NCBI GenBank assembly: GCA_008933805.1 | Contig: WBUH01000002.1 | Location: forward strand, 27,443-91,442 | Direction: 5' to 3' | DNA length: 64,000 nucleotides | Source: Bacteroidota bacterium | GTDB lineage: Bacteria > Bacteroidota > Bacteroidia > UBA8524 | Shown here: one piece after another, positions 1-64,000 of the stretch | Layout: every line of letters starts with the position of its first letter | Numbering within the stretch: the stretch's first letter is position 1 | The notes under the pieces: generated by a model | Told to the model about the DNA's origin: nothing | Seen by the model: only the letters and a program-made list of their open reading frames with translations | Database searches by the model: none | Made by a program: the position numbers and the translations under genes

Positions 1-1189
1 CCGTTGCAAGTACGATACCTAATAGGGTTAACACGTTGATGGAGAACCCGAAAATGTACATGATAAAGAATGCCCCCAATAGTGATACGGGAATATCAAT
101 CAACGGGCGGATGGCTATCAGCCAGTTACGGAAAAACAGATAGATAATAATTACTACCAGCAGTATGGCAATCAGCAGGGTTTCCTCTACCTCAGCAATA
201 GAACGTTTTACAAATTTGGTGGTATCCAATACAATACCCACCTCAATGTCTTCGGGTATTTCTTTTTTCAGTTGCTCAAAGCGTTTGTAAAACTCATCCG
301 CAATAGCCACCTGATTAGAGCCGGGCTGGGGGATGATAGCCAAGGCCACCATCGGTACCCCCGATTCTTTCAAAATCGTTTCTTCGTTTTCAGGGCCAAG
401 TACCGCACGGCCTACATCGCGCAAACGCACGATACTGTTGGCATCGGTTTTAATAATAAGGTTGTTAAAATCCTCTTCGGTAACTAACAGGCCTGATGTT
501 TTAACAGTTAGTTCAGTGGCGTTACCTGCAATTTTACCGGATGGAAGCTCGATATTCTCGCGGTTTAAGGCTGACTGAATATCGTTTAGCGAAAGTTGTT
601 TGGCCGCCAATTTCATCGGGTCGAACCAAATACGCATGGCATATTTCTTTTCACCCCAAATCTGTATTCCACTCACACCGGGTATGGTTTGCAAGCGCTC
701 TTGCAACACGTTGGTGGCATAGTCGCACACTTCCAATTGGTTGCGGGTATCGCTTTTTACCGTCATGGATATGATTGCATCGCTGTTTGCATCGGCTTTT
801 GATACAATGGGCGGAGCATCAATATCTTCGGGCAATTGACGTTGTGCTTGCGATACTTTATCACGCACATCGTTGGCAGCAGCTTCTAAGTCTGAGTTCA
901 AATCAAACTCTACCGAAATAACGCTGGAACCTTGGTTGCTTGACGACGAAATGGTGCGTATACCTTCGATACCGTTAATTGCTTTTTCAAGCGGCTCGGT
1001 AATTTGTGACTCGATTACATCGGCATTAGCACCGGTATAAGCAGTACGGACGGTTATAATGGGAGGGTCGACCGAGGGATATTCCCTCACCCCCAAAAAA
1101 TTAAATCCTATCAACCCGAACAGCACAATAATGATAGACATTACTGTGGCAAGTATGGGCCTTTTTAAACTCAGTGATGATAAACTCAT
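1..1189 (-). CDS. RND (HAE1/AcrB-type) efflux permease, N-terminal part; gene continues beyond the window start
   Basis: Manual reverse-complement translation from the ATG at 1187-1189 gives MSLSSLSLKRPILATVMSIIIVLFGLIGFNFLGVREYPSVDPPIITVRTAYTGANADVIESQITEPLEKAINGIEG..., the typical AcrB N-terminus (TM1 plus periplasmic porter domain). It lies 10 nt downstream of the adaptor gene on the same strand. It is absent from the ORF track because it runs off the window. Confidence 0.85.
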   Translation of the reverse strand, partial: MSLSSLSLKRPILATVMSIIIVLFGLIGFNFLGVREYPSVDPPIITVRTAYTGANADVIESQITEPLEKAINGIEGIRTISSSSNQGSSVISVEFDLNSDLEAAANDVRDKVSQAQRQLPEDIDAPPIVSKADANSDAIISMTVKSDTRNQLEVCDYATNVLQERLQTIPGVSGIQIWGEKKYAMRIWFDPMKLAAKQLSLNDIQSALNRENIELPSGKIAGNATELTVKTSGLLVTEEDFNNLIIKTDANSIVRLRDVGRAVLGPENEETILKESGVPMVALAIIPQPGSNQVAIADEFYKRFEQLKKEIPEDIEVGIVLDTTKFVKRSIAEVEETLLIAILLVVIIIYLFFRNWLIAIRPLIDIPVSLLGAFFIMYIFGFSINVLTLLGIVLAT

Positions 1190-1199
1190 TACGCCCTCC

Positions 1200-2261
1200 T
1201 TATTTTACAATTTTGGCCACTTTTACATCACCGTTGGGTTTCAATTGCATTAGCCCTGTAGTAACAACGGTATCACCCACTTGTATGCCGCTTGTAATTT
1301 CCACCAGGTCAGCATCGCGCAGGCCTGTTTCTACGGGTACATAGGTTGCTTTACCGGCTTTTACCACAATTACCTGTTTGCCCCTTGCTATCGGCATAAT
1401 GGCTTGGGTAGGTACCATTACCGCATTTTGGTGGCTTGCAATGCCCAGGCTTACGTTGGCAAACATACCGGGCAATAACTTACCACTTGTGTTTTGGGTG
1501 CGGGCGCGCACTTTAATGTTGCGGGTGGCCACATCAATTTTGGGTTCTATGGCAAATACCGTTGCATCAAACGTATCTTTAAAACCATCGATGATAAACT
1601 GTAAACGGCTGTTGTTTTTTATTGATTGGGCATACTTTTCAGGGATTGCAAAATCAATTTTTAGCGTACTTAGTTGCTGCAATGTGGCAATAAGTGTTTG
1701 CGGGGTTACATAAGCCCCTTCGCTAATGTTACGCAAACCAATCTGCCCGCTAAAGGGGGCGCGTATTTCTGTTTTACGCAACTGGTTCTTTAATGCTTCG
1801 ATATCGGCGTCGTAGCTTTTTTGTTGGGTTTGTGCAGCATCGTATTCTTGTTTGCTCACCCCGTTAATCTTTAGCAACTCCGCCAGCCTGTCTACATTTT
1901 TCTGGGTAAGTGCTTGTTGTGCCTGTGCTTTTTTCAGTTGCGCCACAATATCCGCATCATCCAATTTCACCAAAAGTTGCCCTTTGGTTACGTTAGAACC
2001 TTCTTCAAAATAAAGGTTCACTACGCGCAATTGCAGTTCAGGACGTATTTCAACTTCCTCGTTTGCAAGCAAGGTTCCCGATGCGTTTACTGTGCTTGTG
2101 ATGTTTTGGGTGCGGGCAATAAATGCATTTATTGCAGTTGGCGGACGTTTGGCTCCTGCTGCCCCGGGGGCATTTTTGCCGTCGCTGCTTCCGCAACTTG
2201 TTGCTAATGTTAGTAGTAGTATATTGGTTATGGCCACTAGTAGAGCCTGTGTGTGCCTCAT
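1200..2261 (-). CDS. Efflux RND transporter periplasmic adaptor subunit (HlyD/MFP family), lipoprotein
   Basis: 353 aa. Lipobox LATSCG, then coiled-coil and beta-barrel regions typical of membrane fusion proteins (RPELQLRVVNLYFEEGSNVTKGQLL...LRKTEIRAPFSGQIG). Immediately upstream of the RND permease on the same strand. Confidence 0.9.
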   Translation of the reverse strand: MRHTQALLVAITNILLLTLATSCGSSDGKNAPGAAGAKRPPTAINAFIARTQNITSTVNASGTLLANEEVEIRPELQLRVVNLYFEEGSNVTKGQLLVKLDDADIVAQLKKAQAQQALTQKNVDRLAELLKINGVSKQEYDAAQTQQKSYDADIEALKNQLRKTEIRAPFSGQIGLRNISEGAYVTPQTLIATLQQLSTLKIDFAIPEKYAQSIKNNSRLQFIIDGFKDTFDATVFAIEPKIDVATRNIKVRARTQNTSGKLLPGMFANVSLGIASHQNAVMVPTQAIMPIARGKQVIVVKAGKATYVPVETGLRDADLVEITSGIQVGDTVVTTGLMQLKPNGDVKVAKIVK

Positions 2262-2522
2262 GTTTAGGGATTATTTTTAATGTTTAAACTTTAAATTAGG
2301 CGTGGAAAGACTACTTCTTGCCACACATACTATGCCTATTTTTATGTATTACGAAAGTTTAATGTGTTTTAAAAGGTAAAGTTAAGATTTTTAAGCAGGT
2401 AGCTTTTATAGTGTATTTGGCTATAATGCAATTGGTAGGCAAAACGGGCTATTTTTATCTAAATCACTACATTTTTACTCCAAAACCATTAGGTTTGAAA
2501 CTTTTGCAAAACACTACGCAGT

Positions 2523-4688
2523 ATGAGAAAATACAATTTGCTGATTGTTGCAGCCCTGCTTACTCTTAGCAGTATAGCCCAGAAAAAAATCACTCTTGAG
2601 GATATATTTCTGAATAACACCTTCAGAATGAATACCGTGTCGGGGTTTGTGCCTTCAGCGGATGGTGAGAACTACTATAATTACGAAGGGGATGACACCC
2701 TATTTGTAGTAAAATACTCGTACAAAACAGGGGTTAAAGTGCAAACGGTGTTTAATCCGTATGATTTGGGTTTGGGTCAGGATGCAGCTTCATACGGTTA
2801 TGAATTTAGCGGTGATGAAACCAAAATACTTATCAGCTTAGCTACAGAACATATCTACCGTCACAGTACCCGCAGCAAATACTACGTGTGGGACTTGAAG
2901 GAAAAGAAAGCATACCCCGTTGCGGCTGATAAGGTAATGTATGCAAGCTTTTCGCCCGATGGTAATAAGATAGCCTATGTAAAAGACAACAACCTTTACT
3001 ATACTGATTATAAAAGCGGCCAAACCCGCCAAATAACTACCGATGGGAAAGAAGATGCGATTATAAACGGTGGGGTTGATTGGGTGTACGAAGAAGAGTT
3101 TACGATGAGTAAAGGGTTTGATTGGAACGCCAACGGAACCAAAATAGCGTTTTACCGTTTTGACGAAAGTGCTGTAAAGAAGTTTAGCATGGATATGTAC
3201 GGCAGCCTTTACCCATCGCAAGATGTTTTTAAATACCCCAAAGCAGGTGAAGCAAACTCAGTAGTAGATGTAAAAATCTATGATTTAGCGACCAACAACA
3301 CTATTGATTTAGCCGAAGGCAGCCAAAACGACCAATACATTCCCCGCATTAAATGGACTACCGATGCTAATGTGTTATCGTTTCAGCGATTGAACCGCCA
3401 CCAGAATAAGTTTGAACTGTTGGCCGCAGATGCTACTACAGGCTCAATCAGAACGTTATACAGCGAAGAAAACAAGTATTATATAGACATCAACGATAAC
3501 CTTACGTTTTTGGCCGACGGTAAACAGTTTATCATTACCAGCGAAAAAGACGGTTACAACCATTTGTACCTGTATGGTATGGACGGAAAAGAAGTACGCC
3601 AACTAACCAAAGGAACTTGGGAGGTTGACGGCTTTTTGGGGTACGACACTAAAAAGAAATTGCTCTATTTCACTTCGACTGAAATTAGCCCGACTGAAAG
3701 GTATTTGTACAGCATAGGAATTGACGGTAAAAACAAAAAGCAAATAACCAAAAACAAAGGCTATCACATGATAACCTTTAACCCCACCTATACCTACTAT
3801 ATGGATATGGAGTCGGCGTTGGGTGTACCTTATACCCAAGCCATTTGGAATAATAAAGGTGAGCTTGTGCGTGAGTTAGCAAACAACAAAGACTTAGCCG
3901 CAAAAATGACGGAATACGGTTTTGCTCCCGCTGAGTTTGCAACGCTTACAACAAGCGAAAATGTTGAGCTAAACTATTGGATGATTAAGCCTGCCAACTT
4001 TGACCCTAATAAAAAGTACCCTTTGTTGATGTTTGTTTACGGCGGACCCGGTAGCCAGCAAACAGTAAACCGTTGGGGCGGCAGTAACTACCTGTGGTAT
4101 CAATACCTTGCGCAGCAAGGGTATGTTATTGCCTGCGTTGACAACCGCGGAACAGGCGCAAGGGGAGAAGAGTTTAAGAAAATGACTTACCAACAATTAG
4201 GTAAGTATGAAACGATTGACCAAATAGAGGCTGCTAAGTTTTTTGGTAAGCAAAACTTTATTGATGCCGGTCGCATTGGTATTTGGGGCTGGAGTTTTGG
4301 CGGTTATATGTCTTCATTGTGTATTAGTAAAGGAGCAGATGTGTTTAAAGCTGCCGTTGCAGTAGCACCGGTAACCAACTGGAGGTACTACGACAACATT
4401 TATACCGAGCGTTTTATGCGTACCCCTGCTGAAAACGGAGCAGGTTATGATGATAACTCTCCTATCAACCATGTGAAAAAGATAAAAGGTAATTACCTAA
4501 TTATACACGGTACAGCCGATGATAACGTTCATTTTCAGAACACGGTAGAAATGGTGAATGCCATGATAAACGCCGGAGTTAAGTTTGACAGTGAATTTTA
4601 TCCGAATAAAAATCACGGCATTGGAGGCAGAATGACCCGCTATCACCTATTCAGCCGCATCACTGCGTTTGTACTTGAAAAACTTTAA
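2523..4688 (+). CDS. S9B family serine peptidase, dipeptidyl-peptidase IV-like (N-terminal beta-propeller plus C-terminal alpha/beta hydrolase)
   Basis: 721 aa with a signal peptide. GWSFGGYMSS matches the catalytic Ser motif GxSxGG, with downstream catalytic D and H (HGTADDNVHFQN). Overall architecture is that of prolyl-oligopeptidase/DPP-IV. Confidence 0.88.
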   Translation: MRKYNLLIVAALLTLSSIAQKKITLEDIFLNNTFRMNTVSGFVPSADGENYYNYEGDDTLFVVKYSYKTGVKVQTVFNPYDLGLGQDAASYGYEFSGDETKILISLATEHIYRHSTRSKYYVWDLKEKKAYPVAADKVMYASFSPDGNKIAYVKDNNLYYTDYKSGQTRQITTDGKEDAIINGGVDWVYEEEFTMSKGFDWNANGTKIAFYRFDESAVKKFSMDMYGSLYPSQDVFKYPKAGEANSVVDVKIYDLATNNTIDLAEGSQNDQYIPRIKWTTDANVLSFQRLNRHQNKFELLAADATTGSIRTLYSEENKYYIDINDNLTFLADGKQFIITSEKDGYNHLYLYGMDGKEVRQLTKGTWEVDGFLGYDTKKKLLYFTSTEISPTERYLYSIGIDGKNKKQITKNKGYHMITFNPTYTYYMDMESALGVPYTQAIWNNKGELVRELANNKDLAAKMTEYGFAPAEFATLTTSENVELNYWMIKPANFDPNKKYPLLMFVYGGPGSQQTVNRWGGSNYLWYQYLAQQGYVIACVDNRGTGARGEEFKKMTYQQLGKYETIDQIEAAKFFGKQNFIDAGRIGIWGWSFGGYMSSLCISKGADVFKAAVAVAPVTNWRYYDNIYTERFMRTPAENGAGYDDNSPINHVKKIKGNYLIIHGTADDNVHFQNTVEMVNAMINAGVKFDSEFYPNKNHGIGGRMTRYHLFSRITAFVLEKL

Positions 4689-4748
4689 AAGTTTGCTTTT
4701 TATAATTTAACAGTTAGTTTTACGAAAATTTAATATCTGGAATACACA

Positions 4749-6641
4749 ATGAGCAACTCTTCATCCAAACATCCGGCAGGTTTATACCTGTTGTATTTCA
4801 CTGAAATGTGGGAGCGATTCAGCTATTATGGGATGCGTGCAATTTTTACCTTATACATGGTTAATGCACTGCTTTTTGATAAGGCTTTGGCTTCGCAGAT
4901 TTATGGTAGTTACACAGGTTTAGTATATCTAACTCCTTTATTGGGAGGATATATTGCCGATCGTTACTGGGGAAACCGCCGCTCGATAATTTTCGGGGGT
5001 GTGTTGATGGCCATCGGGCAGTTTTTTATGTTTACAAGCGGAGGGCTTTATGAAAATCCGGATACTGCCAAATTGGCCATGTACACAGGATTAGGCTTTC
5101 TGATATTTGGTAACGGTTTCTTTAAACCCAATATTTCTACAATGGTAGGTCAATTATACCCTGAGGGTGACCGTCGTGTAGATTCAGCGTTTACAATATT
5201 TTACCAAGGGATAAACTTAGGCGCCTTGCTTGCCCCACTGGTTTGCGGTGGTTTGGGTGAACAATATACAGAGACCGGCGCAGTTGTTCCTGAAGCCTTC
5301 AAATGGGGCTTCCTAGCTGCTTGTATTGGTATGATTATCAGTCTTGTGGCTTTTGTAATGCTTAAAAATAAGTACATCGTTTCTCCTGAAGGCCATGCAG
5401 TAGGATTGCCTCCTAAATTGGCTTTCAACAGGCAAAATGAAACCAAAGAAAGCGCAAAAATGAGTCCTGCTAAAATTGGTGCTGCTTTATTGGCATTGGT
5501 AGGTTTGTTCTTTGTATTTTATAAAGTATTAGAGTTTGATATCATTGGGGCTGTAATATTTTCAAGCTGCATTGTGCTTCCTGTATTTATTATCAGCGAC
5601 CCATCACTAACTAAGATAGAAAAAGACCGTATTCTGGTTATATACATTGTAGCTTTCTTTGTTATATTCTTTTGGAGCGCGTTTGAGCAAGCAGGGGCAT
5701 CACTAACCTTCTTTGCCCAAGAGCAAACCAACCGCGTCATATTCGGTTGGACAATGCCGGCCAGCTTCTTCCAAGTATTTAACGCCTTGTTCATTGTTGT
5801 ACTTGCACCCGTTGCAGTTGCTGTTTGGACTACATTAGGCAACAAGGGTAAAGAACCCGCCTCGCCTGTTAAACAATCAATGGGTTTAGGCTTTTTGGCT
5901 TTGGGCTATTTATTTATAGCTTGGGGTGTATACGGTGTTCAACCTTGGGATAAAGTAAGCATGATTTGGTTGGTGGGGTTATACCTTATACACACCATCG
6001 GCGAGCTTTGCCTTTCACCTATAGGCCTTTCAATGGTTGTAAAATTAGCTCCAATACGTTTTGTGTCGTTGCTAATGGGTGTTTGGTTTATGGGCATTGC
6101 AACTGCAAATAAATTTGCCGGTGAATTAAGTGCTTTGTATCCTGAAGAAGTTAAAATTGAAACTGTAGCGCAGGGAGCTGACAGCATTATAAAAACTGTA
6201 GGTTCACAAGCTATTGATACCGCTGTTTGGAGCTTATCTGCTAAAGAAAACACCAAACTGCCAACAGCTAAGTTTACATTAGACGAGAAAAAGGAAAATG
6301 TTTCTGCACTTGAGCTGACAAACGGAACCAAAGAGATTTCTGTATATCATCTTAAACTTATCCGTACTATTAATTCAAAGTTTGAAAAAGCTGTAGTTAG
6401 CGAAGACGGGAAGTTTTTAGTAGGGTATAAAAAAGATATTAAAAAGACCAAAGAAGGAGATGTAGCGGAAGAAAAACTTGAAGTTTGGAATTTGCAACCT
6501 GTGAAACCATCGTTTTTGGGTATGCAGATAAACACTCTCTTTGATTTCTTTATGATATTTGTTTACATGGCCGGTGCAGCTGCAATTATATTGTTTGCAA
6601 TTCGCAAAGTATTGTTGCGCATGATGCACGGCGTTCAATAA
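4749..6641 (+). CDS. POT/PTR2 family proton-dependent di/tripeptide permease (MFS)
   Basis: 630 aa. PTR2 signatures: LYFTEMWERFSYYGMRAIFTLYM, GGYIADRYWGNRRSIIFGG, FKPNISTMVGQLY. Polytopic membrane protein with a long extracytoplasmic insertion. Confidence 0.9.
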   Translation: MSNSSSKHPAGLYLLYFTEMWERFSYYGMRAIFTLYMVNALLFDKALASQIYGSYTGLVYLTPLLGGYIADRYWGNRRSIIFGGVLMAIGQFFMFTSGGLYENPDTAKLAMYTGLGFLIFGNGFFKPNISTMVGQLYPEGDRRVDSAFTIFYQGINLGALLAPLVCGGLGEQYTETGAVVPEAFKWGFLAACIGMIISLVAFVMLKNKYIVSPEGHAVGLPPKLAFNRQNETKESAKMSPAKIGAALLALVGLFFVFYKVLEFDIIGAVIFSSCIVLPVFIISDPSLTKIEKDRILVIYIVAFFVIFFWSAFEQAGASLTFFAQEQTNRVIFGWTMPASFFQVFNALFIVVLAPVAVAVWTTLGNKGKEPASPVKQSMGLGFLALGYLFIAWGVYGVQPWDKVSMIWLVGLYLIHTIGELCLSPIGLSMVVKLAPIRFVSLLMGVWFMGIATANKFAGELSALYPEEVKIETVAQGADSIIKTVGSQAIDTAVWSLSAKENTKLPTAKFTLDEKKENVSALELTNGTKEISVYHLKLIRTINSKFEKAVVSEDGKFLVGYKKDIKKTKEGDVAEEKLEVWNLQPVKPSFLGMQINTLFDFFMIFVYMAGAAAIILFAIRKVLLRMMHGVQ

Positions 6642-6661
6642 TTTAATAATGATTTTAAACC

Positions 6662-6690
6662 AAAGCCTTGCGACATGCGAGGCTTTTTTA
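6662..6690 (+). terminator. Rho-independent terminator after the first POT gene
   Basis: aaagccttgcg acat gcgaggcttt followed by tttatttt. Confidence 0.65.
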
Positions 6691-6698
6691 TTTTAACT

Positions 6699-8327
6699 AT
6701 GGAAAGAAAACACCCGGTAGCATTGCCATTCCTGTTTTTTACTGAAATGTGGGAACGGTTTGGTTATTATCTGATGATAGGCATCTTTACATTGTATCTT
6801 AAAGATGTAAAAGCAGGCTTTGCAATGACAGAAGCCGAAGCAGCAGACCTTTACGGAACTTTTATTGCCCTTGTTTTTTTAACTCCGTTTTTGGGCGGAC
6901 TTCTTGCCGACCGTTATTTTGGTTATCGTAAATCAATAATTGCAGGCGGAATAATGATGGGTGTTGGATATTGTATGATGGGAATACATAATTTGCCCAT
7001 GCTTTATCTATCAATGACGTTGGTGATTCTTGGTAATGGTTTTTTTAAACCCAATATCTCTACGTTACTAGGTAATGTGTATTCTACACCGGAGTTTAAG
7101 GATAAGAAAGACGATGGCTATAACATTTTTTACATGGGTATAAATGTTGGGGCCTTTATCTGTAACTTTTTTGGAGCAGCGTTATACATTATGCTGGGAT
7201 GGAGCTATGCGTTTATGGCAGCCGGGGTAGGTATGTTTATAGGCATTATTGTATTCTTGGTAGGTACAAAACACTATGCACATGCCGATGTAAAAAAAGG
7301 GGTAAAGGAAGGCGATATGCCGATGTCGAAACTAACTCTTGTGATATTACTGCCATCTATTGTTGCAGGTTTACTGGGCTGGTTTTTACCAGGAAGTATA
7401 TTCGGATCCGATTCAACAGATGCCTTTATCTTCTCATGCATACCCGTTATCTACTTTTTCGGAACATTGTACACCAAAGCTGCCGCAAATGAAAAGAAGC
7501 CAATAGCAGCATTACTTGCAATATTTACTGTTGTAATTCTTTTTTGGGCGGTATTTAAACAAAACGGTTCTGCACTAACAACATGGGCGGACAGATACAC
7601 CGACCGCGAATTGAGCGGTGCATCGCAAACTGCGTTTGAAACTATTAAAGGAGCCCAAACCATCACATACAGTAAAGACAGTGTTGCCTTATATGATGAT
7701 CAGTTTAGGATATCAAAAGAAAACGGGGTAGTGGTGAAAGAGTTTAACTACCCGCCATATTTTAAAAACATGGCCCCTGAAAAACTACCTCAAGAGGGAA
7801 GTAAGATAAGCGTGTGGGCAACCAACATCAGCCAGTCTATTAATCCGGGCTGGGTAATATTGTTGACACCTTTGGTGGTTGCGTTTTTTGCTTATTTGCG
7901 CCGTAAAAATAAAGAGCCTTCAACACCTACAAAAATTGCTTGGGGTCTCGTTATTTCTGCACTATCAACATTGGTAATGGTGGGTGCTGTGTATGCTTCA
8001 AACAACGGGGTTGAGAAAGCTTCAACGTGGTGGTTAATTGCATCGTATGGTGTAATCACCATAGGCGAGTTATTTCTAAGTCCCATGGGATTATCACTAG
8101 TTTCAAAAGTAAGTCCGCCCCATATTACTTCATTGATGATGGGAGGCTGGTTCCTTTCTACATCTATTGGAAACAAGCTTTCAGGTGTTTTGGCTTCGAT
8201 GTGGGATAAATACGAAGACAAGACTAACTTTTTCTTAGTAAATTTTGTTTTGTTAGGCTTTTCAGCAATACTAATGCTGATATTACTACGCTGGCTGAAG
8301 AAAGTTCTTTCAGAAAGGCTTAGTTAA
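6699..8327 (+). CDS. POT/PTR2 family peptide permease (second paralog)
   Basis: PTR2 motifs LFFTEMWERFGYYLMIGIFTLYL, GGLLADRYFGYRKSIIAGG, FKPNISTLLGNVY. The ORF-track start at 6675 lies inside the upstream terminator hairpin, so I place the start at the ATG at 6699 (MERKHPV...). Confidence 0.85.
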   Translation: MERKHPVALPFLFFTEMWERFGYYLMIGIFTLYLKDVKAGFAMTEAEAADLYGTFIALVFLTPFLGGLLADRYFGYRKSIIAGGIMMGVGYCMMGIHNLPMLYLSMTLVILGNGFFKPNISTLLGNVYSTPEFKDKKDDGYNIFYMGINVGAFICNFFGAALYIMLGWSYAFMAAGVGMFIGIIVFLVGTKHYAHADVKKGVKEGDMPMSKLTLVILLPSIVAGLLGWFLPGSIFGSDSTDAFIFSCIPVIYFFGTLYTKAAANEKKPIAALLAIFTVVILFWAVFKQNGSALTTWADRYTDRELSGASQTAFETIKGAQTITYSKDSVALYDDQFRISKENGVVVKEFNYPPYFKNMAPEKLPQEGSKISVWATNISQSINPGWVILLTPLVVAFFAYLRRKNKEPSTPTKIAWGLVISALSTLVMVGAVYASNNGVEKASTWWLIASYGVITIGELFLSPMGLSLVSKVSPPHITSLMMGGWFLSTSIGNKLSGVLASMWDKYEDKTNFFLVNFVLLGFSAILMLILLRWLKKVLSERLS

Positions 8328-8344
8328 TTAGAACAACATTCTGA

Positions 8345-8384
8345 ATAATAAGCAATTCGAACAAATCGAATTGCTTATTATTTT
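8345..8384 (+). terminator. Rho-independent terminator after the second POT gene
   Basis: aataataagcaattcga acaaa tcgaattgcttattatt is a 17-bp perfect stem followed by ttatat. Confidence 0.7.
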
Positions 8385-8440
8385 ATATGCGTTGTATAGT
8401 TCCATTTCACTATTTTTGATTGTTATATGTAATTGTTAAG

Positions 8441-10405
8441 ATGGAGGAAGAAAAAAACAATAAAGAGTTTAAGCCATACATAGCCGCTAAAGACTTTATT
8501 CCTGAGTTTACTCCCAAAGCTATCATATTAGGTGCTGTTTTCGGCATTATATTCGGGGCAGCAACTGTTTATCTGGGTCTTAAAGTAGGCTTAACGGTAA
8601 GTGCCTCCATTCCCATTGCAGTATTGGCAATTTCTATTTTCAAAAAAATTGGCAATGCCACCATTCTAGAAAGTAACATCGTACAAACTATAGGTTCTGC
8701 CGGAGAATCGGTAGCAGCCGGGGTGGTATTTACTATACCTGCCTTGTTGTTTCTTTCAGGCGGTATCGATTACTTTAACTACTTCACCATCTTTATTCTT
8801 GCCCTTTGCGGTGGTATTTTAGGGGTGTTGTTTATGGTGCCTTTGCGTCGTTCGTTGATTGTTAAAGAACACGGAAATCTACCTTATCCCGAAGGTACTG
8901 CTTGTGCCGACGTTTTAGTTGCGGGTGAAAAGGGCGGAAACCTTGCCAAAAAAGTGTATTACGGTTTAGGCGTAGCCTTTTTATACAAAGTATTAATGAC
9001 TGTTTTCGGGTTTTGGAAAGATGTACCCCAAATCGTATTCAGTCGCAAATCTGCACTTCCCAACGGGACGGTAAATGGTGAAATCACTCCTGAGTTGTTA
9101 GGAGTGGGATATATCATAGGTCCCAGCATTTCAGGGGTAATGGTTGCGGGCGGTGTATTATCGTGGTTAGTGCTAATCCCCTTAATTACATTTATCGGGG
9201 ATTACCTTACTGTGCCTTTGTTGCCTGAAAAAGTGAAACTAATAGCAGACATGAGTGCCGATGAGATATGGAGCAAATACATCCGTTACATTGGTGCCGG
9301 TGCAGTAACCTTTGGTGGTGTAATGACTTTGATAAAGACCCTTCCTACCATTGTATCTGCTTTTCGAGATTCATTTAAAGATTTAAAAAATCAAAAAAAT
9401 AACGCTGAGGCAAAAACCCGTACTGAAAAGGATATGCCTTTGATTTGGGTGGTTGCAGGCAGCTTGTTTCTTATCGTATTTATGGCAGTGATGCCGGGAT
9501 TACCTGTAAACTGGCTTTCATCAGTAATGATTGTTGTGTTCGGGTTCTTCTTTGTAACGGTGTCTTCACGTATTGTGGGGCTCATCGGTTCTTCATCTAA
9601 CCCTATATCGGGTATGACCATAGCTACACTGATGGCTACTGCGTTGATATTTGTAGGTATAGGATGGAGTGGTGATGCTTACCAACCCATTGCATTGGTG
9701 GTGGGTTCAATCGTTTGTATTGCATCGGCCAATGCGGGGGCTACCTCTCAGGATTTGAAAACAGGTTTTATTGTAGGAGCAACTCCTATAAAGCAGCAAC
9801 TTGGTTTACTTATTGGGGTGTTGGTATCCGTTGTTGCCATTGGGTTTACCCTAATGTTGTTAAACGATGCCATAGGTATTGGTGAACCTACTGCCGAGCA
9901 CGCCAAACCGCTTCCTGCTCCGCAAGCAACCCTTATGTCAACCGTTATCAAAGGACTTTTGAGTAATGATTTGCCTTGGGGACTTGTAATTATTGGCATG
10001 GGTATTTCAGCGGTGGTAGAGTTGTGCGGTATCAGTTCACTAGCATTTGCCGTGGGTGCATATTTGCCGCTTAGCAGCACCACGCCTATATTTATAGGTG
10101 GTATGGTTAAATGGCTTTCAGACAAGATAACCAAGCGCAAAGGCGAAGAAAGCGATATAGGTTCGGGCGCTTTGTTTAGCTCGGGGCTGATTGCCGGAGG
10201 TTCGCTTACTGGTATTTTGATAGCGTTTCTTACTGCAAAAACCATACAGGGTGCGGATGGTGAAGTGAGTTTGATGGTATGGCTGAACAGCGGGGTTGCA
10301 GAAGGTATGGGAACATATGCTGACCTTGTAGCAATGATTATGTTTTTGCTGCTGGGAGCCCTGTTACTGCGCTTTGCAATAATGAAAGAAAAACAAAACG
10401 GATAA
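8441..10405 (+). CDS. OPT superfamily oligopeptide transporter
   Basis: About 654 aa, polytopic. N-terminal FIPEFTPKAIILGAVFGIIFGAATVYLGLKVGLTVSASIP is characteristic of the OPT family. The track begins at a TTG at 8420; the ATG at 8441 (MEEEKNNK) is the more likely start. Confidence 0.82.
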   Translation: MEEEKNNKEFKPYIAAKDFIPEFTPKAIILGAVFGIIFGAATVYLGLKVGLTVSASIPIAVLAISIFKKIGNATILESNIVQTIGSAGESVAAGVVFTIPALLFLSGGIDYFNYFTIFILALCGGILGVLFMVPLRRSLIVKEHGNLPYPEGTACADVLVAGEKGGNLAKKVYYGLGVAFLYKVLMTVFGFWKDVPQIVFSRKSALPNGTVNGEITPELLGVGYIIGPSISGVMVAGGVLSWLVLIPLITFIGDYLTVPLLPEKVKLIADMSADEIWSKYIRYIGAGAVTFGGVMTLIKTLPTIVSAFRDSFKDLKNQKNNAEAKTRTEKDMPLIWVVAGSLFLIVFMAVMPGLPVNWLSSVMIVVFGFFFVTVSSRIVGLIGSSSNPISGMTIATLMATALIFVGIGWSGDAYQPIALVVGSIVCIASANAGATSQDLKTGFIVGATPIKQQLGLLIGVLVSVVAIGFTLMLLNDAIGIGEPTAEHAKPLPAPQATLMSTVIKGLLSNDLPWGLVIIGMGISAVVELCGISSLAFAVGAYLPLSSTTPIFIGGMVKWLSDKITKRKGEESDIGSGALFSSGLIAGGSLTGILIAFLTAKTIQGADGEVSLMVWLNSGVAEGMGTYADLVAMIMFLLLGALLLRFAIMKEKQNG

Positions 10406-10531
10406 TTTTACAACCTTTGATAATATTAAAGTCTAATACTTTAAGAATAAAAGGTATAATTTTGTGTAGCTAATATTAAGGAGTGTTATTTACTTTTAAC
10501 CGTCATAAGGTATAAAAGCTGACTTTGGCCT

Positions 10532-11071
10532 ATGGAAAGTTCAACAGCGTTTAAAAATTGGTATGCGATATATACCACCCCGCGTGCTGAAAAGAAAGTT
10601 GCGGAGAGGTTTGAACAGGCCGGTTTTGAATATTATCTCCCATTAACTAAACAATTAAAAAGGTGGAGTGATCGTAAAAAATGGGTTATAGAACCCCTTT
10701 TTAAATCGTATATATTCGTTAAAATTGACCCGTCAAATTATTTCAACGTTCTTAATATACATGGTGTTGTACGTTTTATAACATTTTCGGGTAAGGCAGT
10801 GCCAATTCCCGAACGTGAGATTGAAACAATAAAAATGCTGTTAGCTGAGTTTTCGGATACCATTGAAGTAGCTGAAAACTTAAAACCCGGAACGCCAATA
10901 GAAATTTTGGCCGGCCCGATGATGGGGATAAAAGGGGAGATGGTAGAATACCGCGGTGAAAAGAGAGCTTCGATAAGGATAGAGTACATTAATCAATCGG
11001 TATTGGTTAATATTCCGTCATCCTTCATCACGCCACTCGCACAAGAAAAACCCCTACCCGTAGAAAGTTGA
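10532..11071 (+). CDS. UpxY-family transcription antiterminator (NusG paralog with KOW domain)
   Basis: 179 aa. WYAIYTTPRAEKKVAERFEQAGFEYYLPL is a NusG N-terminal-like domain and GEMVEY is in a KOW-like region. UpxY-type genes typically lead polysaccharide loci in Bacteroidota. Confidence 0.8.
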   Translation: MESSTAFKNWYAIYTTPRAEKKVAERFEQAGFEYYLPLTKQLKRWSDRKKWVIEPLFKSYIFVKIDPSNYFNVLNIHGVVRFITFSGKAVPIPEREIETIKMLLAEFSDTIEVAENLKPGTPIEILAGPMMGIKGEMVEYRGEKRASIRIEYINQSVLVNIPSSFITPLAQEKPLPVES

Positions 11072-11128
11072 TCGTTGTTTAGATAATAGACTGGAAATTA
11101 CTTGATGATATAAATATAATTTTGTAAC

Positions 11129-13081
11129 ATGAATTGGGATAACGTGCTGAAAAAACCGTCAAAAAGTCATATACCCCGCTGGGTAATATTGCTTATAGAT
11201 TTAAGCATATGTCTTTTTTCGTTTGTTGTAGCCCATTACCTGCGTCATAATTTTATATTGACGTCTGAAAACTATACAGCGTTGTACGCCGCAATTCCGG
11301 TGTTCCTAACTGTTCGTTTTGTCTCATTCTATCTTACCAAAACTTACCACGGTATTGTTCGTTACTCAGGTACTCAGGATATCATCCGTATTTTTGTTAC
11401 TCTTTTAGTGGGCAGCATGGTGCTTGTAGCCACCAACATCGTTGCAAATAGCCTTCCCGCAATCAACCATTTTATAATTCCCCATTCAGTAGTAATTATA
11501 GATTTCTTTATCTCATTGGTATTAATGACTTCTTCGCGTTTTGCCTACAAACATTTGTATAAGCAAATCACAAAAAGCGATGGAGGTGTTAATGGCAACG
11601 GTATCGGTAAATTGAATGTTATTATTTACGGTGCAGGCGATTCAGGACTTATTACTAAACGTACGTTAGAGCAAGAAACCAAAAACCGCCAGCGTGTTAT
11701 TGCCTTTGTGGATGACAACCCCTCAAAAGCAAAAAAACGTATCGACGGGGTGCCTATTTACCATACTGAAACACATCTTGAGAAGTTATTGCGTGATAAT
11801 AAAGTGGACGAGGTGATTATCTCTATCCAAAACATTACCAAGCAACGTAAAAAAGATATTATCGAGGCTTGCCTTGCCCTGAACGTAAAGATTAAAGTAA
11901 TCCCTCCCGTTGAAAAATGGATTAACGGTGAGTTGAGTTTTAGCCAGTTTAAAAAGGTAAACATTGAAGAGTTGCTTGAAAGGGATGAGATACAACTTGA
12001 CCTTGAGAAAATAAGCGAGAACATCAAGGGTAAAACAATAATGATTACCGGTGCTGCCGGTTCTATAGGTAGTGAAATTGTACGCCAATTAATACCCTTT
12101 TACCCTAACAAATTGGTATTGGTTGACCAAGCTGAAACACCTTTGTATGAATTGGAGGGTAGACTTAAGGAACTGTTCAAACATCATGGGTTCAGCAAAA
12201 CGGTTGATATTATTATGGCAGACATCCGCTGCCACGAAAAGATAGAATATATAATAGCCAATTATAAGCCCGATATTATTTACCATGCTGCTGCATACAA
12301 ACATGTGCCGTTGATGGAGAACAACCCCGATGAGGCTATTAATACGAACGTGGGCGGTACCAAAACGCTTGCTGACCTTGCTGTGAAATACGGTATCCGT
12401 AAGTTTGTAATGGTATCTACCGATAAGGCAGTAAACCCTACCAACGTTATGGGGGCCAGCAAACGCATTGCTGAGATTTACGTTCAATCATTGAACAATT
12501 GGGAAGGCAATACCACTACCCGATTTATTACTACCCGTTTTGGCAATGTATTAGGCTCAAACGGCTCGGTAATTCCATTATTCAAGAAACAAATAGCCGA
12601 AGGAGGCCCGATAACCGTTACACACCCTGAAATCACCCGTTATTTTATGACTATTCCTGAAGCTTGCCAACTGGTGATTGAAGCCGGTAATATGGGCAGG
12701 GGAGGAGAGATATTTATTTTTGACATGGGACAGAGCGTGAAGATTGTTGATTTGGCCAAGAAGATGATAAAACTATCAGGGCTTACTTTGGGTAAAGATA
12801 TCAGTATAGAATTTACCGGCTTGCGTCCGGGTGAGAAACTGATGGAAGAGCTGTTGAATGATGCGGAAAACACTTTGCCAACGCATCACCCTAAAATTAC
12901 AATTGCAAAAATTAAACCCTACCACTACGAGGTGATCCAAGAAGAAGTAACTGCGCTTATCGAGTTGCTTAATGTAAGGGACACCGAGCTCATCGTTCGT
13001 AAGATGAAACAGATTGTTCCTGAGTTCATCAGCAACAATTCAGTGTTCACTTCGTTAGACGTTGTGAAACTACCTTCATAA
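11129..13081 (+). CDS. Polysaccharide biosynthesis protein CapD/WbpM/PglF-like (membrane-anchored NDP-sugar 4,6-dehydratase/epimerase)
   Basis: 650 aa. N-terminal 4-TM region, Rossmann motif MITGAAGSIGSEIVRQL, and catalytic YHAAAYKHVP. Directly downstream of the UpxY gene. Confidence 0.85.
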   Translation: MNWDNVLKKPSKSHIPRWVILLIDLSICLFSFVVAHYLRHNFILTSENYTALYAAIPVFLTVRFVSFYLTKTYHGIVRYSGTQDIIRIFVTLLVGSMVLVATNIVANSLPAINHFIIPHSVVIIDFFISLVLMTSSRFAYKHLYKQITKSDGGVNGNGIGKLNVIIYGAGDSGLITKRTLEQETKNRQRVIAFVDDNPSKAKKRIDGVPIYHTETHLEKLLRDNKVDEVIISIQNITKQRKKDIIEACLALNVKIKVIPPVEKWINGELSFSQFKKVNIEELLERDEIQLDLEKISENIKGKTIMITGAAGSIGSEIVRQLIPFYPNKLVLVDQAETPLYELEGRLKELFKHHGFSKTVDIIMADIRCHEKIEYIIANYKPDIIYHAAAYKHVPLMENNPDEAINTNVGGTKTLADLAVKYGIRKFVMVSTDKAVNPTNVMGASKRIAEIYVQSLNNWEGNTTTRFITTRFGNVLGSNGSVIPLFKKQIAEGGPITVTHPEITRYFMTIPEACQLVIEAGNMGRGGEIFIFDMGQSVKIVDLAKKMIKLSGLTLGKDISIEFTGLRPGEKLMEELLNDAENTLPTHHPKITIAKIKPYHYEVIQEEVTALIELLNVRDTELIVRKMKQIVPEFISNNSVFTSLDVVKLPS

Positions 13082-13211
13082 ATCTCCCTGCTCTTATTTG
13101 TCATTTATAACAGTTAAATAATTGTTTGTCAGTTTTTTGTAAACATTATTTAGACGTGTTTTAAATTAAAGAAATGTGTATTTTTTTTAGTCAGTCAATG
13201 TTTTTGCACAC

Positions 13212-13219
13212 TATATTTG
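13212..13219 (+). promoter_or_regulatory. Candidate Bacteroidota -7 promoter element (TAnnTTTG) about 75 nt upstream of actA
   Basis: TATATTTG in a long AT-rich leader with no ORF. No clear -33 TTTG is present at the canonical spacing. Confidence 0.3.
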
Positions 13220-13292
13220 CGCCCAAAACACGGTAAAAGTAGTAGTAATAACCTACGGAGCCGCGAGTTTTTAAAAAACTTAAAGAGAGTAT

Positions 13293-14561
13293 ATGGTGCA
13301 TACTTCAACGCTTAAACGCCTTCTAATATTACCCTTAGCCTTAGGCATTTTCGCTACTACCCCTATTTTGGCACAAGATGTTGCCGAAGGCGAAAAATTA
13401 TTTAACGAGAACTGTACTTCATGCCACGTGATTGACGGGGCTAAAAGTGTGGGACCAAACCTTCGCGACGTTACTAAACGTCGTAAAGAAGATTGGTTGT
13501 TAAAGTGGATTAAAAACTCACCCGCAATGATTGCCTCTGGCGACCCCGTTGCTGTGAAATTGTACGAAGAGAACAACAAAGCAAACATGACTGAGTTTGG
13601 TTTCCTTAGCGATAACCAAATCAAATCAATCCTTAAGTATGTTGAGTCTGCTCCTGTAGCTACTGCCGCAGCAGCTCCTGCTGAAGGCGGTGCTTCAACA
13701 TCAACTGAAGCTACTTCAACAGTATCTTCTAAAAAGGATGAAGGTTTTTATAGTTCAACCACTATGATAATCTTATTAGTACTAGCCTTTGTACTACTTG
13801 TGATGGGCTTACTATTATCAAGGGTACAGGCTATGATGAAAAAGATGCTTGCTGCCAAATTCCCCGAAGAGGAAGAGTTGAACCAACCTTCGTGGTATGA
13901 AAGCAAGTTTACCCCTTGGGTTAAAAACTTAAACCCTACCATTACTGTACTTGTATTAGTACTTATTGTAGGTGTTATAGGCGGTGGTGCGTACTTTAAA
14001 TATGCAAACGAAGAGATAGGTGTACAACAAGGTTATGCTCCTGTTCAGCCTATTGCATTTGACCACAGCTTGCACGCCGGCGAATACAAAATGGATTGCC
14101 AGTTCTGTCACTCTACTGCTTCAATCAGTAAGCAGGCAAGTGTACCTTCAGTAAACACTTGTATGAACTGTCACAAGAGTGTTGACGCTTCTGCCAAATA
14201 CAACGGTGAAGTTTCTCCTGAAATTCAAAAAATACGCGACGCGTATAAAAACAATACCCCAATTAAATGGGTGCGTATACACAACCTACCCGACCACGCA
14301 TACTTTAACCACGCACAACACGTAAGCGTGGGCAAACTTGAGTGCCAAACTTGCCACGGACCAATTGAAACCATGAAGAAAGTTGAGCAGTTTGCCAGCC
14401 TACAAATGGGATGGTGCGTAAACTGTCACCGTGAAGCTAAAATTGACGTTGAAAACAACGACTACTACGAAAAACTTCACAAAGACCTTAAAGGCATGGG
14501 CCGTAAAGGTTTGACAGTAGCCATGAACGGTGGTTTGGAATGTGGTAAATGCCACTATTAA
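13293..14561 (+). CDS. actA: Alternative complex III subunit ActA (multihaem c-type cytochrome)
   Basis: Six CxxCH motifs: CTSCH in an N-terminal class-I-like domain, then one TM helix, then CQFCH, CMNCH, CQTCH, CVNCH and CGKCH. First gene of the act cluster. Confidence 0.85.
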   Translation: MVHTSTLKRLLILPLALGIFATTPILAQDVAEGEKLFNENCTSCHVIDGAKSVGPNLRDVTKRRKEDWLLKWIKNSPAMIASGDPVAVKLYEENNKANMTEFGFLSDNQIKSILKYVESAPVATAAAAPAEGGASTSTEATSTVSSKKDEGFYSSTTMIILLVLAFVLLVMGLLLSRVQAMMKKMLAAKFPEEEELNQPSWYESKFTPWVKNLNPTITVLVLVLIVGVIGGGAYFKYANEEIGVQQGYAPVQPIAFDHSLHAGEYKMDCQFCHSTASISKQASVPSVNTCMNCHKSVDASAKYNGEVSPEIQKIRDAYKNNTPIKWVRIHNLPDHAYFNHAQHVSVGKLECQTCHGPIETMKKVEQFASLQMGWCVNCHREAKIDVENNDYYEKLHKDLKGMGRKGLTVAMNGGLECGKCHY

Positions 14562-14635
14562 TAGTTAAGTAACAAAGATTACCAACCTCACACATTAAAT
14601 TCTGAGAAATAAACCTTCATCATAATAAACGTTAG

Positions 14636-17600
14636 ATGGAAAATAAAACTAAATACTGGAAAGGTTTAGAGGAACTGAACAGGGAACCCGGTTTTGTTCA
14701 AGCAAACAAAAACGAGTTTGCCGAAGGCCTTCCGCTTGACGAAGTGTTTAGCGAAAGCACAATGAGCCTTTCGTCGAACCGCAGGGATTTCCTTAAATAC
14801 TTCGGGTTTAGTGTTTCAGCCGTTGCCTTGGCAGCCTGTAACACAGCCCCTGTTAAAAATGTTATACCCTATGTTACAAAGCCTGAAGAGGTGAACCCAG
14901 GTATACCCAACTGGTATGCTACTGCCTACGAAGGTCAGCCTATATTGGTAAAAACCCGTGAAGGTCGCCCTATTAAAATAGAAGGCAACAACAAAGGTTT
15001 TACCGGTGGTGGTGTTGATGCCGCAGGGCACGCATCGCTGTTGAGCTTGTACGATTCAGAAAGGCTTGATGCCCCGATGAAAGACGGCAAAGCAAGCGAC
15101 TGGAAAACTGTAGATAAAGAAATTACTGATAAACTTACCAAAATTGCTGCTGCAGGTGGTGCAATCCGTATCGTAACAGGTTCGGTAAACAGCCCCTCAA
15201 TGCTAAGCGCTATTGCTGAGTTTACTGCTAAGTATCCAACTACACAACACGTTCAATACGATGCAGTATCGTATTCAGGCATTCTTAATGCCAACAAAAT
15301 GTGTTTTGGAAAAGCAGTAATCCCATCATACAAGTTTGATAAGGCTAAAGTGATTGTGAGCTTTGAAGCTGACTTTTTGGGTACTTGGATTTCTCCAACC
15401 GAATTTACTTACCAATGGTCTAGAAACCGTAGGTTGTTAAACGGTGAAAAAGAAATTTCACGTCACTACCAATTTGAAGCTACTCTTTCTCTTACCGGTT
15501 CTAATGCTGATGTGCGTATGCCCATCAAGCCATCAAAACAAGGCGAATACGTAGTGGCATTGTACAATGCTGTTGCTAAACTAGCCGGTGTTGATGCTAT
15601 AGCAAGCGGTGCTAAAGAATTGGGTGGTAACTCAATAGGCAATGCTGCTGCCGACCTTTGGAAAAACAAAGGAAATTGTGTGGTAGTAAGCGGTAGCAAC
15701 GATCATTACACACAGTGTGTTGTAAACGGTATCAACTTGATGCTTGGCAACTACGGTACTACTATTGATTTGGATAACTACTCAAAACAATACAGTGCTA
15801 CCGATGATACGTTTGAGAAGTTTGTAGATGAGTTGAACAACGGCACTGTTAAGGCTGTTATCATGCACGGTATCAACCCTGCATATACTTACTACAATGC
15901 TAAGAAGTTTGAAGCAGGTATTAAAAAGGCTGAATTGTCTGTTAGCGCAGCATACAGCATTGATGAAACTGCTAAACTTTGCCAATACCTTACCCCTGAT
16001 AACCACTACTTAGAGAGCTGGGGTGATAACGAAACCAAAGCAGGGTATTTTGCATTTACGCAACCTACCATGCAACGCGTGTTTGAAACCCGCCAAGTGC
16101 TTGAAAGCATCTTAGTATGGGCAGGTAACAACACTGCGGCTTACGATTACATTAAAAATAACTGGCAAACCAAAATGTTTGGTTTGCAAAGCAAATACAC
16201 TTCGTTTTCACAAATGTGGAACGAAAGCATCCAGAATGGTGTGTTTGAAATGACTGCTATAGCTACTACTGCGGTTACTTCAGCTGCCAATATGGGCGAA
16301 ATGGCGAGCAAAATTGCCAAAGGTGCTGCTGACGCTGAGTTAGAGTTTGTTGCTTACGAAAGCAGCGCACTACGCGACGGTCGTGATGCTAACAACCCTT
16401 GGTTGCAAGAATTGCCAGATCCTATCAGCAAAGTAACTTGGGATAACTTTGCCAGCCTTTCTAAATACAATGCTGACCTTATTAAGGTTAAAGAAGGCGA
16501 TACAGTTAACGTTACTGTAGGTAGCGTTAAGTTTGAAAACGTTCCTGTAATTATCCAACCCGGTCAAGCACGTAACACTGTTGCTATCGCATTAGGTTAC
16601 GGACGCAAAGAGGGTGGTAAAGTTGCAAAAGAAGCAGGTGGTGTGGATGTATTCCCGGCACGCAGCTACAAAAATGATGCGATAACCAACGTAACATCAG
16701 CCGGTGTTAAATTGGAAAAAGGCAGCGCTCGCTATGAGTTGGCTCGCACCCAAACCCACCACTCTATTGAGGGCAGGGATTTAGTGAAAGAAACCAGCTT
16801 GCCTGCATACCAACGTGACCCACGTTCAGGTAATCACGATCACCACGGGCTTATCCGCGACCCTAAAAACAACGGTCAGTACTACACCCTTTGGGAAGAA
16901 CACGATAACAAAGGCCACAAATGGGGTATGGCAATCGACTTGAATGCTTGTACCGGTTGCGGTGCTTGTATCGTAAGTTGTAATGCTGAGAACAACGTTC
17001 CTGTTGTAGGTCGTGATGAAGTACGTCGTCGTCGTGAAATGCACTGGATACGTATCGACCGTTACTACCGTTTCTCTCCAACTACTCCAAACCCTGAAGA
17101 TAAACAACTGGGTGCCGGTTTCACTAAAGCCGGTGATTTGGGTATCGGTGAAACAGATGGTTACTTAGATCACCCTGAAATGTATGACAACGTGAGCGTA
17201 TCACACGTTCCTATGATGTGTCAACATTGCGGTCACGCTCCTTGCGAAACTGTGTGTCCTGTACTTGCTACAACTCACAGCAACGAAGGTTTGAACCAAA
17301 TGACTTACAACCGTTGTATCGGTACTAAGTATTGTGCAAACAACTGCCCATACAAAGTGCGCCGTTTCAACTGGTTCCGTTATAACGACAATAACAAGTT
17401 TGATTATTACATGAATAACGACTTGGGTAAAATGGTTATCAACCCCGATGTTACCGTTCGTACCCGAGGTGTTATGGAGAAATGCTCATTCTGTATTCAA
17501 CGTATCCAATACGGTAAACTTCAAGCTAAGTTGCAAAACCGCAAACTAAAAGACGGTGATGTGAAAGTAGCTTGTCAACAATCTTGCGCATCAGGTGCTA

Positions 17601-17797
17601 TTGTTTTTGGTGATTTGAAAGATCCTGAAAGCGAAATCTCACGCTTGTACCGCAACGAACGTGCTTACCACATGTTGGATGAATTGAACGTTCAGCCTGC
17701 GGTTGTGTATATGACACAAGTTCGCAACACCGAAGAAATAGGTGCTGCACACGCAACCAAAACTGAAAAGAAAGCTGAGCACGAACACGCTCATTAA
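14636..17797 (+). CDS. actB: ACIII subunit ActB (molybdopterin-oxidoreductase-like domain fused to a 4Fe-4S ferredoxin domain), Tat-secreted
   Basis: 1053 aa. Twin-arginine signal SNRRDFLKYFG. Fe-S cysteine clusters: CTGCGACIVSCNAEN, CQHCGHAPCETVCP, CIGTKYCANNCP, CSFCIQR. Characteristic position after actA. Confidence 0.9.
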   Translation: MENKTKYWKGLEELNREPGFVQANKNEFAEGLPLDEVFSESTMSLSSNRRDFLKYFGFSVSAVALAACNTAPVKNVIPYVTKPEEVNPGIPNWYATAYEGQPILVKTREGRPIKIEGNNKGFTGGGVDAAGHASLLSLYDSERLDAPMKDGKASDWKTVDKEITDKLTKIAAAGGAIRIVTGSVNSPSMLSAIAEFTAKYPTTQHVQYDAVSYSGILNANKMCFGKAVIPSYKFDKAKVIVSFEADFLGTWISPTEFTYQWSRNRRLLNGEKEISRHYQFEATLSLTGSNADVRMPIKPSKQGEYVVALYNAVAKLAGVDAIASGAKELGGNSIGNAAADLWKNKGNCVVVSGSNDHYTQCVVNGINLMLGNYGTTIDLDNYSKQYSATDDTFEKFVDELNNGTVKAVIMHGINPAYTYYNAKKFEAGIKKAELSVSAAYSIDETAKLCQYLTPDNHYLESWGDNETKAGYFAFTQPTMQRVFETRQVLESILVWAGNNTAAYDYIKNNWQTKMFGLQSKYTSFSQMWNESIQNGVFEMTAIATTAVTSAANMGEMASKIAKGAADAELEFVAYESSALRDGRDANNPWLQELPDPISKVTWDNFASLSKYNADLIKVKEGDTVNVTVGSVKFENVPVIIQPGQARNTVAIALGYGRKEGGKVAKEAGGVDVFPARSYKNDAITNVTSAGVKLEKGSARYELARTQTHHSIEGRDLVKETSLPAYQRDPRSGNHDHHGLIRDPKNNGQYYTLWEEHDNKGHKWGMAIDLNACTGCGACIVSCNAENNVPVVGRDEVRRRREMHWIRIDRYYRFSPTTPNPEDKQLGAGFTKAGDLGIGETDGYLDHPEMYDNVSVSHVPMMCQHCGHAPCETVCPVLATTHSNEGLNQMTYNRCIGTKYCANNCPYKVRRFNWFRYNDNNKFDYYMNNDLGKMVINPDVTVRTRGVMEKCSFCIQRIQYGKLQAKLQNRKLKDGDVKVACQQSCASGAIVFGDLKDPESEISRLYRNERAYHMLDELNVQPAVVYMTQVRNTEEIGAAHATKTEKKAEHEHAH

Positions 17798-17842
17798 TAA
17801 TTAATTAAAAAGAAAGTTACACTTAACAAGAATATATAAGCC

Positions 17843-19258
17843 ATGTACGAATCTCCCATAAGAGAACCGCTTGTAACAGGAGGAAAAACGGTAGCTGATG
17901 TAACCCGCGACATTTGCCGCCCAATGGAAAACAAGCCCACCAAAGCCTGGTGGATAGGTTTCATCATTTCGGTATTTTGTTTAGGGCTACTGCTATGGAA
18001 TTTGTGGACATCATCAACACAAGGTTTAGGCTTGTGGGGTATCAACAAAACTGTAGGCTGGGCTTGGGATATCACCAACTTCGTGTTTTGGGTGGGTATC
18101 GGTCACGCCGGAACCCTGATTTCAGCAATCCTTTTGCTGTTCCGCCAAAAATGGAGGATGTCTATCAACCGTTCAGCTGAAGCGATGACAATTTTCGCGG
18201 TAATGTGTGCCGCCATATTCCCTTTGTTTCACATGGGTAGGGTATGGATTGGACCTTACTGGGCGCTACCAATGCCTAACGCATTTGGTTCGTTGTGGGT
18301 AAACTTTAACTCACCATTGCTTTGGGACGTATTTGCGATATCAACTTACTTCTCAGTATCACTATTGTTTTGGTACTTGGGTTTGATTCCTGATATTGCT
18401 TCAGTACGTGACCGTGCTACAACCAAAGTTCGTAAATTTATGTACCACTTCTTTGCTATGGGCTGGGATGGTTCAGTACGTACTTGGGCACGTTACGAAG
18501 TTGTATCGTTGATTTTGGCAGGTATTTCAACTCCTCTGGTACTTTCGGTGCACACCATCGTATCTATGGACTTTGCTACCTCAATAGTTCCCGGATGGCA
18601 CACTACCATCTTCCCGCCATATTTCGTTGCGGGTGCTATCTTCTCAGGTTTCGGTATGGTGTTAACGCTGTTGGTTATTGCCCGTAAGGTAATGAACTAC
18701 GAAAACTACATCACATCGGGTCACTTAGAAGCAATGTGTAAAATCGTAATGCTTACCGGTTCTATGGTAGGTTTGGCATACATTACTGAGTTCTTTATCG
18801 CTTGGTACTCTGGTGTAAACTATGAGCAGTATGCGTTCCTTAACCGTATGAGCGGTGAGTACTGGTGGGCTTACTGGAGTATGATGACATGTAACCTTAT
18901 TGCCCCTCAGGTATTTTGGATTAAATGGGCACGTACTACACCTTGGTTCATTTTTGTAATGTCAATCATTGTAAACATCGGTATGTGGTTTGAGCGTTTT
19001 GTAATTATCGTAACCTCACTACACCGTGATTACCTTCCTTCAAGCTGGGTTATGTATTATCCAACCCCAACTGAGGTAGGTATATTTGTGGGTTCATTCG
19101 GTTTGTTCTTTACCTTCTTCTTCTTGTTCTGCAGGTTCCTACCTGTAATCAACATGGCTGAGGTAAAATCAATCCTTCCTCACAAACACCATGATGACGA
19201 GCATGGTCATGATGACCACGGTCATAGTCACGACCACAATCATAACGATAACCACTAA
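17843..19258 (+). CDS. actC: ACIII subunit ActC (NrfD/PsrC-like quinol-interacting integral membrane subunit)
   Basis: 471 aa, polytopic with NrfD-like topology. His-rich C-terminal tail [25 protein letters not shown]. Confidence 0.88.
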
Positions 19259-19279
19259 TAACGAAATTTTTAGTAAGCG

Positions 19280-19816
19280 ATGAGCAATAAAACCAATAAT
19301 ATGCTTTACGGTATCTATGATGATGCCGACCAATTCCTGAAATCAGCTTACAAGATGAAGGATATGGGTGTGCCTGTTGAGGATTGCTATACCCCACACC
19401 CCGTGCACGGTATAGAAAAGGCAGTGGGCATTAAGCGTACCCGTCTTACAATTGCTGCATTTTTGTGCGGCCTTACCGGAACCATATCAGCTGTAACGCT
19501 TGAAATGTACACCAACATTTTTGATTGGCCAATGAATATAGGTGGTAAACCCAACGGTGGTTATGTACCTGCCTTTATTCCTGTAACGTTTGAGCTTACC
19601 GTGTTGTTTACTGCTTTTGGTATGATGATATTGTTTTTTTACCGTAACAGGATGGTACACGGTCAACGTGAGAAATTGGTTGACCTACGTCAGACAGACG
19701 ATTTATATATCATAGCCATTAACATGGATGAACAACACCACAGCCGTGAAGAAATTGCCGGTGTGATGATGCAAAATGGTGCTATTGAAACAAGGGAGAA
19801 AGGAGTAAGCAAATGA
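19280..19816 (+). CDS. actD: ACIII subunit ActD (DUF3341-type membrane subunit)
   Basis: 178 aa. Position and size are conserved in act operons. Sequence MSNKTNNMLYGIYDDADQFLKSAYKMKDMGV, with two TM segments. Confidence 0.8.
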   Translation: MSNKTNNMLYGIYDDADQFLKSAYKMKDMGVPVEDCYTPHPVHGIEKAVGIKRTRLTIAAFLCGLTGTISAVTLEMYTNIFDWPMNIGGKPNGGYVPAFIPVTFELTVLFTAFGMMILFFYRNRMVHGQREKLVDLRQTDDLYIIAINMDEQHHSREEIAGVMMQNGAIETREKGVSK

Positions 19817-20457
19817 CAAAGAATATATTGAAGCTTATACTACCCGCTATGGCTGCAGCAGTTATGTTGCAAAGCTGCGGTGTAGCAGGCGGTGATGATC
19901 CCGGTGTTGAATATGCACCTGATATGTATGTATCAAAAGGATATGAGCCTATGACCCAGTTAGAAAGCAAACAGTTCCAATTGGTAACTGTGAGCGGAAA
20001 AACGGTGATGCTTACCAAAGATGGTAAAACCATGCGTGACCCTGTAAAAGGTTCTATCCCTCGTGATTTAGATTTTGAAGCAGGCCATGTATTAATAAAC
20101 AACTTTTTGTGGATGCAATATCCTTATGCCAATTCTATCGGCGGTAAAGATTCAGCTTCAAAAATGTTGCAAAACCCTATTCAGTTAACTGAAAAATCTC
20201 TTGCAAACGGTAAGAGGCTTTACAACATTAACTGTGCTCCTTGCCACGGTGTTGACGGTTTGGGTAAAGGCCCTGTAGCTGCAAAAGTTGCAGGTATTCC
20301 TTCATACAAATCAGCAAGGATACTTAACCTTACTGATGGTGGTGCATACCACACCATTACTTATGGTTTGAACAATATGGGTTCATACGCATCAGTACTT
20401 ACCCCCCAACAACGTTGGGAAGTTATCCATTACATTAATTACCTAAAAACTAACTAA
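19813..20457 (+). CDS. actE: ACIII subunit ActE (monohaem cytochrome c, lipoprotein)
   Basis: 214 aa. Lipobox LQSCG. Single CAPCHG haem site. Overlaps the actD stop by 4 nt. Confidence 0.8.
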   Translation: MTKNILKLILPAMAAAVMLQSCGVAGGDDPGVEYAPDMYVSKGYEPMTQLESKQFQLVTVSGKTVMLTKDGKTMRDPVKGSIPRDLDFEAGHVLINNFLWMQYPYANSIGGKDSASKMLQNPIQLTEKSLANGKRLYNINCAPCHGVDGLGKGPVAAKVAGIPSYKSARILNLTDGGAYHTITYGLNNMGSYASVLTPQQRWEVIHYINYLKTN

Positions 20458-20462
20458 CCGCA

Positions 20463-21773
20463 ATGGCACATACCGAAAATATACAATTAGCTGATGAAAG
20501 ATATGTGATGAGCAGCCGCACCAAAATGTGGGTGATGGTGCTTATTGCAGTGGGCCTTGTGCTTACGGTGGCAGGCATTATTATGCATAAAAGCGGTGCA
20601 AGCAGCCACGATGCACACCATGCGGCATTAGTATCGGCAGGTCAAGAAACAGGACACGCTGATGCACACCACGGACCATCATGGACCGCCCGTATTTGGA
20701 GCAACTTGCTTATTAACAGTTGGTTCTTTTTCTTGATTTCTATCATGGGTACTTTCTTTGTAGCCGTAAACTACCTTGCAGAGGCAGGCTGGTCAGCTGC
20801 AATTAAACGTATCCCTGAAGCTATGGGAGCTTATTTGCCTGTAGCCTTAATAACTCTATTAGTAACAGCAATTTTTGGTGCAAATGAATTGTACCACTGG
20901 ATGCACGAAGGGGTAACAGACCCTAACAGCCCAAACTACGACTCTATTATTGCCGGCAAATCAGCGTTTCTTAACGGTGGTTTCCTTTACGGCGGTATTA
21001 TCGTAATCGTGGGTTTGTTTATACTATTCACTTACCTGATTCGCAAAAACTCTTTGAAAGAAGATGAAGTTGGTGGTTTGAAACACTTCAATAAATCGTT
21101 CCGTATTTCAGCAACTTTCACTTTCATCTTTGCTTTCGCATTCTCAATACTAACATGGTTATTGGTAATGTCGGTTGATGCACACTGGTTTTCAACCATC
21201 TATTCAGTATATAACTTTGCTACAGGTTTTGTATCGGGTATGGCTGTTCTTACCTTGTTAGTGTTGTTCCTTAAATCTCAAGGTTATTTGAACTTTGTTA
21301 ACGGCGAACATTTGCACGATTTAGGTAAATACATGTTTGCCTTCAGTATTTTCTGGACATACATTTGGTTGGCTCAGTACTTATTGATTTGGTACGCAAA
21401 CATACCTGAAGAGGTAACCTATTACAATGCCCGTTTTGATGGCCCTTACAGCACTCACTTCTGGTTTAACCTTGCATTGTGTTTCTTCTTCCCATTCTTA
21501 TGGTTTATGACTCGCGGAAACAAACGCAGCACTGTGCCTTTGGTAATTGGTGCATCGGTTATATTGGTAGGTCACTGGAGCGACGTATTTATCTTGGTTA
21601 CACCTGGTGTAATGAAAGAGAATGCACACTTTGGTTTGCTTGAAATTGGTATGCCGATATTGTTTGCAGGCATCTACATCTTTATGGTGTTGAGCGCTTT
21701 GGGCAAGGCAAACTTGTTCCCCAAAAACCACCCTTACCTGAAAGAGAGCATTTTGCACGAAACAGGTCCTTAA
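20463..21773 (+). CDS. actF: ACIII subunit ActF (second NrfD-like membrane subunit)
   Basis: 436 aa polytopic membrane protein following actE; the last gene of the operon, followed by a terminator. Confidence 0.85.
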   Translation: MAHTENIQLADERYVMSSRTKMWVMVLIAVGLVLTVAGIIMHKSGASSHDAHHAALVSAGQETGHADAHHGPSWTARIWSNLLINSWFFFLISIMGTFFVAVNYLAEAGWSAAIKRIPEAMGAYLPVALITLLVTAIFGANELYHWMHEGVTDPNSPNYDSIIAGKSAFLNGGFLYGGIIVIVGLFILFTYLIRKNSLKEDEVGGLKHFNKSFRISATFTFIFAFAFSILTWLLVMSVDAHWFSTIYSVYNFATGFVSGMAVLTLLVLFLKSQGYLNFVNGEHLHDLGKYMFAFSIFWTYIWLAQYLLIWYANIPEEVTYYNARFDGPYSTHFWFNLALCFFFPFLWFMTRGNKRSTVPLVIGASVILVGHWSDVFILVTPGVMKENAHFGLLEIGMPILFAGIYIFMVLSALGKANLFPKNHPYLKESILHETGP

Positions 21774-21811
21774 TAGAAACAGAGATTATACTACTATAAA
21801 GTATTTATTCA

Positions 21812-21834
21812 AAAGGCACGCATTGCGTGCCTTT
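21812..21834 (+). terminator. Rho-independent terminator after actF
   Basis: aaaggcacgc att gcgtgccttt: a perfect 10-bp stem followed by ttgtgttt. Confidence 0.7.
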
Positions 21835-22014
21835 TGTGTTTATTAGCGGTTAATGGTGATTGGAAAGGTGTACATAGCGTTATTGCAAGCGGATAAATAA
21901 ATGGAAAATGACAAATCCAATTTGCCAAAGATTAGGCACATATTGTTAATGGGAATAGCAATGCCGTTGCCAAATGCAGCAAGGGTTTATTAGTAAGTGA
22001 GAGGGGAAAAAGAG

Positions 22015-22386
22015 TTATTGGATAATCCGTTTAGTAGAGAAAGAGTTGTCGCACATTTCAGGTACTACCACTGCATTTGATAATGCTTGAGAAACGGATG
22101 AAGCTATAAATTTAAAGCTGAAGTCTACAGCGGTGTCGCTAAATGCTTTTTCGTTAACAACAAAACGTAGTTTGTAAGTACTTCCTGTTTTATCCAGTTG
22201 CACGCTCACAGCCTTGTCTTCGGTAAAGTAGCCGGTTTCCTGTATTTTGCTACCTGCTTTATCGGCTTCTTCGGCAGTAATACTGCTGGTGTAATACAAC
22301 TCACCTTTTCCAAATACCTTCTTATCTCCGTAATTATTACAAGCAGTTAACAACAGGGTTGTGAAACCGATAAAAAAGTATTTCAT
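22015..22386 (-). CDS. Hypothetical lipoprotein
   Basis: Start trimmed to MKYFFIGFTTLLLTACNN (lipobox LLTAC). No recognisable family. Confidence 0.45.
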   Translation of the reverse strand: MKYFFIGFTTLLLTACNNYGDKKVFGKGELYYTSSITAEEADKAGSKIQETGYFTEDKAVSVQLDKTGSTYKLRFVVNEKAFSDTAVDFSFKFIASSVSQALSNAVVVPEMCDNSFSTKRIIQ

Positions 22387-22480
22387 GTTTGCAGTATGTC
22401 TTTGTTGATTATAGCGCAGCAAAGTAAACCAAAAAGTAAGTAAAAATGCAATGCCTTTGTATAGTGTTATAAGCTCTTGA

Positions 22481-23095
22481 TTAGCTTTTTGTAAGTTTAA
22501 ATACGTAGTGGTGTTTCCAAGGAAATCCGGGACGTATAAACCCCTCGTAGCTGATGGTAAGTCCTAAACGGGTAAACAGTTGCTTGTAATAGTTATACGA
22601 CCTGAAATTAAGCGGAACGGGCACACCCTCTTTCATTTTGTTCAGTATCCAATCTTCGGCCATTATGTATAGCTTATCGGGAGTGTTGTGATACATCTCC
22701 TCTATAAGCAAAATGCTTCCACCGGGTTTTAGTGTGCGAGCCAAATCGGCAAGGTAAAAATCAGGGTCGGGGGTATGGTGCATTACGGCTGATGCAATGG
22801 CTATGTCAAATGTACCCTCGGCAAAAGGTAATTCGCCTACTTCACAAACCCTAAACTGTACACGAGGGTTGTTTAGCAATTCACGGTCAAGGTTTTGGTC
22901 TTCAATTACATCTACCGCGGTTATTTGTACTTGCGGCATGGTTTCGGCCAACACCCTTGCCATGTACATATTGCCCGCACCAAAATCAAGGATGTGAGCA
23001 TTGGCAGGAGTAATAAGGGGAACCAGCTTTTGGGCAAGACGTTTTGAGCGGTTGAACGAAAGCTTTTTATAAAAACCTAAACTGGCTATAAACAT
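22481..23095 (-). CDS. Class I SAM-dependent methyltransferase
   Basis: 204 aa. Motif I ILDFGAGNM, acidic motif-II residue, post I-like motif LKPGG. Confidence 0.75.
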   Translation of the reverse strand: MFIASLGFYKKLSFNRSKRLAQKLVPLITPANAHILDFGAGNMYMARVLAETMPQVQITAVDVIEDQNLDRELLNNPRVQFRVCEVGELPFAEGTFDIAIASAVMHHTPDPDFYLADLARTLKPGGSILLIEEMYHNTPDKLYIMAEDWILNKMKEGVPVPLNFRSYNYYKQLFTRLGLTISYEGFIRPGFPWKHHYVFKLTKS

Positions 23096-23170
23096 TGTGA
23101 GTTGCGGCTATTTTATGTGGCTGTTTGTGCGCTGCGCGAAAATAAACAAAAAGATGAAGGGAGGTGAACT

Positions 23171-24301
23171 CTATTCTAGCAGCAAGGTTGCCAGTTTTTC
23201 ACCTGTGGTGCTGCCTAATGCCACGCCCATGCCATTACAGCCGAATCCTACGGCAATACTGTCGGTAATTTTTTTGACTATGGGTTTTTTATCGGGGGTA
23301 AAGCCCATGATACCTTGCCACACACGGTCTATTTCATACGCTTGGCCGGGCAAAATCACCTCGTCAATAAAATCTTTCAGTTCACTAATAATGTAGTCGT
23401 TGCGTTCGTAGGCGGTAGTAGTCTCGGTTTCAAAATCAAGATTACGTCCGCCACCAAATAATAGCCTGTCGCCAAAATCTCTGAAATAAAAATACCCCTC
23501 TTCAAAATGGAATGTACCTTTAAACTTAAGATTGTCAATAGGTTTAGTAATCAATACCTGTCCGCGGCCGGGGCTTATTTGCAAATCAGGTAAAAAATCA
23601 CCCGTAAAAGCATTGGTACACAAGGCCAACTTCTCACATTCAAACTCAACATTCTCGTTCAGTTGGCGGTGGTTCACAAAAACGCTTATGCCGTTTTCAG
23701 TTTCATCAAACTCAATTACTTCGGCACCGGTAATAATCTTAACACCTAACGATGTTGCATACGCCGCCAGCGATTGCATCATCATGCCTGTATTTATCTG
23801 CCCTTCAAGCGGGGTGTATATCAAGTGTTTGGTGTTCCCAAACCCCAAAGCACCTATTTCGCTTGTTTTATCATAAAATACCTGACTATTGAAATAGGGA
23901 TGTAATAATTGGTTTAGGTGTTCAATTTCCCCAAGGTCAAAACCGGTATCATCATTAAAAACCAGTTCATACCCGCCGTTTTGTATGTAGCCAATGTTAT
24001 TATCACCCAATCGGGCACGCAGCTTATCCAAACCGTTTTTGCGGTTAAGGGCTATTTGAGCAACGGTTTCAGCATCGGATAACTTAATATCCGAAAGCAT
24101 TTCGCAAGCTTTAACAAAACAGGCAAACCCCGCATTTTTGGTGCTTGCTCCGGTAGGAAAGATGCCTCTTTCAAGTACCAATACCGTTTTTTTCGGATTG
24201 TTCTCTTTTAGCGAACAGGCGGTTGATAAGCCTGTGATACCGCCCCCTATGATGATAATGTCATAGCGGGTAAATGAATTTTTTTCCCAAAAACTAATCA
24301 T
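23171..24301 (-). CDS. FAD-dependent oxidoreductase (DAO/glycine-oxidase-like family)
   Basis: 376 aa. N-terminal dinucleotide-binding motif DIIIIGGGITGLSTA and a C-terminal FGCNGMG-type region. Confidence 0.8.
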   Translation of the reverse strand: MISFWEKNSFTRYDIIIIGGGITGLSTACSLKENNPKKTVLVLERGIFPTGASTKNAGFACFVKACEMLSDIKLSDAETVAQIALNRKNGLDKLRARLGDNNIGYIQNGGYELVFNDDTGFDLGEIEHLNQLLHPYFNSQVFYDKTSEIGALGFGNTKHLIYTPLEGQINTGMMMQSLAAYATSLGVKIITGAEVIEFDETENGISVFVNHRQLNENVEFECEKLALCTNAFTGDFLPDLQISPGRGQVLITKPIDNLKFKGTFHFEEGYFYFRDFGDRLLFGGGRNLDFETETTTAYERNDYIISELKDFIDEVILPGQAYEIDRVWQGIMGFTPDKKPIVKKITDSIAVGFGCNGMGVALGSTTGEKLATLLLE

Positions 24302-24378
24302 TGCTTACCAAATTCAATATTCAATGATAATACTTTCCTTCTATTTTATGTTTTGTATAGATTTGGCAAAACTATTTT

Positions 24379-25401
24379 ATGGATGCCACTATTACTCTTG
24401 CAGCAAAAACAGATACCGGACGTTTGGGTATAATGTTTCTTAAAAGATATTGGGAAAAACAACGGGCTATAGCAGTAAGAAAGGCCACACCAAATATGTT
24501 TGCCGATGAATGGAGTATTGATAAAAGTTTGCTATCAGTGGTGGGTATTGGCGAAGAACAAATGCTGAAATTTCTTTTCATGCAAAATCCTACGTTTGAA
24601 GAACTTGAAGCATGGGTGCTTGAAGTAAATGGCGGCTCTTTGGCAACGGACAAAGTAATGTCTTTTAATAAATGTTTGGTGGAGGGGGATATTCCCGTAG
24701 CCTTAGGAAGTGATACAGAAATGGTGTTAAGTGAAGCTGATTTGGCATTTTGGGACGAGAATGGCTATGTAATTGTGCGGAATGCGGTGGATAAGCAAGG
24801 CTGTGAAGACGCAATCGCAGCCATTTGCAGCCATATAGGGGTGGATTTAAGCAACCCGTCTACTTGGTATTTGGGTCAAAATAAGGCCGGGATAATGGTG
24901 CAGTTATGGCAACATGAAACCCTTGAAAAAAACCGACGGTCAAAGCGCATTCGCGATGCTTTCAGGCAATTATGGCGTAGGGAGGATGTATTTGTGAATG
25001 CAGATAGGGGTGGCTTTAACCCTCCTGAAACCGATAATTATAAATTTCAAGGTTCGCCGTTGCATTGGGACGTGAGTTTGTCTCAGCCAATTCCCTTTGG
25101 TACACAAGGGATATTATACCTTACCGATACACAGGCCAATCAAGGAGCATTTACAGCTGTACCCGGTTTTCAGCATAAAGTAGGGCAGTGGTTACAGAGC
25201 CTTCCTCCCGATGCTAATCCGAGGGAGCAAAACTTTTATGAGTTGGGAGCTAAACCCATTGCCGCAAATGCAGGGGATTTGATAATATGGCACCATGCTT
25301 TACCGCACGGGGCAAGTCCTAATACATCAACAGCACCCCGCATTGTACAATATTTAAATTACAAGCCGGTGATGATGGATATACACCCAGTGTGGCTGTA
25401 A
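24379..25401 (+). CDS. Phytanoyl-CoA dioxygenase (PhyH) family Fe(II)/2-oxoglutarate oxygenase-like protein with an N-terminal extension
   Basis: LSEADLAFWDENGYVIVRNAV is a PhyH-like N-terminus. A candidate HxD...H triad is HWDVS...WHHALPHG. The family assignment is from memory only. Confidence 0.5.
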   Translation: MDATITLAAKTDTGRLGIMFLKRYWEKQRAIAVRKATPNMFADEWSIDKSLLSVVGIGEEQMLKFLFMQNPTFEELEAWVLEVNGGSLATDKVMSFNKCLVEGDIPVALGSDTEMVLSEADLAFWDENGYVIVRNAVDKQGCEDAIAAICSHIGVDLSNPSTWYLGQNKAGIMVQLWQHETLEKNRRSKRIRDAFRQLWRREDVFVNADRGGFNPPETDNYKFQGSPLHWDVSLSQPIPFGTQGILYLTDTQANQGAFTAVPGFQHKVGQWLQSLPPDANPREQNFYELGAKPIAANAGDLIIWHHALPHGASPNTSTAPRIVQYLNYKPVMMDIHPVWL

Positions 25402-25403
25402 GG

Positions 25404-25895
25404 TTAGTTGGTTACGTATAAAAAGCTGCCGCTTTGTGATACGCGGTAGTTTTTTAGCGAGAACCGCGAAGGCCCGCTGATAAGTATTCCGCCCTCAAGA
25501 GCGTAATGCGAGTTGCAGCAAGGAACCCAAGTAGTATCGCTTTGAGATTTGTACGAACCGCAACGGGCAAATACCCCATTGTTTTCAACCGTTACTTTGG
25601 CGCAACTATCCCAAGGTTGGTAAGGGCAGTTACGTTCAAGGGCATAAAAATTATCGTCGTAGTGGTGGTATATAATCAAACCCTTAACGCCGCCGTTTTC
25701 ATATACCCAGTTTCCTTGGGCTTGCAAAGGCAGGTATTGGGGTAAATTAAGGTTAATAGTAACATTAACAGGCACATTGGGCACATCGTTCTGCACTTGC
25801 CCGTTATCTTTTTTGCACTGTGCCAGCAAAAAAACGATGGCTGTACCCATAATTGCCAGTGCGGCCAACTTGTATAATCTACCTAAAGTCATCAT
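25404..25895 (-). CDS. Hypothetical Cys-rich lipoprotein
   Basis: I trimmed the start to MMTLGRLYKLAALAIMGTAIVFLLAQC (lipobox). Five additional Cys residues (CPYQPWDSC, CGSY, WVPCCNSH). The track ORF extends further upstream to 26009, abutting the tRNA. Confidence 0.45.
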   Translation of the reverse strand: MMTLGRLYKLAALAIMGTAIVFLLAQCKKDNGQVQNDVPNVPVNVTINLNLPQYLPLQAQGNWVYENGGVKGLIIYHHYDDNFYALERNCPYQPWDSCAKVTVENNGVFARCGSYKSQSDTTWVPCCNSHYALEGGILISGPSRFSLKNYRVSQSGSFLYVTN

Positions 25896-26012
25896 CACAA
25901 TAAACGAACTATTAAATACAAATGTTGCTGTTTTTGAGGCTAAAACCAAAACAAAGCAAATAAGGTTTGCAGATTTGGCAAATAGCGTTAATTTTGCACT
26001 CCTGTTCAAAAA

Positions 26013-26083
26013 GGTCTCATGGCCGAGTGGCTAGGCACGGGTCTGCAAAACCCTTTACGGCGGTTCGAATCCGCCTGAGACCT
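26013..26083 (+). tRNA. tRNA-Cys (anticodon GCA)
   Basis: Hand-folded cloverleaf: 7-bp acceptor GGTCTCA/TGAGACC, anticodon loop CTGCAAA, T-arm GGCGG-TTCGAAT-CCGCC, 4-nt variable loop, discriminator T. Length 71 nt; CCA is not encoded. Confidence 0.85.
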
Positions 26084-26113
26084 CAAACCCCAATCATTAA
26101 AGCAGCTTCACCC

Positions 26114-26878
26114 TTGAAAGTTACTTTTTTAGGCACAGGCACTTCGCAGGGTATCCCCGTAATAGCTTGTGGTTGTGAAGTTTGCCAATCACCCGACCCC
26201 AAAGACAAGCGTTTACGAACCTCGATACACGTTGAAACAAACGGGTTGAGTTTGGTTGTTGATACCGGTCCTGATTTTCGTCAGCAAATGTTGCGCGAAA
26301 ACATTAACACCCTTGATGCAGTAATATTTACCCATGCCCACAAAGACCATATTGCGGGAATGGACGATATACGGGCGTATAATTTTGTGCAGCAAAATGC
26401 TGTACCCATTTACGCCGATAAGATAGTGCAAGAAGCTTTGAGGCGTGATTTCCATTATGTGTTTGCCGATGAAAAATACCCCGGCATCCCTGAGGTGGAG
26501 ATGAATACCATTGAATACAATACCCCTTTTACCATCGGGACTACTAAAATTGAACCCATAATGGTTTGGCATTACCGCTTGCCGGTGTTGGGCTTCCGTT
26601 TTGGTGATTTCACCTACATTACCGATGCTAACCGCATTGATGAAGCCGAAAAAGAAAAAATAAAAGGTAGTAAAGCACTGGTTCTGAATGCACTTCGTAA
26701 AACCGAACACATTTCGCATTTTACGTTGGATGAGGCCATTGCCCTTGCGCAAGAGCTGCAAGTGCCTGATACGTATTTGATACATCTGAGCCACCAAATG
26801 GGCAAGCACGAAGAGGTGAGCAAAGAGCTGCCCGCAGGCATACACATTGCCTACGACGGACTTCAATTAGTCCTTTAA
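26114..26878 (+). CDS. MBL-fold metallo-hydrolase (PhnP/YhfI-like)
   Basis: KVTFLGTGTSQGIPV is at the N-terminus and HxHxDH is present as THAHKDHIAG. The track ORF (from 25967) reads through the tRNA. The first in-frame start after the tRNA is a TTG at 26114, giving (M)KVTFLGTG.... Confidence 0.72.
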   Translation: MKVTFLGTGTSQGIPVIACGCEVCQSPDPKDKRLRTSIHVETNGLSLVVDTGPDFRQQMLRENINTLDAVIFTHAHKDHIAGMDDIRAYNFVQQNAVPIYADKIVQEALRRDFHYVFADEKYPGIPEVEMNTIEYNTPFTIGTTKIEPIMVWHYRLPVLGFRFGDFTYITDANRIDEAEKEKIKGSKALVLNALRKTEHISHFTLDEAIALAQELQVPDTYLIHLSHQMGKHEEVSKELPAGIHIAYDGLQLVL

Positions 26879-26936
26879 TTTAACGGTATAGGGAAGCAAC
26901 CCAATACCCAATTACTTATAACAAATAACTAATACC

Positions 26937-27980
26937 ATGTTTGAAAACGCAGGAAGAACCGAATTGCAAGATTTAGGTGAGTTTGGTTTGATAAAACACC
27001 TTACGAGTGCTATTGAACACAAAAACACACAAACAATAAAAGGTGTTGGCGACGATGCGGCCGTGCTTGATTATGGCGATAAGAAAGTATTGGTGAGCAC
27101 TGATATGTTGTTGGAAGGTGTACATTTTGACCTTGCCTATACCCCGTTGAAGCACTTGGGTTACAAGGCTGTGGTGGTGAACCTTTCTGACATTTATGCC
27201 ATGAACGGAACACCCAAGCAGGTTACTGTTTCGATCGGGATTTCAAATCGTTTTTCGTTAGAGGCGGTTGAAGAATTGTACAAAGGCATTTATGCTGCTT
27301 GCGACCATTACCATGTTGATTTGGTTGGCGGTGATACCTCATCATCAAGGCAGGGATTGGTTTTATCAGTTACCGCAGTGGGTGAGGTAGAAGAAAATAA
27401 AATAACCTACCGCAATACCGCCAAAGAAGGTGATTTATTATGCCTTAGCGGCGATGTGGGCGGTGCTTATATGGGTTTGCAGTTGTTGGAGCGTGAAAAG
27501 CAAGTGTTTTTAGCCAATCCGCAAATGCAACCCGATTTGGAAGGCTGGGATTATATTGTAAGCCGTCAGTTGAAACCCGAAGCTCGCAAAGACGTTGTTG
27601 AATGGTTGGCAGGAAAAGGGATTGTCCCTACATCTATGATTGATGTATCGGACGGGGTAGCTTCTGAAATTTTCCATTTATGCAGTCAATCGGGCGTGGG
27701 GATGAATGTGTATGAAGAGAAGCTACCGATTGACCACCAAACCATTCAGATGGCTGAAGAGTTTAAATTGGATGTTACCACAGCAGCCTTGAACGGCGGT
27801 GAGGATTACGAACTGCTGTTTACCATTCCGCAAAGTGAGTATGATAAAATTAAGAGCCACAAACCTATTACTGTAATTGGACATTGTACAGCACAAAGCG
27901 AAGGCATTAATATTATTACCCGTAACAATAATAAGTTTGCTTTGCAAGCACAAGGCTGGCAACATTTGAAGAAGGATTAA
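26937..27980 (+). CDS. thiL: Thiamine-monophosphate kinase
   Basis: 347 aa with AIR-synthase-related fold motifs: GEFGLIKHL, GVGDDAAVL, STDMLLEGVHF. Confidence 0.85.
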   Translation: MFENAGRTELQDLGEFGLIKHLTSAIEHKNTQTIKGVGDDAAVLDYGDKKVLVSTDMLLEGVHFDLAYTPLKHLGYKAVVVNLSDIYAMNGTPKQVTVSIGISNRFSLEAVEELYKGIYAACDHYHVDLVGGDTSSSRQGLVLSVTAVGEVEENKITYRNTAKEGDLLCLSGDVGGAYMGLQLLEREKQVFLANPQMQPDLEGWDYIVSRQLKPEARKDVVEWLAGKGIVPTSMIDVSDGVASEIFHLCSQSGVGMNVYEEKLPIDHQTIQMAEEFKLDVTTAALNGGEDYELLFTIPQSEYDKIKSHKPITVIGHCTAQSEGINIITRNNNKFALQAQGWQHLKKD

Positions 27981-28101
27981 GCGGAAAGTAAGTTTTTATC
28001 TTATTCTTCAGGCCACAAAGACACAAAGACACCAAGCTTTTGTAATTAGAATGCTTGGTGTCTTTGTAGTAATATAGATGCTGTAGAGACAGCCCATTTG
28101 C

Positions 28102-28812
28102 TTAATTACTTATACCGCCGCCGCCAATGGTAATCCCCACGTAGAAGCTGGATAGGTTGCCCATGCCGCTCACCTTGGTATCGTTGGCTTCAAACCGCCA
28201 ATCTTGTGATGGGAAGTAATTTATACCGGCTGCAAGTCCCAGCATAAAACAACTTCTACCCGCATCGTCGCCCTTACCTTTTATTAGTTGCTGCACTCCA
28301 ATACCGGCCTCAAGGCCAAACCCGCCGGCTCTAATTTTCCTTTTTTCGCCGATAGGTATTTGTTGGTTGGCGCTAAAATCAAGTGTTGTAAAGCTCGTGT
28401 TTTTAATTTCTAAGGTACTGCCTCCACCGCCAATTCCGCCAAAGCCATACATAAAGGTTCTTTCTTTTTTTAAGAACAAGTAGCCAAAATTAAAGAAGCC
28501 CCCACCGATGCTTAGTTTTACCTCAGCGTTTGTTGCATCGCCAAGTAGAATAGTGCCGTAGCCACCCCCGCCGATAAGAAATCTATTATAAATGCCAAAG
28601 CCTTTACCGCCCATTGTGCGGCCTACAGGAGAAAAATTAAACGAGTTACCAAATAGGGTAGGACTCTGCAATCGGGTTTCAATACTCTTTTGAAAATGCC
28701 CTCCTATTCCGGCATTAAAGTACCCGAAGCCTCCTTCGTATTTTTGTGCAATTGCGGTATGGGCAAGCACAGTTAATACACAAATAGAAATAAGTTTACC
28801 TAGTGTTTTCAT
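28102..28812 (-). CDS. Gly-rich outer-membrane beta-barrel protein (hypothetical)
   Basis: Signal peptide, then alternating Gly/aromatic beta-strand-like pattern, with a C-terminal aromatic-rich strand. Confidence 0.45.
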   Translation of the reverse strand: MKTLGKLISICVLTVLAHTAIAQKYEGGFGYFNAGIGGHFQKSIETRLQSPTLFGNSFNFSPVGRTMGGKGFGIYNRFLIGGGGYGTILLGDATNAEVKLSIGGGFFNFGYLFLKKERTFMYGFGGIGGGGSTLEIKNTSFTTLDFSANQQIPIGEKRKIRAGGFGLEAGIGVQQLIKGKGDDAGRSCFMLGLAAGINYFPSQDWRFEANDTKVSGMGNLSSFYVGITIGGGGISN

Positions 28813-28877
28813 AGTTTTTAATAAATAGATGATTGCCCGCGTTGTGCGGATAAGATTTAAAGCAGCCCTTGTGCTAT

Positions 28878-29174
28878 TTACTCAGCTTTGGGCTTTATGT
28901 ATTGTTGCAGAGCTTCTACGTATTTCTCAAAGGCGTTGAGTCCCTGAGGTGTGAGTTTGCAAAGTGTTTGCGGATAATTGTTATGAAAACGCTTTTCGAT
29001 ATCAATATATCCGGCCTCTTTTAGTTTGTTCAGTTGCACGCTTAGGTTGCCTGCGGTAGCACCGGTTTTATCTTTTATAAAGGTAAATTCAGCCGATTGA
29101 ACCCCAACCAGCAGGCTCACTACCGCCAATCTTAGTTGGCTGTGCAGTATGGGGTCCAAATCATTAAAGGCCAT
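28878..29174 (-). CDS. Winged-helix transcriptional regulator (small, PadR/MarR-like)
   Basis: Start trimmed to MAFNDLDP. TFIKDKTGATAGNLSVQLNKLKEAGYI is a helix-turn-helix region. Only 5 nt downstream of the membrane-protein gene. Confidence 0.55.
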   Translation of the reverse strand: MAFNDLDPILHSQLRLAVVSLLVGVQSAEFTFIKDKTGATAGNLSVQLNKLKEAGYIDIEKRFHNNYPQTLCKLTPQGLNAFEKYVEALQQYIKPKAE

Positions 29175-29754
29175 ATTCGGGGTTCCTTTCGCGTTTTGCC
29201 CGCAATATATAACCGGGTATGATATACCCACCCAATACAGATGCTCCTAAAACCAATAAACCTTCGGGGAAATCTACCCAAACCAAAGCAGCCGCGCACA
29301 CCCACGCAAATATTCCGCCTATAATTAGTGGTTTAAATTTTATGATTGTACCCGTGGTAAGCGTTCCCATTCCGTAAAAAATCATCAGCGCCACGTATGC
29401 TCCTCTAAAATTGGCAACGGCGGTAACCAGCAACAGCACCAAGAAAAGTGATATACCCAAATACATCCACATGGTACCTATGTAGTTATCAATGTAGCTG
29501 GTTGCTAAACTGGCCTTGCTCATTCTATAGCCTGCAACGGCTGATGTGATTGCAGCTGTCGTCATTAACACAGGCCATGGCAAAAAATGATATTCATAGT
29601 TCTGTTTCCATAAAACATAGTGAGTTACCGATGCCAACAAAACTGCCCAACCCCAAAGCAAGAAAAAGAAACTGTTGTTTTGAAGTTTGTTCTTAGCCGT
29701 ATTAATCATTTGGGTAATGATTTGCAGGCTTTGTTTTTCATCAAATGGTTCCAT
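29164..29754 (-). CDS. Hypothetical integral membrane protein, co-operonic with the wHTH regulator
   Basis: 196 aa, about 5 TM segments, no recognisable family. Confidence 0.45.
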   Translation of the reverse strand: MEPFDEKQSLQIITQMINTAKNKLQNNSFFFLLWGWAVLLASVTHYVLWKQNYEYHFLPWPVLMTTAAITSAVAGYRMSKASLATSYIDNYIGTMWMYLGISLFLVLLLVTAVANFRGAYVALMIFYGMGTLTTGTIIKFKPLIIGGIFAWVCAAALVWVDFPEGLLVLGASVLGGYIIPGYILRAKRERNPEYGL

Positions 29755-29771
29755 GATGGTTTATGGGGGTA

Positions 29772-30779
29772 TTAGTTTACTAAAAGTTTTGCGGTGTATT
29801 GTACACTGTTGGCAGGTAGTACAATATAGTAAATACCAGTTGTAAGCGGATGCTCAAGCGCATACTCCGCAGTTGTTGTTCCTATTTTGCGGGTAGCTTG
29901 GGTTATCATTTTTCCCAAAGCATCATAAATATATACAGTAGGCAAATTTTCGGGTAACCCAGTCACATTTAAACAAGATTGGTTTAACCACACTCTCACG
30001 TCGTCTTTAGTTGCAGTTACTACTGAATTTGATGGATTTTTTAGGATATATATACCGCGACGGGTGTTGTTGTAAAATGGCGATTGTACCCTAACTGAGT
30101 CCATTTCAAATAAAGGAGCGTTGTTGTAAAGGTTGTACCAACTGTGTTTTACTCTATGCACTTGTTGCACATAGCCCCCTGCGCCCTGTAATGTATCATA
30201 GTAAAGCGTTTCAGTACGTATTCTTACCACATTGTTATAAGTTCCTTGGGGCAGAACCAATGTTCCGTAACTATCGGCGGTAATTGTGTAAGCCCCTCCA
30301 CTTTTGTACGAATAGGTATCGTACTTGTATTGATAAAGAGCATCGCTTGTGTGCACAGCCTGATACGTTTGCGGGCTAACGCTCCTTACTTGAGGACGAC
30401 TGTATTTAAGTAGTATGTTGTTGTAATCCAGCCATGCTCCTATTTCGTAAATAGTATCATTTCTTTGCTGAAAATACAAAGTAGTACCGTCGTTTCCCAC
30501 CTCTGCGAGGGTTGCCGCAGGGAAACTGTCGCCCATTTCGGTTATTTCGGGTAATACGTATTGTTTTGTGTAGGTTTCATTTGTTTGCACCAAGTTGGCA
30601 AAGTTCCATATTGCATTAGCACCCGATGCTCCCGAGTGGATGTTGGAGGTATCCATCACATAAAAGTTTACTACACTGCCCGGTGTAAATTTTTCATGGT
30701 TATTGAGTGTGGGCTGGGCCCAAAGCGAGCCGATAGCGGCCACTAAACTCATTGTTACAGATAAAAGAATTGTTTTCAT
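29772..30779 (-). CDS. Secreted protein with a T9SS C-terminal sorting domain
   Basis: Start trimmed to MKTILLSV (signal peptide). The C-terminus GIYYIVLPANSVQYTAKLLVN is a type-A Por sorting-domain-like sequence. Confidence 0.55.
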   Translation of the reverse strand: MKTILLSVTMSLVAAIGSLWAQPTLNNHEKFTPGSVVNFYVMDTSNIHSGASGANAIWNFANLVQTNETYTKQYVLPEITEMGDSFPAATLAEVGNDGTTLYFQQRNDTIYEIGAWLDYNNILLKYSRPQVRSVSPQTYQAVHTSDALYQYKYDTYSYKSGGAYTITADSYGTLVLPQGTYNNVVRIRTETLYYDTLQGAGGYVQQVHRVKHSWYNLYNNAPLFEMDSVRVQSPFYNNTRRGIYILKNPSNSVVTATKDDVRVWLNQSCLNVTGLPENLPTVYIYDALGKMITQATRKIGTTTAEYALEHPLTTGIYYIVLPANSVQYTAKLLVN

Positions 30780-30978
30780 AGTTTTAAATAGAGATGCAAA
30801 CATAAAGTAGTTTATATTGTAAACCAAATAATTTTTTGTTACCTCAAGGTTAACACTCGTTAGTTTATACCATTGGTTTTCAGCAGGTGAGAGTAGTTAT
30901 AAGCTAAAACACAAAACTTTGCACTTTTTTAAATGTTAGGCTGTTTAGTATATATTTGCACACTTTAAAATTTTTGAT

Positions 30979-32121
30979 ATGAATTTCCAGCTTACGGAAG
31001 AACATCTGATGATACAAAAAGCAGCTCGCGATTTCGCTGAAACCGAATTGCTGCCCGGTGTAATTGAAAGGGATGAAAAGTGTGAATTCCCTTACGAACA
31101 AATTAGAAAACTGGGCGAACTAGGCTTTTTGGGCATGATGGTGAGCCCTGAGTATGGCGGAAGTGGTTTAGATACCATATCTTACGTGCTTGCCATGGAA
31201 GAAATATCAAAGGTTGATGCATCAGCATCAGTAGTAATGTCAGTAAACAACTCATTGGTTTGCTGGGGTTTAGAAACCTTTGGTAATGAAGAGCAAAAGC
31301 GTAAATACTTGGTGCCCCTTGCAAAAGGTGAGATACACGGTGCTTTTTGCTTAAGCGAACCTGAGGCAGGTAGTGATGCAACATCACAACGTACTACTGC
31401 TGAGGATAAAGGTGATTATTATTTATTAAACGGAACTAAAAACTGGATTACCAACGGTAACAGTGGTTCGGTATATTTAGTAATTGCACAAACTCACCCA
31501 GAAAAAGGACATAAAGGTATCAATGCTTTTATAGTTGAAAAAAGCTGGGAAGGTGTGCAAGTGGGACGTAAAGAAGATAAAATGGGTATCCGCGGCAGCG
31601 ATACGCACTCTATTATGTTCCAAGATGTGAAAGTGCCTAAAGAAAACCGTATCGGCGAAGATGGCTTCGGGTTTAAGTTTGCTATGAAAACCCTTGCAGG
31701 TGGTCGTATCGGTATTGCTTCGCAAGCTTTGGGTATTGCCAGCGGCGCTTATGAACGTTCGATAGAATACAGTAAACAACGTAAGGCGTTTGGTAAAGAA
31801 ATCTCACAACACCAAGCTATACAGTTTAAGTTGGCCGATATGGCAACCGAAATTGAAGCTGCACGTTTGCTTTGCCTTAAAGCTGCCTGGATGAAAGATA
31901 ACCACATGGATTATGGTTTGGCCAGCAGTATGGCTAAAGTATTTGCCAGCGAAACTGCGATGAAAACCACCACTGAGGCGGTGCAAATACATGGCGGTTA
32001 CGGTTATGTACGCGAATACCACGTTGAACGTATGATGCGTGATGCTAAAATTACTCAGATATACGAAGGTACCAGCGAGGTAAACCGTATTGTAATTTCA
32101 CGCTCAATATTGAAAGACTAA
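30979..32121 (+). CDS. Acyl-CoA dehydrogenase (short/medium-chain type)
   Basis: 380 aa. ACAD N-terminus FQLTEEHLMIQKAARDFAE, and a C-terminal catalytic region IYEGTSEV. Confidence 0.9.
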   Translation: MNFQLTEEHLMIQKAARDFAETELLPGVIERDEKCEFPYEQIRKLGELGFLGMMVSPEYGGSGLDTISYVLAMEEISKVDASASVVMSVNNSLVCWGLETFGNEEQKRKYLVPLAKGEIHGAFCLSEPEAGSDATSQRTTAEDKGDYYLLNGTKNWITNGNSGSVYLVIAQTHPEKGHKGINAFIVEKSWEGVQVGRKEDKMGIRGSDTHSIMFQDVKVPKENRIGEDGFGFKFAMKTLAGGRIGIASQALGIASGAYERSIEYSKQRKAFGKEISQHQAIQFKLADMATEIEAARLLCLKAAWMKDNHMDYGLASSMAKVFASETAMKTTTEAVQIHGGYGYVREYHVERMMRDAKITQIYEGTSEVNRIVISRSILKD

Positions 32122-32145
32122 TCTGTTTAGGAATATTATTTATAC

Positions 32146-32172
32146 AAGCCCTGCACAATCGTGCAGGGCTTT
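32146..32172. terminator. Bidirectional rho-independent terminator between convergent genes
   Basis: aagccctgcac aatc gtgcagggctt followed by ttttttgtt. Confidence 0.7.
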
Positions 32173-32179
32173 TTTGTTG

Positions 32180-32752
32180 CTACCAATCTTTAGCCAGCTC
32201 CTTTATTTTTACTAAGTCCTGTTCCAGTTCTTTTGGTTTCTTGTACCGCACGCTGGTAATGTAAGTAACCTTTACAGGCTTAATGCCGCAAAATTTTAGG
32301 ATGGCATTTTTTAACAGATTGGTGCCGGCTGAGTGGTATGCAAACTTGTACCAAAGCACGGGAGCATCCATTGTTGTAATTAGGTGCGCGCTGCGACCTT
32401 TAAGCAGTTTATCCCAAAGCGGGTCGTTATCATGGTATTTATAGGCAAACCCCGAATAAAATGCCCTGTCAAACAGGCCTTTTAATATTGCAGGCGGACC
32501 ACCCCACCACGTAGGGTACACAATTACAAAATGCTGTGCCCACAATATCTTTCGCTGAAAATCAACCAAATCAGGCTCTAACGTTTGTGTGGTATGGTAA
32601 CCCTCACGTAAAATGGGGTCAAACTGCATATCACCGATATTAAGCACTTCAATAGTGTGTCCTATTTGTTTAGCGCCTTCAATGTATGCCGTACAAATAC
32701 TTTTTGAGAAACTGTGCGTTTCTGTATTTCCGTTAAGCAGGAGAATGTTCAT
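32180..32752 (-). CDS. NAD(P)H-dependent oxidoreductase, flavodoxin-like fold (NQO/GSP14-type)
   Basis: 190 aa. MNILLLNGN...YPTWWGGPPAILKGLFDR matches the flavodoxin_2 family pattern. Confidence 0.75.
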   Translation of the reverse strand: MNILLLNGNTETHSFSKSICTAYIEGAKQIGHTIEVLNIGDMQFDPILREGYHTTQTLEPDLVDFQRKILWAQHFVIVYPTWWGGPPAILKGLFDRAFYSGFAYKYHDNDPLWDKLLKGRSAHLITTMDAPVLWYKFAYHSAGTNLLKNAILKFCGIKPVKVTYITSVRYKKPKELEQDLVKIKELAKDW

Positions 32753-32899
32753 CAGGGTGGTATTAGCTAACGAAATTCAGTAAATGCGTCAGCGAAAAAA
32801 ATGACGATAGATAACTCTAAAACTGATTTGTATCAGCGCGAATTAGCGTTTAATATTCTTAATTGATAACTTGCGTAATACAGCACTAAATTCATCTTT

Positions 32900-33811
32900 A
32901 TGGGTAAGCCCTTTTTTACACTCTTTATTTTTTGCATTGCAGCATTAACGTATAATTTAAGTGCGCAAAACCGCAAACAACAGTTTGATTTATTAGTTGA
33001 GAAGAAAGACACAGCAGGGCAAAGGGTGCTTCTTGAGAAATGGCAGCTTGCCGATAGTAACGATGCTGAGTTATACGTAGCACAGTTTAATTACTATGTA
33101 AACATAAGTCGCAGGGAGATTTTAGTATTCGGAGACGAGCCGACGGGTGAGGCACTTGAGATTAAAAGTATAGATACTGCAAATAAAGAACCTGTTAGCT
33201 ATTTGTACGGACAAAAGGATTACAATACTGTGCTGTTGCAAATGGGGTTTGATTGTATCAGTAAAGGAATAAAAAAACACCCTGCCCGCTTGGATATGCG
33301 TTTTGGGAAGGTGTACATGTATGGGGCTGTTTTAGATTGGGCAAGCTTTACCGATGAAATAATCAAAACGGTTGAATACTCGGCAACTATTAAAAACAAA
33401 TGGTTGTGGGCAAATAATAAACCGGCAGAAAATGCTAAGGTTTTAATGTTGAGTTCGATTCAGGAGTATCAGGCACAACTTTATAATACAAACGATGACA
33501 ACTTATTGGTGTACATTAAATCAATTGCTTTGGCCGTACTTAAACATTACCCTGATAATGTTGAGAGCTACTCTAATTTAGCGGTTGTTTATATAATTAG
33601 TGAAGACTACGACAAGGCTATTGAAGAACTTAAGAAAGCCGAAAAGCTTGCCCCTAAAGATGATATTGTGTTGAACAACATGGCACATGCGTATAAAATG
33701 AAAGGCGATACGGAGAATGCTATTAAGTATTATAAATTGGTGATACAGTATGGTGACGAGTCGTCAAAACAGTTTGCTGAAAGTGCAATAGAAAGCTTGC
33801 AAACAAAATAG
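32900..33811 (+). CDS. Hypothetical secreted protein with C-terminal TPR repeats
   Basis: Signal peptide. The C-terminal ~100 aa show a TPR-like periodicity (YSNLAVVYIISEDYDKAIEELKKAEKLAP...). Confidence 0.45.
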   Translation: MGKPFFTLFIFCIAALTYNLSAQNRKQQFDLLVEKKDTAGQRVLLEKWQLADSNDAELYVAQFNYYVNISRREILVFGDEPTGEALEIKSIDTANKEPVSYLYGQKDYNTVLLQMGFDCISKGIKKHPARLDMRFGKVYMYGAVLDWASFTDEIIKTVEYSATIKNKWLWANNKPAENAKVLMLSSIQEYQAQLYNTNDDNLLVYIKSIALAVLKHYPDNVESYSNLAVVYIISEDYDKAIEELKKAEKLAPKDDIVLNNMAHAYKMKGDTENAIKYYKLVIQYGDESSKQFAESAIESLQTK

Positions 33812-33865
33812 CTGTGGGGATTCGTTTCCTATCATTCCCAACTTGATGGGGAATCTATAATAAGC

Positions 33866-34789
33866 TTAACCCAACAACTCAAACATTACCCCTTCTTTTA
33901 AGGAGTAGGTAGAGCAGAATAACTCACTAAGGTTATTGGCACGAAGGGCGTAATCAATCAGGCAACTGGCAACCACCATCATTTCAACGCGGTAATCTAC
34001 CAAACCTGCCATTTTTTTACGGTCTTCAAGGGTTGATAATAGCAGTATCGTATGTATTTGGCTATAACTCTCTAACGGGATGTTGCACCAAGTTTCGTTG
34101 TTTTCAAGTAAATGGGTGCCAAAACGTTCGTTCACCAATTCGCAGATACTATCAAACGACCCTGCCGACCCTACCAGTTTTGTTACCGGAAATTTGGCTA
34201 CTGCCTCTCTAAGCGGAGCAAGGTGCTTTTCTAAGAAAGAATTTAAGGCTTTCAAATCACCGGCTGAGATGGGCTCAGTAGTATGGAACATTTCGGCAAG
34301 GCGCGCAGCACCTACTTCAAAGCTGCCATGCCAGTGTATTTTTTCGTTATTACCCAGTATAAACTCAACACTTCCGCCGCCAATATCCATTACCAGTACA
34401 TTTTCATCGGTAAGAGGGTAGGCGTGTTTTACACCGTTGTATATCAATTCAGCCTCACGCAAGCCGTCAATAGTGGCAAGTTCAATACCTGTTTTGTCTA
34501 AAACTTCTGCACTAAATTGGGCACCATTTGCTGCTGAACGTATGGCCGATGTAGCAAAGGCAGCTACTTTATCAGCCCCAAATTCTTTAATTTTTTCACC
34601 AAAAAAAGTAAGCGCATTAATACCCCGTTCATACGCAGCGGCTTGTATAGTCCCTTTATTTATACCCCCTTCGCCCAATTTCACCGGAAACTGCTTGCGG
34701 TATTCAGTAGTAAAAGTCCCTTGGTTTAGCGACACTATTAATAAATGAAACGTGTTTGTGCCACAATCTATAACCGCCAGTTTTTGCAT
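33866..34789 (-). CDS. Ppx/GppA family phosphatase (exopolyphosphatase-like)
   Basis: 307 aa. Actin-like ATPase N-terminus LAVIDCGTNTFHLLIV and the motif DIGGGSVEF. Confidence 0.8.
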   Translation of the reverse strand: MQKLAVIDCGTNTFHLLIVSLNQGTFTTEYRKQFPVKLGEGGINKGTIQAAAYERGINALTFFGEKIKEFGADKVAAFATSAIRSAANGAQFSAEVLDKTGIELATIDGLREAELIYNGVKHAYPLTDENVLVMDIGGGSVEFILGNNEKIHWHGSFEVGAARLAEMFHTTEPISAGDLKALNSFLEKHLAPLREAVAKFPVTKLVGSAGSFDSICELVNERFGTHLLENNETWCNIPLESYSQIHTILLLSTLEDRKKMAGLVDYRVEMMVVASCLIDYALRANNLSELFCSTYSLKEGVMFELLG

Positions 34790-34824
34790 CCGTTGTATTT
34801 CTGCTTCTTAGTTAGGTGTATAAT

Positions 34825-36078
34825 TTATTTATCTGCCAGCCAGCTTTCGGGGTTCAGGTTATTACTGTTTTGCCATACCTCAAAATGCAGTACGGTTTTG
34901 CCTTCTTCAGTATCGTGGTATATGATACCTAATTCCTGTTTAACTTTTACCTTATCGCCTCTGTTCACAAGCACTTGGTCAAGGTGCGTGTACACCGTAA
35001 AATAGTTACCGTGTTTCACCATCACCGCTTTTTGCATACCGGGTATTGAAAATACCGAACGTACTTCGCCTTCAAACACACAACGGGCTTTTGAGCCTTT
35101 AACGGTGGCAATATCTACTCCGTTGTTTTCAATTGTAATATTCTTAAGTTCAGGGTGGGCATACGTACCAAATTTGCCAACCACAATACCCGTTTCAGTA
35201 GGCCAAGGTAATTTACCCTTGTTGGCACTAAAGTTTTTGGCAAGGGCAGCCCCTGCAGGGGTCAGCTCCATTTCACCTTTTTTCTTACTATCCTCGGGTT
35301 TGTTTTTATCCTTGTCCTTACCTTTACCTTTTCCCGTTGGTTCCTTAATCTCTTCCTGTATCAGCTTTCGTATTTGGTAGTCAAGCTGTTTGGCTGACTT
35401 TTCTTTTTGCTTAATCTCGTCTTTTAGCTCTTTTTCCTTTTGTTGAAGGGTTTTTACCAATTGCTGGGTTTCTTTCACATCCACCTTCAACTCATTGTTT
35501 TCGGTTTCTTTTTGTCCCAATAACTCGTTTTTCTCACGCTTTATTTCTTTCAGCTTGGTAATTTTTCCCGTGATACTGTCTTGCATGTGTTTAATCAAAA
35601 CCAGCTGACGTTCGCGGTCTTCACTCACCTGTTGCACATATTTTATACGCTTCACCGCTTGGTTAAAGTTGTCAGACGAAAGAACATACGAAGCCAAGTC
35701 GCCCGATTCACGCATTTTATAAGCACGGTACACCATGTCGGCATATTCGTCTTTTAATCGTTTTAATTCATGACCCAACTGCTCAAGAGTAGCATTTTCA
35801 ACGGTAATCTGCCCGTCAACCACTACTATCTCGTCAGAGATAGTGCCTATCAATTCCTCGCGCACCTTTATTTGCTTATCCAGCAGGTTAAGCTCGTTCA
35901 GTGTCTTTTTCTTTTGTGTGCGGGTTTGGTCTAAGATTTTTTTGGTGAGCTTTATTTCCTGCTCTTTCTGCTTGCGCTTTTTCTCAAGCTCCTTGCGCGA
36001 TTGTTGTGCAGAAACTGTTAAAGGCAATAGCAACAGTGCCGTGTATGTGATTACTATGAACCATCTACTTATGCTCAT
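34825..36078 (-). CDS. M23 family metallopeptidase with a long N-terminal coiled coil (EnvC-like murein hydrolase activator)
   Basis: 417 aa. Signal peptide, about 250 aa of Lys/Glu-rich coiled coil, then a C-terminal LytM/M23 domain (GVDIATVKGSKARCVFEGEV...HFEVWQ). Confidence 0.8.
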   Translation of the reverse strand: MSISRWFIVITYTALLLLPLTVSAQQSRKELEKKRKQKEQEIKLTKKILDQTRTQKKKTLNELNLLDKQIKVREELIGTISDEIVVVDGQITVENATLEQLGHELKRLKDEYADMVYRAYKMRESGDLASYVLSSDNFNQAVKRIKYVQQVSEDRERQLVLIKHMQDSITGKITKLKEIKREKNELLGQKETENNELKVDVKETQQLVKTLQQKEKELKDEIKQKEKSAKQLDYQIRKLIQEEIKEPTGKGKGKDKDKNKPEDSKKKGEMELTPAGAALAKNFSANKGKLPWPTETGIVVGKFGTYAHPELKNITIENNGVDIATVKGSKARCVFEGEVRSVFSIPGMQKAVMVKHGNYFTVYTHLDQVLVNRGDKVKVKQELGIIYHDTEEGKTVLHFEVWQNSNNLNPESWLADK

Positions 36079-36859
36079 ATTTTGCAGGTATCTTAAAAGG
36101 CCAGTCGGTTATGGTTAGAGTGCTAATATCGGAATATTTGAGCGATGCCTTCATTTGCTGGGTGTTGGTAACTGCGTTTAGCGAAACTAAAGAAGGCAGT
36201 ATACGTGAGTTTTGCTCAACAAAGTCGCTGTATATAACTTCTAACTTGTTAGACGTTCCAGCCTCGTCAGCATTGATTTTCACAGGTCTGAACGTCCCAG
36301 TATTAAAGGCTTCCACCAACAAAAATTGTTTAATGCGGGTTGTTATTTTCATCGCCTCGTCAGTATTTTCATACGACGAGTTGTTATCATGTGTAAGTAT
36401 TGAATTGCCTACCAATGCGTCTTGTATTTGATCAATAGTAAGCGGGGTGCCTGTGTAGGCTGCAATAAAATCAATTTTGCGGCTGGTAATGGTTTTTTCG
36501 CTGTAATTAATGATGTGCACTGAATCAGGGGTGATAAGTACACGGGCTACTTCAAAAAATATTGCCGATGCCGACATCCATATTTTTTGACCGCGCTGCA
36601 TACGCACATTAACGCTGATAGGCACCGGTGAGCCTGAATAATCACAAACTGCATTTGCCGAAAAATATTCAAACTCAAAACGGTTGTTTTTAATAGCGCT
36701 GAATACCTCGGTTTTGTTATCGCGGTTAACAACAGTATTGTTGGGAGCTTTTGAGATTGATTTTTTACTTCTGCACGAGGTAGCCCCTAATGAAATCACT
36801 AGTAGTAATAACAGGATAGGGTAGGCAGAGCGGCTATTAATCTGAAAGTTTACCTTCAT
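36065..36859 (-). CDS. DUF4292-like lipoprotein
   Basis: 264 aa, lipobox GATSC. It sits in a conserved Bacteroidota position between the TPR gene and the M23 gene. The domain name is recalled, not verified. Confidence 0.5.
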   Translation of the reverse strand: MKVNFQINSRSAYPILLLLLVISLGATSCRSKKSISKAPNNTVVNRDNKTEVFSAIKNNRFEFEYFSANAVCDYSGSPVPISVNVRMQRGQKIWMSASAIFFEVARVLITPDSVHIINYSEKTITSRKIDFIAAYTGTPLTIDQIQDALVGNSILTHDNNSSYENTDEAMKITTRIKQFLLVEAFNTGTFRPVKINADEAGTSNKLEVIYSDFVEQNSRILPSLVSLNAVTNTQQMKASLKYSDISTLTITDWPFKIPAKYEHK

Positions 36860-38588
36860 TTATTTTTTTATCAAGTTGTGCTGAGGGGTTTCCGCTTTGT
36901 TTAGCCTTGCGCCAATACTCAACGGCTTTGTCTTTGTTCCCCAGTTGGTAGTATACATCGCCCAAATGCTCTAAAATATCCCCATCGGTAGGAGAGAGGG
37001 CAAGGGCTTTTTCAATATAGGTTAAGGCTTCTTCGTACAGCGAGCTTTTGTATAGCACCCAGCCGTACGTATCTAAATAGGCAGCTTCGTTGGGTTTTAA
37101 TTCAACAGCCTTTTTTGCCATGCTCAACGCTTTTTCTAACTGTTGCTCTTGTTGCGAAAGGTAGTAGGCATAGTTGTTTAGCACGTATGCGTTGTTACCG
37201 TCAATAGCCAAGGCTGATTCAAGCGAGGCATAACACAACAGGTATTCTTGTAATTTATAGTAGGCATCGCCTGCAATGGTGTACAATCCCATATTAACAA
37301 AATTGTCACCTATTCCTAAATCAATACCAGCCTGTGCAGTCGATGCGGCCTTCTTGTAGTTTTTTTGTTGGTACGATGCGTTAGCATTGTAATAATACAG
37401 CACTACTCTGTTTGGAAATAACTCCAACGCCTTATCGCTCTCATCGTGCAAATTTTTATAGTCCCCTGCTTCTTCATAGCAAGCCAGTAATTGCTGCCAT
37501 ACTTTAAAGTTGTTGTTATCCAGCGTAAGGGTAATTTTATATTGCTCGGCAGCTTTTACGTATTGCTTATCACCAAATAGCAAATCAGCATATATAGCGT
37601 GCGATTGGGGTTGGTCGGGGTGCTTTTCTACAGCTATTTCAGCCAGTTCAAATACCTGTTTGCGGTATTCAAGGTTATTATCACCCAGCGGAGCCATCGA
37701 AAGGATAACGTCTATCTTATCCTTTAATGATACTTCCTTGTCTTTAAACGCAAGTTTCAGTTCGTTAATTACGTTGGCACTATCGCCTTCTTGTCGGTAT
37801 ATATTAGCTAAGCCAAAATGCGCACGGCCGTTTTCAGGTTCAATAGCTAATATTTTGTTGTAATACTCAAGGGCTTTATCCTTTTTGCCTATTACTACAT
37901 ACAATTCAGCCAGCATACCCAAGTAATCGGTATTTCCGGGTACACTGTTCACCAGTTTTTGTACTTCTTCAATAGCCTTTTCAGGCTTATTCATATAGAG
38001 ATACAAATCTTCTTTTTTGCGTACCACTTCTTCCGAAAGTCCGAAGCGGGCTTCCATTTTATCCAAAATGGCTATTGCATCGAGGGGTTTACTTGCCAAT
38101 ACCAATTGTTCGGCAGCATTATCGTAATGGTCGGCAGTTTCAGGCGAAAGTTCAATCAGTTGAATAAAAATGGCTGCTGCGTCGGCATTCTTGCGAAACG
38201 ATTTCAGCAGCAAGGCTTTTTCTTCAAGATACCACACATTTTTGGGTGAAAGCTCAATGGCCTTATCAAGATAAGGAAGCACACCCGGTTTGCGGGTTTG
38301 CATATAACACAGGTATAACTGGTAATACACATCGGCTACCTTTTGAGTGATTTTAAGGCATTGCTCAAAGTTTTGCGCAGCCTCTTCGTACCTGCCAAGC
38401 TGTTTGTCTTTATTACCTTCAAAAAACAAGGCATCAAAGCGCATTTTGTCAGCTTCGTTTGCAAACAAAGGACCACCCGAACCTGCAGGGGCTTTGCGGG
38501 TATTGCCCGTGCTTTTGGGGCTCTTGCACCCTGCGGCCACAAGTGCCGCCAGCATAAAGATGTATAGTATATGTATTGAGGGGCGCAA
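36837..38588 (-). CDS. TPR-repeat lipoprotein
   Basis: 583 aa, lipobox AAGC, with multiple 34-aa TPR-like repeats throughout. Confidence 0.65.
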   Translation of the reverse strand: MRPSIHILYIFMLAALVAAGCKSPKSTGNTRKAPAGSGGPLFANEADKMRFDALFFEGNKDKQLGRYEEAAQNFEQCLKITQKVADVYYQLYLCYMQTRKPGVLPYLDKAIELSPKNVWYLEEKALLLKSFRKNADAAAIFIQLIELSPETADHYDNAAEQLVLASKPLDAIAILDKMEARFGLSEEVVRKKEDLYLYMNKPEKAIEEVQKLVNSVPGNTDYLGMLAELYVVIGKKDKALEYYNKILAIEPENGRAHFGLANIYRQEGDSANVINELKLAFKDKEVSLKDKIDVILSMAPLGDNNLEYRKQVFELAEIAVEKHPDQPQSHAIYADLLFGDKQYVKAAEQYKITLTLDNNNFKVWQQLLACYEEAGDYKNLHDESDKALELFPNRVVLYYYNANASYQQKNYKKAASTAQAGIDLGIGDNFVNMGLYTIAGDAYYKLQEYLLCYASLESALAIDGNNAYVLNNYAYYLSQQEQQLEKALSMAKKAVELKPNEAAYLDTYGWVLYKSSLYEEALTYIEKALALSPTDGDILEHLGDVYYQLGNKDKAVEYWRKAKQSGNPSAQLDKKINEGKLSD

Positions 38589-38654
38589 AGCGTAAGTATT
38601 TTTAAGAAAACGTAATATTAATAAAAATGTTACGCAAAAGGTAAACAGCTAAAA

Positions 38655-39662
38655 CTATTCCATAACAGAATAGTCGCTGATACTCAAGTCGTCTTGCTTA
38701 CCTGTAAACGATGCGTAGCTGCCTATCATGCTGCCGGTAATGTTGGCGTTTTTGATAGAAGTATGTTTTTGTACGATAGAATTTGAAACTATCGAGTTCT
38801 CAACTTTGCAGCCATCGCCCAGCGAGGCGTAAGGGCCTACTACCGAGTTGGTAATGGTTACGTTATTGCCGATAAAGCAAGGGGGGATAATTTGCGCATT
38901 GGTAAGTGTAGCGTTGGGGTTGGGTTGGCTGTAACGCTCGCGTTCCAACTCAAGCACGCGCTCGTTGGTGTAAACGGTAGCGGCTTTGTTACCGCAATCC
39001 AACCATTCTTTTACAGTACCGGGGTGAAACTTAAGCCCTTTGTTTTTCATATTTTCCAGGGCGTTGGTAAGTTGGTATTCACCTTTGTCTTTAATATCGT
39101 TATCCAACAGGTGTTTTATCTCTGCTGATAGGTTGTCACCGTCTTTAAAGTAATAGATGCCAATAATAGCAAGGTCAGAAACAAACTCTTGAGGTTTCTC
39201 AACAAACTCGCTGATGTGGCCATCGGCAGCAATTTTCACCACCCCGAATTGTTTGGGGTCTTCAACCTTATTTACCCAAATCACTCCGTCTTTTCCTGCA
39301 TCCAATGTAAAATCGGCACGGAAAATAGTATCTGCAAAAGCAACAATAACATTACCGCGCAAGCAAGGCTCTGCACAATACACTGCATGGGCAGTTCCTA
39401 AAGCTTCGTCTTGGTAAAATATTTTACCTTTTGCACCAATGTTTTCAGCAATTTTCAGAAGGTTAGCTTCGGCCTCAGCGCCAAAATTCCTACCAATTAC
39501 AAAGGCTACTTCCTCAATTTTTTCATTGCACATAGCCGATAAATCGTGAACAAGGTGCTCAACTATAGGTTTACCTGCTACCGGAATAAGGGGTTTTGGG
39601 GTAGTTAGGGTGTGGGGTCTCATACGTTTGCCCATCCCTGCCATTGGTACTATAATATTCAT
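38655..39662 (-). CDS. Sugar-phosphate nucleotidyltransferase with C-terminal left-handed beta-helix (GlmU/GCD1-like)
   Basis: N-terminal MNIIVPMAGMGKRMRP...KPLIPVAGKPI nucleotidyltransferase motif. C-terminal hexapeptide-repeat region. Confidence 0.72.
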   Translation of the reverse strand: MNIIVPMAGMGKRMRPHTLTTPKPLIPVAGKPIVEHLVHDLSAMCNEKIEEVAFVIGRNFGAEAEANLLKIAENIGAKGKIFYQDEALGTAHAVYCAEPCLRGNVIVAFADTIFRADFTLDAGKDGVIWVNKVEDPKQFGVVKIAADGHISEFVEKPQEFVSDLAIIGIYYFKDGDNLSAEIKHLLDNDIKDKGEYQLTNALENMKNKGLKFHPGTVKEWLDCGNKAATVYTNERVLELERERYSQPNPNATLTNAQIIPPCFIGNNVTITNSVVGPYASLGDGCKVENSIVSNSIVQKHTSIKNANITGSMIGSYASFTGKQDDLSISDYSVME

Positions 39663-39702
39663 TAGGGTAATTGGTGTCTTTATATTCGTTAAACTAAATC
39701 TA

Positions 39703-40140
39703 CTACTTCACTCCTGTATGACCGAATCCGCCTGCGTTTCGTTCGGTTTCGGTAAGTGTTTCAACGGGTTGCCATTGTACAGTCTCGTGGCGGGCTATTA
39801 CCAGTTGGGCAATGCGTTCGCCATCATTAATTACAAAATCTTCGGATGATAGATTAACCAGTAATACCTTCACTTCGCCACGGTAATCCGCATCAATAGT
39901 GCCGGGACTGTTAAGCACGGTAATTCCGTTTTTATAGGCCAATCCGCTGCGGGGTCTCACTTGAGCCTCATAGCTTTGGGGCAATTCAATAAAAATACCT
40001 GTGCTTATTAGTTTCCTTTCAAGCGGCTTCAAGGTTTCGGGCCCTTCAAGGTTGGCTCTTAAATCCATGCCTGCCGACAATCCGGTTTGGTATTGTGGCA
40101 ATGGGTGGTGCGAACTGTTTACTATCTTAACCTCTATCAA
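39703..40140 (-). CDS. dut: dUTP diphosphatase
   Basis: 145 aa with dUTPase motifs: [36 protein letters not shown]. Confidence 0.9.
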
Positions 40141-40269
40141 AACTTTGTATTGTTTTGGCCTGCGAATTTAGCATTTTGAATGAAAAATGCCGTATTTATC
40201 TAATGGGATATTAAACCAAAAGCTATTGACAGTTGTTGTACTTTTGCACGCGTTTTTAAAAAATCAGGA

Positions 40270-41034
40270 ATGAATTTGTTTTATAAGCAGTATAGCCAAA
40301 CAGGCAAGCCTTTGTTTATTTTTCATGGGTTATTCGGGATGTTGGATAATTGGCACAACGTAGCCCAACAACTGGCTGCCGATTATGCCGTTTATACTGT
40401 TGATTTGCGCAACCACGGGCAATCGCCGCACAGTGATGAGATGAATTACAGTTTGATGGCTGACGATATTGCGCAATTACTGGTATCGCTTAAATACGAA
40501 AAGGCTCACATACTTGGGCACAGCATGGGGGGAAAAGCGGTGATGACGTTTGCGCTTAAATACCCTGCAATGATTGATAAACTGATTGTGGCCGATATAG
40601 GTGTGAAAGAATATAAGCGCGGCCACGATGATATTTTTGATGCTATTATTCCGCTGAAACTTGAAACGTTTGAAACCCGCGGCGATATTGACCGACACCT
40701 TACTCCACTATTGCCTGAGTTTAGTACCCGCCAGTTTATTCTTAAAAACCTTGCCCGCAATGCTGATGGCGGTTTTTATTGGAAAATGAACGTTGAGTCT
40801 ATCTATAAAAACTACGAAAATATAGTAGGGCCCATCAAGTCGGCCAAGCCGTATATGGGAGAAACAATGTTTTTGCGGGGAGGAAACTCGAAATACGTAA
40901 CCGATGAGGACTGGACTGATATTCAAACCCTTTTCCCCAACGCAAAACTAAGCACTATTGAAGGTGCCGGTCACTGGGTGCACGCTGAAAACCCTGCCGC
41001 AGTTGTTGCCTATGTGAAAGAGTTTTTGAGCTGA
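40270..41034 (+). CDS. Alpha/beta-fold hydrolase
   Basis: 254 aa. Nucleophile elbow GHSMGG. Oxyanion region HGLFG. Confidence 0.8.
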   Translation: MNLFYKQYSQTGKPLFIFHGLFGMLDNWHNVAQQLAADYAVYTVDLRNHGQSPHSDEMNYSLMADDIAQLLVSLKYEKAHILGHSMGGKAVMTFALKYPAMIDKLIVADIGVKEYKRGHDDIFDAIIPLKLETFETRGDIDRHLTPLLPEFSTRQFILKNLARNADGGFYWKMNVESIYKNYENIVGPIKSAKPYMGETMFLRGGNSKYVTDEDWTDIQTLFPNAKLSTIEGAGHWVHAENPAAVVAYVKEFLS

Positions 41035-41046
41035 TAAAATAGTTAC

Positions 41047-41145
41047 GACGGATTAAAATCCGTCGCTCCTAAGATTACAAAGCGTGGAGGGACTTAAGTC
41101 CCTCCACGCTTTGTAATTTTTACAGAATAGGATTTCAATCCTATT
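41047..41145. repeat. Three consecutive intergenic hairpins (family 1, family 2, plus one more)
   Basis: gacggattaaaatccgtc at 41047-41064. attacaaagcgtggaggGACTTAAGTCcctccacgctttgtaat at 41074-41117 (19-bp stem). aataggatttcaatcctatt at 41126-41145. Confidence 0.75.
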
Positions 41146-41281
41146 AAACACGACAGTCTTTACATTCTCCTTTCCTACGGAAAAAGAAATGTTATATTTC
41201 CGTTAACATTTGCAAAGTTGAGCCACCCTTTACAACTCAAAAAAGAATAAGCGCGTTTATCAAAGTACAATCGTCAAACCT

Positions 41282-44200
41282 ATGAAAAATCTCAAAGCAC
41301 TGCTGTGGGTTATCACGGCAATAGTAGCTGTTCCTTTTACAGTAAAGGGGCAAGCTCCCACTATTGAAGGCAGCGAATATTCATACTTGTACAAGCTTGA
41401 AAAAGAACAAGTACGCTGGATGCTCGACAGTGCTTGGCTAAGCGATAAAAGCCCCATACTAACGGCACCTGTAGATAGCTCATTACGCATCAACAACAGC
41501 AATCCGTTTGTGCCTAAGAAGCTGGCAAGAGGCTACTATTTATCCGCCTACGCTGCTGATTTAACCATTAATGCTCAGTTGCACATTCACCAACCGTTTT
41601 TTCCTACCATACAAGAAACCAACGGGGTGTGGTGGTTTGTGTTTAAAGATACCCTGCAAAGCATTGTGAAGGGCGGTACGCTTACCATGATTGGCAGCAA
41701 AGAGAAAGACAGTGTAATTGGTTACGATTCGTCGTGTATGTGCTATCCTGTGCCGCTGCAAAAGCAAGACCGCTGGTTTTTGTTTGAAAAGGGTACAGAG
41801 TTTTATTACCTGAAAGTATATTCTCCCTACAAAAAAGTAAAACGCGATTGTACCCGCCCATGGTGGAAATTTTGGAAAAAATGCCGCCCTGCATACAGCG
41901 ATTATAACAACTACAATTACAGATACCGCCCAAGAGGATGGCGCAGGTTATTAAACTGGGCATCGGATGTTTTTAGCCGCCCTGCAACCCCCATGCAGCT
42001 TAACCCGGGTTATATGGTGATTAACCAGCCTGAGTACAAACACTTTGATTCACTAAAGATGAAAGCTTTTATAGTGAACAAAAAGGGCAAGCCGCTTAAG
42101 AAGGATTTGTATGTAAAAATTACAACGCAGTCCAACTTCTACCAGCCGCTGCTATTCAAAAAAATATCGCCGGTTACACGGGGAGCTTATACGTTTGATA
42201 TGGCGATACCCGACAGTTTCCTGCTCGACCAAACGTATCTAATTTCTATTACCGATAAGTTGGGGAGAAGCTATAAATCAAGCCAATTTAAAGTAGCCGA
42301 TTACGAACTTAAAAAGGTGAGCTACAGTTGGGAAAACGGTTCGCCCGAATATTACCGAGGTAATGATATTGTTTTTTACGCTAAATCAGTTGATGCAAAC
42401 AACCTGCCCCTGCCCGATGCCACAGTGCGGTTACGATTGAGGATAGACCAAGTATTAGCTACATACGACACCTTGATAGCCTTGCGCGATAGTGTGTTTA
42501 CTTCGTGGTACGATACCCTGTTGGCGTGCAGCCCTGATGGGTTAACACCGATACACTTGCCGCAACACCTGTTGCCCAATGCTGATTTGAGAATTTTTGG
42601 TACCATGAATTTTACCAATGCAGATAACCAACCCGGTTTTGCACAATGGCAATTCAATATTCTAGCCGACTCTAAACGATTTTTTGTAAAAGAAGATAGT
42701 AACGGTTTAAGAGCAGGGTATGTAGTACAAGGCCGCATACAAAAAGAAATTCCGGCGTATTGGGTGGTTGAATATACTACAGGCGTTAGAACGGAAAAGA
42801 AAATCACTCTGCCGTATTACCAAGATTGGGAGCCCGGGGCTACATTGTATCGTTTGTTAGATTCAGGCAGACGCGAGATAAGCTCGATTGCTATGCCCCG
42901 CCAAATACCCAAACCGCCTGCATTTATCGTTACCAAAACTTACGACTCGCTGCACATTGATTTGCAAAACCCTTTGGGCATTGAGGTGGGTTGGCGCATC
43001 TTATCAGGCAAAAAGCTGATTGAAAAAGGTGCGGGTAACAGCCTATCGTACCATAAAAAACTAAAAGGCACTAAGCCTGTGTATGTGGCATATACCTACA
43101 CTTGGGGAGGCAATTTATTTACCTACGAAACCATTGCTTGGGTGAAGGAAAAACAGTTGACGGTGAAAATTGAACAACCCGAAGTTGTTTACCCCGGACA
43201 AGAAATTGCCGTTGATATTACGGTTACCGATTATAAAAACAGGGGTGCAAGTGGAGTGAATCTTACCGCATACAGCGTAAACATGGAGTTTGAGAACATT
43301 CCCTACCCACAAATGCCCTATTATGGTAAAAACTACGGCGGGCAGTTGGTTAAGAAGCCCATCAACAACATGAGTTTGTGGGAGAAAAGCTACAACTATA
43401 CGTTGCCCTGCAATCCGTATCTGTACAAATGGATGGGCTTGGCAAGCCATCCCTACTACCGTTTGATGTATAGCCCAACAGCATTGGGTATTTTAAAAGA
43501 CAGCCTATCCGACGGGAAAACCCAGTTAAGCCTGTTTGCAAGAAACTCAAACACCAACTACAAAAACTACTATGCTGCTTGGATTGACGATACCTTGGCG
43601 TATTTGAGCCTGAGCGGACAAGAACCCAATGCCTACCGAGTGAAACCCGGCAAGCACAAAATAACCTTGCGCACGTATGAGGGATTGTATGAAACAGATA
43701 GTATTGAATGCACGGCAGGAATGCGCACCCTTGTAGGGCTTAATACGGATAGTATTTATAACAACCGTACCATTAAACGTACTGAGATGTTGAAGGAGGT
43801 GAGAAAAGAAGAGTACGGGTTGTACCAGCCTCATGTATTGTACATCACCGGAGATAAAAACTCCATGTATGGAGATAATCTTTCAAGGGGATACCTAAGA
43901 CAGGGGGATAAAATTTACAACATCGGCAGGTTACAAAAATCATACACATACGGGCACAACGATAACCTTAAAAACAATCCGTACTACTTTTACAAAGTAG
44001 GGCCGTTTGAAAAGGGGTGGATAGATTTGATTATTGACCAACGGGTAATAACGTTCTTCTTTAATCCAGAGTATGTTTATACTTATTCAACAGTAGCGGT
44101 AATGTCGTCAGATGTGAATTACGACGACTTTAAACCGCAACCACTGCCCTCTTTCTACAGCTTTGCAGATACCGCTACCGAACTACCGCCGCCACCGCCC

Positions 44201-47200
44201 GAAGAGCCTAAAGTAAATATTATTCCAACTTACGCTTCAACCAATCCCTTGCAGCACCCCGGTATGCGTACCTATTACCACCCGTATTGGGTGGGCAAAG
44301 GTTGTTTTTATCGCGTATCCAATAGTAAAGATAACCGTATCATGAACTGGTGGTTTATTAATAACGACAGTCTCGAAATGTCGACCGTAGTAGCATGGCA
44401 AACAGGTGTTATAAACCCGCACTTAGTCCCCGGCAATTACGATATAGTAATGCTAACTGATACCAACAGTTTTAAACTGCTGCGCAATGTGCAGGTGCTG
44501 GATAGTTTTATTGTGTATTACAACCCCACCGACGAAGGCTTTATGAAATACGATACCCTTTTGATGTGGAGTTACCTTACCAAAATAAAACTTATAAACA
44601 GAGGGCCTGTACCCGAATATTACAACACCCCTGTGAAGTTAAAGGTAACTACTGATAATGAACCCGCTAAGGGGGCAGAAAAAGTAGTAGGTGAATTGAG
44701 TCTCAACAGCCGATACATAAGCAATGCCCTGATAGTGATTGAAGACGGTAAAGGCGGTTTTATAAACGGAGGGCTTACCAATCAGTTCGGGTTTTATCAA
44801 ATACCGCTGAAACCGGGAACGTATTATATGAAAATATTTACCCCTCAGTGGGATATGTTTCATGTAGAGAAACTTACGGTAACTGCAAAGAAAAATACCA
44901 TAGCCCACCTACACATTGGCAATTACAGCCCCGAAGTATTGGCAAGAAACTTTAACAATCTTCCCCGTTCACAAACCAGCGAAAAGCTAACCAATAACGG
45001 TACACAACCTAAGTATGAAAACACATCAACAGGAAACTGTTTTGGCAACAATTGCGGGGAAGTAAAGGGTATTATTTCCGACGCTGCAACGGGTGAACCT
45101 TTGGTAGGGGCAACAGTAATGATAGAAAGTAATAGCATAGCTACAGCTACCGGTATAGACGGTGATTACCGCATAAAAGGATTATCGGCAGGAACATACA
45201 CCCTTGTAGTGAGGTACGTAGGGTATCAAACCCAAAAGGTTATGAATGTGAATGTTGGTACCGGTGCAACTACTTTTTTAAACATTGAGTTAAGAGAGAA
45301 TGTTAGTGAAGTGGGTGAGGTGATTGTGACAGAAAGAGCAAGAATGCCCGTTGTTAAAGGCGATGAAATGAGTTACAATAGCGAAAGATATTATTCAGCT
45401 ACATCTCCGATGATGAATGAAAGTGTAACGACGATGGATGTTGTAACCACTACTTCAAAAAGCAAGAGAAGAAAAACATTAAACAGTCCTGATTTTAGTG
45501 ATGGTGAAGAACAAGGCTACGAAGAGGAATACAATCCTTTTAGGGGTAATGCCTTAGCCGATAGTACTGAAGTAAACTGGGTTGACAGGCAAAAAGAAGC
45601 ACAACGCCTGCAAGGAATGCTGGGGGATAGCAATGCCCTTTTGGTACGCAAAACCTTCCGCGATTACGGGTATTGGATACCCAATCTGCTTACTAACCGC
45701 AAGGGCAAAGCGGGCTTCACCGTAAAACTACCCGATAACCAAACCCAATGGAAATCATTTGTGCCAGCCATGGACGGTAAACGCCGTACGGGTTTGGGAA
45801 CAGCTACCATAAAAGCCTACAAGCCGTTAACGGCCAACCTTTCAGTACCCCGTGTAATGGTTGCAGGCGACCGCTTAGAGATTACAGGAAAAACAGTAAA
45901 CTATACATCAGACTCGGTAGTGGTGAATGCCTTGTTGCGTGTAAACGATAAAGATTTGTATAACAACCCGATGGGGTTGCGCTATTACCAACTGGTACAG
46001 CAGTTTTTAGAACCCATTAAGGCCGGAGAAACCGTAGTACAATACAGCATTAAGATGGACAACGGTTACCTTGACGGCGAAATACGCAATGTACCCGTGT
46101 TAGAAAACGGCTTATTGGTAAACAACGGCGAAAGTCAAACCCTTGACGGCAATTTAGAGCGTACCCTTTACCCCGAAGAGGGTTTTATCAACCGCGAGTT
46201 GATGGTGAGTAACCGAAAAGTGGTATTGCTGGAGGCAGAGTTGAATAAACTGCGCAACTATCAATACGGTTGTGTGGAGCAAACGGCATCAAAGCTAAAA
46301 GCCTTGTTGCTTGAAAAGCAGTTTGCAAAAGCACTGAACAAACCGTTTACGGATGAAAAAGAAATCAGCCAGTGCGTAAAACGCCTTGAAAAATTCCAAA
46401 ACACCGACGGATCATGGGGATGGTGGAGTCGCACCCTTACCGATTACTGGATGACAATTTATGCCACTGATGCACTGCAACGCGCCGTTAAAGCAGGGTA
46501 TAAAACACAAAGTGCGCTTACAGGAGCACAACATTTATGGGGTGTGTATCAATTTTTGGCCATCCCGCATAAAATCAATTCGTTAGAACTGTTTATTAAT
46601 GGCGGGTTTGGCTCGGTAGCTGATAAAATTGCAAAACTGGATACTCTTAACCTTAACCTGCAAGAACGTTATGCACTGATGAAAGCGAAACAAGCTTCGG
46701 GTATAAAAATTAATACCAAACCTTTGCTGGAAGCAGTGCGCTTACCTAATGAAAAACAGGCTGTGTGGGGCGAGAAAGTATTTAGTATTTCAGTAAACGA
46801 GTTGCAAACTTCTGCCGTTGTGTATGAAATTTTGAGAAAAGAAGGCGGCCATGATGAATTACTGAAAAAAGTGCGTAATTACTTCTTATCGCAGCCTCAT
46901 ACTTCAAGAAACACCATCGAGTCGGCCACCGTGTTGCAAACGTTTATGCAGGATATTGTTACAGAGGATAACAAACGCGAGGAGTTGATACCCGATTTCA
47001 GCATCAACGGAAAAGCAACCCCTTTACCCCTTGCCATGAAAATAGCTCCGGCTGATACTGTAAAGCTGGCTAAAAAGGGCAGTGAGTTGTTTTACGTGTA
47101 CTCGTGGCAACAATTTGAGGCCAATCCGGATGCTCGTACTCAAATATTTGATATACGGACTTCGTTTGAACAAAACAAACGCATGACAGATACTTTGCAG

Positions 47201-47518
47201 GTGGGTAAACCTGTTACCATGCACATCAGCATGACAATTGATAAAGAGCGTGAGTATGTGATGCTGGAAATACCTATCCCCGCAGGGTTTTCATACCAAA
47301 GCAAAACACCCGGTTATGCATACGAACAACACCGTGAACATTTTGACGACAAGGTGGCTATTTTCTTTGGCAAGTTGCCCCGCGGTTTGTATAGCTTTAA
47401 AGTAGAATTACTTCCTAAGTTTAAAGGACAAGTAACTTTATTACCTGCCCGTGCAGAAGAGATGTACTTCCCGCTTCACTTTGGCAACAACGCCAAACGC
47501 ACCATAGTGGTTGAATAG
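41282..47518 (+). CDS. Alpha-2-macroglobulin family giant protein (MG-domain/thioester type), secreted
   Basis: 2078 aa with a signal peptide. Thioester-type motif YQYGCVEQT (canonical CxEQ) about 450 aa from the C-terminus. Embedded carboxypeptidase-regulatory-like beta-sandwich (GIISDAATGEPLVGATVMIE...YTLVVRYVGYQTQ). Confidence 0.72.
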   Translation: MKNLKALLWVITAIVAVPFTVKGQAPTIEGSEYSYLYKLEKEQVRWMLDSAWLSDKSPILTAPVDSSLRINNSNPFVPKKLARGYYLSAYAADLTINAQLHIHQPFFPTIQETNGVWWFVFKDTLQSIVKGGTLTMIGSKEKDSVIGYDSSCMCYPVPLQKQDRWFLFEKGTEFYYLKVYSPYKKVKRDCTRPWWKFWKKCRPAYSDYNNYNYRYRPRGWRRLLNWASDVFSRPATPMQLNPGYMVINQPEYKHFDSLKMKAFIVNKKGKPLKKDLYVKITTQSNFYQPLLFKKISPVTRGAYTFDMAIPDSFLLDQTYLISITDKLGRSYKSSQFKVADYELKKVSYSWENGSPEYYRGNDIVFYAKSVDANNLPLPDATVRLRLRIDQVLATYDTLIALRDSVFTSWYDTLLACSPDGLTPIHLPQHLLPNADLRIFGTMNFTNADNQPGFAQWQFNILADSKRFFVKEDSNGLRAGYVVQGRIQKEIPAYWVVEYTTGVRTEKKITLPYYQDWEPGATLYRLLDSGRREISSIAMPRQIPKPPAFIVTKTYDSLHIDLQNPLGIEVGWRILSGKKLIEKGAGNSLSYHKKLKGTKPVYVAYTYTWGGNLFTYETIAWVKEKQLTVKIEQPEVVYPGQEIAVDITVTDYKNRGASGVNLTAYSVNMEFENIPYPQMPYYGKNYGGQLVKKPINNMSLWEKSYNYTLPCNPYLYKWMGLASHPYYRLMYSPTALGILKDSLSDGKTQLSLFARNSNTNYKNYYAAWIDDTLAYLSLSGQEPNAYRVKPGKHKITLRTYEGLYETDSIECTAGMRTLVGLNTDSIYNNRTIKRTEMLKEVRKEEYGLYQPHVLYITGDKNSMYGDNLSRGYLRQGDKIYNIGRLQKSYTYGHNDNLKNNPYYFYKVGPFEKGWIDLIIDQRVITFFFNPEYVYTYSTVAVMSSDVNYDDFKPQPLPSFYSFADTATELPPPPPEEPKVNIIPTYASTNPLQHPGMRTYYHPYWVGKGCFYRVSNSKDNRIMNWWFINNDSLEMSTVVAWQTGVINPHLVPGNYDIVMLTDTNSFKLLRNVQVLDSFIVYYNPTDEGFMKYDTLLMWSYLTKIKLINRGPVPEYYNTPVKLKVTTDNEPAKGAEKVVGELSLNSRYISNALIVIEDGKGGFINGGLTNQFGFYQIPLKPGTYYMKIFTPQWDMFHVEKLTVTAKKNTIAHLHIGNYSPEVLARNFNNLPRSQTSEKLTNNGTQPKYENTSTGNCFGNNCGEVKGIISDAATGEPLVGATVMIESNSIATATGIDGDYRIKGLSAGTYTLVVRYVGYQTQKVMNVNVGTGATTFLNIELRENVSEVGEVIVTERARMPVVKGDEMSYNSERYYSATSPMMNESVTTMDVVTTTSKSKRRKTLNSPDFSDGEEQGYEEEYNPFRGNALADSTEVNWVDRQKEAQRLQGMLGDSNALLVRKTFRDYGYWIPNLLTNRKGKAGFTVKLPDNQTQWKSFVPAMDGKRRTGLGTATIKAYKPLTANLSVPRVMVAGDRLEITGKTVNYTSDSVVVNALLRVNDKDLYNNPMGLRYYQLVQQFLEPIKAGETVVQYSIKMDNGYLDGEIRNVPVLENGLLVNNGESQTLDGNLERTLYPEEGFINRELMVSNRKVVLLEAELNKLRNYQYGCVEQTASKLKALLLEKQFAKALNKPFTDEKEISQCVKRLEKFQNTDGSWGWWSRTLTDYWMTIYATDALQRAVKAGYKTQSALTGAQHLWGVYQFLAIPHKINSLELFINGGFGSVADKIAKLDTLNLNLQERYALMKAKQASGIKINTKPLLEAVRLPNEKQAVWGEKVFSISVNELQTSAVVYEILRKEGGHDELLKKVRNYFLSQPHTSRNTIESATVLQTFMQDIVTEDNKREELIPDFSINGKATPLPLAMKIAPADTVKLAKKGSELFYVYSWQQFEANPDARTQIFDIRTSFEQNKRMTDTLQVGKPVTMHISMTIDKEREYVMLEIPIPAGFSYQSKTPGYAYEQHREHFDDKVAIFFGKLPRGLYSFKVELLPKFKGQVTLLPARAEEMYFPLHFGNNAKRTIVVE

Positions 47519-47560
47519 GTTGAGTTAAAAGAAAAACCAAACGTTAACAAGGTGTATGAG

Positions 47561-47650
47561 GCCGTCATTCCCTCGAAAGAGGGAATCCGTGGGTGGGTGG
47601 CACTGTTGATTAAGTCAACCGCACAGATTCCCATTTAAAATGGGAATGAC
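47561..47650. repeat. Three nested or tandem hairpins sharing ATTCCC...GGGAAT arms, in the intergenic region after the A2M gene
   Basis: attccctc gaaa gagggaat at 47567-47586. gttgattaagtcaac at 47605-47619. attcccatttaaaatgggaat at 47627-47647. Outer complement gtcatt/aatgac. G-run gtgggtgggtgg between the hairpins. Confidence 0.6.
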
Positions 47651-47785
47651 TGACAGCCGCACACAGCAATAATAATTAGGGCTGACTTTCCCTTATTCCT
47701 AACTCGAAATAAAAGCGTCATAAAACAACATCGCCTTCCCTAATTATTTAGAGAAGGCGATTTTGTTATAACTACGCGGAGTGAA

Positions 47786-48613
47786 TTACATAAAACGGCG
47801 GCGAACCATATCGGCCAGTTCAAGAAACAGTTTGTTTTCCTCGTCCCAGCTAAACTCACGTTTCAGGTTTCTAAAGAAAGTATCTGCTTCATTTCCGTTC
47901 GTTAGCCCATTTATATAGTGTATTGACTTCGCATAAGCTTCGTGGTCGCCTTTAAAAAGTTGGTTAATAAACTCAAACTTCTTATTAATGCTAATTGCCT
48001 TCTTTAAATCGTGTATCGGGGTTTGCTGCAACTTAGATACCAAGTCATTACCCTCAGGGGCAGTTTGCAAACGGTCGTTCAGCGAAGGCTCATTCACCAG
48101 CTTATTCACAGGCTGTGCAACAGGAGCGGGTGGGGGAGTTACTGGAGGCACAGGAACAACAGGTGCAATAGGAGTTTCAACAACCACAGGGGGAGCAACG
48201 GGCGCAACAGGCTCTTGTACTTTTGGTGTCTCAACCACGGGAGCTTCAACAACTATGGGCTTCACAGGAACTTCAAAAACTGGCGGTGGCGGAACAGGTT
48301 GTTCAACCTTAGGCATGGGCGCATCAATTTTTGGAGGAGCAGGTTCTACAAATGGAGTAGTTACCGGCTCTTTTACCGGAGCAGGAGGAGGAACGGGAAC
48401 AGTAACAACAGGCGCGCTAAATTCAGCAACCTTTGTATTAGTATCAGCACTGTTTAATTCTAAAACAGCGTCGTACAACTCAATCGTGTACTTGCGCAAA
48501 AGGTCAATATCTAATGGATTAAGGGACGATTTTTGTGCAAAACCGTTATTAAGGTCGGTAATCTTGGCCGTTAATTGTTGAATTTTGTCGTGCAGTTCAG
48601 TCCTATTGCTCAT
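47786..48613 (-). CDS. Hypothetical protein with a central Pro/Val-rich low-complexity region
   Basis: 275 aa with conserved-looking N- and C-terminal globular parts. The middle is (P/V/A/E)-rich repeats. The antisense-strand ORFs at 47988-48581 are mirror artefacts. Confidence 0.5.
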   Translation of the reverse strand: MSNRTELHDKIQQLTAKITDLNNGFAQKSSLNPLDIDLLRKYTIELYDAVLELNSADTNTKVAEFSAPVVTVPVPPPAPVKEPVTTPFVEPAPPKIDAPMPKVEQPVPPPPVFEVPVKPIVVEAPVVETPKVQEPVAPVAPPVVVETPIAPVVPVPPVTPPPAPVAQPVNKLVNEPSLNDRLQTAPEGNDLVSKLQQTPIHDLKKAISINKKFEFINQLFKGDHEAYAKSIHYINGLTNGNEADTFFRNLKREFSWDEENKLFLELADMVRRRFM

Positions 48614-48734
48614 TTTAAATTATTTTGCGCTTCAAATATAGCCCCGCTTTGTGAGGCAAATGTTATAAAGCATGGGTAAGTATTGCACGTGGCAATGTGT
48701 ATAATTATAAAACCGTTAAAAGGCTCAGTATAGT

Positions 48735-49313
48735 ATGTTTATAGAACCCACCGGAAACAGGGGCAGACAAAAAGGATGGATAGAGGTAGTGTGCGGTTGT
48801 ATGTTCAGCGGTAAAACCGAGGAGCTGATACGTCGTCTCAAAAGGGCGAGGTTTGCCCACCAGCGGGTAGAGATTTTTAAACCGATGACGGATGTGCGCT
48901 ACCACGAGCAAAACATCGTCTCACACGATGCTAGTGAGATTCGTTCTACTCCCGTTGATTCTTCCCTTAATATCTTATTGATGGCGGGTGATGCCGAGGT
49001 GATTGGTATTGACGAGGCCCAGTTTTTTGATAACGAGTTACCCAACGTTTGTGCCGAGATGGCTGCACGCGGCATTAGGGTAATAGTGGCAGGATTGGAC
49101 ATGGATTATAGAGGTCAGCCTTTTGGACCCATGCCAAATTTGATGGCAAAAGCTGAGTTTGTAACCAAAGTACACGCTATATGTATGAAGTGCGGTGATT
49201 TGGCCACCCACTCATTCCGTACCACCCACCAAACCGACCAAGTTTTGCTGGGTGAAAAAGAAAGCTACGAACCCCGTTGCCGTCGCTGCTTTAATGAAGA
49301 TTTTAAACCTTGA
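48735..49313 (+). CDS. tdk: Thymidine kinase
   Basis: 192 aa. P-loop [12 protein letters not shown]-terminal zinc ribbon CMKCG...CRRC. Confidence 0.9.
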
Positions 49314-49466
49314 TTTTCAATAGCACAGGATTTCATGTCCTGCGACACCGTGTGCCCAGTTCAGTGTCTATTTATAAACAATTGCCAATGGCAGTAAACC
49401 AAATTTAACTTTGGTTTGTTAATATTGAAGATTGATTTACTATTCATTATTTAAACATAAATAACA

Positions 49467-50063
49467 ATGGCTTTTGAATTACCCGCACTAGACTATGCAT
49501 ACAATGCGCTTGAACCGCACATTGATGCACGCACAATGGAAATACACCATAGCAAACACCACCAAGCATACGTTACCAACCTTAATAATGCTATCGCCGG
49601 AACTGATGCAGAAGGTTTGAGCATTGAAGATATTTGCCGCAACATCAGCAAATATGCTCCTGCCGTTCGCAACAACGGTGGTGGTCATTACAACCACAGC
49701 CTGTTTTGGAATATCATGGCCCCCGGCAAAGGCGGCGTTCCTACAGGTGCTTTAGGCGATGCTATCACCAGCACTTTTGGTTCTTTTGATGCATTTAAAG
49801 AAAAATTTGCCGCTGCTGCTGCTACCCGTTTTGGTAGCGGATGGGCTTGGTTGATTAAAAATGCCGAAGGTAAGCTTGAAGTAACCAGCACCCCTAACCA
49901 AGATAATCCTTTGATGGACATTGCCGACGTAAAAGGCACTCCGTTGTTGGGTATCGACGTATGGGAACACGCGTATTACCTTAACTACCAAAACCGCCGC
50001 CCTGATTACGTAGCAGCATTTTGGAATGTAATTAACTGGGATGCCGTAGCGGCTCGCTTTTAA
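49467..50063 (+). CDS. Fe/Mn superoxide dismutase
   Basis: 198 aa. [28 protein letters not shown], and the metal ligands in DVWEHAYY. Confidence 0.9.
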
Positions 50064-50091
50064 TTCACCGTATTACATAGTAAATAAAAAA

Positions 50092-50107
50092 GGGGCGCAA
50101 GCCCCTT
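50092..50107. terminator. Bidirectional terminator between the SOD gene and the cytochrome c gene
   Basis: aaaaaa ggggc gcaa gcccc tttttt: A-run, hairpin, T-run. Confidence 0.75.
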
Positions 50108-50109
50108 TT

Positions 50110-50469
50110 TTATTTTAAACTGTTTATCCATTTGGCAATAGCCAGTGCATCTTCTTGCGGTAAACGTTGGGGCAGCATCGGGGGGTAGCCCGGCCAGTTT
50201 TCAGGCTTGGGGTTATACATCAAACTCACCATTTGCTCATCAGTGTATCCTTTTTTAGCAACCTCATTAAAAGCAGGCCCTACTAATTTTTCACTTGGCT
50301 TATGGCAGGTAAGGCAAGTATGTTCGTCAAGCTTGGCTTGTATATCAGCAGGCGGCTCAATGGTGACTGTTTGCTGTGTGGCTTGTTCAGTACTTTGTGC
50401 GGGTTTCTTTTCATTTCCGCAGGCAGTCATTGCAAACCCTGCAATCATAAGAATCACGTAGTTTTTCAT
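50110..50469 (-). CDS. Class I c-type cytochrome, lipoprotein
   Basis: 119 aa. Lipobox MTACG. Single CLTCH haem site and a distal Met. Confidence 0.75.
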   Translation of the reverse strand: MKNYVILMIAGFAMTACGNEKKPAQSTEQATQQTVTIEPPADIQAKLDEHTCLTCHKPSEKLVGPAFNEVAKKGYTDEQMVSLMYNPKPENWPGYPPMLPQRLPQEDALAIAKWINSLK

Positions 50470-50564
50470 ACACTCAAAAATTTCAGCGAAAATAAAGGCT
50501 TGCTGTATGAAACACTACAAAACTTTACCGATAGGAAAAACAAAAGGCTAAAGCGTTGACGGTA

Positions 50565-50662
50565 ACTTTTGGGTGGGACACTTGGGACACTCGTTTTTAA
50601 ATTCTATCAAATTGATTTTAAATTGTTTATGTGTTGTAAAGTTGTCCCATTTACGTGGGACA
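50565..50662. promoter_or_regulatory. Cluster of GGGACA direct repeats and a TGTCCCA-N6-TGGGACA palindrome (candidate operator)
   Basis: gggtgggacacttgggacac at 50561-50580. tgtcccatttacgtgggacaaagtgggaca at 50633-50662. A further copy, tttgggacacc, sits at 52443-52453 at the edge of repeat copy B. Confidence 0.45.
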
Positions 50663-50872
50663 AAGTGGGACAGTTGTATGGCCCAGTTACGGTGTTATTT
50701 AGTTACGCGGTTATCGTGTTATTTTTGTTACGCACCGCGCAGGGGCTTGCGAAGTTCTACAAAGCAAAGGCAGTTTCAGGAGGTCAAAGAACTAGGCTGG
50801 ATAGTTTGTAATTGGAAACGGGTATAAATGAAGACTGGGCTTGCTCAAAAGTAAGGGGTTGAAAACTCTACT

Positions 50873-50926
50873 GTTACAATTACCTTTTTATGAAGGACTT
50901 AAGTCCTTCACAAAAAGGTAATTACA
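50873..50926. repeat. Family-2 hairpin element (TTACAA-stem-GACTTAAGTC-stem-TTGTAA)
   Basis: ttacaattacctttttatgaag GACTTAAGTC cttcacaaaaaggtaattacaa. Confidence 0.7.
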
Positions 50927-50986
50927 AAAGCGATAGGTTTTAACCTGTCGGGTTAGAAAAACACCGCAACACTCATATTTGATGCA

Positions 50987-51280
50987 CCCCGCTCCCATAA
51001 GTCTCTCCAGCAAACTGTGCAACAGCGACTTGTAAAAGCAAAAATACATCCTTTGTTAGGAAGGTAGCAACTATCAACGGCCATGTGCGCGGCTCCCCTC
51101 CTTGTGGAGGCTGAGCAAAGGACAAGGAGGGGTTGGGGGAGGTAGCATTAAACACAGCTTACCCCGCTCTCCCAAGTCTCTGCCTTCGGCTATGCAATAG
51201 GGGCTTGTAAGCCAAAGTTAAAATAAGCTTGTAACGTATTATTCACTTATAAAGTTGCAGTTTTATACGCAGGTGATAAT
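50987..51280. repeat. Composite repeat copy A: U1-U2-U1'-T
   Basis: Aligned by eye to copies B, C and D. U1 is ccccgctcccataagtctctccagcaaactgtgcaacagcgacttgtaa. U2 is the ~125-bp GC-rich unit containing ggccatgtgcgcggctcccctccttgtggaggctgagcaaagga(a/c)aaggaggggttgggggagg. The T tail is gccaaag(t/a)taaaataag(c/t)ttgtaacgtatt.... Confidence 0.8.
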
Positions 51281-51408
51281 TGAAATACTACCAGTTATCC
51301 AGCCCACTGTAGTAACGGTTACAAATACAGCCCATGTTTGTTGTGAAATTTGTAGGCACGGCTCATACTTCAAATTCCTTTCTCTATGTTACATACTTAG
51401 GCTATTTG

Positions 51409-51453
51409 CCCTCACAAGTCCCTGCCACTACAAGCCAAGCTACTGACTTGCGA
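51409..51453. repeat. Degenerate U1-like copy overlapping the 3' end of small ORF X1
   Basis: ccctcacaagtccctgccactacaagccaagctactgacttgcga compared with the U1 consensus. Confidence 0.5.
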
Positions 51454-51765
51454 GAGCGGCTTATTGTAAAAATTATTGGACTCTGCACCTCTAAAAACAA
51501 ACATCATTAGAATAATATTAATTGCAATTAAAAAATTCAAAATACTGATTATATAAGACCAGTTTCTACTCTTAACAACAACAAAACTTAAAAAACTAGT
51601 AATTACCATCCAAAGGGTAAATCCAATAAAATAAATTGCATCTCCTAAACCATAACCAAGATTGTAGTCAAAGAAACTAAAACTAATAAAGAAAAGACTA
51701 TATACTACAGCATAAAAAAAGAATGTTTTCTTCTTTATGTCTTTAATAATATCAGATTTTATCAT
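51412..51765 (-). CDS. Hypothetical small polytopic membrane protein (X1), AT-rich
   Basis: 117 aa, 3-4 hydrophobic segments, very AT-rich codons, no recognisable family. The 3' end overlaps the degenerate U1 repeat, so the true stop or extent is uncertain. Confidence 0.4.
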   Translation of the reverse strand: MIKSDIIKDIKKKTFFFYAVVYSLFFISFSFFDYNLGYGLGDAIYFIGFTLWMVITSFLSFVVVKSRNWSYIISILNFLIAINIILMMFVFRGAESNNFYNKPLSQVSSLACSGRDL

Positions 51766-51984
51766 TTTTTTGAGAGATTACTAATTTAGTTAAATAACCA
51801 TTGTCAGTTGTTTTTTAATTAATTCTGGATGATCAACATCAAATGAATATACATCTAACCACCAAATCCATTTATATAAGAATCAGACAGATCAATTAAT
51901 GTAGTTGTACGTAAATATTTGCCATCATCCCCATGACAATTAAATTCGGCCTGCTAATCCTCCTTGAACGCCGTCAATATTGTT

Positions 51985-52453
51985 CCACCCGTTCTCGTAA
52001 GTCTGTCGTAGGCAATGCACGGCAGGAACTTGTAAGAACAAAAATACATCCTTTGTTAGGAAGGTAGCAACTACAAACGGCCATGTGCGCGGCTCTCCTC
52101 CTTGTAGAGGTTGCGCAAAGGAAAAGGAGGGGTTGGGGGAGGTCGCAAAAACAAGGATCACCCCATTCTCCCAAGCCTCTACCGCAAACTGTGCAACAGC
52201 GACTTGTGAGAACAAAAATACATCCTTTGTTAGGAAGGTAGCAACTATCAACGGCCATGTGCGCGGCTCCCCTCCTTGTGGAGGCTGAGCAAAGGAAAAG
52301 GAGGGGTTGGGGGAGGTCGCAAAAACACGGCTCACCCCGTTCTCTCAAGTCCCCACCGCAAACTGTGCAACAGCGACTTGTAAGCCAAAGATAAAATAAG
52401 TTTGTAACGTATTCTTCACTTATAAAGTTGCAGTTTCATACGAAGGGGATAAT
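51985..52453. repeat. Composite repeat copy B: U1''-U2-U1-U2-U1-T (2.3 tandem units of ~175 bp)
   Basis: Two near-identical U2 units (52036-52161 and 52210-52336) separated by U1 copies. The T tail at 52384-52453 ends in tttgggacacc. Confidence 0.85.
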
Positions 52454-52470
52454 TTGGGACACCATCTGAA

Positions 52471-53091
52471 CTACCGATATAATCCCAAAAGATTTAATAA
52501 CGATGTTGCAAAAGATTTAAATTGTTTTTCAAAAAAAACAAACAGCTTTTCGTATTTGAAATAGTATATAAGCGATAACACAAATATTAATAAAATATAC
52601 AGTCGGTAGAAAAAAGTTCCTTTGTAAGGTAAATCAAACAACAAAGCTCCAAGAATAAAAATTGATGAAAAAACACCAAAAAAGAAACAAGAATAATTAA
52701 AGATAGATTGAGTGATTTCCAAATAAAAAGAATTTTCCTGCTCGAACTGGTCTTTTGAGTATTTTTTTAAAAGTAACATACAATAATAGCTTTTAAACCT
52801 TCTTTTAGTTTCAAAATAACATTTTGACATAATAGCTAAACAGAATGACATTTCTTTATAATCAAACTGTTCCGCTAATAGCATTAGTCGTCTGCTATTT
52901 GTACAATACTCCAATGCTTTTTGATACTTACATTTTTTATAATAGCTAAAACCCAAAATATTCAGCATATCAACCCTCTGCAATAAATTGACTCGCTGAG
53001 AGACCTCCATTTTTGAAACTGAATTAATTATTGCATCATACTCCTTATTCTCAAAATTTTCTATTATAGTTTCGAAGAGGTTCAATTTCAT
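52471..53091 (-). CDS. Hypothetical protein (X2): soluble alpha-helical N-domain plus two C-terminal TM helices, AT-rich
   Basis: 206 aa, no recognisable family. The start lies ~38 nt downstream (gene strand) of the reverse complement of repeat copy C. Confidence 0.4.
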   Translation of the reverse strand: MKLNLFETIIENFENKEYDAIINSVSKMEVSQRVNLLQRVDMLNILGFSYYKKCKYQKALEYCTNSRRLMLLAEQFDYKEMSFCLAIMSKCYFETKRRFKSYYCMLLLKKYSKDQFEQENSFYLEITQSIFNYSCFFFGVFSSIFILGALLFDLPYKGTFFYRLYILLIFVLSLIYYFKYEKLFVFFEKQFKSFATSLLNLLGLYR

Positions 53092-53129
53092 AACTATTTA
53101 TTTGATTTTCGTACCAACTGGTAAAATAG

Positions 53130-53250
53130 CCCCTGCTCCCATAAGTCTCTCCAGCAAGCTGTGCAACAGCTACTTGTAAGCCAAAGATAAAATAAGTTTG
53201 TAACGTATTCTTCTCAGCTAAAGTAACGGTTTATACGCTGAGGATAACCT
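53130..53250. repeat. Composite repeat copy C: U1-T (no U2)
   Basis: cccctgctcccataagtctctccagcaagctgtgcaacagctacttgtaa followed by gccaaagataaaataagtttgtaacgtattcttc.... Confidence 0.8.
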
Positions 53251-53310
53251 TGAACACATCTCTTAAACAAAACACATTGTATGTTTACATTCGATTTCAT
53301 TTCCTTTGAA

Positions 53311-53691
53311 TTAATTTGGATGATAGAATGTGAATTTATAAATCTCGTTTTTTGCTTTGATAACAAATAAAGTGTCAGAAAACGCGGGTTTGTAAACACT
53401 ATCATTTGGCTGTGCCAAATCATCAAAAAAAACACTTTTCCCATTTGTAGAGACAACATATGGATGAAAATAATACTTCGTAACACTATTTTTTAAAGAT
53501 ATTACTTGCATTTTTTCTCGATACTCAATATAGGAGATTAGTCCACTTAATTCTGTTGAATCAAAAAAATCAAAATGTTTTTTTAGTCTTCGGTTATTAA
53601 GATTGTTTACCAACAGATATCCCATTATTAAACAAAAAATAATCAGGGCTTTAACTTTAAATTTTTTTTCTTTTGTTCTTATTAAAATCAT
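53311..53691 (-). CDS. Hypothetical N-terminally membrane-anchored small protein (X3), AT-rich
   Basis: 126 aa. The N-terminal KALIIFCLIMGYLLV is a TM anchor, followed by a ~90-aa soluble domain. No recognisable family. Confidence 0.4.
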   Translation of the reverse strand: MILIRTKEKKFKVKALIIFCLIMGYLLVNNLNNRRLKKHFDFFDSTELSGLISYIEYREKMQVISLKNSVTKYYFHPYVVSTNGKSVFFDDLAQPNDSVYKPAFSDTLFVIKAKNEIYKFTFYHPN

Positions 53692-53712
53692 GTATTAAAA
53701 ACGCATTGGAAA

Positions 53713-53790
53713 CTCCCCAACTCCCACAAGCCTCTCCCGTAAATTGTAAAGCAGGGGCTTGTGCGTGGGAGATAAAATTGGGTTAAAGCT
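53713..53790. repeat. Degenerate repeat copy D (U1'-like plus T-like), immediately 5' of X3 on the gene strand
   Basis: ccccaactcccacaagcctctcccgtaaattgtaaagcaggggcttgtg, then cgtgggagataaaattgggttaaagc (compare T: aagccaaagataaaataagtttgtaacg). Confidence 0.55.
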
Positions 53791-53801
53791 ATATTATGTT
53801 C

Positions 53802-55766
53802 TTACTCCCTCACAAACTTAGTAACACCCTTGTACCCGTTGCCTTGCACTTGAATAAAGTAAATACCTGCGGGCAAATCAGCGATAGGTAACGTATTAGT
53901 ACCATTTTCAATGGCAAAGGTACGTACCACTTGTCCCACAAGGTTCATAAGGCTGCCCTTAAGAGCAGGGCCGTTAAAGCCGGCGGGAGCAATGGTAAGT
54001 TCAGTTGTAGCAGGGTTGGGGTACACAGCCAGTTGCAAGTTCGTTTCAGCCAATTGGTCTATCCCCGCGGGGAAGGTAATATCCGTACTGTCAAACATCC
54101 CTTGGCTCAAATTATAATACGTACCCGATGGAGTAGTCTCCTTTTTCACCGCACGCACCATATATACGTTGTGGCCTTGCAAAGGGTCATTGTCAACAAA
54201 GCTAGTACCGTTTACCAACGTAAGATTGACCTTCACATACTTGCCGTACAAATGCGGGGCGCGGTACACGTGGTAGCCCACCACATTAGCATCGGTAGAG
54301 GCCGTCCAGCTTACCGTTACCTTTTTTGTACCCGTTTCAACAGCGTCAATAGTAGTAGGGGCTAACGCTACGTGCATACGCAGGGTAGGGTCGCCCATCA
54401 GCGCAATGTGTATCAAGCGTTGCGAGCCGTTAAAGTTTCCTTCATACAATGTGCCGTTTTCGTTTTGGGTAAGTCGCGCACCGTATCCGATACATTCGCC
54501 CAATGCCATGTGGTGCAATGCCCAGTTGGGAATACCGCCCCAAAAACTTGCCAGTATCGAAGGTTTTGAAGCCAATGCAGCACGCAACAAAGCATCTTGG
54601 ATGTCCCAATCGCCAAAATAACTGCCTGCCAGCGAGGTGAAAATGGTTTTAATGCTATCCGCAGCAAACTGTGCGGTGTTGATTACTCCGCCGCAAGACG
54701 AGTACCAACCGCCGCCGCAAGCCCCGCTCCATAAATACCAGTCTTTTTTCAAATCAGCATTGTAGTCAACGCCGTTGTTCACATTGTCTACAATGTTTGC
54801 AGAGCCCACCATGGGCGCAAAGTTTCGCCAGTTTGACGAAGCAATTGTAAACGATTGAAAATTATCGTCAATCAACGCCCTTGCAGGGGCAGTAAGCTGT
54901 CCAATGCGGTAGCTGTGGTTTTTTTGCAGGTAGTAACGCAGCAACGCCGTATCACTTTGTCCCGCAAAAGCAGGCAAGCGAGAAAGGTCAACGCGGCCTA
55001 CCATTAAATCCACATCGCTATCAAACTGGCTGGCATCAAACTTACCATCACCGGGTTGGTTTTTATTCTCAGCCCTTGATGCCGACGAAGTACTTACAAT
55101 ATTATCCGTCCACAAACCATCTACATCACCGTAATACCCGTCGCAAGGCCAAGCCCCCGAATGGTCGGGGTGTCCGTCAGGGTATATACTCCCTGAATAG
55201 GGGACAGGTACTCTTCCCAACAGAAACACGGCTTTCACATTAGGTACAGTCTTTATTTTATCCCTAACCGCCGTAACTGCATCGGTACGTTCAGTGATAA
55301 TGCGTTGCACTTGCCAGCCGTCACCAATCAAATCTTTTTCAAGCATGGCAATTTCGGTGGCCAGCGGTTGCAAATAATTATTATCAATCACAAGCGCAAG
55401 CGTGCCGTGCTGTTCTTCGACAGCATGGTTTATACCGGCATACACACTGCCCAGTGCGCCCGTGCTTCCGCCTTCTTTAAATACCAAATACTCGTAGGCT
55501 TGACCCACGGTAACCGCATTATCGGTATAAGTACTGTCGCCCGTGCCAAGGTTAGCATACACATTGCCCCAGTCCTTATCTTCCTTCGCTTTTCTAAACA
55601 CCCGTATGCGGGTAGCATCAGTAAACTTTGGAAATTTAAGGGTAATAGCAGCCGGACTTTCGCTTACCGTTGCCGTAACCAACACCGAACGGTTTTTATT
55701 GAATTGTGCCGTTACAGCCGTTGAAACAAGAAATAGAAGTGAGGTAACGAGTAGAGTTTTTTTCAT
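53802..55766 (-). CDS. T9SS C-terminal-sorting-domain secreted protein of unknown function (possibly a cysteine-peptidase-like or adhesin-like cargo)
   Basis: Start trimmed to MKKTLLVTSLLFLVSTAVTAQ (signal peptide). The track's N-terminal extension to 55946 runs into the hairpin cluster. The C-terminus is LAVYPNPATTELTI...GIYFIQVQGNGYKGVTKFVRE, a type-A T9SS sorting domain. The Cys-containing central region is unassigned. Confidence 0.55.
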   Translation of the reverse strand: MKKTLLVTSLLFLVSTAVTAQFNKNRSVLVTATVSESPAAITLKFPKFTDATRIRVFRKAKEDKDWGNVYANLGTGDSTYTDNAVTVGQAYEYLVFKEGGSTGALGSVYAGINHAVEEQHGTLALVIDNNYLQPLATEIAMLEKDLIGDGWQVQRIITERTDAVTAVRDKIKTVPNVKAVFLLGRVPVPYSGSIYPDGHPDHSGAWPCDGYYGDVDGLWTDNIVSTSSASRAENKNQPGDGKFDASQFDSDVDLMVGRVDLSRLPAFAGQSDTALLRYYLQKNHSYRIGQLTAPARALIDDNFQSFTIASSNWRNFAPMVGSANIVDNVNNGVDYNADLKKDWYLWSGACGGGWYSSCGGVINTAQFAADSIKTIFTSLAGSYFGDWDIQDALLRAALASKPSILASFWGGIPNWALHHMALGECIGYGARLTQNENGTLYEGNFNGSQRLIHIALMGDPTLRMHVALAPTTIDAVETGTKKVTVSWTASTDANVVGYHVYRAPHLYGKYVKVNLTLVNGTSFVDNDPLQGHNVYMVRAVKKETTPSGTYYNLSQGMFDSTDITFPAGIDQLAETNLQLAVYPNPATTELTIAPAGFNGPALKGSLMNLVGQVVRTFAIENGTNTLPIADLPAGIYFIQVQGNGYKGVTKFVRE

Positions 55767-55844
55767 CAATTGTATAATTGGCTTTAAGAAGCAAGTTATA
55801 TAATTTAGAATAAAAACGGTGTGGCAAACATCATCAACGCAATA

Positions 55845-56181
55845 GCAGCAGGTTTTATACCTGCTGTGATGTGAGGATACAACAGCGACGGGTTTTACAC
55901 CCGTCGGCAAGAATGGTTTCATACCCTTTGCAAAACGGGTTCTCAATAGCGACGGGTTTCATACCCGTCGTAATAGGTAGGATAACAACGATGGGTTTTA
56001 CACCCATCGGTCAGAAAAGGTTTCATTCCCGCCATTAATACCCTGAATATAAAATTCAGGTCTTTTATGTGTAACGTTCCGAATGGTCTTAAACCATTCG
56101 GAACGAATCATTGCAAAACAGCGACGGGTTTTATACCCGTCGTAATAGGAGGGATAATAACGATGGGTTTTATACCCATCG
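55845..56181. repeat. Cluster of 8 family-1 hairpin repeats (GG-TTTYAHA-CC loop core with covarying stems), BIME-like
   Basis: gcagcaggttttatacctgctg. cgacgggttttacacccgtcg. cgacgggtttcatacccgtcg. cgatgggttttacacccatcg. ctgaatataaaattcag. cgttccgaatggtcttaaaccattcggaacg. cgacgggttttatacccgtcg. cgatgggttttatacccatcg. A ~55-bp doublet (gacggg hairpin, taatagg-gggataa spacer, gatggg hairpin) occurs twice. Confidence 0.85.
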
Positions 56182-56205
56182 ACCAAAATAAGGTTTCAAA
56201 CAGCC

Positions 56206-56805
56206 CTACTCCTGACTAGCCAGTATCTTTTGTATGTAAGTAAGCACCTCATCCTTACCTGTTTTCTTCTCAGCCGAAGTAATAAAATAAGGAGGCAGGG
56301 TTTCCCAAACCGTTAGCAGTTCATCCAAAAAAGCAGTAGTGTTGCGTTGCAACTCGCTTGGCTTTAGTTTATCAGCTTTTGTAAAAACAATGCTCAAAGG
56401 CAACCCGTTTTCACCCAGCCAGTTTACAAACTCAATATCAATTTTTTGGGGCGGCAGGCGGCAATCAATCAGCACAAATACATTGCACAAGGGCTCACGT
56501 TTTAGCATATACGAGCTAATCATACCTTCCCATTTTTCGCGCAATGTTTTTGATACCTTGGCATAACCGTAGCCGGGCAAATCCACCAAATACCAATAAT
56601 CGTCAATCAAAAAGTGATTGATGGTTTGGGTTTTTCCGGGGGTAGCAGATGTTTTTGCCAGTTTGGCCTGTCCCGTCAGCATATTAATTAGTGAGGATTT
56701 ACCCACGTTTGAGCGGCCGATAAAAGCCATTTCGGGTAATTGCGTATTGGGGAGTTTACTTATCTCTGCAAAACTGCTTATAAACTTAGCACTTGTGATA
56801 TTCAT
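56206..56805 (-). CDS. engB: Ribosome biogenesis GTP-binding protein YsxC/EngB
   Basis: 199 aa. P-loop GRSNVGKSSLIN. G3 DLPGYG. G4 TKADK. Confidence 0.85.
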   Translation of the reverse strand: MNITSAKFISSFAEISKLPNTQLPEMAFIGRSNVGKSSLINMLTGQAKLAKTSATPGKTQTINHFLIDDYWYLVDLPGYGYAKVSKTLREKWEGMISSYMLKREPLCNVFVLIDCRLPPQKIDIEFVNWLGENGLPLSIVFTKADKLKPSELQRNTTAFLDELLTVWETLPPYFITSAEKKTGKDEVLTYIQKILASQE

Positions 56806-56912
56806 TACTTTTGGCCTCTATTTTGCTACCTTTGCAAACCTAAAACAAATTGTAATGTTTAGCATACATATAATTATATAGCAAGCACATTACAAACAAC
56901 CCAAGTACACCA

Positions 56913-57641
56913 TTGGAAACCGTAACCCCTTATAAAGACTCAGAACTGGGCAAGAAGCAGCAGGTAGAAAAGATGTTTGACAGCATTGCCCACCGCTACG
57001 ATTTTTTGAATCATTTTCTTTCGATGGGTATTGATAAAGGCTGGAGGCGCAAAGCCATCAACCTGCTAAAACCCATTAAACCCCAAAGCGTATTGGATAT
57101 AGCCACCGGAACCGGTGACATTGCTTTTGAGGTGAACAAACGATTGAACCCGCAAACACTGGTAGGTCTTGACTTATCAGAGGGTATGCTGAGCTTTGCC
57201 CGCGAAAAAGCCCAAAAGCGTAATTTGCAGGATAAAATCAGTTTTGTGAAGGGCGATAGCGAAAATCTTGAGTTTGCAGACAATAGTTTTGATGCTGTAA
57301 TCGTTGCTTTTGGTGTAAGGAACTTTGAAAACCTTCAAAAAGGACTATCCGAAATTTTCAGGGTGTTGAAACCCGGAGGCAAATTGGTGGTGCTTGAATT
57401 TTCTAAACCTAAAAAAACACCCATTAAGCAACTGTATAATTTTTACTTTAGCAATATCTTGCCCCTGTGGGGAAAGATGATTTCAAAAGACCAGAGTGCA
57501 TATACATACCTTCCGCAATCAGTAATGGCATTTCCTGAAGGGGATGCGTTTTGCGGGATTATGAAAAGCACCGGTTTTAATACAGTTGAACAGAAAACAT
57601 TAACCTTCGGCATTTGTACGGTTTACTCAGGCATACGATAA
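56913..57641 (+). CDS. ubiE: Demethylmenaquinone/ubiquinone C-methyltransferase
   Basis: 242 aa. [25 protein letters not shown] is the UbiE signature N-terminus. SAM motif LDIATGTGD. Confidence 0.85.
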
Positions 57642-58324
57642 AAGTAACAGTTTGGCTTATCCTGCTGGTTGGCAGCGCGCAACTTAGTGCCCAACAGCTA
57701 AATATGCCCAACTATTGGTCGAAAAAGAAATTGCATTTCGGCTTTACGTTGGGTGCCAATAATAACGACTTCAAAATCCGTTTGGATAATGAGTTCCTTA
57801 ATATTGATACCCTGCATAGTATTTCGGTTAGGCGTTTCCCAGGATTTGTATTGGGCGGCATTGCCGATTTTAGCTTTGCCGAAAACTTTAACCTGCGTGC
57901 ACTACCCTCAATAGCCTTTGCGCAGCGTAACCTTGTATATAAATTCACCAACTCAAGAAGCAATCGCGAGGTAAAAATCGAATCGGTGTATTTAGAGATA
58001 CCTTTATTAGTAAAATACCGTACCCGCCGTTTTGGCAATTACGGGTTTTATGTAACAGGCGGGTTTAAATACAGCTACGATTTGGCTTCAAACATTGATG
58101 CCCAACGCAGTCTTGCCGACCCCGTGGTGGCAGTTCAGCCGCATACATTCAGCTACGAGTTAGGCGCAGGATTCGATATTTACTTCCCTTTCTTTAAACT
58201 TTCACCCGAGCTAAAACTTACCAACGGCATCAGCAATGCACTGGTAAAAGACGGCTACGTATATACCGAAAGCATGAACGGTTTGTGGAGTCGTATTGTA
58301 AACTTTTCGTTTCACTTTGAATAA
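57614..58324 (+). CDS. PorT/OmpA-like outer-membrane beta-barrel family protein
   Basis: 236 aa. Signal peptide, beta-strand periodicity, and a C-terminal aromatic strand (NFSFHFE). It overlaps the ubiE 3' end by 28 nt. The family assignment is tentative. Confidence 0.5.
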
Positions 58325-58344
58325 AACTTACTTTTGCCCCTCGC

Positions 58345-59463
58345 ATGAAATTTACAGTACAGGCAGAAGATAAAAACAGCAAAGCCCGCACGGGCGAAGT
58401 AGAAACAGCGCACGGGGTGATACAAACCCCCATTTTTATGCCTGTGGGTACGGCAGGCACCGTAAAAGCAGTTACCCAACACGATTTAAAAGAACACATC
58501 AACGCCCAAATAATATTGGGCAATACCTACCATTTATACTTGCGCCCCGGCACCGATGTTTTAAAACAGGCCGGCGGCTTGCATAAGTTTATTAATTGGG
58601 ACAGACCAATACTTACCGATAGCGGCGGGTATCAGGTATTTTCATTGGCCGATAACCGTAAGCTAACAGAAGAAGGTGCTAAGTTCAAATCGCACATCGA
58701 CGGTAGTATGCACCTGTTTACTCCTGAAGGGGTAATGGACATACAACGCCTGATAGGGGCTGATATAATTATGGCTTTTGATGAGTGTACTCCATACCCT
58801 TGCGAGCCTAAATATGCCAAAAACTCAATGGAGCTTACCCACCGTTGGTTAAAAAGGTGTGTAGACCATTTTAGAGCCACCGACCCTTTGTACGGGTACG
58901 AGCAAACGCTTTTTCCCATTGTGCAGGGCAGTGTGTATGCTGATTTGCGCAAACAATCGGCAGAATACATTGCAAGCATGGATTGCGATGGCAATGCTAT
59001 TGGCGGTCTTTCAGTAGGCGAGCCTGCCGAGATGATGTATGAAATGACGGAGCTGGTATGCGGTATTTTGCCCCGCAGCAAACCCCGTTACCTGATGGGT
59101 GTAGGCACTCCCGCAAACTTGCTTGAATGTATTGCATTGGGCATAGATATGTTTGATTGTGTGATGCCTACCCGCAATGCCCGCAACGGAATGCTATTTA
59201 CTGCCGAAGGCACAATGAACATGCGCAACGAGAAGTGGAAAGAAGATTTTAGCCCCGTTGACGAAACCATTACCCCGCATTTTAGCAAAGCCTACCTGCG
59301 CCATTTGATACACGCGGGCGAAATGTTGGGAGCTATGATAGCCAGTCGCCACAACCTTACTTTTTATCTATGGTTGATGGAACAAGCCCGTCAAAAAATA
59401 AACGAAGGCACTTTTTTTGAGTGGAAACAACAAATGGTTCCAAAATTGCAAAGAAGGCTGTAA
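58345..59463 (+). CDS. tgt: tRNA-guanine transglycosylase (queuine tRNA-ribosyltransferase)
   Basis: 372 aa. TPIFMPVGTAGTVK, DSGGYQV, and a zinc site region typical of Tgt. Confidence 0.9.
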   Translation: MKFTVQAEDKNSKARTGEVETAHGVIQTPIFMPVGTAGTVKAVTQHDLKEHINAQIILGNTYHLYLRPGTDVLKQAGGLHKFINWDRPILTDSGGYQVFSLADNRKLTEEGAKFKSHIDGSMHLFTPEGVMDIQRLIGADIIMAFDECTPYPCEPKYAKNSMELTHRWLKRCVDHFRATDPLYGYEQTLFPIVQGSVYADLRKQSAEYIASMDCDGNAIGGLSVGEPAEMMYEMTELVCGILPRSKPRYLMGVGTPANLLECIALGIDMFDCVMPTRNARNGMLFTAEGTMNMRNEKWKEDFSPVDETITPHFSKAYLRHLIHAGEMLGAMIASRHNLTFYLWLMEQARQKINEGTFFEWKQQMVPKLQRRL

Positions 59464-59504
59464 TAATTTGAATAACGGATAACCAATAACTGATAACCAC
59501 GATA

Positions 59505-60593
59505 GTGTTAACGATAATCGACAGGTACATATTAAAAAAATACTTTACCACCTTTTTCTTTTCATTAGGGTTGGCCATAATGGTATCTATCGTTGTTGAT
59601 ACTTCTGAAAAGATGGACGACTTTATCAGCTCCAAAGTATCCTTTGGGGGGCTGGTGTTTGGGTATTACATTTATTTTGTACCGTATTTTTATAACCTGT
59701 TTAGCCCGCTGTTCACCTTTTTGGCCGTATTGCTTATTACCTCCAAAATGGCTTCCGATTCAGAAATCGTTTCCATACTTGCCAGCGGGGTCAGTTTCAA
59801 ACGGCTTTTACGTCCGTTTCTCATTGGTGCAGCAGTGCTAGCCGTTATCACCTACTTATTAAACTCTTGGGTGATACCCGAAACCGAACAACGGCGCGTT
59901 GATTTTCAGAACCGAGTTCTTAAAGGTCGCAAGCTGGATAACAACTGGAAAAACAACATTCACCGCCAGCTTGAAAAAGGGCAGTTTCTTTACCTTCAAA
60001 CCTATAATAATAAAGACAGCTTCGGTTACCACATGACATTAGACCGTTTTGAGGGGCTTGATTTAAAACAAAAAATTTACGCTGAAAAACTGTACTGGAA
60101 TTCCGAAAGTCAATCGTGGGCCTTGCAGAATTATTTTATCCGTGAGTTTTTACCATCAGGAGATGAGGGTATAAAAAAGGGCGACCAGATGGATATTTCG
60201 ATGAATTTTAATCCGCAGGACGTTTTCAGGCGAAACGATGAAGTGGGCGTACTAAACAACCGCGAAATCAATGAATTTATCGAAGCCGAAAAAATACGCG
60301 GAGCAGAAAACATAGATTTTTATTTGATTGAAAAATACCGCCGCATAGCATTCCCTTTTGCCGGCGTCATACTCACCCTCATCGCCTTTGTAATATCATC
60401 GCGCAAGGTGCGGGGCGGGGTGGGCATCCATCTTGGCTTGGGAGTATTAATAGGGGGCAGCTTTATGCTGTTTAGCCATTTTGGTAACACCTTTGCCACC
60501 TCAGGCGGTTTAGATCCCTTAATTGCAGTATGGATACCCAACCTCTTGTTCTTGATTATCGGGTTGTATATGTACTCAAAAGCACCAAAATAA
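59505..60593 (+). CDS. LptF/LptG (YjgP/YjgQ) family LPS-export permease
   Basis: 362 aa. N-terminal IIDRYILKKY, 6 TM segments, and a periplasmic beta-jellyroll insert. Confidence 0.8.
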   Translation: MLTIIDRYILKKYFTTFFFSLGLAIMVSIVVDTSEKMDDFISSKVSFGGLVFGYYIYFVPYFYNLFSPLFTFLAVLLITSKMASDSEIVSILASGVSFKRLLRPFLIGAAVLAVITYLLNSWVIPETEQRRVDFQNRVLKGRKLDNNWKNNIHRQLEKGQFLYLQTYNNKDSFGYHMTLDRFEGLDLKQKIYAEKLYWNSESQSWALQNYFIREFLPSGDEGIKKGDQMDISMNFNPQDVFRRNDEVGVLNNREINEFIEAEKIRGAENIDFYLIEKYRRIAFPFAGVILTLIAFVISSRKVRGGVGIHLGLGVLIGGSFMLFSHFGNTFATSGGLDPLIAVWIPNLLFLIIGLYMYSKAPK

Positions 60594-60683
60594 CAGGGTT
60601 ATCCACAATTGTGCATGTGTAATATCATAGTTTACAGTAATAATTTTCTTTTATTTTGCCGCAACGTAAAAGCATAGCAGTTT

Positions 60684-61928
60684 ATGGATTTATTTGAGAA
60701 GATAGCAGGTAAGCCCGGTCCGCTGGGCATGTGGTCCGAAGGGGCCGAAGGGTATTATATGTTCCCAAAACTTGAAGGCGAAATCAGTAGCCGCATGATT
60801 TTTAGGGGCAAAACCAAACTTATTTGGAGCTTAAATAACTACTTGGGGCTGGCCAACCACCCCGAAGTGCGCAAAGCCGATGCGGACGCCGCTGCACAAT
60901 TCGGTATGGCCTACCCGATGGGTGCCCGCATGATGAGCGGTAACAGCAACTACCACGAGCAATTGGAGCGTGAGCTTGCAAGCTTTGTAGGGTACGATGA
61001 TGCCATATTGCTAAACTACGGCTACCAAGGTATGGTAAGTGCCATTGACACTTTGGTTGACCGCCACGACGTAATTGTGTACGATGCTGAAAGCCACGCT
61101 TGTATTATCGACGGGGTGCGCCTGCACATGGGCAAACGTTTTGTGTACAACCACAACGATATGGACAGCCTTGAAACCCAGTTGAAACGCGCTACCCGTG
61201 TAGCTGCTGAAAACAACGGAGGTATATTGGTGATTACTGAAGGTGTGTTTGGAATGAGCGGTGCGCAAGGCAACATAAAAGGCATAGTAGCACTGAAAGA
61301 AAAATACAACTTCCGTTTGTTTGTGGATGACGCACACGGTTTCGGCACAATGGGTAAAACCGGCGCAGGGATAGGAGAGGAGCAAGACGTAACCAACGGT
61401 ATCGATATTTATTTCGGAACCTTTGCTAAGAGCATGGCAGGTATCGGTGCATTTATAGGCGGTAACAAAATGGTTGTAAAACACCTGCGCTATAATATGC
61501 GTTCGCAAATATTTGCCAAAAGTTTGCCCATGCCAATGGTTATCGGTGCTTTGAAACGCCTAGAACTGTTGCGCAGCCAACCCGAACACAAAGAGAAACT
61601 GTGGACGATAGTAAACGCATTGCAAAACGGCTTACGTGAACGTGGCTTTAATATTGGTGTAACCTCATCGCCCGTTACCCCCGTAATATTAAACGGAACC
61701 ATACCCGAAGCCACTGCACTTACCCACGATTTACGTGAGAACTACGATATTTTCTGCTCAATAGTAGTATATCCTGTAGTACCCAAAGGAGTTATTTTAT
61801 TACGCTTGATACCTACTGCTGCACACAGCCTTGCTGATGTAGAAGAAACGTTGAAAGCCTTTAGCGAAGTGAAAGAAAAACTGGCGCAAGGCGTTTACAA
61901 CGTCGATAAACTGGTAGCAGTGTACTAA
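60684..61928 (+). CDS. Alpha-oxoamine synthase family PLP enzyme (serine-palmitoyltransferase / 8-amino-7-oxononanoate-synthase-like; candidate sphingolipid or sulfonolipid acyltransferase)
   Basis: 414 aa, class II aminotransferase fold. Matching regions: SLNNYLGLANHP, DDAHGFG, GTFAKSMAG (PLP-Lys region). Confidence 0.8.
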   Translation: MDLFEKIAGKPGPLGMWSEGAEGYYMFPKLEGEISSRMIFRGKTKLIWSLNNYLGLANHPEVRKADADAAAQFGMAYPMGARMMSGNSNYHEQLERELASFVGYDDAILLNYGYQGMVSAIDTLVDRHDVIVYDAESHACIIDGVRLHMGKRFVYNHNDMDSLETQLKRATRVAAENNGGILVITEGVFGMSGAQGNIKGIVALKEKYNFRLFVDDAHGFGTMGKTGAGIGEEQDVTNGIDIYFGTFAKSMAGIGAFIGGNKMVVKHLRYNMRSQIFAKSLPMPMVIGALKRLELLRSQPEHKEKLWTIVNALQNGLRERGFNIGVTSSPVTPVILNGTIPEATALTHDLRENYDIFCSIVVYPVVPKGVILLRLIPTAAHSLADVEETLKAFSEVKEKLAQGVYNVDKLVAVY

Positions 61929-61968
61929 TAGGTATTCCCCCCCAATTTTATAATAAAAAGCCGAAGGC

Positions 61969-62318
61969 AGACTTAAGTCTGCCTTCGGCTTTTTAACTGT
62001 ATAAGCAGCTAACGTTGCGAATGGTTTTAAACCATTCGCAACGAACCCTTGCAAAAGAGACGGGCTTTATGCCCGTCGGGGGTTGGACGGAATAAAGCCC
62101 ATTGTTATTTTGGGTTTAAAAACCCCACTATTACAATTACCAATCGAGAGATGACTTAAGTCCTCTCTCGCATTGTAATCACAAAAGAGACGGATTTTAA
62201 TCCGTCGCAGCAAAAAATACCCTTGCGCTTTAAAAACAACAGATTAAAACCTGTTGAACCGACTGATACAAAACGTTGTCTTGCGTTAAGACATTCCGAA
62301 TGATTTTAAACCATTTGG
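61969..62318. repeat. Intergenic cluster mixing both hairpin families (about 7 hairpins), starting with a bidirectional terminator
   Basis: aaaaagccgaaggcaGACTTAAGTCtgccttcggcttttt at 61965-62005. gcgaatggttttaaaccattcgc at 62037-62059. gacgggctttatgcccgtc at 62079-62097. gggtttaaaaaccc. ttacaattaccaatcgagagatGACTTAAGTCctctctcgcattgtaat at 62151-62199. gacggattttaatccgtc at 62209-62226. ccgaatgattttaaaccatttgg at 62296-62318. Confidence 0.8.
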
Positions 62319-62515
62319 GATGTTGCTGAATTAAACAGCTTACAAGTTTTGTAACCTGCCTCAAATACACTAAGAAGCAAAATAGTTGTTAATAGCGACT
62401 TAGTGTCTTCGTGGCAAAATAGTAAACTCCATCCGTGGACGTTATTTTGACTTTTTAGCCACTCCTTTTAACGTTAAAAAGTAGCAGGTTTCAACCAGTT
62501 GCATAAATTCGTAAC

Positions 62516-63379
62516 GTGAAACAACACATAAAGCAGTACTTTCAATTCAGCAGGCGTGAGCGCAACGGCATATTTGTACTGCTCTTTGTATTAATAGCAC
62601 TAATAATAGTAAGTTTCACCGTACCCCTTTGGGTAGGGACAGATAGGGAAGAGGCAAAGCAACAATTTGAGCAGAACGCCCTTGAACTTAAACAACTGGC
62701 TAATGAACAAGCTACAACCCAACAAAGTTTACTTAAACCCTTCAACCCCAATACCTATAGCTTAGATTCTTTAATGGCCTGCGGTATTCCTAAAAAGCTT
62801 GCTGCACAAATCATCAACTACCGCCAAAAAGTAGGACCGTTTGCCACCAAAGCCGATTTTGCCAAACTGTATAACCTCACCGATAGCTTATACAAAGTGT
62901 ACTTACCGTTTTTGGTATTACCGGATGCAGAAACATCTAAAAGTGAAAAACCAGCCTCACGTGGGTTGGTTGAAATAAACACTGCCGACTCATTGCAGCT
63001 ACTGGCGGTAAAAGGTATCGGCCCTTATTTTGCCCACAAAATCCTGCAATACCGTAATCAACTAGGGGGCTACTATAGTCTTAGCCAATTGGGAGAAGCC
63101 TTTACCATTCCCGTAGCCTCGCTGGCCGAAAAGCAACAACGCATGGATGAAATCAAAGCGCAGCTAACGGTAAATATTTCTCGTATCAAAAAAATAAATA
63201 TTAACACAGCTACCCAAAAGCAGCTGTCCGCACATCCGTATATCAGCTATAAGCAGTCTTCGGCAATACCCAAATACATTGCCCGCTATGGCAAAATAAA
63301 AAGCCTTGACGATTTAACAGTGTTGGGCATCATTACTACCCGCGATGCAGTTCTGCTAAAACATTATGTATCGTTTTAG
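62516..63379 (+). CDS. ComEA-like helix-hairpin-helix DNA-binding protein, membrane-anchored
   Basis: 287 aa with an N-terminal TM segment. Two HhH units: INTADSLQLLAVKGIGPYFAHKIL and INTATQKQLSAHPYISYKQS. Confidence 0.7.
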   Translation: MKQHIKQYFQFSRRERNGIFVLLFVLIALIIVSFTVPLWVGTDREEAKQQFEQNALELKQLANEQATTQQSLLKPFNPNTYSLDSLMACGIPKKLAAQIINYRQKVGPFATKADFAKLYNLTDSLYKVYLPFLVLPDAETSKSEKPASRGLVEINTADSLQLLAVKGIGPYFAHKILQYRNQLGGYYSLSQLGEAFTIPVASLAEKQQRMDEIKAQLTVNISRIKKININTATQKQLSAHPYISYKQSSAIPKYIARYGKIKSLDDLTVLGIITTRDAVLLKHYVSF

Positions 63380-63499
63380 GCGATGTTAAATAGCACAATG
63401 TGTTGCAGTTAGTTTATCGATAATTACACATTGTACATAGCCGGATGGGATAAAATTGAAAATTAGCTTTATTTTTGCCAAAATCGGAAATTGTTTAAA

Positions 63500-64000
63500 A
63501 TGAGTTCAACAGGAGAAATGATAGATACTTCCACAACATTGGGTTTTGCAGAAACCGAGAATATGAAGATGGTGCGCGATATGGTGCGCGATTTTGCCGA
63601 CCGCCATATAAGGCCAAAAATGATGGAATGGGACGAAAGTCAAGAGTTTCCTATCGAGGTTTTTAAACAATTGGGCCAGCTGGGTTTGATGGGCGTTTTA
63701 GTTCCCACAGAATACGGAGGCTCAGGTTTCGGATACTTTGAGTATGCAACCGTAATCAGCGAAATTTCTAAAGTTTGCGGTTCAATAGGTCTTTCGGTAG
63801 CTGCGCACAACTCATTGTGCACCGGCCACATTATGTACTTTGGTTCAGAAGAACAAAAACAAAAATACTTACCAAAACTTGCCACTGCTGAGTGGATTGG
63901 TGCTTGGGGTCTTACCGAGCCCAACACAGGTTCAGATGCATTCCGCATGATGACGGTAGGCGTGCAGGATGGTGATTACTGGGTGATAAACGGTGCAAAA
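63500..64000 (+). CDS. Acyl-CoA dehydrogenase, N-terminal part; gene continues beyond the window end
   Basis: Manual translation from the ATG at 63500 gives MSSTGEMIDTSTTLGFAETENMKMVRDMVRDFADRHIRPKMMEWDESQEFPIEVFKQLGQLGLMGVLVPTEYGGSGFGY...GAWGLTEPNTGSDA, a typical ACAD N-terminus. The minus-strand track ORF at 63640-63948 is antisense to it. Confidence 0.8.
   Translation, partial: MSSTGEMIDTSTTLGFAETENMKMVRDMVRDFADRHIRPKMMEWDESQEFPIEVFKQLGQLGLMGVLVPTEYGGSGFGYFEYATVISEISKVCGSIGLSVAAHNSLCTGHIMYFGSEEQKQKYLPKLATAEWIGAWGLTEPNTGSDAFRMMTVGVQDGDYWVINGAK

Follow-up and report, generated by a model that had tools for sequence, protein, structure and literature searches.

How small accessory genes of unrelated origin are kept apart, expressed and exchanged is the question raised by a strain-variable islet in the genome of an uncultured Bacteroidota bacterium, of which we analyzed 64,000 nucleotides (contig WBUH01000002.1 of assembly GCA_008933805.1; hereafter, the window). 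The islet lies between a cytochrome c gene and a T9SS cargo gene and holds three minus-strand ORFs, X1-X3, separated by copies of a hairpin-containing repeat (Table 1). These cassettes have a GC content of 25-29%, compared to 45-50% in the flanks. A preliminary description of the sequence had proposed that a sigma-A promoter is packaged inside the repeat, giving each small ORF a structured leader, as expected of self-expressing cassettes.

Table 1 Islet genes, repeat copies and promoter-like boxes (positions in the window).
Feature	Position	Strand	Description
cytochrome c gene	50110-50469	minus	downstream flank of islet
copy A	50987-51290		layout U-body-U-T
copy A, U	50987-51035, 51162-51210		
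copy A, body	51036-51161		
copy A, T	51211-51290		
body boxes	51039-51046 (A), 52039-52046 and 52213-52220 (B)	minus	TATTTTTG, beside the U of each body
copy A box	51213-51220	minus	TAACTTTG, T junction
V	51386-51462	minus	inverted U and start of T (eighth U); overlaps 3' end of X1 ORF
X1	51412-51765	minus	117 aa, membrane-like cassette ORF
copy B	51987-52462		layout U-body-U-body-U-T
copy B, U	51987-52035, 52161-52209, 52335-52383		
copy B, bodies	52036-52160, 52210-52334		
copy B, T	52384-52462		
copy B box	52386-52393	minus	TATCTTTG, T junction; identical to copy C box
X2	52471-53091	minus	206-aa ORFan cassette, hydrophobic C-terminus
copy C			layout U-T
U_C	53131-53179		49-nt hairpin unit; core stem AAGTC/GACTT, inner stem CTGT/ACAG
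T_C tail	53180-53262		linker GCCAAAGATAAAATAAGTTTGTAACGTATTC, H2 (53211-53218 with 53237-53244), end box GATAACCTTG
copy C box	53182-53189	minus	TATCTTTG, exact sigma-A -7 box; T_C/U_C junction, upstream of X2
opposite-strand motif	53193-53200	plus	TAAGTTTG, preceded by TTG at 16-nt spacing (cTTG-N16-TAAGTTTG)
X3	53311-53691	minus	126-aa cassette ORF, N-terminal helix and small beta domain
copy D	53716-53801		U_D and degenerate, truncated tail directly after cargo stop codon
T9SS cargo gene (Por_Secre_tail)	53802-55766	minus	upstream anchor of islet

The cassette proteins are ORFans without relation to one another, and Pfam searches at E ≤ 1 gave nothing beyond noise for nine of them and for the antitoxin of a relative described below (L009). 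X2 is known only from its own MAG and shows a sub-threshold TPR match; exact look-ups of X2, X1 and a small flank ORF returned no record. The only homologues of X3 are P0002 (90% identity, same locus) and P0003 (63%, different locus and organism), and its predicted structure (pLDDT 76) has no structural neighbour in the PDB at E < 0.1. Four homologues of X1, of 91-116 aa, were found in the representative library. They align only to X1 residues 4-96, and none of them has a counterpart to the final ~20 residues, whose codons extend into the inverted U of V (window 51412-51470). Thus, the C-terminal extension of X1 is probably repeat-derived. The order X3-X2-X1 and the number of 174-nt repeat units are those of the MAG assembly, the sole source for X2, B, X1 and A. 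Logan contigs from this strain, which are independent of the MAG, are 100% identical to the window and end at 53172 (inside U_C) and 50945 (just before A), and contigs of other assemblies break at the repeats.

The repeat is modular and follows the layout U-(body-U)n-T, where n is 0, 1 or 2. U is a 49-nt hairpin unit with seven plus-orientation copies in the window, the body is a 125-nt GC-rich module in three copies, and T is a tail of ~80 nt composed of the linker GCCAAAGATAAAATAAGTTTGTAACGTATTC, a second hairpin (H2) and the end box GATAATTTGGGA. The stems of H2 differ between copies and the pairing is kept (TCACTT/AGGTGA in A, TTCTCAGC/GCTGAGGA in C, and TTATCCTTTTGT/ACAAAGGTGATAA in L018a, a T copy from another organism). 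Spurious ORFs, the longest of 131 aa, arise from the tandem 174-nt units at 51940-52348 (minus) and 52083-52394 (plus), with internal repeats of the form ..SPNPSFSFAQPPQGGEPRTWP.., and the 131-aa pseudo-ORF, searched as a protein to find further copies, gave no homologues. Profiles of U and T had no other matches in the 64-kb window or in ~190 kb of other fetched loci; in all sequence examined, the two units occur only at AT-rich ORFan cassette islets, at two independent loci in two organisms. Exact-pattern scans for T and U gave 0 matches in genome (GTDB), metagenome (JGI) and viral contig collections, and a blastn search of copy B against plasmids and phages had no match at the sensitivity used. 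The repeat is a lineage-restricted spacer between the unrelated AT-rich mini-genes of a strain-variable islet.

Palindromic intergenic repeats are abundant elsewhere in this genome. Two further families of short hairpin repeats, one of the type AACAGCGACGGGTTTTACACCCGTCGG and the other TAACGTTCCGAATGGTCTTAAACCATTCGGAACGA, occur upstream of the cargo gene (55881-56188) and near 62 kb (62010-62085 and 62289-62338). Long, near-perfect and loopless palindromes with arms of 30-46 nt around the centre GGACTTAAGTCC lie at 50855-50930, 41050-41141 and 62112-62164. The palindrome at 50871-50930 adjoins copy A and is conserved in L009.

To follow the islet across genomes, close relatives were identified through the cargo protein, which is 99% identical in L009 and 93% identical in L008. 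L009 is a GTDB representative with 95-96% DNA identity to the window; its title, 'MAG: Agrobacterium sp. 719_389', looks mislabelled. Both relatives carry entirely different ORFs between the same flanks, and the cassette idea thereby gained support. L009 and the window are homologous in DNA up to the end of U_D (53707) and again from within the first U of copy A (U_A1, 51004), and the 1.9 kb between these breakpoints have different content, including two other small ORFs. A ParE-family toxin gene and its upstream 81-aa partner lie at 13238-13790 of L009 on the strand opposite to the other cassettes, and this toxin-antitoxin pair adjoins a U made of two long arms. The L008 islet contains two further unrelated ORFs and no U, and closes on CCCCAAATTATCACCTTTGTATAAAAAAGTTG, which comprises the T end box and the beginning of H2. 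More distant cargo homologues (L010-L017) have no AT-rich islet downstream. Near the islet, a second variable spot was seen in one strain (L004), in which an extra 196-aa ORF (1400-2340) lies between the superoxide dismutase and cytochrome c genes, the insertion adjoining a small inverted repeat (window 50082-50115).

Parts of the repeat also recur outside this locus. The X3 homologue with 63% identity lies in a different organism (L018) downstream of an RND efflux operon, in an array that is entered by a T copy (L018a) and ends with TCCCAAATTATC joined to an inverted U (11640-11704), which is 86% identical to V of the window. The DNA homology between the two X3 genes starts ~30 nt ahead of the ATG, near the end of U_D, and continues for ~65 nt beyond the stop codon, and the T block is conserved between the organisms to an extent similar to or above that of the neighbouring ORF. 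At the strain level, X3 of the window (53311-53691) and of L020 (2217-2597) share 95% DNA identity, compared to 86% for the last 600 nt of the adjacent cargo gene and 90% for the whole 2.7-kb contig. This difference suggests that the X3 cassette was recently exchanged between strains. The codon differences between the two X3 genes, twelve non-synonymous and seven synonymous, indicate relaxed constraint. U_D is far more diverged than its flanks in this comparison and shows a compensatory C.G to T.A change.

Cassettes are replaced between fixed flanks with breakpoints at or inside U, and the repeats most likely act as portable homology or recombination sites in addition to any role in expression. 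One explanation takes this further and regards U, possibly together with the T end box TCCCAAATTATC, as the site of an integron-like or rAID-1-like system whose recombinase is encoded elsewhere, with the promoter box secondary. Besides the position of the breakpoints, the inverted ParE toxin-antitoxin cassette beside a long-armed U in L009, the presence of U in both orientations (V of the window and of L018), the movement of X3, accompanied by T-like sequence, to another locus in a second organism, and the low GC content of the cassettes relative to the flanks are consistent with such a system. Several observations argue against it. Recombinase or transposase domains, including the tyrosine recombinase domain (PF00589), were absent from the scanned ORFs of at least 150 aa in the 64 kb, a scan that left out five overlapping and probably spurious ORFs, and none is listed among the precomputed Pfam domains of the 10 kb that precede the L018 array. 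Integron attC sites are bounded by two core sites, R'' (RYYYAAC) and R' (GTTRRRY). A pair of this kind was found on neither strand between 50900 and 53900, the few single matches lying outside the repeats, and attC identity of the repeat was rejected on these grounds. Folded attC sites form a single imperfect palindrome over their whole length, with bases left extrahelical (PMC4889954), and U and T together do not form one long palindrome of this kind. Moreover, no more than ordinary homologous recombination between repeats and flanks is needed to produce these patterns. We consider a dedicated site-specific system of this type improbable.

The islet resembles integrons and CALINs in its small, AT-rich, mostly co-oriented ORFan cassettes, each followed by a hairpin repeat of ~120 nt, in its strain-variable content and in the toxin-antitoxin cassette of a relative. 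Unlike an integron, it lacks IntI, R''/R' core sites and an attC-type palindrome, and integron cassettes are usually promoterless, unlike the boxed modules proposed here. Hardly any integrons are known from Bacteroidetes (10.1101/2022.02.28.482270). Within the phylum, the system that comes closest is rAID-1 of gut Bacteroidales, which combines skewed GC content and repetitive intergenic sequences with a XerD-like recombinase and integron-like features (10.1101/471110). The islet shares with it the phylum, the skewed GC content and the repetitive intergenic sequence between small genes. It differs in the absence of a XerD-like recombinase at the array end in the sequence examined, in its much smaller array and in cassettes without a match to any immunity family. 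It would be a long shot that the U hairpins and T end boxes are the sites of an undescribed integron-like cassette system of environmental Bacteroidota, with the recombinase acting in trans, sites unrelated to attC and a sigma-A promoter for each module, by which each captured ORF would be expressed on its own. In a separate comparison, the body junction GTATTTTTGT matched 9 of the 10 positions of the CTnDOT-type core, GTANNTTTGC, but this match is essentially the promoter consensus itself and was discarded.

A further parallel for the exchange itself is provided by the minimal mobile elements of Neisseria, in which different cassettes occupy the same site between conserved flanks and are exchanged by homologous recombination without a dedicated recombinase. 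The islet is alike in that strains hold different cassettes between fixed flanking genes. It is unlike them in that its interior is divided up by repeats, parts of which are found again at a different locus of another organism.

On the gene strand, the T/U junction of copy C carries TATCTTTG, an exact match to the Bacteroidota sigma-A -7 consensus TAnnTTTG, as had been noted in the preliminary description (the reverse complement of 53176-53215 is gaagaatacgttacaaacttatttTATCTTTGgcttac). It is the sole exact box in the 179-nt intergenic region upstream of X2. In Flavobacterium, the -7 box occupies positions -12 to -5 (PMC9723704). A start predicted 5 nt after the G of the octamer lands on an A at ~53177, the first base of the U stem, and would give X2 a leader of 86 nt, with U ending 39 nt before the ATG (53091). 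For X2, the predicted leader thus agrees in length and layout with the proposed 80-130 nt with U ahead of the start codon; its structured character is weak in copy C. The same layout does not hold for the other two ORFs. In copy D, upstream of X3, the gene strand has TATCTCCC and does not match the consensus, and X1 shares the arrangement only loosely: the exact box nearest to it is body-borne and lies 273 nt upstream (52039-52046) instead of 80-130 nt, and the T box of copy B is ~620 nt from the ATG.

The position of the box is nevertheless regular across the repeat. All six U copies that are not first in the series, at three T junctions and three body junctions, have an exact gene-strand box 4-5 nt upstream, measured from TTTG to the first stem base (ACAAG), so that transcription would start at the foot of U at each of them. 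The three versions of the box (TATCTTTG, TAACTTTG and TATTTTTG) differ at the free 'nn' positions, and, by reading, about a third of the T and body positions around the boxes vary. The first-position copies behind the cargo gene have no box, reading TATCTCCC in D, TCATCTCC in L020 and TGTCTTTG in L009. The box is degenerate at just those junctions where read-through from the cargo gene could stand in for it. The cargo gene also bears a motif of this type: the octamer TAAGTTTG occurs exactly at 53813-53820 (minus) in the last cargo codons (..TKFV..), 121 nt before the ATG of X3, as the nearest exact box to this ORF, and the 3' ends of the cargo genes in L009 and L008 carry the same sequence. 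This box might serve the first cassette as an internal promoter.

Several features limit the weight of the boxes. TAnnTTTG matches are not enriched in the window (78, compared to 85.9 ± 8.8 in shuffles), and the match of TATCTTTG by itself therefore proves little; the six boxes are paralogous copies and do not constitute independent evidence. The genes of the window do employ this motif, however: a match lies 1-99 nt upstream of the start codon in 16 of 46 of them, and also upstream of the tRNA-Cys gene. For X2, the 90 nt between box and ATG are at the long end for this genome. In Bacteroidota promoters, a -33 element (TTTG or TTG) is expected ~19-21 nt upstream of the -7 box. T has no TTG at a usable spacing, none occurring within the 30 nt upstream of the T-type box; only the body-type boxes are preceded, by reading, by a TTG at 21 nt. 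In the other putative promoters of the window, a -33 element is likewise difficult to discern. The site is thus like Bacteroidota sigma-A promoters (-33 TTTG / -7 TAnnTTTG) in its exact -7 octamer and in the predicted start on an A, and unlike them in the missing -33 element of T and in the rather long 86-nt leader. Gene-strand boxes are absent from L018a, the only cross-species copy of T, which reads TATACTGA, from V and the inverted copies, and from the L009 copies including the last U. No intrinsic terminators were reported in the repeats or between the cargo gene and X1, so that read-through is a live alternative for the expression of all three ORFs. Promoter activity of the repeat box is plausible.

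Taken together, we favor the reading that the repeat is a portable module between genes, a source of a promoter and hairpins and of homology for recombination, to which we assign a probability of roughly 0.4. Such a module would partition a variable islet of AT-rich ORFan mini-genes that reaches from the cargo gene to the cytochrome c gene. Transcription starting at the foot of U would provide the downstream ORF with its own promoter and with a 5'-terminal hairpin, which may stabilize the mRNA, and H2 of T would become part of the 3' untranslated region that follows the upstream ORF. The repeats would at the same time be portable homology, or possibly recombination sites, for the swapping of cassettes.

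A more conservative account is that the repeat belongs to a REP/BOX-like family of palindromic repeats, selfish or structural, that the boxes are incidental duplicates of AT-rich sequence, and that the ORFs are expressed by read-through or from the cargo-borne TAAGTTTG. The lack of enrichment of the motif, the loss of the box in L018a, V and L009, the missing terminators between the cargo gene and X1, and the exact box inside the cargo 3' end (53813-53820) are all in line with this account, as are the several other hairpin repeat families in the window and the state of U_D, which has diverged much more than its flanks when the window is compared with L020, in keeping with gene conversion between repeat copies. 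The layout U-(body-U)n-T also resembles BOX A-Bn-C (PMC3049150). It is harder to reconcile with the restriction of U and T to cassette islets at two independent loci and organisms in the sequence examined, with the retention of the box at six of six internal junctions and its loss at first-position ones, and with the conservation of the T block across organisms at or above the level of the neighbouring ORF. We regard this account as rather doubtful.

Known intergenic repeats show where the resemblance ends. BOX elements of S. pneumoniae have the modular structure boxA-boxBn-boxC (PMC3049150), and the present repeat is like these and the BIMEs of E. coli in its modularity, its variable number of internal units (n = 0-2) and its hairpin potential. 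Unlike BOX elements and BIMEs, it separates unrelated ORFan cassettes and marks the breakpoints of cassette replacement. Correia elements of Neisseria and mobile promoters are short intergenic repeats whose promoters or hairpins alter the expression of adjacent genes (PMC2649163, PMC3488235). Like them, the repeat is intergenic and carries a promoter-like box and hairpins; unlike Correia elements, its copies are, in the sequence examined, clustered in one islet and not dispersed, and the sequences are not similar. Neither terminal inverted repeats nor a target duplication of the Correia type were found, the unit ends CTCCCATAAGTC and GTCCCAAATTATC being only loosely alike.

The opposite strand was also considered. 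The preliminary description had pointed to a TTG-N16-box arrangement on the plus strand of T, and this was confirmed, with TAAGTTTG lying within ATAAGTTTGTAAC, the best conserved block of T. A functional plus strand could mean that TAAGTTTG drives a short H2 RNA or an antisense transcript, or that CATATTTG, a near-consensus at 50973-50980 ahead of copy A, drives a small RNA spanning U-body-U-T. The conservation of ATAAGTTTGTAAC and the exact TAAGTTTG in B, C and L018a (by reading, also in the first copy of L009) are consistent with this possibility, as is the pairing of H2 kept through different stem sequences. At the same time, copy A carries TAAGCTTG in place of TAAGTTTG, the body units are without a plus-strand box, the TTG spacing is 16 nt, and no terminator follows H2.

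Folding and RNA searches bear on the same possibility. Across 12 copies the U hairpin is clearly present, with 77% of cells paired compared to ~40% with slid partners. Covariation in U, which the preliminary description had proposed to analyze, was marginal, the observed score being reached by 30 of 500 shuffles for the 12 copies. On the mRNA strand, U of copy C alone folds at -8.7 kcal/mol with the terminal stem outside the minimum-energy fold, and the 144-nt region of U and T, which forms two separate local hairpins, folds no better than shuffles (z = 0.89 and 0.38). On the gene strand, the hairpin of V is strong (-25.8 kcal/mol). For the inverted copies (V of the window and of L018), as for the last U of L009, folding is much better in the plus-strand orientation of U, which favors a plus-strand RNA. 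Against it, the folding z-scores are unremarkable, and Rfam 15 gave no match in the repeats at the gathering score or at E ≤ 5. A bias to G.U pairs on the plus strand, seen by eye in the stems of U, H2 and the body, was dropped as a signal, since the counts (28 G.U and 19 A.C in 12 copies) are not significantly different and the seven U copies of the window show no bias (9 G.U and 11 A.C). A terminator formed by a body-closing stem and a U-run was also rejected; its 3' arm is not conserved between the three bodies, and no terminator-like site results. On balance, a functional plus-strand transcript appears very unlikely.

If the box is active, the islet would be a Bacteroidota example of promoters spread by an intergenic repeat, in which each small accessory gene would have its own start and a hairpin-capped leader, and read-through from the neighbouring gene would not predict the expression of the accessory genes. 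As it stands, this is a plausible but ordinary case of a promoter in a repeat, from an uncultured lineage. The wider pattern, in which ORFans are swapped at repeat boundaries and parts of the repeat occur in another organism, matters more than the box, and hints at a route of cassette exchange in a phylum that is nearly without integrons.

Follow-up and report, generated by a model that had tools for sequence, protein, structure and literature searches.

The window, which is the whole 64-kb stretch of DNA that was analysed, contains an array of short hairpins in the spacer between the GTPase gene engB and a gene for a T9SS cargo protein. Both genes that flank the spacer are on the minus strand. 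The array extends from 55841 to 56203 and consists of seven hairpin copies that score with a covariance model of the family, one 13-bp hairpin, and three decayed copies. The covariance model, termed R1, was trained solely on the copies of this species, and its hits were counted at E below 1e-3. In the order of their coordinates, the genes and elements of the locus are the following:

53802..55766, minus strand: T9SS cargo gene, 654 aa, with Por_Secre_tail, true ATG at 55766
55769..56205, no strand: spacer between engB and the cargo gene with the hairpin array, 437 nt
55841..55866, plus strand: REP-like copy, foot AATAG, hairpin CAGCAGGT-TTTAT-ACCTGCTG, R1 40.4 bits
55881..55906, plus strand: REP-like copy, foot AACAG, hairpin CGACGGGT-TTTAC-ACCCGTCG, R1 44.4 bits
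55911..55933, plus strand: decayed copy, core GGTTTCATACC kept (55915-25), outer stem lost
55945..55970, plus strand: REP-like copy, foot AATAG, hairpin CGACGGGT-TTCAT-ACCCGTCG, R1 48.3 bits, DNA fold -10 kcal/mol
55984..56009, plus strand: REP-like copy, foot AACAA, hairpin CGATGGGT-TTTAC-ACCCATCG, R1 38 bits
56019..56029, plus strand: decayed core GGTTTCATTCC without stem
56041..56066, minus strand: REP-like copy, foot AAAAG, hairpin ACCTGAAT-TTTAT-ATTCAGGG, R1 35.1 bits on the minus strand
56075..56105, no strand: 13-bp hairpin CGTTCCGAATGGT-CTTAA-ACCATTCGGAACG, DNA fold -15.8 kcal/mol
56117..56142, plus strand: REP-like copy, foot AACAG, hairpin CGACGGGT-TTTAT-ACCCGTCG, R1 47.9 bits
56156..56181, plus strand: REP-like copy, foot AATAA, hairpin CGATGGGT-TTTAT-ACCCATCG, R1 42.3 bits
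56192..56201, plus strand: decayed core GGTTTCAAAC of repeat family D5, adjoining the engB stop codon
56206..56805, minus strand: engB/yihA GTPase gene, Pfam MMR_HSR1, its stop codon abutting the array

Homologues of this EngB are annotated as YihA/YsxC. On the other side of the spacer, the open reading frame of the cargo gene (53802-55946) opens at a TTG and runs into the hairpin cluster. An earlier note on this DNA had taken this extension to be spurious, and rightly so, as all related contigs call the 654-aa product instead, from the ATG at 55766. The 95 nt before this ATG are conserved between strains.

The repeat unit

The repeat unit is strand-specific: on the plus strand, its 26 nt comprise an unpaired 5' foot AAYAR, an 8-bp stem with compensating variation, and the loop TTYAY. 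Six hairpins of the spacer are perfect and have the form CGAYGGGT or CAGCAGGT, followed by TTYAY and then ACCCRTCG or ACCTGCTG, which can be read as a 7-bp stem with a 7-nt loop or equally as 8 bp with 5 nt (55846-55866, 55886-55906, 55950-55970, 55989-56009, 56122-56142 and 56161-56181). The 13-bp hairpin at 56075-56105 and the 7-bp CCTGAAT hairpin at 56042-56060 complete the eight hairpins that the earlier note had counted. That note had also described the stem changes as always compensating, and compensation is indeed real, but "always" is too strong, as the core-bearing copies at 55915-25, 56019-29 and 56192-201 are stemless; in these three decayed copies, nothing is left but the core GGTTTCAWWCC. 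A doublet said to be duplicated over ~55 bp is truly duplicated, with a length of 79 nt and 85% identity (55945-56023 versus 56117-56195). The conserved 5' foot AAYAR had been overlooked, as had the placement of the copy at 56041-66 on the opposite strand.

The unit was examined in an alignment of 34 distinct copies of this species, which had been picked as hairpins. In these copies, A1, A2 and A4 of the foot and T14, T15 and A17 of the loop never vary, the 3' flank shows no conservation, 96% of the stem cells are paired, and double changes occur at all 8 pairs. Because this set had been picked as hairpins, the stem test was repeated independently in 88 kb of DNA from this species, the copies now being selected solely by their foot and loop (AAHAR N8 TTYAY N8). 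Of the 55 copies obtained in this way, 28 form at least 6 of the 8 pairs, as compared to 1 of 202 in shuffles, and at least 9 stem types are represented. The core GGTTTYAYACC has 7 exact matches in 64 kb, every one on the plus strand within the engB spacer, and with one mismatch there are 16 matches in the window versus 5.9 +/- 2.4 in shuffled sequence, with none of 100 shuffles reaching 16. Also perfect hairpins with a stem of at least 7 bp are enriched in the window (95 rows versus 28-44 in shuffles), and they are mainly intergenic. As DNA, single copies fold with -8.7 to -15.8 kcal/mol (z -4.9 to -6.5) and the 26-nt units with -8.7 to -10 kcal/mol (z about -5), and the RNA folding of the whole spacer has a z of -8.2. 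With its 26 nt the unit has the size of REPs, which are short (20-40 nt) extragenic stem-loop palindromes, and all 12 copies that were found in the window are intergenic.

Variation between strains and occurrence of the family

Near-identical strains have arrays of different length, and the differences amount to whole units of 103 nt and 236 nt. Ten contigs from other samples that carry the exact EngB protein were compared, and the spacer length among the strains with identical EngB is 250, 253, 278, 439, 733 or 764 nt. The spacers of 250, 253 and 278 nt belong to a sublineage whose flanking genes are about 90-92% identical, and those of 439 nt (window and L005), 733 and 764 nt belong to another one with 97-100% identical flanks, in which the strains with long arrays share 97-98% of their nucleotides. 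On the gene strand, where it reads GGT-RTRAAAC-C, the core is spaced by 24/25, 39/40, 64 or 108 nt and is present 5-6, 8 or 17 times per strain. The 103-nt unit comprises two good hairpins and one decayed copy, and in the window the decayed copy at 55911..55933 is the third, weak member of this tandem unit. The 236-nt unit additionally holds the 13-bp hairpin and the CCTGAAT hairpin.

Tandem Repeats Finder detects the 103-nt period in L001 (3.4 copies, 89% matches) and reports no repeat in the window array because there are too few unit copies. Four short-read contigs end at or just inside the array, which is expected of repeated DNA. A second cluster of the window, at 61.95-62.32 kb, also varies by strain and measures 328, 588 or 661 nt. 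No insertion of a single copy with a corresponding empty site was found between the strains compared, and as the strain differences are whole tandem units, recombination alone explains them, which counts against an interpretation as transposase substrates. A length polymorphism of the spacer between TGT and LptF turned out to be an unrelated insertion bounded by CAAATTA repeats.

The earlier note had proposed that a covariance model be built from the copies, and in the 64-kb window model R1 finds 12 copies, ten on the plus strand and two on the minus strand, at 5 intergenic sites (41.04, 49.3, 50.9, 55.8-56.2 and 62.05-62.2 kb). A foot strand biased towards the lagging-strand template would suit Y1 enzymes, but the GC skew of this region is too weak to relate the plus-strand excess to replication. 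The copies outside of the engB spacer are:

41041..41070, minus strand: family copy CGACGGAT-TTTA-ATCCGTCG, R1 22.3 bits
49319..49349, plus strand: family copy, foot AATAG, CACAGGAT-TTCAT-GTCCTGCG, 6 of 8 pairs, 26.5 bits
50926..50955, plus strand: family copy seen by model R1 alone, 25.8 bits, E about 2e-5
62053..62083, plus strand: family copy, foot AAAAG, AGACGGGC-TTTAT-GCCCGTCG, R1 38.2 bits
62183..62212, plus strand: family copy, foot AAAAG, AGACGGAT-TTTA-ATCCGTCG, R1 29.5 bits, absent from the training set

Of the five other places of the window that the earlier note had named for the family, three are ~20 nt off (the true ones are 62013-43, 62059-77 and 62189-206). The 13-bp hairpin and the copy next to it form a two-hairpin module of ~66 nt that is seen again at 62013-62078, there with changes that compensate one another. 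Mixed clusters of hairpins were also found at three loci of the representative genome of this species (L020, L076 and L116). The hairpin type of the minus-strand copy at 56041..56066 is found again in L020 and L076, and a related array in L076 has both orientations and a 183-nt period.

The family is not confined to this species. A scan of species-representative genomes with GAYGGGTTTYAYACCCRTC gave at least 120 matches, and about half of the matches listed are from Bacteroidota, namely from many Mucilaginibacter species and from MAGs of Chitinophagaceae and Saprospiraceae; one MAG accounts for about 30 matching contigs among the matches listed. With copies at five sites of the window, at three other places of the species and in many Bacteroidota, the repeats are clearly not unique to the window, which the earlier note had named as an outcome that would speak against a family. 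The listed Bacteroidota matches have a longer palindrome in common, (A)ATAG CGATGGG TTTYAYA CCCATCG CTAT(T), and this long form is often flanked by A and T runs. Among the matches listed, 61 of 63 are intergenic, chiefly at gene 3' ends, and relative to their neighbour genes 23 are co-oriented, 16 opposite, 12 convergent and 4 divergent, so that the intergenic bias is evident and both orientations occur (23 versus 16). The matches listed from other phyla resemble terminator hairpins that arose by chance, or repeats of another kind, and the family is not phage-borne, since there are 5 matches in the viral collection, only 2 of which are of the Bacteroidota type.

Association with Y1 transposase genes

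At the level of sequence, the same hairpin family brackets Y1 transposase genes in other Bacteroidota, in inverted arrangement, and the type of hairpin tracks the clade of the enzyme. A local phmmer search with IS608 TnpA as query against all six-frame ORFs of the fetched loci revealed a Y1 gene of ~140 aa in 5 of about 56 listed Bacteroidota hairpin loci, each directly bracketed by hairpins. The Y1 proteins of the five loci match Pfam Y1_Tnp with E 1e-25 to 1e-29, and NCBI names these genes 'IS200/IS605 family transposase'. A motif search in the fetched loci that assumed the Y motif of RAYTs found no HUH/Y gene, which is due to that very assumption in the pattern, and the E. coli RAYT sequence (4ER8) as query gave weak matches only. 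The Y1 proteins have a length of 139-143 aa and the motifs DHVH, WQ and YIxNQxxHH, and by these motifs they belong to subclass 1.2 of class 1. This subclass has been described as IS200-close, without IS properties, low in copy number, and present in Cyanobacteria and Bacteroidetes, with no REP listed for it (Quentin et al. 2018).

Model R1 gives 44-45 bits on the Y1-flanking hairpins in L085, L082, L099, L140 and L143, which is as high as on the window's own copies, and the 21-nt hairpin of the copy at 55984..56009 is identical to a hairpin that flanks the Y1 gene in L140. These R1-matched hairpins are in Mucilaginibacter-type genomes. The nearest named homologues of the EngB encoded in the window are from Bacteroides, Paraprevotella and Porphyromonas and are only 64-69% identical, and since the source of the window is thus not Mucilaginibacter, the link between hairpin and Y1 enzyme spans distant lineages. 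On the hairpins of a distant Y1 clade, model R1 gives marginal matches only.

A metagenome search with an alignment of four intact Y1 proteins gave 80 loci. Of 78 loci, 54 have a GC-rich perfect hairpin within 120 nt upstream of the Y1 gene, and 63 of 73 have one within 120 nt downstream, the background being 0.026 per 125 nt. Also in these loci, the type of hairpin goes with the clade of the protein: the Y1 clade of 70-88% identity has ATAG followed by the CGATGGGT(T)-loop hairpin, and the clade of 40-50% identity has ATTG followed by CCACGAGC-TTTA-GCTCGTGG and relatives. In the distant clade, the foot reads ATTG, with the variants GTAG and ATAG, and 79 of 80 copies have T at position -3. In 23 of 24 loci of this clade the upstream copy shares the strand of the gene, and in 26 of 27 the downstream copy is on the opposite one. 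In IS200/IS605 elements, both end hairpins are on one active strand. The inverted flanking copies represent the layout of REP-associated transposase genes and not such same-strand ends. One Y1 member turned up on 21 contigs and has the same genomic context on 18 of these, and the contexts of the Y1 genes differ between species.

No Y1 gene was found in the ~90 kb of this species that were examined (window, L001-L010, L020, L076 and L116), and four candidate Y1 homologues (P0042, P0061, P0043 and P0080) all come from other species. The dominant stem of the array, CGACGGGT, was not seen beside any Y1 gene examined. The suggestion of the earlier note to look for a RAYT flanked by the same hairpins thus met with a divided outcome, with Y1 genes bracketed by family hairpins in other Bacteroidota and none in ~90 kb of the species itself.

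Related systems and possible explanations

The system to which the hairpins can best be compared is that of REP/BIME elements with their RAYT (TnpA-REP), the 'REPtron' of E. coli and Pseudomonas (PDB 4ER8; PMC2817692, PMC3479197). The likeness includes short extragenic palindromes with an unpaired conserved 5' foot, compensating stems, and intergenic clusters mostly after genes, and also a low-copy Y1 (HUH) gene that is bracketed by inverted copies, with the hairpin type tracking the enzyme clade. The bracketing by inverted copies was found for the family, at 5 genome loci and 80 metagenome loci, and not in this genome. There are also differences. The foot is AAYAR or ATAG and not GTAG (canonically GTAG or GTGG), and in the sister Y1 clade ATTG dominates and the GTAG of the REPtron is merely a minor variant. 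The Y motif is of the IS200-type (YIxNQxxHH), unlike the YxxNP of RAYTs, and the enzyme is therefore not a class 2 TnpA-REP. The host belongs to the Bacteroidota, unlike the E. coli and Pseudomonas hosts of the REPtron. The array shares conserved linkers with BIMEs, but its foot-bearing copies, 6 on the plus and 1 on the minus strand, are mostly arranged in head-to-tail units and do not alternate as Y/Z REPs. The array can be read as a REP/BIME-like element, but its layout is not that of a BIME. By this comparison, the element would work like a REPtron, yet it would not be a canonical member in view of its foot, enzyme class and head-to-tail array.

IS200/IS605 elements such as IS608 have subterminal hairpins with a 4-nt guide 5' of the hairpin foot (PMC6006769). 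The enzyme has the fold and family of these elements (Pfam Y1_Tnp), and also here a hairpin with a short 5' foot is probably the recognition unit. The flanking hairpins are inverted, however (23/24 and 26/27 in the distant clade), the gene is low-copy in a fixed context, one member being in one context on 18 of 21 contigs, and the hairpins far outnumber the gene and occur alone, unlike the ends of an IS200/IS605 element, for which the copies were therefore not taken. For RAYT subclass 2.6 of Bacteroidetes, 'atypical' REPs have been listed, among them GCTAG followed by CGCGAGCG-TCC-CGCTCGTG (Quentin et al. 2018, Table S1). These resemble the present family in their occurrence in Bacteroidetes and in a foot ending in TAG or TGG that is followed by a CG-starting stem (here AATAG followed by CGACGGGT), but the enzyme of subclass 2.6 (NH[LIV]H, YIH[QN]NP, about 179 aa) is of another subclass, stems and loops are others, and none of the listed subclass 2.6 REP sequences matches this family. 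CGTC-tagged REPs, which have 4-5-nt loops, occur in Bacteroidetes and have no dedicated transposase known (Di Nocera et al. 2013, PMC3733652), are likewise short palindromic repeats with similar loops from that group, but their CGTC tag is terminal and unpaired and their 8-9-bp stems start with AT, whereas here CGTC pairs with GACG in a CG-starting stem. Rfam 15 yielded no family, neither with the window at gathering score nor in a permissive scan of the spacer (best E-value 1.2). A CRISPR-like array can be dismissed, as the linkers are themselves repeated and there are no cas genes. In the literature, no paper was found in which this hairpin sequence appears or subclass 1.2 is connected with REPs, and on REPs in Mucilaginibacter or Bacteroidota nothing was found beyond Quentin et al. 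2018 and Di Nocera et al. 2013.

The feature is well understood in kind; what is new about it is the enzyme subclass and the phylum in which it occurs, and the proposed pairing of enzyme and substrate is clear and open to testing. The array is probably composed of REP-like elements that are cognate hairpin substrates of a Bacteroidota IS200-like Y1 (HUH) transposase and that accumulated in a tolerant spacer behind engB, where they were then amplified in tandem, an interpretation to which a probability of about 0.6 may be assigned. The enzymes IS608 TnpA and E. coli TnpA-REP bind a folded hairpin on single-stranded DNA and use the 5' foot as a guide. The Y1 enzyme may likewise bind the folded hairpin on single-stranded DNA and take the 5' foot as its guide, and it would cut and join nearby, whereby new copies would be seeded elsewhere between genes. 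As soon as at least two copies are adjacent, unequal recombination or replication slippage could expand and contract the array. As a by-product, CURUU would follow each hairpin on the engB transcript, and the copies might serve as weak terminators or 3'-end protectors. The view of the earlier note that the repeats are REP-like and possibly recognised by a transposase holds at the level of the family, with 44-45 bits of model R1 on Y1-flanking hairpins and 80 further loci, but the enzyme falls outside the classical class-2 RAYTs, the foot differs from GTAG, and no Y1 gene was found in the ~90 kb examined. The selection on structure that had been seen in the covarying stems would more aptly concern a DNA substrate of foot plus hairpin, selected or copied, than an RNA structure, as the related hairpins occur in both gene orientations (23 versus 16 among the matches listed).

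The hairpins could alternatively be dead relics that derive from a Y1 system whose enzyme has been lost in the lineage, and they would then have no function and no transposition, and change only by unequal recombination or slippage. This would agree with the ~90 kb of sampled DNA without a Y1 gene, with strain differences that all are whole 103-nt or 236-nt units, with the decay of three copies, and with the CGACGGGT stem variant that was not seen beside any Y1 gene. The inspected DNA is only about 2% of the genome, however, the majority of the copies have kept both a perfect hairpin and their foot, and copies with different stems are at many separate intergenic sites, which needs dispersal at some point. 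A state of pure relics is therefore considered unlikely, though it competes better than the explanations by RNA.

It is less likely still that the hairpins are stacked intrinsic terminators or stabilisers of the engB 3'-UTR that were selected as RNA hairpins and are unrelated to a transposase. Four copies are terminator-like on the gene strand in a loose scan and are followed by CTGTT or TTATT (with the tails CTGTTTTG, CTGTTGTA, TTATTATC and TTGTTATC), which makes a terminator or stabiliser activity of the hairpins plausible; the long form in other Bacteroidota is often between A and T runs, and the matches listed are mostly at gene 3' ends. But one terminator suffices, and there are 5 to 17 cores per strain with weak U-tracts, a foot on one strand of the DNA and the occurrence in both gene orientations do not fit an RNA signal, and the tight bracketing of Y1 genes and the match of hairpin type and enzyme clade would be left unexplained. 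Very improbable is a structured ncRNA or an array of binding sites that titrates or recruits a protein and sets the expression of the T9SS cargo in the manner of CsrB-type sponges, as the conserved loop with variable stems, the many copies in one transcript-sized block, the very strong predicted folding and the position just upstream of the conserved 95-nt promoter-proximal segment are outweighed by the lack of an Rfam match, a three-fold change of copy number between near-identical strains, lone copies of the unit that are scattered after unrelated genes in both orientations, and the inversion of one array copy.

Beyond this locus, it may tentatively be proposed, with somewhat less than even chances, that the Y1 enzyme of subclass 1.2 is the enzyme of a Bacteroidota-wide REP system, in which each clade would have its own foot-plus-hairpin family and in which, in this uncultured lineage and some others, amplification of the hairpins would have produced tandem arrays that are hypervariable between strains. 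If this is true, the IS200 side of the family tree would have a REPtron of its own, possibly an intermediate between insertion sequence and domesticated RAYT, and the REP/REPtron idea would extend to a Y1 subclass that was thought to be partnerless and to a phylum in which such repeats have barely been described. The pairs of foot and hairpin provide a ready set of enzymes and substrates for testing how Y1 enzymes read DNA. On the practical side, the arrays break short-read assemblies and cause over-calls of open reading frames, as with the cargo gene here, and because the array length differs between near-identical strains, it could be used as a strain marker for uncultured Bacteroidota.

A second hairpin family and its putative partner

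Besides the main family of REP-like hairpins with the loop TTYAY, the window contains a second, distinct hairpin family, which is characterized by the apex GACTTAAGTC on covarying long stems and to which the following elements belong:

Window 41074-41117: second-family hairpin, apex GACTTAAGTC
Window 50891-50910: second-family hairpin, apex GACTTAAGTC
Window 61954-61995: second-family hairpin, apex GACTTAAGTC
Window 62136-62175: second-family hairpin, apex GACTTAAGTC

The identical apex is found in the hairpin GTAGCGAGGGAC-TTAA-GTCCCTCGCTAC that lies 5' of a gene for an IS200-like Y1 tyrosine transposase at the compared locus L159, and this Y1 gene belongs to another clade (43% identity). Because the hairpin preceding the Y1 gene shares this apex, the second family is possibly the partner of a second Y1 paralogue.

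Variation of hairpin loops and arrays

In the alignment of 34 distinct main-family copies from the species of the window, the loop columns 16 and 18, which correspond for instance to window 55956 and 55958, vary only between T and C, with 23:11 and 25:9, respectively, and such differences are present even among orthologous copies of different strains; transversions were not seen at these two columns among the aligned copies. Possibly the enzyme accepts both bases at these positions, or the variation may result from deamination within the single-stranded loop.

Also the second hairpin cluster of the window varies between strains, having 588 nt in the window (61928-62516) versus 328 nt and 661 nt in the related strains L001 (4442-4770) and L002 (4125-4786). 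In L002, a two-hairpin module of about 66 nt, in which the linker CAACTCACTCAATAG separates a long first hairpin from a short second one, is repeated three times. A further array of the same species (L076 5596-6250) has a period of 183 nt; there, the CCCTGAAT and CGACGGGT copies share a strand, the CGGCGGGC copies lie on the other, and this layout is nearer to the alternating orientation of a BIME than that of the mostly head-to-tail window array.

Strains also differ at other sites. The TGT-LptF spacer has 42, 102, 134 or 150 nt depending on the strain (window 59463-59505 versus L001 7193-7343, L002 and L004), and the extra DNA is no hairpin copy but an unrelated insertion of 60-108 nt flanked by CAAATTA direct repeats. 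In one strain, a reverse-transcriptase gene (RVT_1, 484 aa, L003 1751-3205) lies between the aminotransferase and LptF/G genes, a site at which it is absent in the other strains compared.

Other genomes and repeats

The assembly GCA_943370295.1 (L001, L020, L076, L116), which carries the window locus, bears the NCBI title 'Agrobacterium sp. 719_389'. It encodes a T9SS cargo, and the proteins nearest to its EngB are from Bacteroidia (64-80% identity); the Agrobacterium name seems to be a taxonomic mislabel for a MAG from an uncultured Bacteroidota lineage.

A longer conserved repeat with GAYGGGTTTTACACCCATC, present in six copies in a Methanomethylicia MAG (L043, L044, L052, L054, L105, L114), is probably unrelated to the Bacteroidota hairpin family. 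In the MAG FW602_bin.19 (L014, L016, L022, L030, L061, L092), which accounts for about 30 of the 120 matches listed in the scan of species-representative genomes, the AGCGATGGGTTTCATACCCATCGCT hairpin sits inside a MITE-like repeat of about 170 nt.
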